Shown piece by piece: positions 1-64,000 of a stretch of 64,000 nucleotides of DNA. Positions within the stretch are counted from its first letter, which is position 1. Each line of letters opens with the position of its first letter. The notes below the pieces were generated by a model. The model was not told the origin of the DNA, did no database searches, and was given only the letters and a program-made list of their open reading frames with translations. This stretch comes from Lophium mytilinum (lineage: Eukaryota). The position numbers and the translations under genes are program-made. Where the stretch lies: NCBI GenBank assembly GCA_010093605.1, contig MU004188.1, positions 375,673 through 439,672 of the forward strand. The letters are read 5' to 3'.

Positions 1-711
1 CGATTTAGGTATACAGTGCTCGTTGCTACGAGTCCATTGCTGTTCAACGTCCAGGGACTTCCAACACCTGAAGCCGTCTCCAAAGTATGTATTCATTCGT
101 ACGCCGCCAAAACTCCTATACAACTTCTCCGGTTGCCGGCTTAGCATCAAACTCTATTATCGACGAATATCAGGCTAACCGTACGGAAGCGAGATCTAGT
201 AGCACCCGTAGACAGCGGTATAATCGACCTCACACCACCCGACACGACTATGACCTGGGGCAAGAACAGGCGCGAAGCAGGTGCAAACCCCGACTTAGTC
301 GTTCCAGTCAACGGCGGCGTGATCGGTCTAACGCCTCCCGACACGACTATCACCTGGGGAAAGGACAAGCGGGATCCGGATTCAGTCATTCCCCTTGACG
401 GTGGCATCGTCGGCCTCACCCCGCCAGACACTACTGTCACTTGGGGAGACGACACTGTAACATCTACAACGACAATTGGAAAAGAGAAGCGTGGTCCAGA
501 TCTGGTCGTGCCGATCGACGGAGGCATTGTTGGCCTCACTCCTCCAGACACAACCGTCACCTGGGGCGACGACACCACCGGAGATGTTTCATCAACAACA
601 GTCGTCGAGAACGAGAAACGGGATCCCCAAGACCCAGCTTTGAGCACACCATCTTCGACCATCACCTGGGCAAAGGGCAAGCGAGACCTCCCAATTCTCG
701 CATTAGTCTAG
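1..711 (+). CDS. Secreted Kex2-processed repeat protein (KEP), a peptide precursor; start codon lies just upstream of the window
   Basis: Frame 1 from base 1 reads RFRYTVLVATSPLLFNVQGLPTPEAVSK (signal-peptide-like). Intron 85-189 (GTATGT...GCTAAC...AAG) joins K to R and creates a KR site. Four to five repeats of approximately D(L/S)V(V/I)PxDGG(I/V)(I/V)GLTPPDTT(I/V)TWG follow, each closed by KR or RR. Stop at 709-711. Confidence 0.85.
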
Positions 712-1565
712 AATAACGAGAAGGCGATCCTCATATCTCTCTTTAGTCCCGTCTCCCAGAGTCTCTCGTAATTTGTAGGAAGGCCCCATGGCTTCGGTGA
801 ACTTAGACTCTTGCTCCTTCATGAATGCCCCCGTTGTAGATTGTTACGGATTCTGTCATCAGATTTAGTATAGCTAGGTCATTTGGAAGGCGTGTTATTG
901 CAAATCTGGTGGATTCTGTACGAGTCTATGATCTAGTGTTGAATGTGTTTGGAGCAACTCAGAATGTCCGATTGAGTGTTGTTAACTTCATACCCAGGGA
1001 ATTATATATTCCAGTCTCTTTGCTCACAACAGTCACGTAATGAACATCCGCAAACCATCAGTGACTCCCCCTACCCCTATCTATCGCCATCTATATCCAT
1101 AATGCCTCCGAAAACTCACCATTGCCTCCATAAAAGCACCCCCCTACAACCATACGCATCAAACCCACCAGCCCATCTCCCTCACCGGTCCACGCCCCCT
1201 CTCCAAGCCCACCGACAAGGCAACCCGCACCAGCATCCACGCAATGCATGCGCCATCGCCTCATCGCCTTCTCCTCTAGACCGCTGCCTAGAACCCAGCC
1301 TCCGCGTTTAATATACCTAATCGATGCCCTCCTAATACGAAAGGCGGGGCCAGTCTTGGCCCATGCCCCTCCCTCGCCTGGCTACGTCACCGCGACGCGT
1401 GATGCGTATAAAGCGGCCACATCCAACTCCAACCACCACCATATAAGAACTCGCCAGCAAACACTTCCTAACCTCACACACCAAACCAACCATCCACCCA
1501 CCACGACGATCCGAAAACTCCATTTTCCGCCAAAGATACACTTCCACACCACCCGTCCCGCAACC

Positions 1566-1988
1566 ATGCCACTCGTAGTGCCCGGTCTGCAGTCCAAAGA
1601 CGGCGCTAGCAGCAGCGGCGACGACTGGATGAACAAGCTGATGGGGAAGAAGATTGGCGAGACGAGTGATACGACTGTGCGTGCGCCCGTTAGTTTTGTT
1701 ACATTTTCTGTTCCGCCTGCTCCGAGTTCCCCGCCCTCCTGCATACTGTTGAGATGGCGAGATAACGAGCTAACGCGTAGATGTGCAGACATTTGCTAAG
1801 CAGGAGCTGCCCAAGGAACACCGCGTGATCAAGGAGGGCGATATGGCAAGTATGGATTTCAAGCCGGACCGGTATGCCTCCTTCCCCCCACCTTATCCTG
1901 CTATGATGGGCTGCGCTAATGCGGGTGTTGTAGGCTGAACATTCATACTGCGGAGGACGGTACGGTTAAGAAGGTTCAGTTCGGTTAG
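1566..1988 (+). CDS. Small peptidase inhibitor I78-family protein (3 exons: 1566-1676, 1789-1871, 1934-1988)
   Basis: Spliced product MPLVVPGLQSKDG...WMNKLMGKKIGETSDTTTFAKQELPKEHRVIKEGDMASMDFKPDRLNIHTAEDGTVKKVQFG. The C-terminal RVI...MDFxPDRLNI motif is typical of I78. Both introns are GT-AG with GCTAAC/GCTAAT branch sites. Confidence 0.75.
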
Positions 1989-2381
1989 ATCGGCTCTGCT
2001 GGTACCCTTCGACTGCGATATTGGAGTTATGGGTATGACTGGGACAGGACGGGATAGGGAGGCGGAGGCCACTCTTATATAATACCCAGAACAATGTCAT
2101 GATAATGAAATATGGTTATGAATGGATATTCGTGAGGCTGAGAATAGCAGTAACGATGGTATATTGTAATGGTGATGTGTTGCGCACTAGCTATTCCCCT
2201 TCTTCCAGCTCCAATGACCGTAACATAAGAAGAATACATGGTTTAGAAGCGAAATAGAAAAACCCCCAAAGATCGACGGTCGCTTTATCCTTTTCCTCGC
2301 CCCAAACGCCTAACTCCCAACAAATCCTCCTCTTCCCCAAAGCTCCTAGTACCCAAACACCATGCCATCAATCCCCAATCC

Positions 2382-4676
2382 TCACCACCCCGTCGCAATC
2401 CCAGCAACCCCCTCATCAACCCTCCTCCGCTTCGCCCTCCCCTTCCCCATCTCCCTCTGCCCCTCCCTCTCCCCATCTCTATCCCCCACAACCTCCCCAA
2501 ACCCGCTCCCAACCCTCTCCGTCACCCTCAGCAACCTCCTCAACGCCCCCACAACGGCGCCCCCGTGCTCAAACGCCATCACAATCGAGCAGCGCACCGT
2601 GAGCGCCGTGAGCCATTTCCGCGTCGCTTTCTGCTCTATGCTCTCTTGCGGCGTGGTGGGTCGAGCCGCCGCGCCACCAACGAGCCCGACCCAAAACAGG
2701 ACGCCGGCGAGGTCGGACCACACGGTCTGGTGGGGTGTGCGGAGGATGGCGTGGTGGAGGGCGGTCAGGAGGGAGGCGTGGGCGGGCTGGGGTTCGCGTG
2801 GGGAATAGAGCGTTCCGAAGGGCGTCGAGGCAGTCGAGTGCACGGACGGTGTGGAGGGCGAGGGGAGCGGGAAGAAGAAGTCGTTGCCGGCGTAGGGGTA
2901 CGCGACAGCCGGGGCAGACGTGGGCGTGTAGGCCGCTGTGGCTGCTGAGATGGCGGTAGTGGTCGTGGATGCTGAGATGGTGAAGGGGGAGGTGTTGCCG
3001 CTGGCGCTGGTGCTGGCGCGCTTGCTCGCTTTGACAGCTTTGTGCCCGCGATCCTTTTTCAGGAGTTCTTCGGCGATGGTTACGGCCTCGGAGAGTTTGA
3101 CGCGCTTGACGATGGCGGTCGCTTGGATGAGGGAGGCTATGCGGATGCTTTCGTAGATCATGTCGCCGAATTCTGGGTTGTGACCGCGTAGTTCGCTGGC
3201 GCTGGGGAGTTGGATAAACTTCTTTAGATATGCTTTCAGCGTCTCTTCTTTTCTCCGGCCTTCGGTGGTGGTCAGGCTGGAGGCTGTGTCGAGGTACAGA
3301 TCCGTCATATTTCTCACGTCTTTTAAGAGTGAAAGTGTATGTGGCTTGCATAGGTCATTGACTTCCAATGTCTCAAAATCCGGCCGTGGGCAGAAAAGCG
3401 GCGACTCTGGGATCTTCCTCCCTGAGACAATGTCGGGATATGACACACGCGAGCTGTATCGGAGGTATAAAGTACTGGGCTGGGCTTCGCGGAGGATGGC
3501 GGACTGGAACGATATGCTTAATATGATGGTCGCAAGGGCGCCTTGCACACCCAAACGCTCGAGACCTCCTCGCTGCCGAACCATGGTCTCGATGCCTTTC
3601 TCGTGGAAAGCGAGCATGGCATTGTTGCCCGCGATGACCTCGCTATAGATGAGCTGGACAACAGCGATGATGGTGGAGTCGTCAATGCGGGAGTTTGGGT
3701 TGAGGAGGCTGCGGTTGATAAGGTTGATCACTTCTTGACGGAGGGCTACACTCTCAACGCTCTCAGTGAGCCGGTAACGTGAGGCGTCTAGGTGGGCGGA
3801 GGCAATACACAGTGTGCTGAGGAAGGCATCTCGTCTATACGTGATGGCTGGTATCCAAATCTGGCCCATTGCTTTGGTGCCAAATGCTCGACTGCCTGGG
3901 ATCTTGTTAGCGCGTCTATAGTACTAGAAGAAAAGAGGAAACATGCAGTGAAACTTCAGTTGTTCTACAGACACCCCGGGATGAGAACTCTGGAACATTC
4001 TCTTGAAGGGATCCACGGGTGTCCCAAGTGCCCGCTCTGGCGGCTCCAATACAAAGCTGCTCCGAGCATGATTTGAGGGCCTCTGTGACGCAAAGATGAA
4101 CGGATTGAGGTCGCTCTCAAGAAGACGGAGCTCCATGTCAAGTCCGTCATACGGGAGCCTATCATTTACTCGAGCGGGTTGAATGAGGGGTTGATATTGT
4201 TGACACGCAGCAAGAGATTCAGGGATGGACAAGAGCATTTGGTTGCCCCATTGTCCAGGAGAAGGGGTCTGGATCGCGAGAGAGTTCGTCTCTTCTTCAT
4301 GACTCGACGTGGGTCTTGTGGGCGAGTGCTCTGGTTTCGATGCTCCGTGGAAAAGCTTCAAGGCAAGCTCCGACGGCATCACATCTTCAACCTCATCGTC
4401 GCTCTCAGTCACTTGCGAGGCATTCGAGTCTTCACTGTGCAGTCTGGGCCGTCTCTGCTGCTGCTGCACACGCAGCCCGCTCGCAGCGCTCATCCGCTTC
4501 CCTTTCTTCCTCAAGTGGTCGTTCATGGCCCAGGTACGGATCTTCTTCATAGCTCTGGGCTGCTTGAAACCTATGGGATTGCTCGCAGTGATCCATAGCA
4601 GCGGCGAAGTATTCGTTGGCGATGCAGCTTTTACATTCCCGGCTCGTGGTTTCGGGCTGTCGGAGGCTGGTAGCAT
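2382..4676 (-). CDS. Fungal-specific transcription-factor-domain protein (Fungal_trans_2/DUF3468-like); 2 exons, intron about 3896-3946
   Basis: ORFs 3924-4676 and 2382-3869 join through a 51-nt intron. N-terminal 'KKIRTWAMNDHL' and central 'DSTIIAVVQL...FHEKGIETMVRQRGGLERLG' motifs resemble this family. Confidence 0.65.
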
Positions 4677-5815
4677 TCACAGTTAGAATTGTGAGAATTG
4701 TGGGCTAGAATAGCGCGAATGGCAGAGCGGAGGAAACGAGCTGGGGGCGCACCCAATGAGCTCCACGATTGCTGCGAGCCATCCGTCGAGGCGGGCGAGA
4801 CGCGCATTGCCGCGCGCGCGTCGTCGGACACGGAGTAGGGAGCAAGGCTCGCGGCGATGGTTGGGGCCATGTTTGCGGAGGTGTGGAGGGGGATGGGGAG
4901 TGGCCAGCTGAAGGGGAGGGTCATGGTCGGAAAATATAATCTGGGGCTGGCATATGCCTTATGAGTGAGACGGCAGCGGCTGGCGGCAAGGTTGGTGGGC
5001 GATGGGGCGTCTGCTGGCTCGATCTCCAGGGTGCTTCCTACATATAAAGGGCAGCGAGGCCGATTAACGACGACACGGCGTGGGAGGCCGCCGTCATGGT
5101 GCTGTACTACCGCGTCAACTCAGGGTGCAGTTGCATGAGGCGTTGAGGCGCTGAGGCATCGAGGGCGGAGCTCGACAGCTTGACGCAATGCAGCAGTGGT
5201 GGGAGCCCGTATCATTGGAACGCGCCCTGCATGCCACGGCCGATTGCACTGCACTGCCTGCGCCATCCCTGGCCCTCGAGAAAGAAAGAGAGCAGCAAAG
5301 CAGTTCGCTGCCCGCTGCACACCGGCCGAGCTGTCAGGGATGCTGCATAATTACGCGGGGACACCAGCCCGATAGAAGGGCTCGACCATCTGGGCCTTGC
5401 ACTGCGGACCATTCTCGTGAGGGCTTACCTGCAGCCACCGTCCCTACCGTCCGCTTACCGCATCTCTAGGGCCCGCACTGTGATTGCAAGTGCACCATGC
5501 GAGCTGAGGACCGTTCTGAATTGAGCCAGTTTGAAGCCGGCCGGTGACATGTGGACACGGAAAAAGTAGGACTCAGTGCTCCGCAGCCTCGGTCAGCAGT
5601 GTCTGTTATCTACACAACGAACCACTAGGTCGTAGTCATATTTTCGGAGATTATACACAGGGAGTAGACTAAGCTCAGTTTAGAAGATTGGCAGATAGCT
5701 ATATTCGAAAGCGGTGAATGCGTTGAAGTGTGACCAAGGTCCTATTTTCGAGTCGTCGCACCACTTTTTGCCTTTTTTCGTACGCCCAAGGCGATCAGCT
5801 GCCTCACAGCAGGCA

Positions 5816-8800
5816 TCAATTGTATTCACCATCGCGCGCGTGTGCGCCCGGACTGCCGTGCTCGCTACTTGGGCTGCGGCTGGTGCTGCGACTCGATCCA
5901 CGGCCCGAGAAATCAATGCCCATGCCCACTGCCGTGCCATTGCGACGCCGACTTGGCACGCTCAAACGCATCTGGTCGAACATGAAGCTATGCTCCCCAC
6001 TGCCCGGTTCCCCGTTCTCTCCTGTCGGAGACCGCAGCTCAACCAGCTCCAGTGCTTCGCGCAGGGTGCCACCAGACTCGTCGAGCGCCATCAGGAAACG
6101 TGCCAGCTCTTTGCACAAGTCCCAGTCCTGCTCCTGCTTCGCGCGTTGCAATAGACGCACTAGTTGCTGTGAGCTCGTGCTGAGCTCTTCGAACGTGTGC
6201 AAGACAAGCAAATAGCCACCCGCCGTCTTCAAAGAGTCCTTCTGAAGTGACTCTTCAAAAAGCTCCTGTGGCGGTGGCAAGTACGAAAACAGCGTCCGCC
6301 ACGAGCGCACTTCTGTCTTGCGCGTACACTGCACCACAATATCAAGATACTGCGGGAACGAAGAGAGAAAAGAGAGCACACTCGGCAGCAAGGCCTGCTC
6401 GGGAGGGGGCGACGTGTCCACCTCTTCATCCAGAACATCATGCAGTAAGATCTCCAGGGCATGGGCAAAGTATTGCAGGTGCTGGTAGTGCTGCGATAAG
6501 TGTAGGGCTGCTGGTGAGTTGTATTGCCCGAGGTGGTGCCGAAGGAGGGCGGGCAGAAAGAGGTGCGTCTGCGATCAGGTCAGCAATGCCTCTACACAAC
6601 ATGATTGGTCGGTACCCACCCGAGCTACAAAGCGCATATACCCAAAGCTGACGTCCCTCCGCTGGACCAGCTCCGATTCGACTCCAAACAAGATGCCCTT
6701 GTTTATTAATGCCGACAGGGGGTAGAAGTCCACCGGGATCTTGACCGTTGACGGCAGATCTCGGCCCAGCTCAACTGACGCAGACGACAGCACGTCTAGC
6801 ATATCGATCCACACGCGAACATCGCTCCCGTCGAACAGCCACAACGAATCTCGCAGATCGTGGCCGTGCACCCCGTTCATGACCAGCCCTGCAGACGGGC
6901 TTGGCGGCAGCGAGTCGTCCTGCGCCTCGAGGTTGAACGAGGGGTTGTCGCGCATGAGGACGTAGTACTCGACGTTGTGCGCGATGATCCGCATCTCGTA
7001 CTTCAGCTCCCCCGCTTCTGACGTTGCGGGCTGCAGTAGCACTAGCTTACCATCGAGCAGAAACAGAATTGAAGCAACAGCCACATCTTGCGAAGGGTCA
7101 CCGTTGTCTGCAAACGTCAGCATGTCATTGTGTGTGGCGAAGTGTGTGATCGTACGTAGCTGCTCCTCAGGTAGTATCCAGCTCAAGGCGCGCACTCGTG
7201 CCGGCGACCGGATAACGCCATTCAACGTGATTTGCCCGACCTGCACCAGCTTGACCGCTGCATTTGCAACGCTTATAATGTAGTGATAGAGCACGTTGTC
7301 GTGTGTATAGACGAGAAGGGAATCTTCTCCCGAGGGCACCATGAGAACAATTGGGTCTGGGAGATGTTCTACATGCATTACATGATTAGTGTCTAGTGAT
7401 AGCTCGCGGGAATAAATCCGAATCTGTTCTCGAGCATTAGCTTTGGTGAGACGGAGGAATGGAATCGATGCTTACTTCATGGGAATCGCTGGACTCGATG
7501 GCGGCGATGAGCACGTGCTGGTACCAGCACATGCCCCCGCGCACCGTAAACTCATTCTCCATCAAGGGGTCCTCAAATGTTTTCCAGCGCCCGCTGTTGA
7601 CGCTGTAGTGCGCCAGGCCCCGCCTGCCTGCAACTGCCACATATCTGCCGTCAGATGAGATGACAGCGCTTCTGATTGGCCATTGGTCAATCAGGTAGTG
7701 TGCTGGAATCTGGACATGATGCCAGAGTGAGACCTCTGCAGAGATTGTCGTCAGGTCGGGTAAGTCATATCCCCGGTAGATCATGAAGCCAGCGTTGGTC
7801 TGCATGAGCGATCGAGAGACATTGGCGGACGAGAAGCAGCCAGTGATTGCATTGCGAGCCATTTCGAGCAACCAAATTCGATTGTCCCCTTTCCCGAGGA
7901 GGACAATTTCTGACCCGCCGCCAATCCAGAACCCATCTTGAACTCCAAGCAACCAACCCTCCTCGTTGGCTTCGGAAAGAGAGCGGTCTGCGGCAAAGCT
8001 GCTAGCCCCTGGCTTGCCATATACACTCCACATCATCCAGCCGTTCTCATATCCGGCAAAGAGACAGTATCCGTCAGGAGAGTAGCAGAGGATATTGAGC
8101 GTTCCGTGTGAACTTGAACTAGGTCGAAGCTTGTGGGACAAAGGAATATTTCCCGTGTAGTCCCGAGCCGTGTACACGTATATATCACCATTTGCACACC
8201 CGACTGCGAGAAGGGAGAACCGCGCGTTAATGGCAGCCTTGGTACCATGATCATCTTCGCCTATCGGAGAGTGGAATGCGTAACCGCGGAATAGGTTTTG
8301 TGCCTTGGGATCCTGCGATCGATCCCTTGCAAGTCTTTGCACCGCAAACCCCTTCCCATCCCCAGTTATCCAGGCGGACAGATTCATTGGCCGGTCATAC
8401 ACCATCTCAGCAATCGTGGCCTTCTTGCCCAACCATGACATCCGGCTCAAGAGTTCAGTGCTGGTCTGGCTCCCCGTGTTGTCCGGGGCCCATCGTATGC
8501 ACTGTATAGCTGCGGGCTTCTCCGTTGCCACTATCAGCTCATCGTCCAGAGCAAGGGCTCTGGCTATCCCGGCATCAACTCTTATGACCATGCGGAACCG
8601 CAGGCTAATTTCTCTGACGCCGCTGCCCTCGCCCGGGCCCGCATTTGCATCGTTAGCGCGGTGTGTCCTGAGACCCCCAACGCTATGTCTCCTCGAATGC
8701 CCTTGGGTGGTGCTTGCGAATTGTGTCCTGTATACGCGTGATGTTGGATCCGTGGCCAATGAGTAGGTAATGAGATATCCAAGAGTGGTCTGGACAACGA

Positions 8801-9331
8801 AGATAGCGGAATCAGGGCGAAGTAGGAGGGTGACATTGGGCCCATAGGTTTTAAGGGAGTGCTCAGAGCGCAGGACGGATGCTAGAATGGCAGTAGGCTA
8901 TAGCTTTGTCAGTTCTGGATGAGCTTCAGAGCGCAATAACTTACCTTGGTCTGCCATATTGTGAGGGTTGAGCGTGTGATAGTTGCAAACATATGCCCAC
9001 TACGGGTCACTCGTATCCCAATGATCTCTCCTGATAAATCCTCCTCTGGAACCCATTCTTTTGGCGGCCTCCTCAATTCCGCTTGTGGTGCTCTCTGTTC
9101 AGCTCCTATCCGCGTGTCCCTCTGCTTCCCCAAATTGAAGTAGTCAGTCGAGTCCTCGGTTTTCCCTGATTGCGCGTCCTCGTCTTCTGCTGGTCCATGT
9201 CCAGGTGTTCGCGGGGAGGCATGTCCAACGCGGTCTGTGGCACCGTCGTCGCTGGTGGTGATGGATTCCTCTGGGACCTGGCGCTTGCTGGCTGCAAAAA
9301 CGGAGGGGGCAGAGATGGGCCAGTACGTCAT
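5816..9331 (-). CDS. RIC1: RIC1-domain protein, subunit of the Ric1-Rgp1 GEF for Ypt6/Rab6; multi-exon
   Basis: N-terminus MTYWPISAP, a beta-propeller region (GRYVAVAGRRGLAHYS), VDFYPLS and C-terminal 'VVQCTRKTEVRSWRTLF...WDLCKELARFL' motifs. ORF segments are joined by canonical introns. Confidence 0.9.
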
Positions 9332-10102
9332 GGCTCTCGATCACGGTCGATGGCTGCATTGGCGCGACTCCATCCCACTGCAGTGCTAAGAGGAACTTCG
9401 GAGCTGAGCTGATGCAGAGGAGTGTGGCTCGGTTTCGTGATGGAAAAGCGTGGCTTGCATGTGGAGTTGAGCGGGTGGCTGTGTAGTTCTCCGCTTGGAG
9501 ATGAACGATAGCAATTCACGTGACAGAAATAACTGCCCCTAGATTTCAAGGAAGGCACTGCTCGGGAAAAAAAGGGAAAGGTAGCAACGATTTGTACAAA
9601 AGATACTACACTCAATACAAAACGTCTAAAAACTGTGTTCTACACGGTCAGATTGGTAGGTATCTGCAACTAAGAGGACAAAGGGGTACCTATATTCACG
9701 TAGCACGCACTACACTCACGCCGTGGTTCATAAAATGAGATTCGCGCGGTCAGATTAGGCAGTTTTGTTAACATAATTGGCCGAAGCGGTGTCTCAATTA
9801 AAACCCGACGTAGGCCGCCCTATATCTACGCCGTCTCTGATCAACAATTTCCACGCGGTCAAGTCGGTGAGTATTTACACTACACCGTTTTGAAGAGGTA
9901 CCTCAAGAGCCGGCTCGCTCTCAATCGTCCATACTGGTATTAAGATACTATGACTACCGGCCTAGTCAAGGTGCTAACCCAATCTCAAAGAACCTGCCCA
10001 CCATCCGTAGCGGTCGGCCCCAAAAACGCCGCTACCCTAAACACCTTCCCCTATATCTATACAATCGAAGATCACCTACGAACTGGATGTCCCCTCATTA
10101 AC

Positions 10103-13100
10103 TCAGGTACTACTCCCATTAGCCTGCGCCACCACCAGACTACCCTGCTTCACCGGGCCGCCCCTCTCGCCCCTCTCCCTCCTCCTTCCCCTCTCTGGCC
10201 TCCCCTCCCCAAGACCCAAGCCCCTCAGCGCCCTCTTCATACTCTCCAACCTCGCCCGCTCCGTGACCACCATCTTGAGCGCTAACTCCCGACATGCCTT
10301 CCTCCCCATCGCAACTCGCTGCTCCTGCCACGCCGCCAGCTCCCCCGCAACAACCTGCTGCGTGTACCGCAACTCCCGCCCTAGCCCATCCAGCTCATTG
10401 AGGCTCTTATCCATCCTCTCCGCCGCATCGCGCTGAATACGGTGGCGAGCGTCGTCGAGCAGACCCAAGGGCCAGCGATCTGAGCGCCGAAAGGAGAGGC
10501 TGTGGCGATCGATCGCCTTCTGCGTCGTTGACATCTGAGAAATCAGGGTGGATGGACGATTCAGCGCAGTAAGTACTGCAGTCGTGGTCGACGAGATCGC
10601 GAGCATATTGTAGTAGAAACTCGTCATCGGGCTCGCGTCGCTCTGCAGAAGTGTCTTGGTGTACTTTTCGAACGCTTTGAGATGTTCCTGGGGTAGGAAA
10701 ATGAGGGACTGAACAGCTTGGCTCGAGATACTGGCAGAATCTGTGAGATCCGTAGACGCGGTGCGCAGTTTAGTTGTGCGACGAAGGATCGATTTCGTGG
10801 AGTGGTGGACCGAGCGGACGGATTCGCGGGCATATTGCACAAAGAGTTCTACCTCGCGAACATCGCGGACGGGGCTGTATTCGTCACGCACGTGTTCGGC
10901 GCGAATTTCGGATTTGCGGGAGGAGCGCTCTTGGAGCAGAGAGGGTTCCATGTCCGGGACGAGGAAGAATTCCCACACCATCTCGTGGGTGGAGAAGGTG
11001 GAGTGGGTGAGTAGTAGCTTGAGGAATGAGTCGAGGCGGATTTGAATGTCTCGAAGGATGGCGCGGGACGGTCTTGAGGGTATGAGGAACGGTGATGGTA
11101 AGTTTGCTATGGAGGGAAGCCAAGACGCCGGATGTTCTTGAGCTAACCATTTTGCGAGATTCTCGAAATCGACCAATGATCTCCGGCATGTGGTAACCGT
11201 AATGGTGGAATTGTCGTTTGGTGCACCGGACTTGAGGACCAGTCGCACGGTTCCATCCTCGACAAAGAATGAACGAACAACTGTAGTAATCCGTCCATCC
11301 GAAGTTGGTTCGCTTTGAAGCAGAACGAGATCGTCAATGCGATTGCGAACATCGTCATCTTTAGCAAGCTCTACAGCTGTCAGGCCCCGTACATCTTTGA
11401 CAGAGGGGTCGACTCGGGCATCTTGGAACAATTGCCGCACGAGCTCCGTCCGCCCATACTTGCTCGCAACCATCAACGGCGTAAAATGCTTATCATTAGG
11501 GGCGTTAACATCCGTGTCTTGATATAGCAGCCTTATAGCAATAGCCGGATCATTGATGATGTGGAGGAGTGTGTTGCCCTTAGCATCGATATGTTCGTCG
11601 AGGTGGAGCTTCTGACCGTCGCCTTGGGCTTCCGTTGCCGCGTTAATAGCGGCGTTGATCATCCAGCGGTACTCGTCATGGTCGTACGATCTACACAAGG
11701 CGAAAAGTGGTGTTTGACCGTTCTTGTCCTTTAGCCTCCATGGCACTAGATGCCCAATTCGTGATATTAGTCGCGGTTGGTTGAAGAGGTAATGTGCGGC
11801 GCATCTGCCCGAGGAGTCTTGAATAGCTATATATTCGTTGACAATTTTCTCACTGGGAGAATTATCGAGAACGAAGTCCAGAATCAGATCCGTCGTCTTA
11901 GCGTGTGACAACTGAATCGCGGCACTGAGCAGAGTAGTGCCGTTGTTGCTACAATCTTCTAGAACCGCGTCTGGCGAATAGTATTGAGATAGGCTTAGTA
12001 GATAGTTCAAGGCCTTGTCCTGGCTTTTCTCGACAGCCATCATCAGGACCGACTCTCCTTCTGGGCTTTGGGTCTGAGTAAGCCTTTCAATAGAGGTATC
12101 TCCCTCGATACCACTGCTGTGCGAGTCGATTGTGTTCGTACGAGATCGGAAGGAAAACATGGAGGAGCTCGATGTACTTCGAGTGTCCATCGATACCCTC
12201 TTCTTCGCTTTTGGACGTTCTGCTGGCGGGGGGGACGGAGCTCTCTGGAAAGGAAAAATATGAGCCAAAGGGCCGGCTTGAAGTCTCCGCTCACTATGAG
12301 ATGAGCTATGGCGTCTTTCGTGCCGATGGTAATCGCCGTTCAAGGTAGTGCCTCCGATGGATGACAAGTCGGTGTCGCTATTGTTGTACCGAACATGTCT
12401 AGCTATGACAGACTCGTCTTCCTCGGGCTGGTGCTCTTCGTTCCCATTGAACTCTAATGACCTATCTGGCTCTAAGACATTTTGCATTTCCGAAATGTCT
12501 CCATTGATGGTCGCCTCCCATAGTTTCCTATTTCTGCGACTTGATTTCCTTAGACCACCAGCATCTTTCGCCAGATATGAGATGACAGCTTCGAATGTGC
12601 TTAATGCATAGCCCATCTCTCCGCTTTCTACATCATCGATAAAGATGAAATGGCGCATGTAAGACAAGCGTGCCTGGAGGTGCCGTACAGGTGATCGAAT
12701 CACAACTATCAGAAGGAGTGAGACAAGTGTGTCGGCGTTGATCATGAGCATGGGATCTTCTTTCTCGGAGTCTGACTTCCCGTTGGCGTCAAGTTTTAAA
12801 CTTGATGTGTCGGCAGGCTTGTCTGGCATCGTGATGTGCTTCTGGGTTGACAGTAGGATTTCGACCATCTCTTGAGGGCCTCCAGCGACGCCCATCTTCT
12901 TGAAAATCTCTGCGCCTTTTGACAGTCGAATTGCCAGCTCACGCTTGCCCTTTTGTCCGTTTCCAATTGTGATGCCCACCTGCGAGATATCAACGTCCAC
13001 CATCTGACGGATCCTGGCTTCCAATTCCAAATCATCAAATCTTCTAATAGAGCAAAGCCTCGGAAAAAGGATTGTATGATGAACCTGTTCTGTGATGTAG

Positions 13101-14172
13101 CGTTCAATCATGCGCTCAACAAGCGGTCCAGTAAGATCAGTCGTAGCGCCAAGTAGTGACAGCTGCTGTTTGTCAACCATCTGAAAGAGATCTATGGCGG
13201 CTGTAACAGCCGTCTCTAGAGAACGCCTCATCAAGTCCTCTTCCTCGTCAACCTCGAGGCTAGCATGAATACCATTGGGCCCATGGGAAATAGTGCTCTG
13301 TAGCGATGTCGGTAGGCTCTCCGTAGAAGACACAGACGCTCTGCGGAGGGAATTCAAAGATGACGATCGAGACGGCTTATTTGGTATCGATGGCAGCGGT
13401 TTCTCGAACTCCTTTCCGAACTCTTCAAAGAGCCTTTTAAGCCCAGGTTGCATTTGTCGCGCAATCATGGGGAAATGGTTGAGCAAATCGCCGAACGACT
13501 TGATCTCAGTCTTCCGTGGCATAGCGGAGCTCGACGCGCTGGTCCCGTTCGCACCGTTTGTTCCATCCTGCAATGCTGGTTCCTTTGTGGGGCTGTCGGA
13601 GATGGTAGCGGCTATGATGGGTATAGATTCGTACGTGCCGACCAACGGTCGCGAGATGTAGTATATCAGCCATGGCTGTGCGTCGAAGGAATCGGGATAG
13701 TAGATGGCGTCGCCAAGAAGCTGGGCCTGATTAAGGGTTTTGAAACCTGTTGCTATTAGCAATACTTTGGGGATCGCGCTGTCCAGATGCGACGGTACCT
13801 TTATTGCTCCATACGAACGCATCCTTTATCACCAGAATGCGCCCGTTCGCCGTCGAGTACTGCTTCGCCTTGCCCCGGTTTTCTCTAAAATTCGACCCAT
13901 CCTTGACTCCGCCCGGCACCCTGATAACATGGCTTGCGAGGAAGTCCTCCGAGCTACTTAGATCAGAGTATAGGGCGTGCGTTTCGCGATCGCGGGAGTG
14001 AAGGAGGACTTCGGTGGTAGGAACCAAAAGCACCTAGCAGCAGAGAGTCCTGTTAGCGGATGGTTCAAAGTATTAGGACTGTTGAGCGGCATACGTGATG
14101 GTGAGCCGGCGCGCACTGGGTGGGGAGTGTGCTACGGAAGAAGGCCCGCAAGAAAGGGTTTAAGGGGTGCAT
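10103..14172 (-). CDS. VPS9-domain / ankyrin-repeat / PX-domain protein (Vrl1/VARP-like Rab GEF)
   Basis: Exon 1 starts MHPLNPFLRAFFRS at 14172. The 1239-aa ORF has VPS9 motifs (INADTLVSLL, GEMGYALSTFEA), ankyrin repeats (GQTPLFAL, FTPLMVASKYG) and a PX-like C-terminus (RRSLVDFENLAKWL). Confidence 0.85.
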
Positions 14173-14992
14173 TCAATCGACATTGACGGGGCCGGAGGAA
14201 GATGAGGAGGCGCAAGGCTCATGCGAGCTTGCGACGTGAGACCGGTCAGACCGGTTGGCTGCGCTGAAGCTTTACCCGCTCCTATTGTACCGGGAGCCTG
14301 CTGAGGCGGGAAGGGTTGGCGGACGCGGAGGTGAAGGCGGGGAGACGGACGTGGAGGCTGTAGGAGTGCGCATCAGCAGCTACGGCGGACAGGGCGACAG
14401 CTGCGTGAAAGAACGGGAGATGCGATCGCTGGGATGTCTTCGAGAGTGTCTGGTGATGCGCAAGCGTGGTGTTGAGTTCTAGAAACCGTAGATTCACATG
14501 CTAGGATGAGCCCGTAAGCCCTCCCAAGTGGAGCTAGCTCCTAACGTCATCTCTCCACTCACGAACAATCACATATACCTCTCTGCCAAGCCCAGCACTT
14601 CTCTCTTTCAATTGCTTTCAGATCAACTTTATATTTGGCGTTGCCACGAAGGTGCGCGTATAGATACAAATTCTGCATGAGGGACTCTAAAATATCACCC
14701 TGTTTCCATCTCCAGGTCCCCTTGCCTAGTTCTCTTAGGTAGACTAGCACTTTTTCTTGGCATTTCTATCTAGACGTAACACACCTTCTATTGACCTCTC
14801 CATCATACTGCTATGGCGTGAGCACCATTCCCTAGTCCACCATCTTTCCTTACTGCAGTTACCTCCAATTATGAAGAAAAAGCAGAGACGCTGTGTCATC
14901 ACAAATCGTCGTCAGCGCCCCAAAAGCAAGGCTCTTGGGACCGGGTACCCAGTACCAGTCAGTACCTGTTAGCGCCAAAAGAAAGAGGTGGT

Positions 14993-15123
14993 GTCTGGTG
15001 CCGTGGATCGAACGCGGGTTTTGTCCCGGTATATGAGGTTTAGATGAAGGAAAGACAGAATAAGTCCTCCCCCCAAGAAGGGAATGGATTAGGTCACGGT
15101 CTAACCAAATGACCTACACCGGA
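14993..15123 (-). ncRNA. tRNA-like unit A with a 65-nt anticodon-loop segment (degenerate)
   Basis: Minus strand: TCCGGTG-TA-GGTC ATTTGGTTA GACC-G-TGACC..[65 nt]..GGACA-AAAC-CCGCG TTCGATC CACGG-CACCAGA. One mismatch each in the acceptor, anticodon and T stems. T-run terminator at 14977-14980. Confidence 0.65.
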
Positions 15124-15352
15124 GAAGATTGTCAATTGAGTAAAATTATTTGCTATGCATCCCGTACCTAACGCTGCTGACAGTTACACGATTGCTCGTC
15201 GAATCGGAACTCGGGGAGTGACGGCATCTCTGCAGCTACCCGTACTGCTATCTAGAACTTCAAGATTTATCTACACCGCTTTTCACGCATCACTGCTATA
15301 TATCCTAACGACAACCTCGAGGTAGCAAAAGACGAGACCTCCCAAAAACCGA

Positions 15353-15511
15353 TTCCGGTCCCGAGAATTCGAATTCAGGCTTCAACCATTGCGGGAATCC
15401 TTCAAAGTCTGGACAACAGCGATTTCTGCAGCGCCGAGACAGCTGCTGCAATATCGCGTGTCGTGAAACCAAGTCTATGAGGCTTGCGTTCTACCACTGA
15501 ACTAAACCAGA
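15353..15511 (-). ncRNA. tRNA-like unit B, nominal anticodon CAT, 94-nt anticodon-loop segment
   Basis: Minus strand: TCTGGTT-TA-GTTC AGTGGTA GAAC-G-CAAGC-CT CAT A..[insert]..GGTTG-AAGC-CTGAA TTCGAATT CTCGG-GACCGGA. The acceptor stem pairs fully with G-U pairs. TTTTT follows. Confidence 0.65.
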
Positions 15512-15612
15512 TTTTTATTGAAGGAGCAACGAGATAATAGATACATAATAATCCTAGAAGCGAGAGGCATGAGTAGCAAAGATATATAGCAGCTGAGACG
15601 AAAAGACACATC

Positions 15613-15784
15613 TTCCGTTGCAGAGATTCGAACCCAGGTTCTTATCAAACTGGCTAAGCTGGTATGGTCATTGGTCAATGGACAATTTTCTCGACTGAGT
15701 CTCCCCTGGGGTCGCTCTGCCGCCTTAGAATCAAGGTTTACGGCCCTTGCTAAGATTTCTTTCTACCGCTTAACCAAGCCAGGA
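15613..15784 (-). ncRNA. tRNA-like unit C (most degenerate), nominal anticodon AGC, about 107-nt loop segment
   Basis: Minus strand: TCCTGGCT-TG-GTTA AGCGGTA GAAA-G-AAATC-TT AGC A..[insert]..GATAA-GAAC-CTGGG TTCGAAT CTCTG-CAACGGA. B-box GGTTCGAATC is intact, stems are eroded, TTTT follows. Confidence 0.5.
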
Positions 15785-15885
15785 TTTTGGTTGGACATTT
15801 GGAGAGTCTGATGCGTATGATGCTTGGAAGCAATGGACACGAGGGGCAAAAAGGAGGTATCAAAGCGGAGAAGCAAAAGAGGTCT

Positions 15886-16042
15886 CTCCGGCGCTGAGAA
15901 TCGAACTCAGGTCTCAATTGCCACCAGCAGTCCTGGACCCATGTCCTGGACACGCTGCACCCCAGGCGTTAACGGTCCAACCGGAAACAGCCTCTCAAGG
16001 TGTGATATTGTAATCGCGTTCTGGCCACTGAACTACGCCGGA
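15886..16042 (-). tRNA. tRNA-like gene unit D with intact cloverleaf, about 85-nt intron-like insert and non-canonical anticodon loop (nominal AAT)
   Basis: Minus strand: TCCGGCG-TA-GTTC AGTGGCCA GAAC-G-CGATT-AC AAT A..[insert]..C-AATTG-AGAC-CTGAG TTCGATT CTCAG-CGCCGGA-G. Perfect acceptor, D and T stems. TTTT terminator at 15875-15878. Positions 32/33 are A/C rather than Y/U. Confidence 0.7.
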
Positions 16043-16800
16043 TTTGAATTAGAGGTGAGTACAATGAGAGAATACATAAGGCTGCGATATGGCTTACGAT
16101 ATGATGGTGGTGATGAAGGAGCATACGGCACTTGACACATGTTAATTCAACGTTGACATGGACTAGACTTATATCTTTTCAAACGTAAGCAATGAAAGAG
16201 AAGGTTGTTACTGAGGACTCAAGACGTTTGCAATGAGCTCCGTGTGTGGTCATATAGCATTTTCTTGGATTGAATTCGATGTTCTCCTTTCGTATAGGCT
16301 TCTTCGTGAAGCCTCCTTATCAATCATATGCTTGAGGATTCCGCAGCTATTAGACTAAAGTGCTGATCATATAGCTTTGTATTCAGCGAAAGGAGAACTA
16401 TCCCGGCTTCGTATATATACTTATCTTACGCGATACGAGATTCCGAGGTCTAGACCAATCTTCGGAGCCTGAGTGGAGTGAGTTTTAAAACGCACCATGT
16501 ATAGTACTAGGTCATCGGGTTGGGCGCACACGCATATACCACTGTTTGGCCTCCCTTCATCACGCTTGTATGTATTAGTGTATCTGATTGGGGTATCCTT
16601 GGAGCCTGATCAAAGAGCCACAGTCGAAGTACTTGGTGAGATTAGGAGCTAAATCTCGTGACATAGCTTCTGAGTCACGAGACCTTACGCCACCGAATTC
16701 ACGTTATTCCCTATGGGCAAGAGGCTAGATTGAACTAAGTGATAGAAAAGAGAGAAAGGGTGTAGGTATTTGGATAAAAGACGGGGCGGGGAATTGTTTC

Positions 16801-16832
16801 GCCCTAGTCGACCTCCGACGGAAGACTCCCGA
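16801..16832. promoter_or_regulatory. Putative Zn2Cys6 site (CGG-N7-CCGA) preceded by GCCCTAGTCGA, upstream of the monooxygenase
   Basis: CGGAAGACTCCCGA at 16819-16832. The 11-mer GCCCTAGTCGA recurs at 26825-26835 in another cluster promoter. Confidence 0.4.
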
Positions 16833-17161
16833 ACACACTCCCGATACACCACCTGCCATCGCTCCGCCATCTAGATTAGCATCCGTGAGCCTCTAGTGCG
16901 CGATCGAGAGGTTAGGATGGTTTCCTTGGGTGTGTCGCGTGCAGGCCTTCCGTTGGGGAGACCTTCCGACGCTATGTCTCGCCATTACACAAACCACGAA
17001 GCGTGTCCTAGGTTTGGGCCACTCTATGAATCTCGGTGACTTTGCATCTTCTTTCCTGCTTGAAGGACTTTCAGGTTCGTCAAAAGCCTCAAGATATTAG
17101 GCATTGCCTTCTTTCTTGTCTTCCTGCGATTGCTCATTAACTGTTAATCTCGCCATCCATC

Positions 17162-18801
17162 ATGCCGTTTACTACTGCAAAGAAGCAGATCTACCTAAAT
17201 TTCTTCGAGCATGGCTGCACAGGTAGTCACATGTCTCCGGGTCAATGGCGGTTCGTCATATACTTGTAATCGTATAATCAGAAACTTTTCTAATTCATCG
17301 CAGCGACCCAAGCGACAAAGGCACCACGAAGGACACGCTCGACTACTGGATCAACCTTGCCAAACTTGCTGAAGAAGGCAAAATCAACTTCATCTTCTTC
17401 GCAGATGGCTATACCACACACGAGATCTATGAAGGCACTTCTGATCCCATGCTTCGGGCTGGCACCCAATTCGCGACTATCGACCCAATGACCGTCATTC
17501 CCGCCATGGCAGCCGTTACAAAGACGCTCGGATTTGGTGTGACGGGTAGTACTAGCTATCTTACCCCATTCATTCTGGGAAGGACGTTCAGTTCACTAGA
17601 TCATCTCACCAAAGGCCGCATTGCATGGAATGTGGTGACGAGTTGGAGCAAAAGTACTGCTCAGGCGCTGGGAGCTGAGGATGTTATACCCCATGATGAG
17701 CGCTACGCCATGGCACATGAATATATGGATATAGTCTACAAGCTTTGGGAGAGCTCGTGGGCAGATGACTCGGTGGTCTGGGACCGGGAGAGACGCGTAG
17801 CCTTCGAACCGAGCAAAGTCAAGCGGATTGAACATCAAGGTCTGTACTCCCAGCCTAATAGTGAGGCATAGACACACACTTACAGAACCCTCACAGGCAA
17901 ATACTTCAAGATGTCCGCCCGTGGTAACACCCACCCCTCACCACAGCGGACGCCAGTCATATTCCAAGCTGGCACGTCCACGGCTGGGCGCGCCTTCGCA
18001 TCGAAACATGCTGAAGCAATATATGTCGGTGGTCTCGTTCCAGCGCAGACGAAAGGTAGAATAGCGGCCATCCGCGCCGCAGCCGCCGAACGGGGTCGCG
18101 ACCCAGCATCGCTCAAGTTCTTCGTTGGCATTTCCCCAATCCTGGGGGCAACCCTAGAAGAGGCACAAGCAAAATACGAGCGAGCGAAAGAAAATGCGGA
18201 CGTAATTGGCGGGTTAGCACAGTTCTCGGGATACACAGGTATCGACCTCAGCCGTTTCCCATTGGACAAGGTGTTTGAGCTCAAAGATGCACCTGGGGAT
18301 GACGCTGTTCACTCGTTCCTCGAGAACTTCAACAACGTCTCTGGTAATACTGAGCCATGGACACCACGACGGTTGGGTGAGAAGATGGCTCTAGGGGGGT
18401 TCCACCCGGCGCCAGTGGGGACGCCGGCGATGGTTGCGGATGTATTCGAGCAGTGGATTGACGAGGCTGATGTAGACGGCTTCAACATCGCGTACATAAC
18501 GACACCAGGCAGCTTTGAGGACATCGTTTACCTTCTCAGACCAGAGTTGGTGAAGAGAGGGCTCATGTGGGAGGACTATACAGTCCCAGGTGGTTCCCTG
18601 AGAGAAAATCTGACGGGAGTCAAGGGTCAGAAGGGCATTTCATCAGATCACTACGCAGCGAAGTTCAAGTACGGAAGAGGTTTCGAAGGCGACAGCATCG
18701 AAGCAATGAAAGCGGTGAAACCCAAGACGAATGGTGTAAGTATCAAGCTGCCAGTACTGAATGACAAGCTCCCAGCAGCTCGAGAGGAAGTCAAGGCGTA
18801 G
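17162..18801 (+). CDS. FMNH2-dependent luciferase-like monooxygenase, NtaA/SnaA/DszA family (introns 17251-17303 and about 17840-17897)
   Basis: MPFTTAKKQIYLNFF...PGQWR, YWINLAKLAEEGKINFIFFAD, DPMTVIPAMAAVT, SLDHLTKGRIAWNVVTS, SPQRTPVIFQAGTS, DVDGFN are hallmark motifs of this family. Confidence 0.92.
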
Positions 18802-19102
18802 CATTTCCTATTCTGTACTTTTCTCAGTCTGTACTTTTTTCAGTCACGAAGCATTCTCTGGTCCAATTTCCCTCGATTTTCGGCCGGATGCAATGTTCCG
18901 ACCCGAAACCCTATCTAGCGCTCTACATTCATGTACATAACTTCTTTAGTGCAAGCATCCGTCGCATATAGCTCGGAGCTTCCTACATATCTGTCATGTC
19001 GCTAGCACAGCAATTACTCAAATTGCTCTTGAAGGTATCTTACATACTACATCTGCCTGGTATTCCACTCGTATACTCAACCCCACTCACTGCTCGCCTG
19101 CA

Positions 19103-19951
19103 ATGTCTATACCTATCAAGAAGGCCTACGCCGACACCCCCCTAGGCCAGATCCACTACCGCACTGCCCTACACCCCTCTCCCACCAAAAACCCCCTCAT
19201 CCTCCTCCACAAATCCGCCTCCTCTTCCGCCTGCTACGACCTCCTAATCTCCCACTACTCATCCCTCGGCCACCCCTGCTACGCCCCCGACATGCCCGGC
19301 TTCGGCAACTCTTTCGACCCCTCCGATTCCGACGTCGCTGACATCCATAAACGCGGCACGGGCTGGTACGTCTCCCTCTTCATGACCGTCTTCCAATCCC
19401 TCGGTCTCTGCGAGCCCGGGAAGAAAGTCCACCTCATCGGCCACCACTCCGGCGCCGCACTAGCTACCGAGCTCGCAGCCGAGTACCCAGAGTGGGTGAG
19501 CTCCGTCCTTCTCGTCGGCGCCAGCGTCATGGACGAAGCCGAGCGCGCTGAGATGCGCAAAACCTACTTCGACCCCTTTAACACACCCGTCGCCGACGGC
19601 AGCCATCTGCTGAAGACGTGGACGTACCTCGAGAAGATGGGGGTGGGGGGCGATTTGGCGCTGCAGCAGCGGGAATTCCTAGACCATGCGCGGGCGTGGC
19701 GGGGGCGGATGCTGATTTACGGCAGTGTGTGGGACCAGGATGCGGTGGGGCTGTATATGCGGATCCAGGCGCCGATGGTGGTGATGTGTGCGCGGGATGA
19801 TGTGTTGTGGAAGTTTTTCGGGAATGTGAAGGCGTTGAGGGGGGATGTGGAGGCAGTGGAGTGTGGAGGGGCAAATTTTACGGTGGATAGGGATGTGGAG
19901 GGGGTTGTGAGGACGTGGGATATGTTGATGGCAAAGGGGGAGCATGTGTAG
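19103..19951 (+). CDS. Alpha/beta-fold hydrolase
   Basis: Intronless 282-aa ORF with GQIHYR, LILLH, APDMPGFGNS and nucleophile elbow GHHSGA. Confidence 0.85.
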   Translation: MSIPIKKAYADTPLGQIHYRTALHPSPTKNPLILLHKSASSSACYDLLISHYSSLGHPCYAPDMPGFGNSFDPSDSDVADIHKRGTGWYVSLFMTVFQSLGLCEPGKKVHLIGHHSGAALATELAAEYPEWVSSVLLVGASVMDEAERAEMRKTYFDPFNTPVADGSHLLKTWTYLEKMGVGGDLALQQREFLDHARAWRGRMLIYGSVWDQDAVGLYMRIQAPMVVMCARDDVLWKFFGNVKALRGDVEAVECGGANFTVDRDVEGVVRTWDMLMAKGEHV

Positions 19952-20049
19952 GGAGAGACGTGTGATATTGTAGCAATGATAGCTATGCTTTTGGGTTAAC
20001 TCAGGGGTAGGTCTGAATATGTAGGATTGAGTGCGTGATGCAGTTCTGC

Positions 20050-21899
20050 GATATCTTTGCCTTCTTGCCCGTTTGACGTAGAAGGCGATAACAGGCTCCG
20101 GCACAGGAATTGGGGTGACCTGAATGACAGAAGTTTCAACTACAAATGACGTGTAGGTCAACGTGGGTTCCCCATTTAGCCATGACGTGGTGCCGTTCAC
20201 GATTGAGAAGTAGTATGGCACGGGGTGGCTTAATGTCAACTGCCTGTGCTGAAGATGCGCCACTTTAGTTCTCGTATTCCATAATACGTGGTACCACGCC
20301 TTCGACTGAGACATTCTCGCCCATGAAGTTAAGTACGGTAGCTTCGTATTGTCAGCACTGAGAGTAAAGGAGAGAAAGAGAAAGACTTATAAATGAAAGA
20401 CGTTGATACCCGCTATAGGCGACACGAATAAGCCGGATGTAGCCCTTGTCATCATGGGAAATCAGACATGATATCGGACCTGAGAAAATCTGTAAGTAGC
20501 TGTGGTAAACTTTTTAAAAGACTAACACCGAGTTCGCCGCAGAGAAACGCTACAATACCGGCGGTGAATAATCCGGCTACAAAGTTCCCCAATGATACCA
20601 CCAACATCAAGTCTAGTAGCAAGATTGCTAGACCCTGCGGACAAGTCTGTAGCGTTTACTCCCGTGGCGATCTGCGCAAACGCGTTGGCATATTTCCTTC
20701 TTCAAGAATGCCGCAACGCAGGTAAAATTTGTCGAATTCAATTTAGCAGAGAACGCTTGGCGCTTTTTTCTCGGCGTTCCTCACCAAAATTTGTATGAGA
20801 GCCGCGGGGAATACCACCTGATTAAATGTCAACCTTTCAACGTTCGCTAGATAATTATGAGCAAGGCTCCTCGGGCATAATATATAGCTATTTAGCAGGA
20901 TTTTAAGTACTCTAGTGCCCTAGAACAACTGTCTTAGACACCTGCTACCTATTCTACCTAGGAACGCGTCTGCTTCGCACCTAAGAAGAGCCCCTTAATT
21001 ACTAAAGTATTAAAGTTATTATAAGTAGAAAGCACGCATACATAACCTTCCTTTGTGTTATCTAAGGGCTGTTAAGAGGTTAACATTTAATTAGGTGGTG
21101 CTCCTCGCGATTCTCAGACAAATTTTGGTGAGGAACGCCGAGAAAAAAGCGCCAAGCGTTCTCTGCTAAATTGAATTCGACAAATCAGTAATTGAAAAGG
21201 GCCAATAATATCGCTCCTCAACTGGCACTGGAAGAACATCGTGAGTCGCCCATATGGCGCTGTGTCCCTCACTTCAATTTTAATAGACTTTGTCGCGGAA
21301 TAAGAAGCGGTAAACCGTGTAAATGGTGTAATGGACAATAATGATGCAGGGGAGAGAGGGGTCTGAAAGGAGGTGAGGCTATATACAAGGTGCCGTGCGC
21401 CTGTCGTAGCCCTCACCGCTACTCACTGACAGTCTTGGACGTACGCGGAATGTGAGGCTAGGATCGGATCCCCATAATGCTGATAAAAAAGCTAGAGATT
21501 CTAGACATAGTAAAAGAGTCGGTTAGTGAGACACCAGCGCAGTGTGACATGGTGGACATAATTAACATATACTCCTGAGAGCATACAGTCGCGGAGGTTG
21601 ATGCTAAAGACGTGTTCGAAAGCGGCATGAATGGTGAGGAGATTTCGTTGCTAGTAACGTCGCTATCTAGAAAAACGCCTCGTCACCTATAATCCCAGGC
21701 GCATAGCTCTCGTATAATCGATGAACATGTGACGACAGCTGATGTTGTGGCTGCTACAACTCGTGAACTTATGCTCGCGGAAGGCATCCGATGCGTGCAT
21801 ACAAAGGGCGCTGCCAGAAAGGTCCATATCGTGCCCGTGCTCGTTAGAACACAATTTTCATAGCGCCTAAAGAGACCAAGAGGCTGAGAATAAGGCCAT
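20050..21899 (-). pseudogene. Probable decayed gene for a secreted Ser/Thr-rich protein, interrupted by the foldback element
   Basis: Minus strand begins MALFSASWSL*AL* at 21899. Protein-like fragments lie in shifting frames on both sides of the element (ANAFAQIATGVNATDL, GNFVAGLFTAGIVAFL, YYFSIVNGTTSWLNGEPTLTYTSFVVETSVIQVTPIP). Boundaries are approximate. Confidence 0.3.
20727..21185. mobile_element. MITE/foldback-type non-autonomous element, 459 bp with about 115-bp terminal inverted repeats
   Basis: 20727-20794 is the exact reverse complement of 21118-21185 (68 bp). Pairing continues imperfectly, mostly with transitions, to 20841/21071. The interior is non-coding and TpA-rich. No clear target-site duplication. 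Confidence 0.8.
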
Positions 21900-22859
21900 T
21901 AATGGCGAAGTGCATCTGGTTGTCGTGGGCGATGTGGCTGATGTCGTGGACGGGCGGGTTCAAAGCCATCGGGAAGCTCTCCATCGGCTTTCTGCTGCCG
22001 TTCTTGTGAATCTATAGCCATGCCTCTCAAGTTGCCAAAACCCTGGGGGGTAACGAGGTTGGCAACAATTCCAGTCAGGGACGAAAGATCGATGGAAAAG
22101 AAAAGACGATGGCAATTGTTGATTGATGAAGGATGCGATGCAAGAGTTCAAAGAATCTCCTTAGCGAGCAATTTACCATTTAGGCGTTTCACTTCGTAGT
22201 TCAAAAGCAGTCGGGCCGTCTCAAGTACACTCTCATCGAACTTACTTTTGCCCAACTAGCAAGTTTCCTTCAACAAAAGTAGCAGCCTATAAATATATAA
22301 TTACACTCTATAACGTCCACTCATCTGGGTTATGTACACCAGAACTACTTGCGGTCCCCTAGTATGTCACTAAGAATTAAGAAATGACAGGTCTGATAAG
22401 CCTGATAAATCTTCGGGTCTCCTTAAATGGAGTCATAATGGACCGCTAATTGCAATTACAGAAGCTTAAACTTCTACGGATTTGCCTATTACCCTTGGGC
22501 CGCGTGTAGAACTACAGTACAGAGATCTACGCGTAGATATCGATTTCTGCACAGACGGACCGAATAACTGTAGGTCGAGTGAACTACCGGGAGACTACCC
22601 GAAATGCTGTCTGAGAGAGGGGCCAGTGTTAGCACCCCGCCACAATAATAGAACCTCGAAAACCGTATTCCAAATCTCCATATGAACCAGAAAAACCTTT
22701 GCAAAGCTCTGAGGTGCTAAAAGAAGCCTAAGGCAGTTTTCACTCTAATTTTACCATTCGCAAACTTCAGTCCAATACTCGATCTTCAAAATCTATTTAC
22801 ATCTCATTGCTCGAGGCTCACATAATTCGCAAGTTGCAATTCCCGACATACTGTTCGCC

Positions 22860-23759
22860 ATGTCACCATCATCAACCACCATCTCCAGTAACTCCCTCCC
22901 CATCGAGGCCCCAGACAAAGAGTCCCTCATAAAACGTAATCCTCACGCCGATTTCCCAGCCGTCCAAGCATCCCGCCCCTCCTATCCAACTCCCCCCTTC
23001 AACCTCACCAAAACCCCAAACCCAGACTGGCTTCCCGGCACAGGCGCTTCTGACTCCTCCTGGCGCCAACACGCTCTTCGGATTGTCGACCCGAATGGCC
23101 CAAACCGCACAACGGTCCAAAATTACAAGCTCATGATCTCCACCACCGTTCCCCGACCTATCGCCCTAGTAAGCACAGTGTCCAGCACTGGCGTAAAGAA
23201 TGTAGCGCCATTCTCGTTCTTTCAGGCCGTGAGCCAGGATCCGCCGCTCTATTCGCTCTCCTTCGTAGGCCAGGACCCCAACGATAGCCTAAGAAACGTG
23301 CTGGAGAGCGGGGAGTGCTGCATAAGTCTTGTTAGCGACTGGTTCATTGAAGCGGCGAACTACACTTCTATCAACACGCCACCTCATCTGTCTGAGTGGG
23401 AGCTTGCTGGGCTCAGCCCGGTGGCCAGTCAGGTGGTGAAGGCGCCGCATGTGGGGGAGAGTGCGTTCTCAGTGGAGTGCAAGTTGCATTCATCGCACGA
23501 TATCATTGGGAAGAGCGGTAAGAGGTCGGCGACGCTGGTGTTAGTTGAGGCAGTGATGTTTCATGTAAGGGAGGATGCAGTGGATGAGGCAGGAGTAACT
23601 GCAGATGCGGGGGTCTTGAGGGCAATTTGGAGGGGCGGCGGCATCACGTACGGCGTTTGTGCGAATGCGTGGGAATTGCCGAGACCGGAGACCTGGAGGG
23701 TAGAGCGCGAGAGGGAGGACGTGAAGAAGCTGGATAAGAAGACCAATGGAGCAGCGTAG
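22860..23759 (+). CDS. Flavin reductase-like, FMN-binding split-barrel protein
   Basis: 299-aa ORF with YKLMISTTVPRPIALVSTVS, NVAPFSFF, DSLRNVLESGEC, APHVGESAFSVECKL and GGITYG motifs. Confidence 0.88.
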   Translation: MSPSSTTISSNSLPIEAPDKESLIKRNPHADFPAVQASRPSYPTPPFNLTKTPNPDWLPGTGASDSSWRQHALRIVDPNGPNRTTVQNYKLMISTTVPRPIALVSTVSSTGVKNVAPFSFFQAVSQDPPLYSLSFVGQDPNDSLRNVLESGECCISLVSDWFIEAANYTSINTPPHLSEWELAGLSPVASQVVKAPHVGESAFSVECKLHSSHDIIGKSGKRSATLVLVEAVMFHVREDAVDEAGVTADAGVLRAIWRGGGITYGVCANAWELPRPETWRVEREREDVKKLDKKTNGAA

Positions 23760-23774
23760 AGAGATTGAATTTAC

Positions 23775-23897
23775 CTTTTCGTAGTTGATGGCGAAGGGCA
23801 CGGCGATCTTCGCACCGTGGGGCCAGTTTAGATTAAAGAATTCTCTCCATGGAACTGTCCGATGAGATCACGGTGCTAATCCTAGTTTCGACCTCAT
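23775..23897 (-). pseudogene. Frameshifted 5' remnant of a PuuE-like allantoinase / polysaccharide-deacetylase-family gene
   Basis: Minus strand gives RDLIG..GENS, then after a frameshift NWPHGAKIAVPFAINYEK, followed by a GTAAAT donor. This resembles the family N-terminus RDLxGYG...WPxGAKIAVxFVINYEEG. No downstream exons are seen. Confidence 0.6.
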
Positions 23898-25145
23898 TGC
23901 AATTTATTGCCGCCTTTTGGAATAGGATTTCTTTGGAGAACATAGTTAGATGATATCAACGAGATTACAAACGACAAGAATGCTAAAGAAAGGCGTCCCA
24001 ACTTATGACAGAGACTAGATGGGACTGCCTAAATTGTAGGGAAAAAGCGTCTTAACAAGTTATAAACGGGATAGACTTAGCAATAAGATAGCTTTCATAT
24101 GCAAGAGAACCTTTATATCGAGCCGTTGCGTGTAAGCCGCTGTGCCGCCGACAGCAGAGCTATTTTATCCCACAATTGAGGCAGGTTGAATAGACGAAGT
24201 CGACTGATCGCGTCTTTCTCTATCGATCCATGCTGTGAATATCTCTTCGACACAGACAGCGCTAACCGAGATGTATTGGGAAAGGTTTGATGGTGAAAGT
24301 TGAGTTGAGGTCCATCCGAGCACGTCCCCTCTGACGTTCTTCCCGTCTCGTCTTCTGCCGAACAGTAACTACCATCTCCATCCCATCAACAACTCCCACG
24401 CAAGGATTGCGCGCATATCGCCCTTCTAAACCGAACTATAGTTCCTTCACATGCGTATCAAAGCAAGTTGTTCGCATCAATGTATCCCTTTCAGCTTACA
24501 ATGGCAGCGTATTGACCATGCTCTACCCTCTCTCCACCACGTCGCCCCAACCCTCTACCACGTCAATCGCAACGACTGGACTTCGCGGATATTTTACCAT
24601 GTGAAGAGAAGAAGGAGTAGGGACACCGTAGTTTTGAGCCCCAACAGGCTCCACTCTGCGCCAGGATTACGGAGACATGCTGCTGCTCCGAAGCTTCGAG
24701 GACTCTTCAGGTCTCGCGTTCCTGCTATCTATAATCGGGGATACTAGACTGAGGAGCATATTGGATGCTGACGCTCTTCAAGTTCGGCAGAATTTCCGGT
24801 CTTATGCGGTCTCTTAAGAAGACTTTCAGAGGATGTGTACCTGGACGACGATCGATCTCACCCGCTAGGACTGTGAGATTAATAACATCTAGGGCACCTA
24901 AACCCTTCAGCCTCCATATAAATTTCAATTCCGGGAAAGTTACGCTCTATAAATTTAAACGTTTTCTCGGTCACCCAGCCTCGCCTATTAGCTCGGGACT
25001 CGCTGCAATTCTTGACGTATCGTATCGATATAGTGGCATCTATTCTATCCCGTACCACGTCTTAGAGTATCTTTAAACTATACCTCCCATAGTCCAACGC
25101 CTTTCCCAAATGCTAAACGCCGATCCATGCATTTTTGTTGGCTTT

Positions 25146-26416
25146 TCATTGCATACGCACAACCATCTTCTTCCCACCCATATCTCCTTTCTTCAGCATG
25201 TCTAATCCGCTCACTACTACTTCTAGACCGCCATCCATGACGTGGATCTCCGGTAATTTCAGCTCCCCAGATTGAAGCATTCGGTTTAGCTCCTCCGCGT
25301 AGAATATGTTGGACCTGTCGAGCACGAACTGCTTCATTTCAACGGTGTGTGCTGTTACATTCTTAGGGACGACCTGCTTCGACGACATCATGGCCAAAGG
25401 GGCAAACTCGACGGGAAGCGTTTCCGAGACACATTGCAGAACCAGTGCCGCAGTCTTCGGGCCCACCAAATCGATTGCTCGTGTAACTTTTCCCCCGGCA
25501 GCGGCTTTGATCTCCGATATGATCTGTTCGTCCGATTTGCCGTCTCTAGATATGACATGTGTAGCTCCAAGCCTCTGCGATAGGCTCTTCGTTCGCTCAG
25601 AGGTTACCGTGATCACGTTCAGTCCGCTCGCGATGGCGTATTGGGTCGCGAACTGCCCTGTCACGGTGGAGCCTCCCCAGATCAGAAGCCAGTCCGATTC
25701 ATGGCTTTCTTTTAGTGCTCCGGTAGTTTCTGGCAATGGCACCTCTAACCACTTCCACAGGGCCATTCCAGCGGTAAGTGCAGCAACGCCTAAACACGCC
25801 GCAGATTCAAAGTCTAGATTTCCAGGTATTGGTAGCACCGTGTGCTCGGGCACTACTACAAGCTCTTGGAAGCAACCAGCTCGGACGTCGCGGTAATACG
25901 TGCTTGTCCAGACTCTGTCCCCTGCCCTTAGATTCTTGACGTTCTTCCCAACTTTGTGTACTACACCAGACATTTCGCGGCCAGTTACCTATTGACTGTT
26001 AGATTACTGCAGTGGCTGACTGATTGGAAGATACTAACCCATGGGAATTCAGGGAGGCAAAAGTTGTAATCCACGGATTTCCAGTCGATCGGGTTCAAGC
26101 CAACGCAGCGGCTTCGGATCATCACTTCATCGTCGTCTAGGTGTGGGACGGGATGGCTGTGCCGCAGCTCATATTGGCCCTTCTCTGCGACGACCAATGC
26201 CTTGTGGACTTGGGGATGCGGATATTCGATCTTGTTTGGGCTCTCAACAATCTCTACGGCCGAGTCGTATTGCGCGTCTTTCTTCCCTCCGACAACAATC
26301 GTTGTGCTGCTACGTTTAGCCCGATGGCGACGAGCCTTTTTCAGTAGCCCGCGGATGCTCTGCCACGATGTTGTCTTGATGCTCAAAGGTTGTGGTTGTG
26401 TCTGAACGGTGGCCAT
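25146..26416 (-). CDS. Medium-chain dehydrogenase/reductase (GroES-like; quinone or trans-enoyl reductase type); intron about 25990-26038
   Basis: VGLNPIDWK, GREMSGVV, AGDRV, GCFQELVVV and the Rossmann motif LIWGGSTVTGQFATQ. Confidence 0.88.
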
Positions 26417-26871
26417 TGCGACAGTGCGGAAACAAATCCGAGATAACGGATTAGAAATGCAAAATACTGAAAGAGGAATCAGATACGATGGTGGTCTGAC
26501 TGTCTGAAGATGGTCGTGCTACCAGGAGGACATGACAGTGATATACAAACAGGAGGCAACGGGAGGTTTCAAGTTGCCGGCAGTGTTGAGCCTCTCCTGC
26601 GTGCTTGGGTAGTGGGATGAGGTCACAGAATCGGTATGACAGAAGGATTTTGCATCGCGGAAGCCACTACAGGACCGAATTGCCCTTTTCCGACCCGCGT
26701 GCGCCGACATACATAGGGCGGATGGCGTGCGCAGCCCCCCGTTGCTCGAATTGCTTTCCCTGCCCTCCCGCAGGCCAAAGGAAGAGTCGGCGTGGAGCAA
26801 ATGGTGCTTTTCCTCTTCCGTCGAGCCCTAGTCGAACCCACTTTCGGGTACTAGGAGCAGAGCCGATCGCG

Positions 26872-26886
26872 TCGGAAGCCTTCCGA
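26872..26886. promoter_or_regulatory. Palindromic Zn2Cys6-type site TCGG-N7-CCGA in the divergent MDR/AtuA promoter
   Basis: TCGGAAG-C-CTTCCGA is a perfect 7-bp inverted repeat. Inverted CGG triplets are the standard half-sites of Zn2Cys6 dimers. Confidence 0.5.
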
Positions 26887-27158
26887 TACCCGCCGAGGCC
26901 GCGATCTGAACACCAACAACAACAAATCTAGGAGTTTTTATGCTCGAGAGAACCAAACCTATGGGCTATACTACCCATGGCCCTACGGCTAGGTCTCCGA
27001 CGAGGTTTGGATGTTGAATGTCCCGCAGATTTGCGGTTGATATTGCGACTAGACTGGAGTACAGCTCCTGGCATATCAACTACTGCTGTCACTAAATATC
27101 AGACATCTGTTCCAGTATTACTGACAACAGCTTTCCCTAGTAGCACCAAGTCTTCAAG

Positions 27159-29037
27159 ATGGGTTCCGTCAATCCCCCGCGGCCGATCCGCATTATGAAC
27201 ATTTCTGGATCCCCTTCTGACCGCCGCGATGCCCTCGCAATCGCCGCCGCTTCCAATGAACCCATCGACGTATTTGTTGGAGACTGGATGTCAGAAGTCA
27301 ATATGCCCACACGAGCATACGATATTGTAAACAGTCTGGGCGTTGGGTACGAGCCAACATTCATCGAAACGCTCGAGCCGGCTCTGGAAAACATCGCCAA
27401 GAAGGGGCTGAAGCTAGCAGCAAATGCGGGCACAGTTGCGACGAAAGATTTGTTCAATATTGTCGTATCCATGGTAAAGGAAAAGGGACTGGATCTGAAT
27501 GTTGCTTGGGTGGAGGGCGACGCGGTGCTTGACCAAATCCAAGCATCGCTAAAGAAGAGCCCGTCTTCCTTCGTCAGTGTATGCACTGGACAGTCATTGG
27601 AAGATTGGCCTTATGAGCCCATCTTTGCACAATGCTATCTTGGCGGCATGGGCATCGCGAAGGCTTTTGGGGCTGGTGCAGACATCGTCATATGTGGCCG
27701 AGTAGCGGACGCATCCCCAATCATAGGAGCAGCAGCATGGTGGCATGGCTGGGCGGTGACAGAGTTCGACAAGCTTGCACAGAGTCTCATTGCTGGTCAC
27801 CTTATCGAATGTTCGACCTACGTGACTGGTGGTAACTACACCGGATTTAAGAGCTTGGATTGGGACACTATGCATGCCTTCGGGTACCCTATTGCAGAAA
27901 TATCCCACGATGCAGATGTCATCATTACCAAAGTCGAGGGAACTGGAGGAATTGTCAATGTTGAGACTTGCAAAGAACAGCTTCTTTACGAGATTCAAGG
28001 CGCTTACTACCTCAATGGCGATGTCACCGCTGTCATTGACAAGGCCAAATTCACAGAGATTGGAAAAAATCGGGTACGTCTCTCTGGAATCACTGGACTG
28101 CCTCCCCCGAGTACAACAAAGTGCGGACTTACAGCATTCGGCGGCTACAAGGCAGAGATTCACTGGGCGCTAGTTGGTCTTGATATCGAAGAGAAGGTAA
28201 AGATGCTGGATATTCAGATGAAGCATAGCTATGGAAAGGAGCGACTCTCCAAGTTTACCACGTTTGACCTCACCGTTTATGGATCCGTGGCGAAGAATCC
28301 CAAGAACCAGAACGCTGCCACAGTTGACCTGCGGCTTGTGGTCGAGTCGAAGGATCCGAAAGCTCTCTCAGTGGAGAACTTCATGAGGCCAGCATTCGAC
28401 ATCATCATGCAATCTTTCCCAGCAGCGACCTATCATCCAGACCGAAGAACAGCGTCACCTATGCCAGTGAGTTCCCCTGCTGCACCCCACGTAATAACAG
28501 TCACTAATACTCTAACAGTATCAAGAATACTTCCCAACTCTGATCCCCCAATCGACGCAAACAATTCACTTCTCCAACTCTTCCCTGAAATCTATTACCC
28601 TCCCACCCCCTTCAAACACCATTCCCCACAAGCCCCAACAGCCCTCATACCCGCCTACTTCCCCCGTCTCCCTCACCTCCTTCGGCCCCACCACTCCTAC
28701 ACCTCTCGGCCACGTCGTCCTTGCACGCGCAGGCGATAAGGGCTCCAATTGCAACATTGGTCTCTTCGTGCGGCACGAAGACGAGTGGGCGTGGCTGCGT
28801 AGCCTCCTGAGCATGGAGACATTTATCGGACTACTAGGGGAAGACTACCACGGACAGAAAATTGACCGGATGGAGTTTGAGGAGCTATGGGCGGTGCATT
28901 TCTTGCTACATGATTGGTTGGATCGGGGCGTTACGGCAAACGCGACGTATGATATCCTGGGCAAATTCTTGGCCGAGTATCTGAGGTGTAAGATTGTGGA
29001 TGTGCCGAATGTGTTCTTGGAGAGAGGGAAGATCTAG
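27159..29037 (+). CDS. AtuA-like (DUF1446, acyclic terpene utilisation family) protein; intron about 28467-28518
   Basis: IRIMNISGSPSDR, VGDWMSE, GVGYEPTF, YLGGMGI, GADIVICGRVADAS, AGHLIECSTYVTGGN, EQLLYEIQG and C-terminal ARAGDKGSNCNIGLFVR...DILGKFLAEYLR. Confidence 0.9.
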
Positions 29038-29713
29038 ACTTTTGAAGCGCCGAATTTTAGGGTTACTTTGTTCGTGAAGCTGGCTTCTATGCACGTGGAT
29101 TGCATGTGACGTTCGCTCTGCTTTTCCTCATTCGGTAATCGGGAATAGCCGCTTGGTGTTCCAACGCCGAACGCAAACGCTACTTCAATCCCGTCGTACA
29201 CACATAAAAACTAGGTTTAAGAGAGCTCCGGCATATGCGGCGACATGCATCCGCATTTCGGTCTGTCTGGCCCTGTCATTCATCCTTATCTCTCCAGGCC
29301 CTACTGACTCAGGCTATTCCTCGGCGCGTCGTTTCTCCCTCCCCGTCACGACCACCACCACCCATTCTTGCCGGCTGGGTTGGCCTCGACTCGGGACCTA
29401 GCGTCCCAGCAACCATAAGTTAGGATATCAAACCGCGCAGTCCGATGTGCCTATTGGTGGCCGGACCCGTGAACGTGAAGTGCCGGTCCAGAACGCGGTG
29501 CCGCACCCTGGATAGATGCCCAGGTTGCGCAAGTATGGCAGGCAGGAGTTGGGACAATGCCGAGATATAGGTACGGGAGGCCCACGGCGGGCAGCCGCAA
29601 GCATACTTCCTTTCTTAATTACGTCCCTCAAATAACTCATACCTCTCATCCCTCTCGCCGCTGTCTCTATTCTCTTCTATTCCATGAGTGTATGAATTCC
29701 GACTTTGACATAT

Positions 29714-32441
29714 ATGAACGTAATGAGAACGCAGGACAGCGCGAGCAGCGCGATTGCGATGAACAAACCAAGGCCAGTGAAGAGGGCGAGGGTTGCGGTG
29801 GCTTGCCAGAGGTGTAAGACGAGAAAGCAGATATGTTTGCCCTTTCTTTTACAAGGCCTTTCTCTTTTCAATCCCAGAGCATTCAGTTAGTCAAGATACA
29901 CTTCGAAGTCACAGTCCTTCACACTTGCAATCTTACTCTACGGGTTGAAATCACGACAGTCCCAATAAGACTGGAGCATGAAACTTATGCAAAGGGAATA
30001 CTAAAGCTAACTCCCCCAGCACAAATGCGACGGCGTCCACCCCACCTGCGCCAACTGCCGCAACTTCCAAGCAAACTGCGAGTACATCATGCCCTCTAAA
30101 ACCGTCAACGGTACTCGTGAACAGTACTTTCGCGCCGTCGAAGACCGCGTTGCGGAACTAGAAGGCATCCTCGTGCGAGAGGGGATCGGAGATGAGGGTA
30201 TGGTGAACTGGAAGAAATTACAGAAGGAGCTGGGTTCCGTTGGGAATGCGAATGCGAATGGGAGCGGGAGCGGTAGTGGAGGTGATGATGCTGGTAGTGG
30301 TAGCCCGCCCAAGAATCCAGTTATTATAGCAGCAGGCAGTGAAAATGGGATTGAGGACTGGGGCCTGAATTCGAGCACAACGCCGACCCCGACGAATGCG
30401 TTAGCCGTGAGGAGGCATACGAAGCGGCCGAGTACATCCTTTGATGTTGGAGACCACGCTGAGAGTCGGACTGATTTGTATGATTTCGGAGGCGTGGACT
30501 CCGTGGTCGAGATACTAAGGGACTTGTCGCTGGAGGCTAGTGGGGGGTATATTGGCGCATCGTCGCACATTACGATGGGCCGAATGATCGGATCGATAGT
30601 TAAGGCGAAAGAAAGCTTCACAGCAACGAACGGACGGGGAATCGAAGAACATCTTAGCCCGAAGTCGGTGTGCACAGTTGCAAGTCCACCGGATGGGATA
30701 CTGGAGGCGCGACATGTCCCGGCGGATATTGCGGAGAGGCTACTCAAGGGTTACTTGAAGCACATCTCGACTCGATGGCCGGTGCTACGAACCCCATATG
30801 TACGGAGGCTACATGCGGAAAGGCTGAATCTAATCGATCCGTATTCCACTGCGCTTTTGCACCTGGTGTATGCCATTGGGGGACGATTCCTGGAGACGAC
30901 CGGCGAAACGGGTAATTTCTTCCCGGAAGAGCACCATGCAGCAGCGCTGCGACACTTGGATGAAATATTGCAGTATCACGACATCCGATCTGTAGAGGTC
31001 CTGCTGCTTCTCTCGATATACAGCTTGAGAGCACCGAGAGGTCCAGGCGCATGGACGTATGTTGGACTGGCTATGCGGCAGTGCATTGATATGGGGTTCC
31101 ATCGAAGGACTCCTCGAAAAATAAGGTCGCTTATGGAGTCGGAGATGAGGAAGAGAGTCTTCTGGTCTTGTTACTGTCTAGATAGACAAGTCTCTATCAT
31201 TTTAGGAAGACCGTTCGCGATCTCTGATAGGGACATAGATGTTGAAGTAAGTACCTCCCTCCATCTGAGACGAATGAATCCGTCCTGACAATTGAAAGCT
31301 ACCTCTGGACGTCGATGAAGCTGTGGAAGACCCTGTGTTACTCGAGCAGGCACATCGTGCCGCAAAGATACAGGGAGACCAGCCTCCTTCCAAATCATCA
31401 TCTATGAGCTGCTTCATCCACATATGCCGCCTAAGAATCATCGAATCCAACATACAGCAAGCGATCTACCGCGTCGACCAACCTACTGGTGCAACAGAGG
31501 CAGAAGTCGAAAGGTTCGTCGTGCAACTAGAGCAATGGAAAGCGAACATGCCCCGAGACGCTCGAAACCCTGACACAACCTCAAACGTAGAATTAGACTC
31601 CATGTCCATGGATGGTTACGACTACTACGTACGTCTCTCCTCCCTCCCCCCCAAGATTTACGCTCAAACGCTGACCCTAATTCCATAGATGGTATACTAC
31701 TACAAATGCATGCGCTTCCTCCTCCATCCCCACCTCTCTCGGCAACAAACAAACACCCAATTCCTCCGCAAATGCGCCGACGCCTGTGGCGGCGTGTGCC
31801 AGACCTACAAAAAACTCCACCAGAACGTTTCCGTCGGCTTCTCCCTCATGGCGCTGCACTCCGTCTTCCTTGCTGGGCTGACACTAATCTACTGCGCCTG
31901 GATCTCGCCGCGCGAGGTCTTCAGCATCACCGCGTCGAACGACATGACTGCGTGCAGCATCGTGCTGTACATTATCACGGAGCGCTGGCCTGGCGCAAAG
32001 AAGTACCGTGATGTGTTTGAGACGATTAAGCAGAATGTGCTGGATAGCATCGAGGAAGGCAAGTATGCGCCAAGGCGGGCGATCAAGAAACTGAGGCCTA
32101 CGCTGCGGCAGACGCTCAGGACAATGGATAAGAATGAGGAGGGCCAGGAAGAGTTTGAGGCTATGGTTGCAGATATGGCTGGAGCGGAAACCGAAGCCAG
32201 TAGCGAAGGGAGTTTAAGCTTAAGCACGACTCCTAATACCGAGAGGTACGACAGTCACGACTTTGGGAATGGGATCATGGAAGGGGGGCAGTTTACGTTT
32301 GGGCCGCCGCTGGATAATCTGCCACTGGATTGTCATGGTGGGCAGTATGGGATGGATGTGCAGGATTGGATGCTGCATGATGCGTTGGACTTGAGTGGGT
32401 TTGAAATTGATGGATTTCAGGCTGAGGCTGGGCATTTCTGA
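29714..32441 (+). CDS. Zn2Cys6 transcription factor with fungal_TF middle homology region (PPR1/UaY-like architecture); probable cluster regulator
   Basis: ACQRCKTRKQ|KCDGVHPTCANCRNFQANC when 29831-30022 is spliced out. Middle region GLAMRQCIDMGFHR, RKRVFWSCYCLDRQVSIILGRP. Further GT-AG introns at about 31247-31298 and 31629-31688. Confidence 0.9.
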
Positions 32442-33196
32442 CTTCTGCTATGTCTATTTACTATTACTGTCTTTAGGGGCTGGGAAGATTCGACCGCGAT
32501 CTTGGTCTGGTTTCGTCCCGCGTTGCTGCGTATATATCAATCAGATTTTTACATTTTGGGTATAGGAAGCTCGTGGATATCACCTGGGAGACCTACGATT
32601 TGGGGGTATATAACAACAGAGATACCCCTTCCAGATATCACATGACCATTTGAATTTCACATTACAAACACTCTCAATCTTTGCTTCTTCCTTATCGCGT
32701 ACCCCTTCTTTCTCATCAGCACAGTTCCAACACCCACCACTTTTGAAGTGCATTGAACCAATCAGACACCATCGGCAACTCACAGCCGACCCTATCGGAG
32801 CAGCGCTCTTATTCCGATACCACAGAATATGTGAGCACGCTTGCGAATGACGAATTATGGAAGCTCACGATAACGCGATAAGAGACATACTTGGGAGCTA
32901 TGGAGAGGGGGGCAAGCGGGGGCAAGCGGGGTCAAAGTCGGCACTTCAAACTGAAAGGATGAGGACGACAGCAGGAACGGCTGTGATGACCAAGGAGGGG
33001 TGGGTAACACGTGGTGGGTACGAAGGATATGCAGGTACAGTGACTAGAAGCGTTAGCTGTAGACTATTCTACTGGTAGGACGGAGTCTCTGAACGCTTTC
33101 CTTTCCACACTTTTCTCATTATTCATACACTCTTCCGCGCGAACCGCAACTCAACCTTCCTCTCTAAAATCCGCCAATCTACATGGGCTATTCTAA

Positions 33197-34753
<1,557 letters not shown>

Positions 34754-35217
34754 GCTATAAGTTTGTCCATTTCACATTCGAAAATTAGAGCTCAATGATT
34801 TGTGATAAAGCAAAAGAACTACACCTGAGGTGTAAAATGGAAGTGTGTACTACCTACCCAGTGTGAGAACTCTTGGCGAAATAAAAGCTCAATGTACAAA
34901 ATGCTAGTAAATCTAGTTGTAGGCTCTTCGTAGAGGGCGTGTGCATATTGCGGTACCGGTTTACCATTTACAGCCCCTAAGTATAGAGCTCACCAGTGAA
35001 TCCGAGGATAGATTGCTTGATGAAAATGGAGAGGGGGAGGTGTGAATGCAGTACTGATTTTACACACGGACCACATGAATTACCCCTGACGCACATCTTG
35101 CATGACTCACGCCTTCCTTCGACGCCCCGATCCTCCGCTCGAAGAGGCCACGAATCGGCCAAACGTTTGGTTTGGCTTCCATTCACTAAGCCACTGCACA
35201 CCCAGAGTCTAGCAGCC

Positions 35218-35985
35218 ATGGCCATCGAACTACGTCCAATGGAAGTGGACGACTGCCTGCAATGGATGCGCATCCGCTCGATCGCGTATCAGGGCCCAAC
35301 GAATCTCATCGTCCACCATCGTCCGGTATCCGACGAGACTCTTGCCAAGGTAGCAGAGCAACGGAAGAAAGAGTTTCACGATCCAGGGACCTACCATTGG
35401 AAAGTTGTGGACGTCGAGACTGGGAAAATGATGACCGCGGCGAGATTTGAGTTGCACAACATGCAAGAGGAGAAAGGAGAGACAGAAAACGTGCCTGTCA
35501 AGAACAACGAGGCTCCATTTGTCCCACCAGAAGTCAATATGCCGGTTCTCATGGCACTTCTTGGACCTCTCCGCCAAGCACAGAGCGAGATCATGGGCGA
35601 TCGGCCATATCTGTTGCTCGACACGCTCGCCACTCTTCCCGAATACCACCGGAGAGGTGCTGGGGCAATAGTGGTGAAGTGGGGGGCAGAAAAAGCAGAT
35701 GAACTGGGCATAGAGTTCTATTTGACAAGCTCGATGGTGGCAAGACCTCTATATGAGAAATACGGCTTCGTTCTGGTAAAGGACAATTGGTTTGATCGAG
35801 GGCCCTGGGGAGGAGAGGGCTTAGATTGGCATGGGGTACGTGGCATCATTTCTTTGCTTCTATTGAAGGGATCCCTTGACTCTTTACGTCGTCCTTTGGG
35901 TCTTGATGTCGTATGAGTCGATCTTGAAGCTGGAGGCTAACCTTCCCAGTGCATGGTCAGGAAACCGAACACAATGTCAACGTAG
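35218..35985 (+). CDS. GNAT-family N-acetyltransferase (intron about 35836-35949)
   Basis: Starts MAIELRPM. Acetyl-CoA motif A LATLPEYHRRGAG and motif B ARPLYEKYGF. Final exon CMVRKPNTMST. Confidence 0.85.
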
Positions 35986-36278
35986 AAGACAGTCTCATTC
36001 TCCAGATCGTCTTCTCCTCCGATCATCGAGGATTATGGCTGCAACCAAATTCTCATTATGATTTAGATTAAACCTAGCATATTCTAGCAGGCGTATGTAG
36101 CGTATAAGTAACTTCATGACTACACTGCTAAAGTTGCATATAGGATGTTAAAAGAGTTATGATACTAATTAGCTGCCGTTGGCTCGCTAGCTTCTGATAC
36201 ATGCTATCTCCATTGCGCTGTAAAGTCGAGTACGACACGGTGTTGCAGATATACGCAACGTATGAAGGGTGCACTAAC

Positions 36279-37594
36279 TCAGCCCGTAACATTGGATGCC
36301 CCCACCGTATCGAACTTGAGACCGGCGGGAACGTACGGCGCAGGGGTATATATACCACCCCCATCCTTCGTGGTTATATACGCAGCCAGCGCAAACCAAG
36401 ACCATGTATCTGCATTCTTCAGGACGCGATCATCCAGGGTTCCAATGGTATCAATCGGATTCTTCGCTGCCCACTTAACGGCTGAAGGCGTCAGCATCCA
36501 CTTCAGTCCATAGTCAGGGTAAGTGAATTGTTGGCGCGCGATGTCGCCAACGCCGTCCTGATCTGTTGGCCAGGTGCCGATGTTCTTTTTCATCAGGAGG
36601 GCGTTGATCCAGTGGCGAGCGCGGTTCTCGTAGTCTATGGTAGGAGGTTAGTTTCAGTCTGCAGGCTGGGTTCAGATGGGAAAACATACTCTCAATATTC
36701 CAATACTCGTGCGATAAACCACCTTCACTGATGGCCCCGGACAAAGTAGGGAGCCGGAACCAAGAGTCGCAAAACATGAGTCCGTCCTTGTCGTCGCCGT
36801 AGTTGTCCACAAGGTGCACATAGCCTGGTTGGGTAGTGCAATAAGCGCCTTCTGGCTGGCGCATCGAATTGTCGCCTTGTTCAATCGCTCATCAATGCCG
36901 GCGCCAGTGTGGATTGTGAAGAGAGAGGGCATACCGCAGAACACCTGGATTTGAGTCGACGAGGCCCACCAGCCGTTGCCGAAACTATACACATTACGGA
37001 GGGTGTTAGTTATTTTCCACCGGTTGCCTTGGAACTTGATCGGAGCGGGGAATCTGCGGTAGGTCAGCGAAGTTCCACCTCTAATGCAGTCGTATTCTAG
37101 GCAGCTGTTGTCACGTACCCAAAGTAGTCCACTGCAGCGGCTGAATTAAAGTCAGTTTCGAACACGGGATCACAGCCCTGATGTCGGTCAGCCTCTTAGA
37201 GCAGTCATGCAGCCTTGGTTGGAGAACGGAGACACCGGGCCTTCGATCGGCGGGTAAAGACAGTACCCACCATGATGAGATGCTTCTCTGCGGTTAAAAA
37301 ACGAGTTAGTATCAGAGTGGAATATTCAAGATGCGTGCGGATAACTGGTAACCTACCATTCAGGGCATCAAGAATAGCGCTCTGCTGGCCGCCGTCGCAA
37401 CTTTTATCAAACCCCAACTTGTACTGGATGGATACATTTCCAGTAGGCTGTGGGACTGGAGGGAGACCAGTAGTGTCAGCTACCCCGCTAGGAAGCGGAA
37501 CAGGTGAAAATGAAGGAGTAGTCAAGCCGGGACCTGATGTCAAAGTGTACGCGCTTGCCGTTGCGGCGATGCTAAGGGCGAGGAGGAGCTTCAT
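36279..37594 (-). CDS. Secreted zincin/M35-like metalloprotease homologue lacking HExxH (pseudoprotease); multi-exon
   Basis: Signal peptide MKLLLALSIAATASA. The spliced frame is intact: GFDKSC, AAVDYFG, IQVFC, LMFCDSWF, NYENRARHWINALLMKKNIG, NADTWSWFALAAYI. Confidence 0.75.
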
Positions 37595-38430
37595 CGTAAG
37601 GTTTGGGAGAGGTCACTACCTGGGACGGCGGATGAAGGTCTGAGGTGAAGCTGGTCTACTCCTATATCTTATGTTCCGAGCTCGGACTAGCTGAGTATAG
37701 ACCGAGGATAGGATTGGGGGCGGGAGGCGAACCTCTACAGCTGGTAAGAGAGTAGCAAGGTGTGCTGGTTCGACCACAGCCACAAGCACTTTATCCGCTA
37801 CGATGAGGCGCTCGAAGGAATCGCGCCCATATTGGCATCTTTTTCCTTGTTGGTGTACATGTCAGCCCCAGATTGCCATCTCTTTCCTCGTTGGTGTATA
37901 TGTCAGCGACGATGAAACTATTACGGCAAGCTTTCTGTTCGCTTCTCTTTCCTCGTTGTGTACAGGCTAGCGACGATGAAACCGCTACGACAAGCTTTTC
38001 ATTTGCGGATCCTCCCGCAGCCAAGCATATTCAAGCATTCTCCCCCAGACCAACGGCCCCCACGGCCCCTCCCGCCCCTACGTCTTCCCGATCCTTCGCG
38101 CCAAAATGAGACGACCATTTACAGACACGGCGAATCCGAGATCGTTTTTGATCCCAAGGTCCCTGTACCTTGCAGGTGTTACGCGTGTTGATCCCTCATG
38201 CCCCGAGCCGATTCTCCCAGCACTTTGGTAAATGTTTGGACCCGAGTAAGACCAACACGAGAGGCATTGGGGTCTGCAAAGGAATATTACCCTCTCAATC
38301 TCACTAGAGTGATCTGTCTGGGGCATATGTCATCTCCACAGCAATGAGCTCATGTGGCAGCTTCGTTCTTGCTTATAGATATCCCTAAAGAACACTCACC
38401 CATCTACGAAGCCATTGAAACTTCCAAAGA

Positions 38431-39884
38431 ATGGCTTTACTTCTACTCACACTCACTGCACTAGGTGTGATGAGCGTAGTGGGTGGCCAATCCGCCCCCA
38501 CTACGTTACTCACCTCTCAATCCATCTCAGCTCCAGATTCAACAGCTGTAGAGCCAACGGGTATCTCGACTGATACACCTCCGATTGCTACGGGCTCAGT
38601 AGTCCCCTTGGCCGCCCGACTGACGGGCTTCGATGGATGCACAGATCCTCAGTTTATCAGAGACGCCTTCACCGAGTTCGAGAGGATGGTCCCATTGGAA
38701 AGAAACTCGGCTGATAATGAGTATGTTTGTGAGATCATATCGAGATATATATCTAATTACCGCGCCACTTCAGTAACCCTGGGCTCGATCAATACGCGTG
38801 GAAGGATCCTACCTGGACCAGTGGTCCCTCCGTGGACTTCTTTGGCCCTATGAACAGATTCAGCGACTATAAAGATCAAGTGACAGGCAAGTGATTTCGC
38901 CTCAGCAGGACGAGTTGCTATCATACTCATCGTGATCAGCCAATATCGATAGACTTGCAAAATTTCGAACGGGATGGCTCACGACGTGGACGCTACGAGT
39001 CCGCTGTGACGATAAATTGAAACAGGTCAGAATTGGCTACCGTGATGACTCTACTCATCCCACTGATACTCCCATAGTGCCCAGAGAAGGAAGACCCGCC
39101 AGATGACCCATGCGACCCTCCCGGTGACGGGGATCCTACTCCCAAAAAGCCGACGAAGATAGCCTACGTGCGTATGCTCTGAGTCGGAAATTTCATGGGT
39201 CCATTCTAAATCGCAGACAGGTTGCAACGGTAGACCCGTATATAGATCACATGTTCTTCTGCCCGAGTTTCTTCCTTCGTCCTAAGCTCGACGACCGCAT
39301 TGCGACCACGGTCAACAACCTTGTTCAAGCCAATTGGCTTGACAACTATGCTAATCGAGGTATGATCATATAAACTTGTATAGTGCTAGCACTGACCCTT
39401 TGCTAGCGACTACGGTGGCTCATGAACTCCTCCACATCTCCTGGATTGGGAGCCCAATTGACAGCCCTGCAAGAAATCAGTTAATCGATATCTTCATGCC
39501 GGACGGCAACTGGAAAGCATACCGAACAGTAGATTGCAAGTATCTAGCCCATTCGGAAATTGAACCTGATGTGCAGCATGTCAATAAGTAAGTAGTGGGA
39601 CGCCTAGCATTACGAGTGTAGTCATTACTAATGCGTACTGTAGTGTCAACAACTACATGTGGTGGTTCCTTGCAAATTACATCATCCACAAATATGATTT
39701 CTATCCCGTACGTATAGCTCGTAGCCTGTCCGTGTAGTTCTCGAGATCACAGACTGACTACTCGGTATTCCAGTCGGGATCAACGTGGTTGACGACGCTT
39801 GACCCGCCACTATCTCCACCCAGCGTAGCGAATCTAGCAATAACGAATAGCACTGACGTAGAGATTGGCTGGGGTGACTGTTGA
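38431..39884 (+). CDS. Secreted HExxH zinc metalloprotease (zincin, M35/aspzincin-like); multi-exon
   Basis: Signal peptide MALLLLTLTALGVMSVVGG, then GFDGC, SVDFFG, LRVRCDD, MFFCPSFF, NYANRATTVAHELLHISWIG (HELLH at 39421-39435) and NVNNYMWWFLANYI. Confidence 0.8.
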
Positions 39885-40633
39885 GCAGGCGTAAGAGAGA
39901 GCTTGACGGAGGAAGCAGTTAAGGTAGTGTCTATGGTGAGAAGTAGGGTGATTGTAGTCTGCCGTCCAAATTTATAAGCCAAGCTACCGATAAAGGCTCC
40001 ATATATCCAGTGCAGAAGTCATTTTGGCGGCCCAAGGAGAGTGCTTCGAGAATTGGGCAAAGTCCAAATCGTCCACGTGTCGACCAGATACATGTTGCAC
40101 TCAAAATCATCTTGAGCTAGGCCTCCACTAACAAGTAATTGCGCCCATATGCAATTAGTATATTCCCATCCCACTATGGCATTATCAAAGTGTATTCTTC
40201 GAATATATTGACAGTCTAGCTGCACCACCAAAGGAGAAGCCTGGGACCCTGCCTTTGTTGAGCGAATACCGGCAGAGCAGAAACTGAGAGGGAGGATTAG
40301 CAATCATGCCAGCTTCATCGTTCATGAAGTGCCGCTCATTGGTCGGTGGGCGGAGAGTTCGTTACCTACTTCTATAACCTAATCTAAGGTGCCATGTCGA
40401 TCGCTTCTTGGGTTTGGAAGAGGGAATCAGACCATTCAAGATCCCGATTGAATAGTACTTTGGAAAGCCGAAGCACCTATGTCATTGCAGAAACCTTTCA
40501 TAAGAATCAGGAAGATGGACGAATAGTACTGATTCTGACCAATCACATGCCGACGTGCTGCCGCTAAAATCCCAAGCTCATTTCTACAACCGACCTCAGC
40601 CTTCACGACTTTCTTCGTATAGCCCACATCACA

Positions 40634-41700
40634 ATGTTGAAACCTTCATTCCTTCTAGCATTTCGATCGTTGGCCCTCGAAACACCGCGGCCATGTATCC
40701 GCTGCGCAATCCCTCCCCACCGCGGCGCCGCCCCACGCGTCGTACCCAACCTCCGACTTTTCTCCACACAACCACGACTCCAACGCCCCGAAGAGAGCTC
40801 CCAAGATGACGACGGCTTCGTCCCCCGCGCCCTCGGCCGCCCAATTGGCTTCCACGACCCTCCCCGCCCAGGCGAGAATACCGGCTACGACGGCCGCGGC
40901 TTCTGGCAGCGAAAAAAGGACTTTACAGATTACGACCGCCATGTCCGGAGGCGCAAGCAATTGTAAGCCTGCACATCCTTTTACAGCTCCTCTGCCATAA
41001 GCGTAGGATAGCGATGCTAACGATTGTTGCGTGTAGAGCCGCGAGGATATCCAAGCCCTACTTCCGCGACTTCACAATGACTAAATACCGCGAAGGTAAA
41101 TCCTTCCTCGCGAATCCCATGATCTTTAAGCGCTCCGCTGCGTTGTACTTCCCGAACTTGCACGGCAGAACCTTGGCGTCCTCGTCGCCGACTGATACGA
41201 CGCCGGTGCTGAAGGGGAAGGTGTCGATTGTCAGTGTATGGTCGAGCTTATGGGGGGAGAACCAGGTAAAGACGTTCACCGGTTTGGAGGAGAACCCTGA
41301 ACTGCAGGAGTTTCTGAGGAAGAATAAGGACCGGGCTCAGAGAGTGGAAGTGCACATTGAGGAGAATTATGCCAAGGCGTGGCTGGTGAGCCTGTTTCAA
41401 GGTCGGTTGAGGAAACAGAGGGCGGAAGAGGATTGGGGGAAGTACTTTATTGTGAAGAAGGGGATTAATGAGTCGATCCGGGAGACTATTGGGATATTGA
41501 ATGGGAGGGTGGGCTACGTGTATCTTCTAGACGAGGAGTGTAAGATCCGCTGGGCGGCGAGCGGGAATGCGGAGGAGGGAGAACCGGAAAGTATGATGAA
41601 GGGGCTTCAGAAGCTGGTGCATAGCGGTTCAGTGCTAGAAGGTGGCGCGTCAAAAGTGGATGGGAAGGTGAAATCCGCAGCTGCGACTGCTGCAGTATAG
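40634..41700 (+). CDS. ATP10: Mitochondrial ATPase complex assembly factor ATP10
   Basis: Presequence-like N-terminus, LGRPIG...PGENTG, KPYFRDF, ALYFPNLHGRTL, VGYVYLLDEECKIRWAASG. One intron at about 40963-41037. Confidence 0.92.
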
Positions 41701-41908
41701 ACAGACGCTACTGTAAACATGCCAATTTCGACTGGCTAATGTAAGAAGAAATGTAATTGTACAATTTGAACGATGCGCTTCGATAGTCGCGCATGTTCTC
41801 CACCATTCAAACTCCAGCATATATGATTGTCCATAAAGTATCCTCCAAACTCCACACCCAACGCCCACGACGCCATGCCAAATGTTTGCTCCTTTGTAGC
41901 AACCGAAA

Positions 41909-42696
41909 TCATCTGAACCACAGTAGCATCAGAAAACAGAATGCAATAAAGCTGCCCAATATGATCCCGTCCCTTCGCTTCTTCGCCCCTATCCGTCCAA
42001 TCAGGCTGTTGATGCCCGGCACCTGGCTCGCTGCGCCAACAATCCTCCGATTTATACTCGCGAGAGATTCCCTCTGGATCCCAAAGTTTTCATTCACGGC
42101 ATATGCCTGAGAAAGGACGCTGTCGGCCATGGAGTGGCTATTGTCGATTCGCCGCCGCTCGTCAAGCATGTACTCGGCCTCGGCTGAAGCAGGATTCGAG
42201 GACCGGTAGGCGTCGATGTCTGAGCGGACGTTGGAGAGTAGATTGGCCTTGTTGCGCGCATCCGCGATTGTCGACCGGAGACGGGCATATTCTCGGCGGT
42301 GGTCTTGCAGGACTTCTCGGTGGCGTGCGACGTGGGTCTGTTTCATAGCCGAAGAGGTAAGGGCGGATTCAGAGTCCAGTAGGCGGGAAAGTTGTGCTAT
42401 GAGGGCCTCGCGCTGGGAGGTGTGTGAGCACTGAAGATGGTTGATGTTGGGAGCTACAACCTACCTTTTCAAGGACCTCTTGCAGTTGTTTCTCGGTTCG
42501 TAGCTCCTCTTCCGACGGCTTCTGGGGTATGTGTGTCATCGAGGCATACTGCGAGTATGTATGGAAGAGCGTCTCGGTCTGAACTCCCTTGTCAGCATCT
42601 GGAATCTGTGATATCGATATAGGAAGCGCCCACCTGAGTCTCTAACGAGCGGGCCTGCTGCCGAAGCTGCGCCCACCCACCGCCGGTCGAAGACAT
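41909..42696 (-). CDS. GOS1: Golgi SNARE Gos1/GS28
   Basis: MSSTGGGWAQLRQQARSLETQ, RHREVLQDH, QVPGINSLIGRIGAKKRRDGIIL and a C-terminal transmembrane anchor; 2 introns. Confidence 0.93.
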
Positions 42697-42933
42697 GTCG
42701 ATTTGTTGCTGCGCGACCCGTGAGAGCCTGGAGTAAGTGGAGTGTTCAACGTCGCCAGTGACGACGCCTGCGGTTTGAGGAAAGCTGTGCACGGGCAACT
42801 TCCTCGGCTGCCGGCGCACGATTCTCCGCCTGCCAAGCCCACTTCAGAATTTCGAAACGAAGTTCGTCCTCAGCCATCGACGACGAACTCTTCGACAACT
42901 GCAATTCCACCCGCAGCCTCGACAACCGCCACG

Positions 42934-43681
42934 ATGGTCAGTATCGCTCTCTTGCTATTCTATGGGAACTCTTTCCTGTATGCGTACCCAGCGCTAGCTT
43001 CTCGATACTGCCACGACTCGCAAAATGAGGGATGTTCGGACAGCGCAAGCTCTACGACGCCTCATCACCGCAGCGCACACAGTCCAGAGTCTTCGAGGAG
43101 ACGGGACTCTCCAGAATATTAGCTGATTGCGTTGTGGTTTACAGAGTTCGACCAAAGTCAAGCCCGCCGCTCTCTGGAGCAAGAACAAGGAGGACCTCAA
43201 CCGTACGCTCCCCGATTTCTTCCTACAAGACCGCTACTAAACTGAACTACAGAACAGCTCATCGAGCTCAAGGGCGAGCTGATTAGCCTGCGAACTTCAA
43301 AGGTTTCCCCAGTATCTGCCCAGTACCCGATTTAGAGAACATCGAATATTGACAAGCGTCTAGGTCGCCGGTGGTGCCAGCAGCAAGCTCACCCGCATCC
43401 ATGATGTCCGCAAGGGCATCGCCCGCGTCCTGACCGTCATCAACGCCAAACAACGCGCACAACTCCGCATCTTCTACAAGGGCAAGAAGTACCTGCCATT
43501 GGACCTCCGCGTACGCATATACCAGCCCTCTCATTCGGACCTGTAACTCACAAATCACTAGCCTAAGGAAACCCGCGCACGGAGGCGAAGGCTCACAGCC
43601 CACGAGGCCGGCAAGGTCACCGAGAAGCAGAAGAAGAAGCAGACGCACTTCCCCCAGCGCAAATATGCCGTCAAGGCATAG
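42934..43681 (+). CDS. RPL35: 60S ribosomal protein L35 (uL29); 5 exons
   Basis: ATG|intron, then [62 protein letters not shown]...[24 protein letters not shown]...[11 protein letters not shown]. Confidence 0.95.
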
Positions 43682-44316
43682 GCGGTGTATCTTGTTCTCT
43701 TTCCTTCCTTCTCACGAGCATTACGTTGCGGGCTACTAGTATCGCTTCCCATGCGTCAGCGATGTACCCTAAAACACCAAAATCACGATCGAACGTCCGC
43801 CGGCCGACCAAAGGAATGGGGATGGTGGAGATATTGGGGCGAACAATGATTGGGGACGTGGAATGGAATCCGAGGATAGTGTTTCAGACCAAATACTGAA
43901 GCTCCATTCAAAACATAGAACTTACCCGCATGCTGATACGTTGAAGTGGCTTGTTGTATCGTTATCACTGACCTAGATGCGCGTAGGGTTCGATTCACGC
44001 TCGAGCAGTATACTACTAACAAGGCAGTCCAGCAGCACTTGCATAGCTACTAATCACAGATTACTCGATGTTTTCCACCGTTCCTCCAACACAAGAAACG
44101 CCTACACCAATTCCCTACAAGAGAGCAAAAGTGCAATGACGAATTGCACTCAATCAAATCACCACAAAAGTCTACCCACTATGTCAGAGCATGGAACGCC
44201 AAGAATAATCCCAAATAACCTCCCGCAGCATATCTTAACCTCTCCACACCAACATATCTTCAATGCCGCTTCTTTTACTTTCCTTCAACTCTCCACTACC
44301 AAGCTTCCTCCCCCAT

Positions 44317-45689
44317 CTACCCACTCAACAAATCCCTAACACTCATCCCCCGCGCACTCCAGCTCCTACGATCCGTGTTCAACATCAACAACGCCTCCGT
44401 CGCCTCCCGATCCTCACAATCGCGCTCGTCCGGCTGCGGCCCTAGCGCTGGCGACGTCAGACTAAACGTATCTCGGCCGCCCTGCCCCGGGCCGAACACA
44501 GACCCTGAAAATGGATTACGGAAGGCTGAGCCTGACTGCGCGCTGAAAGCCGGAGATGCCTGGATGGATGGCGAGGCCGCGGTAGATCTCAGCGAGGAAG
44601 TTAGAGAATACCGGTGCGGGTCCGAAGGTTGGAGGGCTGGGGAGGTGGTGACGGAGTAATGGCGGGCGCGAACATCGGAGGCGTGGAGGTCGGGCGACGC
44701 ATGCGCAGAGTAGACCGACGGGTTACGGTCTGAGGGATAGAGAGCGGGACAAGTAGTGTTGGACAGCGGTGGTGGGAAGAGCGTGACAGGCGCACGAATC
44801 TGAGTCGGCGAAATCGCATCAGACATCTCCTCATCCTCCTCCTCAACCTCCTCATCCATATCCTCGCCATCATCCATCGGCCGCCGGACCGGCGGCGTAG
44901 TCTGCGGCGACGCTGGCGCAGGAGACGGTCTGCGCGAGCGATGCGAGGCCTTGAGGTCGACGACGCATTGCTCTAGGTACCGCATATAATCAATGCTTGC
45001 CTATTAGCTTCCAGTCAGCCCCCATACCAATACCAATACCTAAACCCAAACCCATCATTACATCAAAAACAATCTCTCCCCAAACCAAAACTCACTTGCA
45101 AAATCGCCAACTTATGCATCTCCTGCCCCACACAGGCCGGGATCATATCCTTCAGCACCCCAAACTCCTCATTCATCTTCGACCGCCGCCGCCGCTCAAT
45201 CAGACTATGCGCCGTCTTGCGCGCTATCTTGCGCCCGGCCGCCGTCGGGGTGGGACCACCGCTCGCCTTCTTCTTCCCTGTAGTCGTCCCAGCTCCACCA
45301 CCACTGCTCCCACTTCCTCCACCCGCTCCCCCGCCTTTCGCTTCCCCCGGCGGCTTCATCTGGATGATCTTCCGGCTCCGTGTCGGCGGCGGCGGCAGCG
45401 CGTACGCCGCCGCTTTCGTCGCCCCCCCGCTGCTCCCAGGCGCAGGCCGCTTCCGCGGTACCGCTGTTTTGGAGGCCGCTGGCGACGTTGGCGATAGCGG
45501 GCGGTAGCTCGAGTCCGACGCCGCGCCCGAGCTGGCGCTGCTCGAGCTGGCGCGGCCGCTGCTCAGCGCGGCGGGGGGCAGGATGAAGCTCGCATCGAAG
45601 GCGGACGGGGTGGTCGCGGTGGTGTCGTGGGGCTTGGCGGCGATGTCGTTGGAGGGGGCGGGGGTTGGGGGGGCGAGGGGGCGTGGCAT
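44317..45689 (-). CDS. bHLH transcription factor (intron about 45001-45095)
   Basis: RKTAHSLIERRRRSKMNEEFGVLKDMIPAC...KLAILQ|ASIDYMRYLE basic helix-loop-helix domain. Confidence 0.92.
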
Positions 45690-46416
45690 TGCGGGTTTTT
45701 ATGGGTGGTTAAGGAGGGAGGGTGAGGGGGTGGTGGAGGGAGGTAGAGTTGGAGTTGGAGTTGGAGAGGGCCATGATATCTAGGTAGGTTTGGTTGCTGG
45801 ATGGATGGGAGATGTTTGGAGGCACGCGACCACGGGCAGGCGTTGCGGGTTTTGATTGGAGAGGTGGTGGGGGTGGGTGGAAAGGGTTTGGCGCGAACTG
45901 AACTCCCCCGCGCAAATGAGAAGCGAGGGATTGCGGCGTGTGCGGTTTTGCTGGCTGGAGTGTTATCGGGCGAAATCGATAATTGGATGATCTAGGGAGT
46001 AGTGCGAAAGTCTGATAGTGGTCTTGACTGGTTGTTGGAGGGAGAGCACGTGAGTATCCTTTGAGACTGAACCACTTTGCTGAATTATGATAATCGCCCT
46101 CGGTAAGCAATGCAGGTAGCAATTATAGTGAATTGTGTACAATGCCTCCTTCAATCAATATTCGGATGCTTTGGCCTGCCAGCACGGCGCTCCCGTAAAC
46201 GACGCGCCTACGAAAGGTAGGCACAAAAGGCACCAAAAGCGACTATCTGGAGATATTGAATGAAAAAACACGCCCCGCCTAAGATTAGGGGGACCGGAAA
46301 ATAAGCGACATTGTAACACTCCAACAGAAAACAGTTTCTAAGAAACTGAAGTTAGGGCCGGGACAAAGATGGAAGCTAGATCAAGAATGGAGTCCACTAA
46401 GCGCTGCCGTGAATAA

Positions 46417-46854
46417 TCAGAGCCGATTCTGCCGCTCAAACGAGATGGGGCCACTTATGATAAACATTGCCGCCTTGTTTTCCGACTGGTCCGAGTAGAG
46501 GACGCCGCGTTTGTCGTGCAGCAGGCCAACTATCGCGGGGTCCGAGATGACGATGAGGTTTGAGTTGGACACCTTGAGGCTGTATATTATGCCATATTTT
46601 TGGGCCCATTCTTCGTTGCCGTTCGCGTAGAGATTCGAATGGCGGAGAGTCGCTTGTGTAGAATACTCGAGGGCGATGCCGGTCTTGGGAATCAATTGCG
46701 CATTGCCTAAAATAGGGATAGTAGGACGTCCAGGGGGAAGGCCATGTTCTCTGCGACCGACGCGTAGCAACTTGAATCCATGATACAGCAGAGGCACCAG
46801 CAGAAGTGCGGCGACAGCGAAAGGGAGACTAAAGCCTGCCTGAGAAAGCAGCAC
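46417..46854 (-). pseudogene. Truncated cytochrome P450 N-terminal fragment
   Basis: Membrane anchor, LPPGRPTIPILGN proline-rich motif, EWAQKYGIIYSLKV...IVISDP...DKRGVLYSD. No downstream exons or heme-binding Cys motif before the bHLH promoter. Confidence 0.7.
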
Positions 46855-47085
46855 ATTAGCAGGCCTACGAATTCGGAAATCCGCCTTCTATCCTAAGGAG
46901 CACCTCAAATGAAACATAAGCAGTTCAGCTCCTTAAACGAGACATAAAGGTATTTATGTGTACATTGTGGTGTCCTACTCACTGTTATACCACCCTAATC
47001 TGCACACTGACCGGCGACAGATCGTCAGACATCGTCCAAATTCCAGCGGGAGGCCTCAAACCTGTCTCGAGTCCTAAATCAGGCC

Positions 47086-48220
47086 TCATAGAACACAGTC
47101 ATGGAAGACTTTCATGGTTAGATGCGGTCTGACCAAGTCAACTTCGAAAAGCTGATTGGATGTCAGGCATCGGAACTGCTGAAAGCCGTCTGATAGCTCT
47201 GATGGCCTTCTCACCCAACTTGTCCTTCTCCTCTTTAGCCTTATCGGTAAGTCTGTCTTCATTGGCACAGGCAAGGAACTATGAAGAGTTGTCAGCCGAT
47301 GTGCTGTCTGTTTATCTGTGAACGAGTAGAATTTGTGGTATCTTACTTTATCCGATTTCCACACGCTCAATATATCGCTAAGGCTATGGGGCTTTTTGAA
47401 GTCCTCGATATTGTTGAAATCCCTTGGAAGGTAACGCTCAAAAAGGTTCCACTCATCTTGATCGTCGACGCCGTCGCTTTCGATAGGAGCAAGCATTATG
47501 GAAAGGGTGAAGAACTCGTGGTCCGGCATGCCATTAATGGGTTTGAACTCATAGGACGCCGAGCCAGCTTTGCGATGGAGGTTATCTAAGTCGGGCTCGG
47601 TAGTAATTGGTACTTCATCCCTTCTGTCCATCAATTTCCTCATCGACCATTTCCATTCTAGAACGAGTCTTTCGGCTCCTCCGTCCAGGAAGTTGTTGCC
47701 ATCCAGGATAGATATACCACTCAGTCCTCTCACGCTCACGTAGTTCCTGGTGACTGGTATGATGCGGTCGAGGTACGCCGCTTGAGAAAAGTCTACCAGC
47801 TCCTCGAAACATCGCACATGGTAGAAATCTATAAGAGCAGTTAGTTCGCGGTGTAAGTTATCAGAAGCCATATGTCCTACCTGGATTTTTGTACAGGTTC
47901 ATGCCCGGCTTCACAGCAATTCTATAGGAACCTGCTTCAATATGGTCCTTGCAGGTGACGTGCTGACAAGCGGCTCCCCTGTTCGAGTATGGCGCGAGTT
48001 CGATAAAGAAGAGGACTGGGTTTCTTGGATGGCGCTCCTTCCCGGCAACGACACCTATGTGGTCGCGGAGATCGGATTTGGCCCAGTCGATTCGATCTTC
48101 GTTTGTCAGAGGGATGCGTTGGCGAGAGCGCTTCCTCTCCTCCTTTTGCTCATCATCCAACTCATCATCGGGAAGGACTCTTGGCCGCTTCCCTTTCCCT
48201 TTGGAGTTCGGACCCTCCAT
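47086..48220 (-). CDS. Uncharacterised protein with a PARP-type zinc-finger-like motif; start uncertain (could extend to about 48378)
   Basis: FIELAPYSNRGAACQHVTCKDHIEAGSYRIAV...[intron about 47830-47880]...DFYHVRCFEEL gives a C-x4-C...H-x2-C pattern like zf-PARP. Confidence 0.6.
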
Positions 48221-48525
48221 TTCAGTGATGTTGCTGAGGAATGAAACAAGATTCAAGGACGAGGTGAGGTTGAAAGAAGCTGAAGCGATGGATATAGACT
48301 AAGGTACTGCCCTTGCGGTTGCCTTGGCGGAGCTGCAACTGCCTCTTTTGGTGACGCCCTTCCCTGTCAGGTACCATTAATTACGACCACTTTGATAGCC
48401 AGTTTTTCAGATTCTCACAGTTCCAATTGTGCAGATGCGAGTGTGGTAGTCATCAAGCATCACCACACCAGAACATCATGAACTACCGCAGGATCAACCT
48501 TCTCGTGTCTTGTCATCTCAACGGC

Positions 48526-50001
48526 CTACCAAGTCCTCGACCGCCGTTCCATAAGCCTATTCCAGACCATCGACGCTGTCTGTGGAGGATCTGAGTATGT
48601 TCGCTGCCTATACGGATGCCTCATAGCGTCTCCAGCACTCGGCTCCGCAGCCAAAGTACGCCCTTCGTCGTCCCCATCCCCATCCTCCCACCAACCACTC
48701 TCACTTCCACTCACAGTGTCTGCATTTCGCCGCCTCACGCTCCTCAAAGCCACTAAAGAGACATCACGCCCATGCTGGTCCTCGTTCCCGATGTTGCTTT
48801 TCTGAGCGAACAAACACGGGCAGAAGAACGCAAGAACGAGCTTGATGCTGTGCAGACTGCCACAGATGACGCCGGCGTTCATCTCGGCAACGGCGATAGC
48901 GTAGACGATTGCTGCGTTGACTGGAAAGGTTAGCTAATTGGAAGGCGAGTATGGATGCAGCAGGATCAGGGTAGGATAAAGAGGGAGAGCTCGACGTACT
49001 CCGTGTCTCATAGCCTCGAAAATACGCCGCCAAGTAATACATCCGACAAACCCCAGCAATCGGCACCCTACACTCCACAGTCAGCTCGCATCCCCTTCAC
49101 ATAACCAGGAACCACATCAGCGCCCTCCGCGCACCCGCAACTAACTCCCTTCCTTTCTGCCCCTTCCCCAACGCCCTTCTCAAGACTCACACACAACCCA
49201 CCCCAAACACCCCAATCAACCCCACCCTCTCCCTCCACGGCAACTTGACCCCCCACACCCTCCCCACCGGCCAAAGATACACCGCCACATCCGCCGCCGT
49301 GTTCAGCCCCGAGCTGCCTAGCAGCACCTCCCGAATCCCCGCACACCGCCCCACCCACACCGGCCAGCACCGCAAGAGCACGAGTCCCACCCCAGCCCCT
49401 GCAAGCACGCAGCAGCACCCCATCGCGACGCCGCAGAACCAGCGGTTCCCGCGCGACGGGAAGAGGCGGAGGTAGGTGCAGCAGACGGATATTTTGACCA
49501 GGGCGACGCAGATGTAGAAGAGGAGTGTTGACGTGAATGCCATCTATCCGAACCACGTCAATAGGGGCGACGAGTGTGTGTGTGTGTGTGTGTCTGTATG
49601 TCTGTCTGTCTGTGTGTGTGAGACGGTGCACAGTGCAAAGGGCGTACTGACGGTGTTGAAAGGCCGCTCCCACTCGGGGCGGATGGCGGAGATGGGGTAG
49701 CCGAGCCCGAAGCGGCAGCTCACAAGCGCTAGAGATGCGATGGTGAGGGCGAGGGTCTGGGAGGTATGTTAGCGCTTTTCGAGGTTGTGGAGGGAGCGAG
49801 AGGGGCGCGGACGGCTGCGCTTGCCATGAACCAGTCGTCGAGCCCGAGGTAGGTGAGACGCCGGTGGTAGAAGCGGATGGCGAGGCATTCGAGCATGAGC
49901 ACCATGCTGGGGATTGTGATGGCAAGGACCATGTTGACGCGGGGGGAGGGGTTGGTGTGGTTTGGGCTGGACAAGGTGGCGGCTTGGGAGGGGGCGGCCA
50001 T
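48526..50001 (-). CDS. PTH11-like / fungal rhodopsin-domain integral membrane protein; multi-exon
   Basis: LAIRFY...LGLDDWF, FGLGYP, LVKISVCCTYLRLF, LNTAADVAVYLWPV, CVGCRLLGFVGCI-region with GVCRMYY, EMNAGVICGSL. Confidence 0.8.
49574..49620. repeat. (GT)n/(GTCT)n compound microsatellite inside an intron
   Basis: gtgtgtgtgtgtgtgtgtgtctgtatgtctgtctgtctgtgtgtgtg. Confidence 0.9.
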
Positions 50002-50581
50002 GTTGGAGGTGGTTGAGAGAGGTGAAGATGCGAGAATGGGGACGGGAATAGTGATAGATGCAGGTACTAAAGAGCTGAATAGCATTGAACAGAGTAGGGT
50101 TTAGAATGTATGAGGTGGATGAGACCTGGAAGAATGATGAGAGGAAGAGAGAAAAAAGAAAGGGTAATTGGGAGGGCAGGAGATATCGCATCAGAAACAA
50201 GCTGATCGCTAATCCGTGTAGAGGCATGAAAGCCATTGATCTGGACGTTATCACGCACAAAACGCCCTGAAATAAAAGGCTCGGAAGTAGCACTCAGACG
50301 TATGAAAGGAAAGAGCGTCAGCGCGGAGCATATTTCGACTCCTGCCGCAGTCTTGATCAGCTCATGACGAATTGTGCAAAAATGATTTGGAGCGGTCTGG
50401 TACAGTGAATGATCGTTCAGTTAATCACCGCCCTCACATCGGTCTAACGCCTAACCTTTTGCAATTGGCACCAACAAACCAAGGCTGTGGCGGAAATGTC
50501 CCTCTACAACGCCTAGCCATTCCCATCACATTAAGCAAGTAGCAAACACGGGTTGGCCTACCCAATCCGCTCCATCCCAAC

Positions 50582-53500
50582 TCATTCGTCGTCATCAACC
50601 CAGATCATGATGCCCTTCTTGTCCATCTTGATATCGTCCGTCGCCTGGATCTTCAGTGTCTTATTGAAGTATCGATCCACCACTCTCAACTGTGGCATGA
50701 TCCAAGCAGCCTGGACCATGGGCACGATGTTATAGTGTACTGTCTGCCTGCTGAAAGGTAACATGATCAAACTCTGAAGTTTGGAGCCGGCAAAGGCGAA
50801 ATCTTCGCTCGCTTCCATGCTAACCTCGAATGTGAGAGAGTGCGTCGTCGGGTTCTCTAGGGTATAGTCGAGGTGCAGGGTCTGGAAAGACTTGACAATT
50901 GGAGACTGTGTAACACTGGCTAGAACGCGCGGCTCGCTACTAGGAAGGTGGAGGCGGGGCATTGCAAGCATGGATATGATGGCCGGGCTGTCCGAATTTG
51001 TCCCTGACTTCCGCCTCCAGGTGATGCTGAGGCCCATGTCGAGAGCGGCTGATCGGCGTTCTTCGAATTTAATCTTACGCATGTCGAGGCTGAACGATCG
51101 CTCTTGAAGTTCTTGAGGAAGTATATCAATGTTTTCAGAGGGAAACTCCTTCGAAATATCGCAAATGGCACCGCCGTGGATTTCATGCAGTTCCAGACCC
51201 GTATCTTCAATGACTAGCACTTCTTCAGCAAAGGAGGCGACCTTAGCCTTCAGATGCCATCTCTGAGCGATGCCACCAGCGACACCCGATACGGCGTCGC
51301 CAGATTCGCCTTCATGAACTTCAAACATGCTCGGCCATGGGTCAGGATGAACTCGTGGTGAAAACTCGTAGCTGGCTTCGAACGGGCCATCGAATACTAG
51401 ATCCGTGGTGAGCGTCTTTGAGATTGGGATGTCTTCGTCGCTGAGAAGATGATACAGAACCCTGATCTCGAGAGCATACCCGGAAGGAATGGAAGGCGCT
51501 CTGAATTTGATCGTTTCTGTCCGTCTCGCATTGCGCTCTAGTCGGCCAACGACATGCCCGGGAAGTTCGATCTGAGATTCGGAATCGCTAGCTGGGATTT
51601 TGACAGGTTCGTTGTTCGCAGAGTCTGCATGGGGTATCCAGGAGTACTCTAGCGTGTCCGTTGATAGCCCAAGGAGCCTGACCTCCAGAACCGCCTCAGT
51701 AGTCTCTTCTTCCTTGTTGATGATCTCGATGTCAAGTGTTACGGCTTCATCGGTATAGTAGTGATCTAGCAGATTTGGAAGGGCAATCTCCATCTTAGGA
51801 GGCTTCGGATGTATCTGAACGAATATGCCAGATGTTCTACTGAGCTTCCTTGCTTTGATGCCGGAAGACCCTCTAATCCACCAGGTCGGGAGGACATCGC
51901 CTTCGCTCATGGTTGAGGAGCAAACCAGGTCGAAGCGTTCCGTCTCTATCTCTACCATGCTACTAAGAGCGTTCACCTCGCCGGCGTCGCGAAACGTGAT
52001 GGCAAACGCGAACACTTTGGTTTGTCCAGGATATATTGTCAGGTCCGAACCGCCGCTCCAGAGTGGTTTCTGATCCGACCGCGAGCTTGCAGCCGTCTCT
52101 TCGAGGTCGAGTTCTTTTATGACTGAGTAATGTGCAGGAAGATCATTCGTCTCTGAAGTAGAGCTTGTATGAACAAGTTGAACCTCGCTGAGGCAGCCTT
52201 TGAATCGAATCATAAGTTTTGATAATGTCAGCGGCGCAGAGCCTGATCGGGCATTCGAGGTCACGGCGATCTGAGAGGGTAGAGGTTCGCCAACGTTCCC
52301 ATCTCCCTCAAAGAATGTAAAAGTAAGCGCCACTGTGGTGACAGGTTAGAAAAGTTGGCTAAGTACGCATGTGTAACTTACGGCAAGATACGATCTTGTC
52401 GGCACTAACTGTCACGGTAGGCTTTCCACCTTCGTCAACAGGAAATGTGTCCAGACAAGTCATCAAATTATGTGAGTAACCTGGCTTGGGTGGCAAAGCT
52501 CTAGAAAGGAGCTCCCATTCGGATGCTAGTAAGATCTCGGAATCTTGCACACGCATGGCACACTCTCGGAGTGCCCAAGTCACCTCACCAACAAGAGGAT
52601 ACCACTTCTCTTTCCGCCAGCTCATTCCCTCCCACAAAGGCCTGAGCACGCTTTCTGCATCGGCGTATCTCTTGGCATGAATGAGCTCCTTCGCGGTTTC
52701 GAGGTTCAAGTGGTCGACGACGCGTTGCTGTCCTCGGATGTAGAATTCTTGTGCAGCTTGGTTCATAATATCAATGATCTCGCTGCAGTGATCGTAGCCT
52801 TTGCTTCCTGGTAAGGCATATTCCACATGCGGCCCTGGGACGAGATAGTGATCGTAAGTAGTGTACCGATGACTGACCTGCGCGGCGGGAGAAAGACCTG
52901 GGGGTGTACGGTCCTCGTCTGGAATATCTTCGGCGAGTAATCTGCGCTTCTGAGCATGTTTGGCTGATAGCCTAAGCCAGTAGCCTGGATGATGTAGAAG
53001 ATGCCAAGGTGCTAATCTTTCGCCCTGCGATATGCCGACTTTCTCTGGGGGTGAGTACAGGGTGAATGGACGGTCAGAGACGACGCTTGAATCTTGGAGA
53101 GAATCCTTAGCAGCAAAGATAGGCAGTTCTGCCCTTTGAATGAGCTGTGACATGGCCTTCGCCCATCTGGACTCCCAAGCTTCCCAACCGTAATTGGCAG
53201 TCCCCTTACCTCGCCGATCTAAAAGGGACCGCACTCTGCTTTTGTATATTAGCCAAGCCTGAACCGCTGCAGTAGGTAGCTTGTTCCAGAGAAGGCAACG
53301 GATATTTCGAATAGCAATAGCATCCGCTAGTAATCGATTTTCGTCCCATCTTGGCGACCAATTAGCAGTTGTTTCAAACACACCGTCAGGCCCAAACAGA
53401 TTGTCTAGCGCGGACTGATAATGTCTCTGTGCAGCATCCATCTCCTGGCGGTATTCGGCGAAAACCCCCAGTTTGAAGTCATACCGCACTGCCCATCCCT

Positions 53501-54467
53501 GTTGCGCCAGAGTTTGAGAAGTGCCTCTAGTTGGCGGAGCGGTCGGTGCTGGTATTTGACTGCGACCCTTTTTTCGTCTGGCATGCTTCGTCAAGTCACG
53601 GTAGTACTCGGTGGTCAAAGGCTTGAGTGTGGTGACAACCATCTGGGCAAATGAAGCAAGCTCCACGCGTGAGCTATTGGGAGGGAGAAAAAAGAGGCCT
53701 TTCGTGGCATCCAAGCCCGTAGCTCTCCTAATGGTGGATAATCTTTCCTCTATATCGGTAGCCTCTAGAATAGACTTGTCACTGATCAGCACTACAGCGT
53801 ATCTAGTCCTATGTTCGGAGATCTGGAGCTGTCCTTTGATCTTGTTGATCTCCGTCTTCAGCTGGTTGTCGTGTAAGCTGTTTCGACTCGGATCTGATGT
53901 GAAGTCGAAGAAGGATATGAAGAAGGATGGAATATAGTACTGGTGCTTCATAGTCCATGCAGCTGACATGACTCCGTCGGGAAAGATTGCAGACTCGGGC
54001 GACAGCGGGGAGACTGGAGAGTGCAGGATCCATGTAGGCGTAGGGGCAATGGTTGGGCTACCAGGAGGAGAAAGCCCATCGGAGTTCTCGGGAGGATCAG
54101 CCTTTCGAGGAGGCAGCATGAAGTTCTGAATAGTAGTGAGCACACCGTAGGGAGTCTTTCACGATGGGGGCGCCTGACCTACCCTCCCTACAGGCCGTAT
54201 CCTGAACCCTCTCACGGCGCCCTTCCGAGTCTCCGTCACATTGTTCCAGGCGGCATCTCTTGCATCGGTGCTCAGAAACTCTTGCAGGAGCTGGTCTGCG
54301 CGCTGTCCAGTGACTGGGGGTAGCTCAGAGCTGATGGGTGTTGACCGGCGACCTGGAAGCACATCTTGAACGGGCGGGATAGCCTCTAGTTCTGGGCTTG
54401 ATCCCAGGCCCGAGAGGACTATGAGAGGGAGGTTGTGGGCAATATATTCGGGCGGATATGCATCCAT
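50582..54467 (-). CDS. TRAPPC11: TRAPP III subunit TRAPPC11 (Foie gras/Gryzun domains); 3 exons
   Basis: MDAYPPEYIAHNLPLIVLSGL, LHSPVSPLSP...PDGVM, YYRDLTKHARRKK, VRYDFKLGVFAEYRQE, YTLENPTTH...FAFAG. Confidence 0.88.
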
Positions 54468-54926
54468 TGCGAGGGCGATGGTGGAGTTGCAGGCGCATCC
54501 ATCAGGCTTCGCTCAGGCTCTACTCAACGCCGGCGCCAGGAACCAATGCGGTCCTGCCTCGAGCTTCAGCAGCGCGTCGCAAGAGTATATATCATAGAGC
54601 ACACGGTCTGGGAGTTGCTGTTCGCGGGATCGTTCGTGGCTGTGTCCGCGTGGTGGCACAATTTACAGGGCCGTCGGAGTTTCGGTCATAAGTCATGTGA
54701 TTTGTCTGCCATTGAAGCTCTTCTCCACCAACCCGCACCCCGTCCACTTTCTTTCCACCACCACGCCCGCAGCTCTGCCCATACACAAAGCCCACGCTTT
54801 CACCGGCTGCTGCGACCTTCTGCCGCACTTCCTGCGCCTGGAAACCCTCGGGAACCCTCCCTCTCTGCACTGGCAATACCCACACCGCACCGCCTGTCAA
54901 CGAGCTGCCCCCGGGTGCATTTCACG

Positions 54927-56620
54927 ATGGCTGGACAGCAGCAGCACATTATCGACACAATCTTCAGTATGAAGAAGCGCATATTGCGCCGGGATGACTG
55001 TAAGCAGCTCCACGCCCTTTCGTTTAGGCTTTCTCGCGACTTCTGACTGACCGACTCTCCTCACCTTAGCCTCCGACTCGGACGAAGCCGAAACGCCCTT
55101 CGACAGCCGCATGTATAGCCTCAAGCGAAAGGCAGCAGCATCGCACTCTGGCAAGCCCGATTTCGACGCAGAGGCGCCGCCGTACAAAAAGGTAAATTTG
55201 CCCCGCGCTCCTCCTCCCTAAACACCCGCTAACACAATCTCTCACGCGCAGAGGATAGAGCACGCCGGCTACCACAGATACATCCTGCACCGAAACCCAC
55301 CGCGATTCGACCCCGATGGCGATATCGTGGAGTATGGCGACGAATATGAGGACGAGGAAGACCTTACCACAATCGAGGAGAATCCGTACGCGGACATCCA
55401 CCTAGAGCGTATGAAACCTCCCCAGTCAAGACCCACACAATACAGTCTCTAACCCTTTCTCAGACATCCTCGCTCCACTGACTTCGGCCGCTGAACTGCA
55501 GAATCACCCTTCCATGTCGATTCCTTATACTTCGAAGCACCTCACACACCTGACCGAGGAAGCTGGAGCGATTTCGCGCCGCGAGCTGGCATCACAATGG
55601 CGGGCCAAGAACCTTCTCTCGAAGCTCCAAGGGGATAACACATGGGTGCCGTGCGGCCTGATGGAGACTGGAACGGACAAGTTCGTTCTTGGAGGCCTCC
55701 AGACGAATGGCACCGCATCCGCGACAACGCCTCCGTCCAGGAATAACTCGTTAACCGAGCTACAGCATTCATGGGGCAATGGAACTACTGCGGAGGCCTC
55801 AATGGATCCAGCTGGCCTCAGGACTCCCCCTCCCACCTCAGCTCCACGACAAGTTCCATTGCTCGACGTGCAGATGGTCGATATCGAAGTCGCACATGGA
55901 TCGCGTGCCGACGTCATCACAGGCCATGTCCAAACAACAGGCAGCGCCCCACAAGCTCACCCAGGCTCCACGCTGCAAAACGGTACAAATGGCCACCTGC
56001 CAGACCCTAGTCAGCTGCACAACGGCACAGACGCAGACACAGCACAGCCAACCACCAACGGCACCACCCACGACGGCGACCACGACCAAGAGAACGAAAG
56101 CAACCTCCCCTCCCCCCCAGCCGACGACGCCTCAGACACCACCTCCCAGCCTACCTCGCACCGCATGACGACGCGCGCCCGCGCCCACGTCTCCAAATCC
56201 CCCTCCCCCCCGCCCTCGCCCCCAGACACTCTCAACCCCATCCACCCCATGTACAAATTCCCCATGGACATCATCCCGGACCGCGACTACGGCCTACCCG
56301 CGACCGAAGCCGAAGACACGCGCATGATGCTGCTCGCCGTGGTGCAGAAGATGGAGCAGATCGCCAACCGCTCGACGGACCTGTACATGGGCATGCTGCA
56401 GGCGGAGCGCATGCGGCAGGACGTGTTCAAGTGGTCGAAAGCGGAGGCGCACGTGGGCGAGATGAGCGACGGCGAGGACTGGTACGACCGCGAGGAGTGG
56501 GGGTTGGAAGAGGATCTCGTTAAAGGGCGGGATGAGGAGGAAGAGGAAGGCGCCGCGGCGGCGGGGAAGAAGTCAACGAGGCAGCGGGGAGGGCGGCGTG
56601 CTGATAAAGAAGACCGGTGA
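54927..56620 (+). CDS. RXT2: RXT2-like subunit of the Rpd3L histone deacetylase complex; 4 exons
   Basis: MAGQQQHIIDTIFSMK, IEHAGYHRYILHRNP, ENPYADIHLE, LAPLTSAAELQNHPS, HVGEMSDGEDWYDREEWGL. Confidence 0.82.
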
Positions 56621-57615
56621 TACTTGGAGTAGGCGATGGAGGGACGGGTCAGTGAGATGATCTCTGGGCGTAGGCTGTTTGGAGATGGAGACGGAGATAC
56701 GAGGCCTGGCATTGCATGGATATAGGAGGCGCTTTGGTGTTGGATTGGGCGCCGCGCTTGGCTCGCTGGCGCTGTGGTTTTGCGGGTTTACGATAAAGGA
56801 TACGATACCCATACTGGGGCTGGCATTGTCTCTGGAGTTTTTGGTTGTAGTCACTCACTCCCTCGCACATACTCTTTGTATGCGGCAAGCTTCGGAAGGA
56901 GGTATATTTCGGGATTGTAGATGCAGTCATAGCTATAGCAATCTTTTCACATCTCAACACCTAGGCAAACATTTCTGACATCGATTGAGAGACCCTGACG
57001 ATGAATCACGCCATCTAAGGGAAAGTCAAGAGGACGGCAGGAGGGCGCGAACTAGAGTGCTGGTCGTATGTCTTTCTTTCAGGAACTTAGTGACCGGTTA
57101 TTAGAGCACCGAAGTGGTAGAAGCTATCTAATCAATTTAAGGTTTTTGGCTCGTAGCTCTCGGAGACTTTGCGGCCCACGTGCTGGAATATCTTCCACCG
57201 TATACCTTCCCGTGTTCGTCAAGCTAGCCTTGTTCGTACAGAGCAATTAGCGCTTTGCAACTCTTTGCTCTTGGGTATACGGGCTCGAGTCGAAGGCAAT
57301 GCGAGGCGTCAAGTTGGCGCTCGTGTATATGTATTTCTACGTAGCTTTGGGAACGCGTCCTCGTGGGGGAAAAGTATATAGGCGCGCTTTCATGTAGCTG
57401 CTACGCTGCTACGCTTCTTACTTGCGGACCGACCGGTGCGTATTGCATGCGCCGAGCCTCTGAGATGTAGTGCGCAGACCTAGGCTGCTGCCGACGACGA
57501 ATCGCGTGCAGGGGCGGCGCAGTGAATTCCTATGGGTGATTTTCAAGTCTAGCGTGTTTAGATTTCGGGGGTGCTGTGCTAGCGAGGAGACAAGTTCACT
57601 GTATAAATCTTATTA

Positions 57616-57644
57616 AGAGAGAGAGAGAGAGAGACACACACACA
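57616..57644. repeat. (GA)n(CA)n microsatellite
   Basis: agagagagagagagagagacacacacaca. Confidence 0.9.
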
Positions 57645-60149
57645 GGGTCTCCTAGAGCGAAGAGAAGACAGTTAGGAGGCTGGCGTAACGGCCACGCGAA
57701 CGCAGCATCCGCAGCTCTACCACGCCTACCGCTGAACCATCGCACGGTTATCTCTCCCTTAACTCGGCGCCGTCGCGGCGCAATGCTCGGACTGAGGTTT
57801 AGAAACCGTGCTGATCTATACACAGCAGGCGACATTTTCGCTGTAGTTTGCATCACTCAAGCGTTCCTATTGGTGGACCTTCTTATCGATAACGTAGATC
57901 CAAAGGCCGGCGGGTTAAGGGAAAGATACGATAGGTGGGATTGATAAGGGTGATTCTTTTTGACTCTTGGTGATCGTTGTGTGTTTTTGATGCCCTGATC
58001 CGCACATAATGACCCGTTATCCGCCTATTGTTTGCCCATGGCCTGGTGGTTTTGCTTCGAGGATGTGGTGTTGCCACTTGAGGCGGTACGGCAGCAGTTG
58101 GCACGCAGTGGTAGGAGGTGGTGGGTTGGTTTCGATCGAGTAGGGGTGCGGGTCGATAGGCTGAAGCTTGAGGGTTACATACTCCGCACGCTGGGCTGAT
58201 CGAGGGGATAGAGATCGCCCCTAGGCGGATCGTACTGCTCGTCTGCCATGGCGCGTGGATCGCATCACGCAGCAGAGTCGGTGTATTAGGCTATGTTTTA
58301 AGCCTGTGTCACTGGCGCCGCTGTGGGAGCCTGTGGAGGCATGTCCATAAAGACGTCCCCTTGGGCAAGAGAGGCTTCCACGGGCTGTGACGGGTTGAAA
58401 CTTGGGGTGAGCTGATGTGATCGAGACGACGTGAGCTGGTGGCAGTATCACCGTGTAGCCGTAGAGCCTCCGTGGGCGATGGAATCTGTGGAACAGTTGA
58501 GCAAGCCTAGAGAGCGTGTACCTACCTGCTCTGCAGGATTTCTCAGCGGAGCACGATGCCTAGGCCGGTGACCCCTGAGGCTGAGAGCCCGGGCGAAGTT
58601 TGGTGTGCGAAGGCGCGAGGCAGCGGCGAAGGCCCTTCCTGTAGGTTCGTATTCGCGCTCTGTGCTGTAACACAACAGCTGATATCCGCATCTCGGCGCC
58701 GTCGCCGTCGCCGCGAAGTCCGCCTCCCCGGTAGCTGAGGTTCAAGTATCTCCCGATGCTTATTACTTGGCCTAGTGAGGCACTGGACACCTCATCGGTG
58801 GGGTTGTGAAGTCTGTCCGAAGCCGATGTATACAAGATAGCGACTCTACCAAGCGGTGGGCGGTGTATGTTAGGGGTTCGCAAAGCTGAAGTCGACATGT
58901 CGTTCAAGAGGCGGGGCGGGGAGACGGACATTAATGGCGACGTCCGATAAAATCCTGCAGACGCGTGAGGGGTGCGCTGGAAGTGGCTCCGGTGGGTGCA
59001 TACGTAGAGGATCTGGCTGCCGTGGTTGTGAGCTACGGAGATTTTCCCGCGAGGAACCCTTTCCTTGCACGACGACTTGAGTGGGCTTCCGCTTTGATGG
59101 ATGAAGGAATACGGCGCTCGTTACCTGTCTCGTGGTCTCTGGCTGCACGATGGGCCTGCCTGAAGGTCCTTTGGACGCTTGGTGGTGAGGTTTGCGGCCT
59201 GCTAGGTTGCGTTGAGCTGGTTCTTTGTGCTAACATGGCTGCAGTTTCGAGCAGTAATTGTAGCACCTTCGTCGCTAGGTAAGTATATTAGAATGCCATA
59301 CCTTCCTTGCCACTTGTGGCAACATTCCTCTTCTCTGCGAGACCATGGAGAAGGAAGGCACGATTTCTCTCAAGGCATGTCGTCTCAGCAGTCCAACTAA
59401 TCCAGCCTAGCCCCTACCCGCCCATCGGTATTCTACAGATGATCCTTCATGCATGCAGGTGGCCGCTACCCGCTAGCACTCACCCTTGCACCTGGCTGCA
59501 GCACTTCAGTCATTGCTGCCTCGCTCAAGCAGTGGGTATTCAGTATATTAGAGACCCCTACAGCCAAAAAGGTTGCGCTGCTGTTTGGTGTGAACACCAA
59601 AACGAGCTTGCTTCCCTTTGAGGGGGATGATATCGTTCCTTCCTTCGTCATTAGACCGGCCGTTTAACCAGACTTCCTCCCACCCGACGTCTCTAGTCAC
59701 CCTTATGTACCAACCCTCAGCCATCCAGGCGCCAGCCTTCATCGAGATGCCATCTTCGTGCGACGTAGCGAGCGCGCACGCCGCCATCTTCGTGGCGAAA
59801 GCACGACCGAGAAGGGCCGCCCTCCCGCGCGGTTCCAAATGTGGACCTCTTGTTCTCACCTTTTTGGAAACCCCCCTCTTCTACTGCATTAAATCAACCC
59901 CCAAACTCCAGATTTTGCTAATGACGAAGCGACAGAAAAGCGAAACTGCGTGCTGAAAGCCGAGAAACAAAGTCTCGAAAGTAGACATGCGAAACGTGCC
60001 CAAAAACCTACGCGTCGTCAAGCAATCCGTGGTCCCAGCCCACATTGAATGCCCACATACCACATGCCGGCGCCTTGCATGCTTAACTAGTACAAAGTGC
60101 AGAAACAACGGGATCAAATACCACAAGGGGGCCGGGAATGCGGTCACTG

Positions 60150-62153
60150 TCATGGAAACATATACTGCCCATCCATCTTGTCTAGCCGCGACGAGCGACT
60201 GGCGATGGGGGCGAAACACGCCATACCCGCGAGGTCTGGGTACACGTGTAAGACGGCCGGGTCGAGGGACCAGTTTCCCAGGTCGCGGATATATACCTCG
60301 AACGACTGGCTGAGCGCGAGCATGTTCGTGTTGGGAATCTCGACGGCCACATTCGAGAGCAGCGAGTTCCAGTTGACGGAGAGACTCGAGACGAAGGTTT
60401 GCAAGACCTCCATGCCATGTGACTGGTCTGCGAAGCGGATGAAGAAGTCGCGGATTTCGGGCCTGTGTACGGTTAGTACACTGCAATGTGCAAGGGGGTA
60501 TGTCTGCCCCAAGGTAGGTGGAAAGTCTTACCATGGAATCATGTCGATCCAGGCGGGATGTGGGACGATGATCTGGGTTGGAGTTGGCCGCATCCAGGGA
60601 GGCATGGCCTGGTAGTTCTTTTCTGAAGGTACGATGGCCCACTGGAATAAGTCAGTAAAGGTAATATCCTTGATGGAAGTGCCTCTTACCGTGAGGAACA
60701 GCACGCCTAAAAGCGTCATGGCCATTCTTTCAGGATGCCGGCCAATGTTCATCCAGCTCATCATGGAGACAACCCACTCGCACACATTGGGAGTCATGCT
60801 GTGCGAGTCCGTCATGCTGTTGCAGCTGTTCACGGTGGGATACATTTCTAGGGGACCTAATACCTGCTCAACTGACCATCCTTCTTGGATCATTTGACGC
60901 TTTTGCTTCATGAACATCTGGAGCCTCTCGCTCATTAGATCTTTGTACTCGCCGGACACAGGTCGTACTAGGTAGACAGGCACCAGGGCGCCATCGATAC
61001 TGAGCGTTCCTCCAGGAGTTACAGGCTGCGACGTGTTGGCGAAGCAACGTACGTGAGTGATGTCTGCGATCTTATTCTGCCAGGCGACTCGTTGATTCTG
61101 AAAGCGGTTGCTGGGTTGCGAATTGTTTCTCGATGGTGGCTCGCTGAAGCTGCTTGGTCTGGTCAGCTTTCCCTCATAATGAAGATGCGGTGAGGTTCGC
61201 TCACTCGATGCTTGGTCGTTCACTCGAAAAGGTAGACGGCACGTGGAATGGGTTGGTGGACGCCGCGTACGCGGGATTCGAGGCCTCCGATGGGCTCGGA
61301 ATATACGTGCTAAGTGGGTTCCATTTCTGCTCCACAGTCTTGTCACTAGTCAGCCGGATTCGTCTCAATTTTAGTCTGAACTCTGTTTTCTCTCACTGAA
61401 GTCCCAACCGACGATGCAGTGGACACCAGGAGGCACCGTTTCAATAAGGCAATGCCCGTTCAGTAATGCTAAAAAGTCTTACCTCTGGCGCCCAAGGTGT
61501 TTCTGCCATTGAATTCACGGGCGACTGTGGGGATGGCGTCCATGGCATGTCTACTGCGAACAGCGGGCTTTCCCCCTCACAGTCCGTGTCGATGGCTTCT
61601 TCACGTCGATACGAAGGATCCACTGTGAAACCGGATACTTTCATCTTCAAGACGTTCAATATCTCGGTGGCGTTGCGGAAGTTGGCTTGCTGGAGTTGCT
61701 TGACGAAGTGTATGGCTTCGTCTCTATCACTTGTCTCGCAGACGATCTGCAAGATCTCTTTCAGCTCTTCACTATGATCCTGTAGCAACTTGATCTTCTC
61801 TTTGAGAGCAGCCGTTCTCCGCTGGTCGCCGTTCATATCGTAGAAGCAGTCGGCCCTGTTCTTCTGCTGGCACGCCGAGCACGCTGGTCGGAGGCCATCA
61901 CACTACACACGGGGATCAATCAGCCATTGCAGGAATCCGGATGCGCCACAGGGCAGCGTTGAAGTCTGTATACCTTGCTTTTCCGCTGCTGGCAAGGCTG
62001 ACAGGCGACGGCGGTGATCTGCTTTCTCTTGTGCGGTTTCTGCTTGGAGGCGGCGCGGGCCTCGGTCTGCTTCCACGACCCGGATCTGCTTCCCCTGGCG
62101 GGCTCTGGCGGGGCTGGCAGAATTGGGCTGTCGGCGAGGCTGCGGTAGCTCAT
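60150..62153 (-). CDS. Zn2Cys6 transcription factor with C-terminal DUF3425-like domain; multi-exon
   Basis: ACQPCQQRKSK|CDGLRPACSACQQKNRADC via a GT-AG intron. C-terminal WMRPTPTQIIVPHPAWIDMIPW, PEIRD and IRDLGNWSL motifs. Confidence 0.85.
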
Positions 62154-64000
62154 GGTGGCCGGACTGGAGCAGCGCCAGGGTCAGAGAGGGGAGTGGTGGT
62201 AACAAAACGGGCGGCGTGCTCCAGGTTTGACGAGCGCAGAATTGGGAATCGGGCAGTGTTGCACAAGAGTTGGTCGCGGCGGGGCGATTGTTGAAGTGAG
62301 TGTCCCCAACAAGGCGGTTCGTTGAGGTAGAAAACGTGGCGGCGACGATGTTGATACTCGACACAAGCCGTAGGCACACACATACTCGGAATCAGAGCGG
62401 ACCAACAGTGTAACGGGCCGGCGTCTTTGCGGGTCTGTCTGCGGGTCTGCAGGCACGCTCTAGGGAGCCCTCTGGGTGCTAGACGGCGGGCGAGGGCAGC
62501 GGGGGGTTGCAAGCGCATAGTGGGAGCTGCGCGTGTGCTGGGCATATATGCGCTCTGGGCTGGGGCGAGGCGGAGAGCCTGCGGACGGCACCGTAGGTAC
62601 CTAGGTAGGTGGCTCAGGCAGGTGGCATGCTGGGGGAAAGGAGGAGGTGCCCAGGTGGCGGCTCGACACAGGCCGGGCTGTATTATTTTGCGTCCGTCTA
62701 GGTACGTCGTTGTCGCGGCCGAGGAGCATCGCACTGACACTGGCAGACTGGCAGGTAAGCTCCCTGACCTCCTACGACTGCCGGCGATGCAATATTTGCA
62801 ATTCTCGATTTCGCCGTCGTCCACGCCGGCCCTGTGTCCGTCGCCGCCGAAGTCCCCGTCTGTCTCCAGGCCTTTCTGATATCACTGTGCCGCCTTAATG
62901 GTCCCCTGCCCCCCTTCGCCTTGCACACCCACCCAGGCGCCCTGTCCGCGCTCTCATTCCTTAAGCTGTTTGCCGTTAGCCGGGGCTAGGTTGACGCAAG
63001 CTCCGCACCAATGAAGGGCCATAGTGGTGCGCTCCAAGTCCTCCACCCGCATCTTCTACGTCCGCCCCGACACCGCGCCGGGATGAAGCTCCTGCCCAGC
63101 CCGTATCAAAGCTCCCTCGGGAACCCAGCAGTGACGACAGCCGTTCTTATAGCGCGCCCGCAGCCCGCTGTCACTGGTTCGGCGTCGAATGCCGCACCTA
63201 TCTAGCCACACTGACACCCTGTCCAGCCCCTAGCACACACACCATCCGCGGGATATACACATTCTGACGCTCGCTCCCGCCTAGTTGCACTAGCATACAA
63301 GTACTCGTACGCCCCATTATCCCAGCGCCTCTGTCTCGAATTTCGTCGTGTTGCCTTGCACGCATACAGGAAGTAAGAAGCATTTGCTCATGACTAGACC
63401 TCTTCTCTCCTCTTTCTCGGAGTTGGCCCGACCCCAATCCCCCTCGTCGCAAGAGTCCACCGTCCTTCTACCTTGCGTCGAATCTTCCGCGGAAATCTGC
63501 TGTGCTGCTTAGGCGGAATGAACACAATGATGAGCAGCGGCCGTCGGTTTCGCCCATCATTCCACCTCTTTATCTCGGAGTACGCCCGAGCCCAATCATT
63601 CCGATGCCCTCCTCCGCCGTCTGCAACCTGTAAGCCGAGATCCATCGGGCATTGGGGTGCCTTTGATCCTGTGTGACAAGTCACACGCCGCGATACCCTG
63701 AGGCTCCCGCCGCGCGCCAAATATCTCGGCCTGGTTCTGGTTTGGGTTCGTGTACCCTGGAGTGCCAGGGGAGCGGTCCACCGACATCACTACTTGACGG
63801 GAGTGGGCAAGAAAAGGTGCAGATCCAACCGCCGTCCCCTTTGCCACCGCAATTGTAGCTGCATCCGGCTCTTTTGCGACACCAAGGGTGCGCCTGACAA
63901 TCGAGCTGCATGGATACTGCACTTCGTCGATGGAAAGGGGAGGTCGATATGAGCAATCGATTCACGCCTAGATTCACGGGCCGTTGATGAACTGCCATCT

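Follow-up and report, generated by a model that had tools for sequence, protein, structure and literature searches.

Four tandem tRNA-shaped genes of Lophium mytilinum carry unrelated anticodon-loop inserts and may form a non-decoding Pol III-type family

What is a gene that has the body and the promoter boxes of a tRNA and an anticodon loop interrupted by a long stretch of sequence with no counterpart in its neighbours? The question is raised by four neighbouring tRNA-shaped genes in the Dothideomycete fungus Lophium mytilinum, which lie on the minus strand of the intergenic region between a VPS9-ankyrin-PX gene and a luciferase-like monooxygenase gene. The protein neighbouring this region is 96% identical in Mytilinidion resinicola. 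The original prediction, made on the same 64-kb stretch of DNA (the window), had placed four same-strand units here, and the coordinates hold. U1 spans 15886..16042 (5′ half 16012-16042, a 92-nt insert at 15920-16011, 3′ half 15886-15919) and U2 spans 15613..15784 (5′ half 15754-15784, a 107-nt insert at 15647-15753, 3′ half 15613-15646). They are followed by U3 at 15353..15511 (5′ half 15482-15511, a 94-nt insert at 15388-15481, 3′ half 15353-15387) and U4 at 14993..15123 (5′ half 15092-15123, a 65-nt insert at 15027-15091, 3′ half 14993-15026). The insert lengths, measured between the anticodon-stem halves, are those predicted, and the separation given earlier as about 100-230 bp is measured here at 101, 101 and 229 nt for the U1-U2, U2-U3 and U3-U4 spacers. 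The anatomy of each unit comprises a 7-bp acceptor stem, an A-box D arm, a 5-bp anticodon stem, a 4-nt variable loop and a B-box T arm.

Gene finders recover the units to differing degrees. Run with its default settings and no intron option, ARAGORN calls no gene in the window. When introns are allowed at the default threshold, U1 is called with ends exactly at 15886/16042, and under -ps90 three of the four units (U1, U3 and U4) are among 13 calls in the window, again with exact ends. Profiles of the four 5′ halves and of the four 3′ halves match at these four places only (E of 1e-6 to 1.5e-4 and of 1.5e-10 to 5.8e-9, respectively; next best 2.6 and 0.96), a result which, as the profiles were made from the units themselves, is informative only as the absence of further copies in 64 kb. 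A possible relic of a fifth unit was considered in the long U3-U4 spacer (15193..15281, minus strand), where a D-arm-like stretch (15264-15281) and a B-box-like stretch (15193-15215) occur. This candidate was set aside as lacking statistical support: its best shuffle fractions were 0.044 and 0.144 in eight tests, uncorrected, and four control stretches scored similarly. No signature of RIP was found in the array, where TA/AT is 0.79 and (CA+TG)/(AC+GT) is 1.15 (medians over windows of this sequence, 0.705 and 1.19).

The tRNA body is the part that the units share. Both halves are alike in all six unit pairs (global-alignment z of 3.0-6.3 between 5′ halves and of 4.2-6.0 between 3′ halves). The inserts cannot be aligned with one another (z -1.9 to 1.1 over the six pairs), and the 80-nt flanks of the units are barely alike (mean z about 1). 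Because the halves are alike while the inserts are not and the flanks barely are, the body has been kept far better than its surroundings. The predicted layout of a conserved scaffold around a variable insert is thus real, and the inserts are, as had been claimed, without mutual similarity. Conservation also extends to the positions that matter most in a tRNA. The universal tRNA core comprises U8, A14, G18, G19, A21, G53, T54, T55, C56, A58 and C61; 10 of these 11 positions are invariant across the four units, compared with 19 of the 54 other body positions (one-sided Fisher p 8e-4), and the sole varying one is G53, an A in U3.

Pairing within the body has been maintained through sequence change. 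We aligned the four units with L033, a related gene on a metagenomic contig described below. Using a structure taken from U1, and with L033 having been found by a pattern that fixes the D arm and TTCGA, standard pairs fill 86.4% of the 103 pair cells, a figure that falls to 29.6-44.1% when the 3′ partner is slid by 1-3 columns. None of 500 shuffles reaches any of the five pairing measures. In the same set of five, 14 of the 21 pairs are altered on both sides, including all five pairs of the stem that closes the insert, which bears out the earlier observation that differences between units often keep pairing. The D stem of U4, for example, is GGTC/GACC, a compensatory variant of GTTC/GAAC. Such compensatory change argues that the scaffold is under selection as RNA. 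To judge from the sequence, the tRNA shape of the units is preserved by selection, on the basis of four paralogues that were found by their tRNA motifs and so carry an ascertainment bias.

The individual units differ in integrity. All 21 cloverleaf pairs form in U1, compared with 19 in U3, 18 in U4 and 13 in U2, and a 7/4/5/5-bp cloverleaf at standard spacing is present in U1, U3 and U4, U2 alone lacking it. The mismatches of U4 are two C.A and one A.A. In U3 the A at position 53 creates an A.C mismatch and the T loop has 8 nt, so the B box, predicted as GTTCGA in each unit, reads ATTCGA in this one; the A and B box positions themselves are invariant. The acceptor and D stems described for every unit are likewise present in all but U2, where both are largely broken. 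The count of 13 for U2 includes a bulged T in the acceptor stem (alignment A2), its A and B box positions are kept, and its minimum-energy fold shows complementarity between a stretch of the insert and the 5′ half of U2 itself. U2, at least, looks like a decaying copy. Its state also indicates that constraint is not uniform across the units.

The units carry the sequence signals of type-2 Pol III genes. As the original prediction held, each unit is followed by its own oligo-T run on the minus strand, although these runs are short (T4-T5). A T4 run lies 8 nt past the 3′ end of U1 (15875-15878, with a further T5 at 15848-15852), another T4 lies 9 nt past U2 (15601-15604), a T5 lies 5 nt past U3 (15344-15348, with a second T4 at 15327-15330), and a T3-C-T4 run occupies the positions 9-16 nt past U4 (14977-14984). 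The T-runs start 5-13 nt beyond the unit ends. TTTT occurs within 16 nt of the 3′ end in all four units, against a background of 3.3% of 16-nt windows on the same strand of the window and 7.6% locally; T-runs of only 4-5 are weak for yeast Pol III. Upstream, the heptamer TATGTAT stands at -36 of both U1 (16072-16078) and U3 (15541-15547), and related minus-strand heptamers are found at -35 of U2 (CATACGC, 15813-15819) and at -34 of U4 (CATAGCA, 15151-15157). We infer that this common motif may be a TATA-like Pol III upstream element. The invariant A and B box positions and the downstream T-run are found in all units, and together with the motif near -35 they uphold the prediction of Pol III-type signals.

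The anticodon loops are less tRNA-like. The loop starts ACAATA in U1 and is TTAGCA in U2, CTCATA in U3 and TAATCC in U4. In U2 and U3 the 5′ side of the loop fits Y-U-NNN-A, with a canonical U33 and a purine at position 37, as in the 7-nt loop of a decoder tRNA freed of its intron. In U1 (A32 and C33) and U4 (A33) no single excision that keeps the best stem can yield U33. The would-be anticodons AAT, AGC, CAT and ATC would, read directly, correspond to Ile, Ala, Met and Asp, and they are joined to one common acceptor type, TCCGG/CCGGA. When the insert is removed in silico at 37/38, ARAGORN calls U1 (111.9) and U3 (102.0) at its default threshold and U2 only at the 85% threshold. Rfam gives no match in the window at gathering score, the best being U3 at 19.8 bits against 29, a weak test of these units since the Rfam tRNA model penalises long inserts. 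With no Rfam match at that score and no U33 in U1 and U4, the units do not rank as ordinary high-confidence tRNAs. A non-decoder reading is favoured because U1 and U4 are without U33, one acceptor type accompanies unrelated 'anticodons' and no unit attains the Rfam gathering score. On their sequence, the units hardly resemble tRNAs that work in decoding.

A 5-bp stem, placed where the anticodon stem belongs, closes each insert. In fold and target searches that used insert coordinates off by 1-2 nt for U1-U3, the inserts fold at most modestly better than shuffles (z -2.2 for U1, +0.5 for U2, -1.7 for U3 and -1.9 for U4; -0.5, +1.1 and +1.4 for the three spacers), and the longest exact match of any insert on the complementary strand within the 64-kb window is 11 nt. 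The best insert match of any kind in the window is a 15-nt exact one at 3654-3668, on the inserts' own strand. No Rfam family was matched in the inserts at E up to 10, and within the same limit no snoRNA family match points to a box C/D guide RNA in them. The only snoRNA-like match, to sn2903 (15.5 bits, E 3.8), falls beyond the units and on the opposite strand. A check by eye for spliceosomal-type signals turned up, in L033, a string of the form GTAAGT...CTAAC-AG with a span of just 27 nt, and nothing like it in U1-U4. The anticodon-intron pairing of position 32 with intron position -3, also scored by eye, is present in three of five units, which is about chance.

The array is covered by sequence that may derive from RNA. 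One assembled contig from run X1 extends unbroken over 14574..16337 (1764 nt) with no differences, including all four units, their inserts and the spacers. The label of this run as RNA is a guess, and its contigs give no strand, ends or polymerase; in the same run, the introns of the two genes on either side are bridged by contigs, so that spliced RNA is present. Positions 14435-14573, 16338-16386 and 16564-16745 are without X1 contig cover, and nothing is inferred from these or from contig depths and ends. TATA-like and A-rich motifs near the two ends of the array contig were set aside as a guide to its strand, since contigs show no true starts or ends. We saw no joint lacking the insert in the X1 contigs, which drop rare forms. 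At its right end the array contig overlaps a spliced plus-strand RNA (joint 16184 to 16387), so that it may merge more than one RNA. The longest ATG open reading frame under the contig has 100 aa and is read on the strand opposite to U1, which it overlaps. A contig that runs through spacers and T-runs with the inserts retained is better explained by DNA carry-over or by a Pol II transcript, which may be antisense, than by discrete Pol III products.

L033 offers a glimpse of such genes elsewhere. It is a tRNA-like gene on a fungal-looking metagenomic contig. Its insert has 76 nt, a T7 run is present, the loop lacks U33, and the protein encoded beside it is 59% identical to a Cladosporium protein. 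It came from a metagenome scan with a loose pattern that matched at least 120 loci. Among the matches listed, 107 lie inside ordinary ARAGORN-called tRNA genes, mostly adjacent bacterial tRNA genes, and 13 lie outside such genes, one of which (L033) is eukaryotic-looking. A regular expression for the acceptor type of the units, applied to the 120 loci listed, gave three matches, none of them a long-insert unit. L033 hints at genes like these in other Dothideomycetes.

Several explanations may be weighed against these observations. On one account the units are ordinary decoder tRNA genes whose canonical introns happen to be long, the lineage being one in which many tRNA introns are. The default ARAGORN calls on insert-less U1 and U3 and the Y-U-NNN-A loops of U2 and U3 speak for it, and tRNA introns of 110-113 nt are reported elsewhere (PMC8450103). 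This account conflicts with the A32/C33 of U1 and the A33 of U4, with a single acceptor type paired with Ile, Ala, Met and Asp anticodons, with the empty Rfam result at gathering score and with the 13 of 21 pairs in U2, and we consider it very unlikely. Copies of a tRNA-derived SINE or another mobile repeat would have in common a head of tRNA type, A and B boxes included, and would be present several times, as seen here. In the array, however, the 3′ acceptor strand has kept its pairing with the 5′ strand in every unit, the inserts that would have to be the repeat bodies are unrelated, and the copies stand in tandem, each with its own T-run, with no further copy in 64 kb and no flanking direct repeats seen by eye; we judge a SINE origin most improbable. 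The decaying tRNA-derived repeat family that the original prediction offered as its alternative survives in part. Unequal integrity (21, 13, 19 and 18 of 21 pairs in U1 to U4) and the decay of U2 agree with it, but the units are not neutrally diverged SINE bodies.

Two further explanations assign the array a product. One treats the body as scaffold and the insert as cargo: the body would only promote Pol III transcription and offer the splicing endonuclease a handle, and the excised inserts would be guide or regulatory RNAs differing from unit to unit. The conserved scaffold around unrelated inserts, a closing stem with all five pairs changed on both sides and anticodon loops not kept as decoders all suit this idea, as do three of four inserts folding somewhat better than shuffles (z -2.2, -1.7 and -1.9) where the three spacers do not, and functional free tRNA introns are described in published reports (10.1101/2025.11.19.689297, PMC6614914). 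Against it, no insert fold exceeds a z of -2.3 and that of U2 is +0.5, the inserts match no Rfam family at E up to 10, their exact matches on the complementary strand of the window stay at or below 11 nt, and no excised or insert-less form appears in the X1 contigs. We hold this explanation to be unlikely, and slightly more doubtful is its full form as a cassette system, in which a tandem tRNA-shaped Pol III scaffold would present a different 65-107 nt RNA per copy, freed by the tRNA end-processing and splicing enzymes, from genes existing solely for their inserts. The other explanation takes the array transcript of about 1.8 kb as the real gene, a Pol II lncRNA with tRNA-like modules. Pol II lncRNAs with tRNA-like elements and non-conserved anticodon regions are known. 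In a sense version the cloverleaves would be RNase P/Z processing signals, and in an antisense version the units would be silent relics under a divergent transcript from the VPS9 promoter. The 1764-nt contig that crosses all spacers and T-runs and the shortness of its longest ATG open reading frame (100 aa) speak for such a gene, yet it leaves unexplained why a T-run follows every unit within 5-13 nt and why a motif is shared near -35, and the contig itself, without strand, ends or polymerase, could reflect DNA carry-over or a merger of RNAs. A Pol II lncRNA seems to us distinctly unlikely.

Known systems share parts of this arrangement. A tRNA-Tyr gene of Drosophila is reported to contain a 113-nt canonical (37/38) intron (PMC8450103), and tricRNAs are described as made from such tRNA introns (PMC6614914). 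Like these long-intron genes, the units have A and B boxes, a T-run and a full body whose anticodon loop holds an insert of similar size, closed by the 5-bp anticodon stem. The long-intron genes truly decode, and their loops are canonical and their identity matches, whereas here two of four units lack U33, one acceptor type goes with four unrelated 'anticodons', and tandem paralogues hold unrelated inserts. A fungal precedent for an excised tRNA intron as a working RNA comes from budding yeast, where free tRNA introns (fitRNAs) are reported to lower mRNAs with complementary stretches (10.1101/2025.11.19.689297 / PMC13079951). The fitRNAs arise from ordinary essential tRNA genes, and here no complementarity of at least 12 nt to a neighbouring transcript was found. 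Archaeal tRNA-Trp provides another example, in which the intron carries a box C/D guide RNA; this intron, about 100 nt long and likewise placed in the anticodon region, encodes a small RNA of its own, but the domain of life and the splicing motif differ and the inserts hold no C/D or other Rfam family. The introns of the yeast tRNA genes that yield fitRNAs, for their part, are short.

The mascRNA of MALAT1 is a tRNA-like, RNase P/Z-processed element of a Pol II lncRNA. It resembles the units in its cloverleaf with conserved acceptor, D and T arms, in a non-decoding anticodon region and possibly in lying within a longer transcript. Elements of the mascRNA type are single 3′-end processing elements of animals without a long insert, a T-run or A/B-box-driven expression, and in this the units differ. 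Pseudogenes of tRNA and tRNA gene clusters are reported to turn over quickly (PMC2888827). The array is like a tRNA pseudogene cluster in that its tDNAs share a strand, lie within 1 kb of each other, differ in integrity and have non-canonical loops and low model scores. It is unlike neutral decay, in which core and stems should be hit as often as the rest, in its 10 of 11 invariant core positions and in the two-sided changes of 14 of its 21 pairs. A literature search of limited reach found no description of fungal tandem tRNA-like genes with unrelated long inserts in the anticodon loop.

We therefore favour, at somewhat better than even odds (about 0.55), the view that the units are tRNA-derived Pol III-type genes which do not decode, which carry long intron-like inserts and which form a tandem family specific to the lineage, evolving by duplication and decay. 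In such a family selection would maintain the body both for its Pol III promoter and for its cloverleaf fold, and the insert and the anticodon-stem sequence would evolve freely save for keeping the stem closed. Birth and decay would account for an intact U1, for U3 and U4 with two to three mismatches and for a badly damaged U2. Pol III would start about 10 nt upstream of each unit and stop at the T-run, RNase P and RNase Z would trim the ends, and the tRNA-splicing endonuclease, measuring from the body, would cut the insert out. The expected products would be the insert, free and linear, and a tRNA-like RNA of about 72 nt; the Trl1 pathway leads to linear rather than circular introns. Fungi are described as ligating tRNA by this pathway (PMC4090602).

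The meaning of the array depends on whether it is alive. If it is merely a dying cluster, it is relevant to annotation, being missed both by ARAGORN at default (0 genes) and by Rfam at gathering score (0), and it would be a clean example of a Pol III promoter and cloverleaf outlasting the anticodon in the decay of tRNA genes. If the units are active, they would be genes whose tRNA shape is retained for a role outside decoding, and the fungal tRNA splicing pathway could serve as a general production line for small RNAs, a natural precedent for the engineered tRNA-guide arrays of genome editing. Should the cassette reading be true, this fungal array would have its counterparts in the tricRNAs of animals and the free-intron regulators of yeast, but with genes devoted solely to making inserts.

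Four tRNA-like units lie on the minus strand at 16042–15886 (U1), 15784–15613 (U2), 15511–15353 (U3) and 15123–14993 (U4), separated by spacers of 101, 101 and 229 nt. Each comprises a 5′ half, a variable insert between the anticodon-stem halves (92, 107, 94 and 65 nt, from U1 to U4) and a 3′ half, and both the positions and the insert lengths of the original prediction were confirmed. ARAGORN in default mode finds no tRNA across the 64 kb; with introns allowed it returns U1 as the only gene in the window, with identical ends, and at a 90% threshold it makes 13 calls, among which U1, U3 and U4 carry the predicted ends. Separate profiles for the 5′ halves and the 3′ halves were built from the four units themselves, and are thus informative only on the absence of further copies; across the window they retrieved none beyond U1–U4 (next-best E values 2.6 and 0.96). 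The array is located upstream of a minus-strand gene with VPS9, ankyrin and PX domains (1239-aa ORF, 10103–13822), whose product matches a Lophium mytilinum protein at 100% identity and a Mytilinidion resinicola protein at 96%; both species are fungi of the Dothideomycetes, and the window is fungal. A plus-strand luciferase-like monooxygenase gene lies on the other side.

The units resemble one another in the scaffold and not in the inserts. When pairwise global alignments of the six unit pairs are compared with shuffles, the 5′ halves score z 3.0–6.3 and the 3′ halves z 4.2–6.0, whereas z lies between −1.9 and 1.1 for the inserts and averages about 1 for the 80-nt flanks. Across U1–U4, 10 of the 11 universal tRNA core positions are invariant, as are 19 of the remaining 54 positions of the body (p = 8e-4); the same core positions also form the A and B boxes. 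Because tRNA motifs served to find the units, the conservation of these motifs is overstated. If tandem duplication generated the units, everything but the tRNA body would have diverged to saturation. The units carry no RIP signature that might account for biased decay.

We then placed a cloverleaf on an alignment of U1–U4 and L033, a metagenomic relative with a long insert. Standard pairs fill 86.4% of 103 pair cells, falling to 29.6–44.1% after the 3′ partners are displaced by 1–3 columns, and none of 500 shuffles reached any of five pairing measures; the tested structure was derived from U1, and L033 was retrieved by a pattern in which some of its sequence is specified in advance. Both sides have changed in 14 of the 21 pairs. 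The 14 unpaired cells are distributed unevenly, with none of 21 in U1, two in U3, three in U4, eight in U2 and one in L033. In the stem that closes the insert, all five pairs have changed on both sides, so that a 5-bp helix always encloses the insert, set off from the D and T arms by exactly the spacing of an anticodon stem, while the sequence of this helix differs wholly between units. The claims that pairing survives sequence differences and that the inserts lack mutual similarity are both borne out, and, as judged from sequence, the scaffold shows the behaviour of an RNA structure under selection.

The flanks are of Pol III type. TTTT begins 5–13 nt past the 3′ end of every unit; as background, only 3.3% of all 16-nt windows along the minus strand of the window contain TTTT, and 7.6% of those in the local region. 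The oligo-T run proposed for each unit is thus present after all four, but the runs are short (U1 T4, U2 T4, U3 T5 then T4, U4 T3-C-T4). A related heptamer occurs at −34 to −36 of all units (TATGTAT twice, CATACGC and CATAGCA), and an A-rich leader immediately precedes +1 in U1–U3; these are, putatively, an upstream element and a start region for Pol III.

U1–U4 are not ordinary decoder tRNAs. Nothing in the window reaches an Rfam gathering score, and the Rfam tRNA model, which is penalised by long inserts, gives U3 19.8 bits against a gathering score of 29 and leaves U1, U2 and U4 without a match at E up to 10. Among all single excisions that leave a standard anticodon arm, loops starting TTAGCA (U2) and CTCATA (U3) are possible, and no single excision yields U33 in U1 (ACAATA) or U4 (TAATCC) with their best stems. 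With the insert removed in silico at 37/38, ARAGORN calls U1 (111.9) and U3 (102.0) by default; U4 needs the threshold lowered to 95%, and U2 to 85%. In this order (U1, U3, U4, U2), the anticodons read AAT, CAT, ATC and AGC on a common TCCGG/CCGGA acceptor type, a combination that presumably fits no normal identity rule. Ordinary tRNAs with long introns, which fail on tested features, are very improbable, and copies of a SINE, which fail likewise, are more improbable still.

RNA probably exists across the array, as indicated by contig cover; Pol III origin and excision are separate predictions. The single sequencing run covering the array behaves as RNA over 13000–18000, and its contigs bridge two VPS9-gene introns (13745–13796 and 14032–14092, minus-strand GT..AG) and two of the plus-strand gene (17250–17302 and 17838–17894). 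One 1764-nt contig spans 14574–16337 unbroken and without differences, taking in the four units with their inserts, spacers and T-runs, although contigs reveal neither strand nor ends nor level, and carried-over DNA is a possible source. No joints inside the array were reported among the contigs, which drop rare forms. A 197-nt contig joins 16165–16184 to 16387–16563 across an intron at 16185–16386 (GT..AG on the plus strand), and spliced plus-strand RNA therefore touches the right end of the 14574–16337 stretch; this transcript begins within or beside the stretch upstream of U1. Just upstream of U1, 16105–16165 (+) weakly matches the box C/D snoRNA-like Rfam family sn2903 (E 3.8; 15.5 bits, where the gathering score is 50). 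A GTGATGA box is visible by eye, and a candidate D box (CTGA) lies beyond the splice donor at 16184, so that the element would span the donor; the match is probably due to chance. The single 1764-nt contig would agree with a long non-coding RNA made by Pol II and containing tRNA-like modules, or with antisense transcription across relics; this alternative leaves the T-runs and upstream motifs unaccounted for, and we consider it unlikely. The stronger form of the original prediction, that the excised insert is the product, agrees with the conservation pattern and is slightly less unlikely, though still doubtful.

The inserts themselves match no Rfam family at E up to 10. Three of the four fold somewhat better than shuffles (z −2.2, +0.5, −1.7 and −1.9 for U1–U4, with ends shifted by 1–2 nt for U1–U3), a gain not seen in three spacers (z −0.5, +1.1 and +1.4). 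The 3′ part of the U2 insert (15647–15753, minus) is complementary to the U2 acceptor 5′ strand and D arm (15754–15784), with about 16 bp paired in an unconstrained fold; it may have arisen by inverted copying of part of the 5′ half, and its pairing would be in competition with cloverleaf formation. On the strand complementary to the inserts, exact matches within the window reach at most 11 nt. On their own strand, 3654–3668 shares 15 nt exactly with part of the U3 insert (blastn-short E 0.004), the sole match above 12 nt for any of the inserts elsewhere in the window.

A metagenome scan for a D-arm to T-loop pattern with a gap of 85–115 nt yielded at least 120 loci. Among the loci listed, 107 matches lie inside ordinary tRNA genes called by ARAGORN and 13 do not, of which one, L033, looks eukaryotic. 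Its single tRNA-like gene (950–1090, minus) has a 76-nt insert, a perfect 5-bp closing stem and a T7 run; its loop, AAACCA, lacks U33, and the gene reads as Gly(ACC) after in-silico insert removal. GGTGGC ends both the L033 and U1 inserts, directly before the closing stem. The adjoining gene has a Cladosporium protein as its best named relative (59% identity). A further non-canonical tRNA-like gene with a long insert, at least one, thus exists in what is probably another Dothideomycete, a single find from a biased search. The scan also showed an oddity on prokaryotic- or phage-like contigs, unconnected to the fungal array: complete tRNA genes nested in the anticodon loops of other tRNA-like genes. 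The outer stem is CCCGCCC...GGGCGGG in three match regions (L088, L101 and L105); in five other loci (L001, L002, L008, L015 and L051) about 35 nt separate the outer 5′ half from a whole inner tRNA, after which comes the outer 3′ half.

Long canonical tRNA introns are reported, such as the 113-nt intron of a tRNA-Tyr gene in Drosophila (PMC8450103), and excised introns are described as functional for tricRNAs (PMC6614914) and yeast free introns (10.1101/2025.11.19.689297). Fast turnover of tRNA gene clusters and pseudogenes is likewise reported (PMC2888827). Full-text searches found no description of such fungal arrays in the literature they cover. What distinguishes the array from known tRNA introns and clusters is the combination of paralogues in tandem, a single conserved scaffold, long inserts unrelated to one another, co-varying closing stems and lost decoder features. 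From their anatomy, the units would be transcribed by Pol III, their ends trimmed by RNase P and Z, and the insert excised by the Sen endonuclease. The reading we favour, at a probability of roughly 0.55, is a tandem family, specific to this lineage, of tRNA-derived Pol III-type genes that do not decode and that carry long intron-like inserts; their promoter and cloverleaf would have been under selection, and the copies stand at differing stages of decay, from the intact U1 to the nearly dead U2.

Follow-up and report, generated by a model that had tools for sequence, protein, structure and literature searches.

We identified an intron with AT-AC ends within the zinc cluster of a fungal transcriptional regulator from Lophium mytilinum. 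It occupies positions 29831..30022 on the forward strand of the window (the whole 64,000-nucleotide stretch of DNA that was analysed), and it is very probably a genuine AT-AC intron that is precisely removed from the mRNA of this Zn2Cys6 regulator, most likely by the major (U2-type) spliceosome. The intron goes beyond known AT-AC cases in that it lies at the coding joint of a DNA-binding domain and sits one codon away from the GT-AG introns of its homologues. As an intron that begins with A and uses CAC past a CAG, in a fungus whose group is reported to have no minor spliceosome, it is a natural test case and supports the rule by which the first and last intron bases have to match. A shift of one codon sets it apart from the GT-AG introns of every relative, which also makes it a tractable case of intron sliding combined with a change of splice-site type.

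Structure of the regulator gene

The source of the window is L. mytilinum, as the translated exons are 100% identical to the public protein of that species (P0001). In the corrected model, the coding part of exon 1 (29714..29830, forward strand, as are all features of the gene) contains the first half of the zinc cluster and ends with C-Q-R-C-K-T-R-K-Q. The AT-AC intron (intron 1), which is 192 nt long and in phase 0, follows between the Q and K codons. Exon 2 (30023..31246) supplies the other half of the cluster, starting K-C-D-G, along with the greater part of the fungal transcription factor domain recognized by Pfam. Two ordinary GT..AG introns, intron 2 (31247..31298, 52 nt) and intron 3 (31629..31688, 60 nt), flank exon 3 (31299..31628), and the coding part of exon 4 (31689..32441) includes the stop codon at 32439-32441. 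The spliced coding sequence from 29714 has 807 codons with zero internal stops, and residues 62-807 of its product are identical to P0001. The product contains the fungal-specific transcription factor domain PF04082, with a score of 99.7 bits (cut-off 23). Exon 2 alone aligns with Pfam PF00172 at profile positions 12-35 only, with 19.9 bits, below the cut-off of 21. The six-cysteine spacing of Gal4-type Zn2Cys6 proteins, C-x2-C-x6-C-x5-12-C-x2-C-x6-8-C, appears solely after AT-AC splicing.

An optional GT..AG intron of 164 nt is present in the 5' leader (29571..29734). Both of its forms were found in the sequencing run X3 described below, the spliced one as the joint 29568->29733 ('cut +2') in record 5 and the unspliced one in record 4. 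Its removal eliminates the in-frame ATG codons at 29714 and 29723, after which the next in-frame ATG is at 29759.

Choice of intron borders

In the genomic sequence, the last codons of exon 1 are AAG CAG, up to 29830, and the intron opens with ATATGT (29831-29836). Its final letters, up to 30022, are GCTAACTCCCCCAGCAC, and AAA TGC GAC GGC begins at 30023. The 5' splice site is thus of the GTATGT type with A at +1, and the donor region, ATATGTTTG, looks like that of the major class and does not contain the U12 motif ATATCCTT (consensus as quoted in PMC5029451). The original prediction, made from the sequence alone, had described these ends, the junction codons and the cysteine spacing, and its description is correct in every detail.

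We enumerated border pairs with donors at 29790-29959 and acceptors up to 30069, 518 pairs in total (101 GT-AG, 90 GC-AG, 170 GT-AC, 54 AT-AG and 103 AT-AC). The frame is open in 29 of the 518, and the complete cluster (C-x2-C-x6-C...C-x2-C...C) results from exactly one, 29831-30022. All five of the open GT-AG or GC-AG pairs lose part of the zinc cluster. This bears out the claim that AT-AC splicing is the only way to the invariant spacing and that nearby GT and GC donors fail. The enumeration likewise confirmed the expectation that the AG at 30018-30019 would add a histidine, since the AT-AG pair 29831-30019 gives an x7 spacing. Of 130 fetched homologues, the 82 whose cluster is complete were made into a profile, and when products were scored with it the AT-AC product came first with 76.7 bits, compared with 69.7 for the AT-AG product. 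The consensus of the orthologues, C-K-x-R-K-Q-K-C-D-G, is that of the joined AT-AC product.

Sequencing runs covering the gene

Four public sequencing runs (X1 to X4), all available as assembled contigs with no raw reads, were compared with the window over 29400-32600. The DNA contigs of X1 and X2 each cover this region in one piece, with zero other letters and no intron joints. These two runs come from one sample, possibly the assembly's own source, and do not count as independent. The A at 29831 and the C at 30022, the two base calls on which the original prediction depends, are thus contradicted by no read-derived contig.

The run X3 appears to be transcript-derived. Its automatic RNA label is itself a guess, and we treat it as RNA because its contigs have four exact intron joints that are absent from the DNA runs X1 and X2. 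Its letter-for-letter match to the window indicates that X3 likely stems from the same strain and is no second isolate. Record 6 of X3 (2532 letters, zero other letters) aligns with 29733-29830, 30023-31246, 31299-31628 and 31689-32568, and so covers exon 1 from 29733 onwards together with the three following exons. The joint 29830->30023 in this record skips 192 letters with AT..AC ends and is anchored by 98 letters on its shorter side; the same contig also removes the two GT..AG introns of the gene. Splicing between 29830 and 30023 had been put forward as a refutable prediction, and the contig contains precisely this joint. One A fits both sides of the joint, so that a cut one place further (TA..CA) is possible. 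We take the terminal AC (30021..30022) as the 3' splice site in use, the AG at 30018..30019 being bypassed by the assembled transcript. No X3 contig is listed with a joint at this AG, and none retains intron 1; contigs drop rare forms and give no ratios.

The joint could in principle be an artefact of reverse-transcriptase template switching, of a mis-assembled contig or of wrong base calls at the intron ends. Such a reading would fit the fact that the evidence consists of assembled contigs, with X3 a single run and the DNA runs possibly the source of the assembly. However, template switching would need more than the single letter shared across the joint, X3 has no contig here other than the joined form, which runs on through two ordinary introns, and the two DNA contig sets match the window at every base. 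The joint moreover restores exactly the residues conserved among homologues, and it is unique in doing so among the 518 pairs. We therefore consider an artefact scarcely credible.

The same contig bears on whether the gene is a dead allele, with its zinc cluster broken by a donor mutation. A change from G to A at +1 is a classic inactivating change, and the public model does lack the cluster. This reading is contradicted by a transcript spliced to an intact frame of 807 codons with a complete cluster, and by a remainder of the protein that is 88-93% identical to the Mytilinidion orthologue, which leaves inactivation the least probable of all the explanations considered, with next to no chance of being right.

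A different question is whether splicing is slowed or made conditional by the AT-AC ends. The intron would then limit how much functional regulator is made, which is the throttle suggested in the original prediction. In yeast, double mutants with A at +1 and C as the last intron base splice less well than the wild type. The intron is also long (192 nt, whereas the median for relatives is 58 nt), and the CAG only 3 nt upstream of the end could yield a non-functional x7 product. A weak hint comes from X4, a run from a relative, which has no cover over 29935-30255; one of its contigs runs from exon 1 into intron 1 while intron 3 is spliced. X4 may, however, contain DNA, and X3 assembled solely the joined form at intron 1. 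The intron also has neither special structure nor a known RNA element. An Rfam scan of 29300-30200 at E<=1 returned zero matches, and thus no snoRNA or other known RNA in the intron, and the fold of 29821-30032 is unexceptional (z = 0.20; 111 of 200 shuffles fold as well). On balance, a regulatory role of this kind is unlikely, if less so than inactivation or an artefact.

Probable assignment to the major spliceosome

Removal by the major spliceosome is a strong inference from two facts, a donor without the U12 motif and the reported lack of a minor spliceosome in Ascomycota. The original prediction made the same U2-type call, which we find well supported though inferred. In a survey of more than 3000 genomes, neither Ascomycota nor Basidiomycota had convincing minor introns, and the same source states that most or all minor snRNAs have been lost in these groups (PMC10639083). 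The U12 donor consensus is given as /ATATCCTT and that of metazoan U2-type AT-AC introns as /ATAAGT (PMC5029451), and the optimum distance from branch site to intron end for U12-type introns as 11-13 nt (PMC3584512).

Two candidate branch sites are present. The likelier is GCTAACT (30006..30012), with a predicted branch A at 30010, 12 nt before the last intron base; the second is TACTAAA (29999..30005). The distance of 12 nt between the CTAAC A and the intron end lies within the 9-18 nt seen in the GT-AG introns of relatives and also within the U12 optimum of 11-13 nt. The intron presumably lacks a U12-type branch motif altogether.

A minor (U12-type) spliceosome retained in Lophium would account for the AT-AC ends, for the first four bases, ATAT, which match the U12 donor, and for a candidate branch A within the optimum distance from the 3' end (PMC3584512). 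Against this, the donor departs from (A/G)TATCCTT at +5 and +6, where G and T stand in place of CC, and it thus has no U12 core. The branch site, CTAAC, is of the kind common in fungi, its distance from the intron end recurs in GT-AG introns of relatives, and the homologous introns are short GT-AG introns in 27 of 27 relatives. Together with the report that Ascomycota are without minor introns and without most or all minor snRNAs (PMC10639083), these observations make a retained minor spliceosome very improbable, albeit slightly less so than an artefact.

Splicing by the major spliceosome could proceed as follows. Apart from the A at +1, the donor would be an optimal fungal GTATGT site, and the first step would still be feasible owing to U1/U6 pairing at +2 to +6 and to the CAG that precedes the cut. 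The branch site would probably be the CTAAC 12 nt upstream of the intron end. For the second step, the two terminal bases of the intron would have to fit each other, and an A at +1 would fit C and not G; hence the CAG at 30017-30019 would be skipped and the cut made after the CAC that ends at 30022. The use of CAC with the CAG 3 nt upstream passed over is what the rule of matching first and last bases predicts, a rule reportedly going back to Parker and Siliciano (1993).

Comparison with known AT-AC introns

U2-type ('type II') AT-AC introns are known in animals and plants (Wu and Krainer 1997; Sheth et al. 2006, as cited in PMC7072748, PMC3584512 and PMC5029451). The Lophium intron shares with them the AT and AC ends, a major-class donor save for the A at +1 (/ATAAGT there, /ATATGT here) and the absence of a U12 donor motif and, presumably, of a U12 branch motif. 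It differs in that Lophium is reported to be without any minor spliceosome, in that its hexamer is of the fungal or yeast type, and in its displacement by one codon from GT-AG homologues. U12-type AT-AC introns have the same terminal dinucleotides, the same ATAT start and a similarly short distance from branch site to intron end, whereas the Lophium intron has no ATCC(T)T core and belongs to a lineage reported to be without the machinery.

Among ascomycetes, yeast is able to splice an engineered AT-AC intron (Parker and Siliciano 1993, as cited in PMC5029451). The pairing rule for first and last bases that applies to such introns with A at +1 and C at the end would equally explain the choice of CAC over the CAG 3 nt upstream. 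The yeast intron is a laboratory suppressor pair, whereas that of Lophium is natural and coding, and its spliced form was assembled from RNA. Yeast RPL30 has an endogenous nested AT-AC intron that is non-coding and concerns 1-2% of its mRNAs (PMC5029451). In both cases the fungus is an ascomycete that lacks a minor spliceosome, and an AT-AC joint was confirmed on RNA; the RPL30 donor, however, is described as unlike known U2-type AT sites, whereas the Lophium donor is close to consensus and the joint is required for the protein.

AT-AC introns are described as very rare in fungal annotations (PMC7072748). In Fusarium graminearum, AT-AC is among the non-canonical donor-acceptor types, and the seven non-canonical genes of Figure 7A in that report were confirmed by Sanger sequencing (PMC3577648). 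These accounts agree with ours in that Pezizomycotina do have AT-AC introns, at very low frequency, and that such introns disturb gene models (PMC3577648, PMC7072748). They are genome-wide lists, and in the portions consulted they describe no case in a Zn2Cys6 cluster, no slide by a codon and no clade-wide pattern (PMC3577648, PMC7072748). The literature searched yielded no report of a Zn2Cys6 gene with an AT-AC intron.

Homologous introns in relatives

A metagenome scan yielded 79 loci of fungal relatives. In all 27 distinct intron-bearing relatives with DNA, the homologous intron is of the GT-AG type and short (48-122 nt, median 58), and in all 27 the cut separates the K codon from the C codon, which is one codon downstream of its place in Lophium. 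A CTRAY motif is located 9-18 nt from the intron end in 20 of these 27, and the acceptor is AAG in eight. Nine loci have no intron at this place. The five closest metagenome loci (L002, L004, L015, L016 and L021, with 58-63% identity) start downstream of the cluster. The GT-AG introns one codon downstream had not been foreseen in the original prediction.

We infer from these comparisons that the AT-AC intron is a derived form of the GT-AG intron found one codon downstream in all relatives examined. More tentatively, the AT-AC intron may be old and clade-wide and may have arisen in a single step, a possibility that we regard as doubtful, though more probable than a regulatory role. Under this scenario the ancestor would have had a GT-AG intron that was cut between the K and C codons and in which AC stood directly before an AAG acceptor. 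The loss of 3 nt at the donor would have turned CAG AAG|GTATGT into CAG|ATATGT, removing the K codon together with the G of GT. The resulting A at +1 would then favour the AC three bases upstream of the old acceptor, and a cut after this AC would return the old AAG to the mRNA as a K codon and leave the protein unchanged. One event would in this way change both the type and the position of the intron. An AC before AAG occurs in none of the 27 relatives. If the scenario is true, the intron would be a natural case in which the rule of first and last bases rescued a donor lesion while the intron slid by one codon, and the slid intron would have hidden the DNA-binding domain of about 20 public gene models.

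Two other routes to the AT-AC ends were considered and rejected. A double point mutation of a GT-AG intron in place (G>A and G>C) does not agree with the position of the introns in relatives, which is 3 nt downstream. RIP changes TpG to TpA, and as a source of the A at +1 it was rejected since the context is GG>GA.

Public gene models in the clade of the regulator

The original prediction had anticipated that gene finders would mis-annotate the gene, and the public models bear this out. P0001 starts at MPSKTVNG, which is residue 62 of the spliced product, and misses the whole DNA-binding cluster. The Mytilinidion resinicola orthologue (P0002) is wrong at the same place, where its model reads A-C-Q-R and then jumps far downstream. 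The public protein is without its DNA-binding domain because gene finders allow only GT/GC-AG introns.

We used FastTree for a phylogeny of the window product and 129 other fetched proteins, in which the clade of the gene itself has 22 rows with a support of 96. Inside this clade the complete cluster is missing from 20 of 21 public models, compared with 26 of 108 outside it; in reading these counts it should be kept in mind that species annotated by one pipeline are not independent and that several models are simply truncated. The members of the clade span Dothideomycetes, Sordariomycetes and a Penicillium. In a second tree with 64 rows, which were chosen by hand and include models picked for their missing cluster, Lophium and Mytilinidion (100, starred) stand beside a starred clade of 15 rows, the link between the two being unstarred with an SH-aLRT of 88. 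Loci with GT-AG introns (L007, L005) or without introns surround this group.

The odd AT-AC intron is probably common to the clade, which is known from protein models. One hint of this is the high share of clade models without the cluster, and another comes from the junction of P0047, a clade member from Apiospora arundinis, which reads Q-I-T-S-L-H-K-C, with an Ile codon (ATH) after Q and a His codon (CAY) before K, as in Lophium, where these codons are ATA and CAC. Judging from the protein models, it is highly likely that Mytilinidion shares the intron, and for the Sordariomycete members we lean only slightly towards sharing. Evidence against clade-wide sharing comes from models that lack the cluster yet lie next to loci with ordinary GT-AG introns, namely P0088 beside L025 and P0084 beside L057-L064. 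These cases imply that a cluster missing from a model is not specific to odd splice sites. The AT-AC intron probably explains the annotation error throughout the clade, and the public proteins of about 20 orthologues probably lack their DNA-binding domain too. Cluster mining for regulators would misread or miss such genes.

Genomic neighborhood of the regulator

The regulator gene is located between an AtuA-family gene (27144-29037) and an old-yellow-enzyme-type gene (33197-34259). Further neighbours encode a Zn-dependent dehydrogenase (Zn-ADH), a flavin reductase, a luciferase-like monooxygenase, an alpha/beta hydrolase and a GNAT protein. All lie near the factor, and it is plausible that it regulates them. 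The adjacency of AtuA, OYE and ADH genes recurs in other fungi, where it is seen in fused public models (P0005, P0021, P0028 and P0034).

Leader of the regulator transcript

The 5' leader of the regulator contains an optional GT-AG intron on the forward strand (29571-29734), and both of its forms are present in X3, the run of contigs that matches the window letter for letter and is taken as transcript-derived: record 5 is spliced, and record 4 is unspliced. With this intron spliced out, the ATGs at 29714 and 29723 are lost and an in-frame TAG stands immediately 5' of the joint, so that translation of the leader-spliced transcript would be predicted to start at 29759. The Zn cluster is retained in spliced and unspliced leader forms alike. 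Since another transcript contig (X3 record 3, 29199-29571) begins approximately 160 nt past the stop codon of the AtuA family gene (29035-29037) and extends into the regulator leader, either this leader measures 500 nt or more, or transcription reads through from AtuA.

The first intron in relatives

In organism C, a relative whose run (X4) is mostly 90-99% alike to the window, a contig at 29721-29868 continues from exon 1 for 38 nt into the AT-AC intron, followed by 105 loose letters that resemble diverged intron sequence. This contig could represent a retained intron or DNA; intron 3 (31629-31688) is spliced in the same organism.

The public model of the Cirrosporium novae-zelandiae homologue (P0019) carries 19 additional residues between K-Q-K and C-D-G, which look like the translation of an in-frame intron kept at the K|C position. 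Because this insert begins with Ser, rather than the Val expected from GT, the donor of the putative intron may be unusual too. GTATCCT, a sequence similar to U12 donors of the GT subtype, opens the GT-AG intron of the metagenome locus L007 (L007 2950-2997), as it does those of L008 and L010. Since the L007 branch site, CTGAC, is an ordinary one, the likeness is probably due to chance.

Homologues without a modelled Zn cluster

The models of a second group of homologues (P0033, P0079, P0080, P0084, P0087, P0088 and P0116, the last being another Lophium paralogue) begin with MPFG(R/K)N(H/Y)Y, and the Zn cluster is absent. The closest DNA relatives of this group have ordinary GT-AG introns, and short first exons are evidently overlooked in gene models for further reasons as well.

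Gene neighbourhood

Redox and catabolic-type genes flank the regulator at 17278-35916, encoding a luciferase-like monooxygenase, an alpha/beta hydrolase, a flavin reductase, a Zn-ADH, and AtuA family, OYE family and GNAT proteins. Fused gene models (P0005, P0021, P0028 and P0034) indicate that parts of this neighbourhood are found again in other fungi. The fusion in P0005 and P0021 (Seiridium, Stachybotrys) joins AtuA and the regulator.
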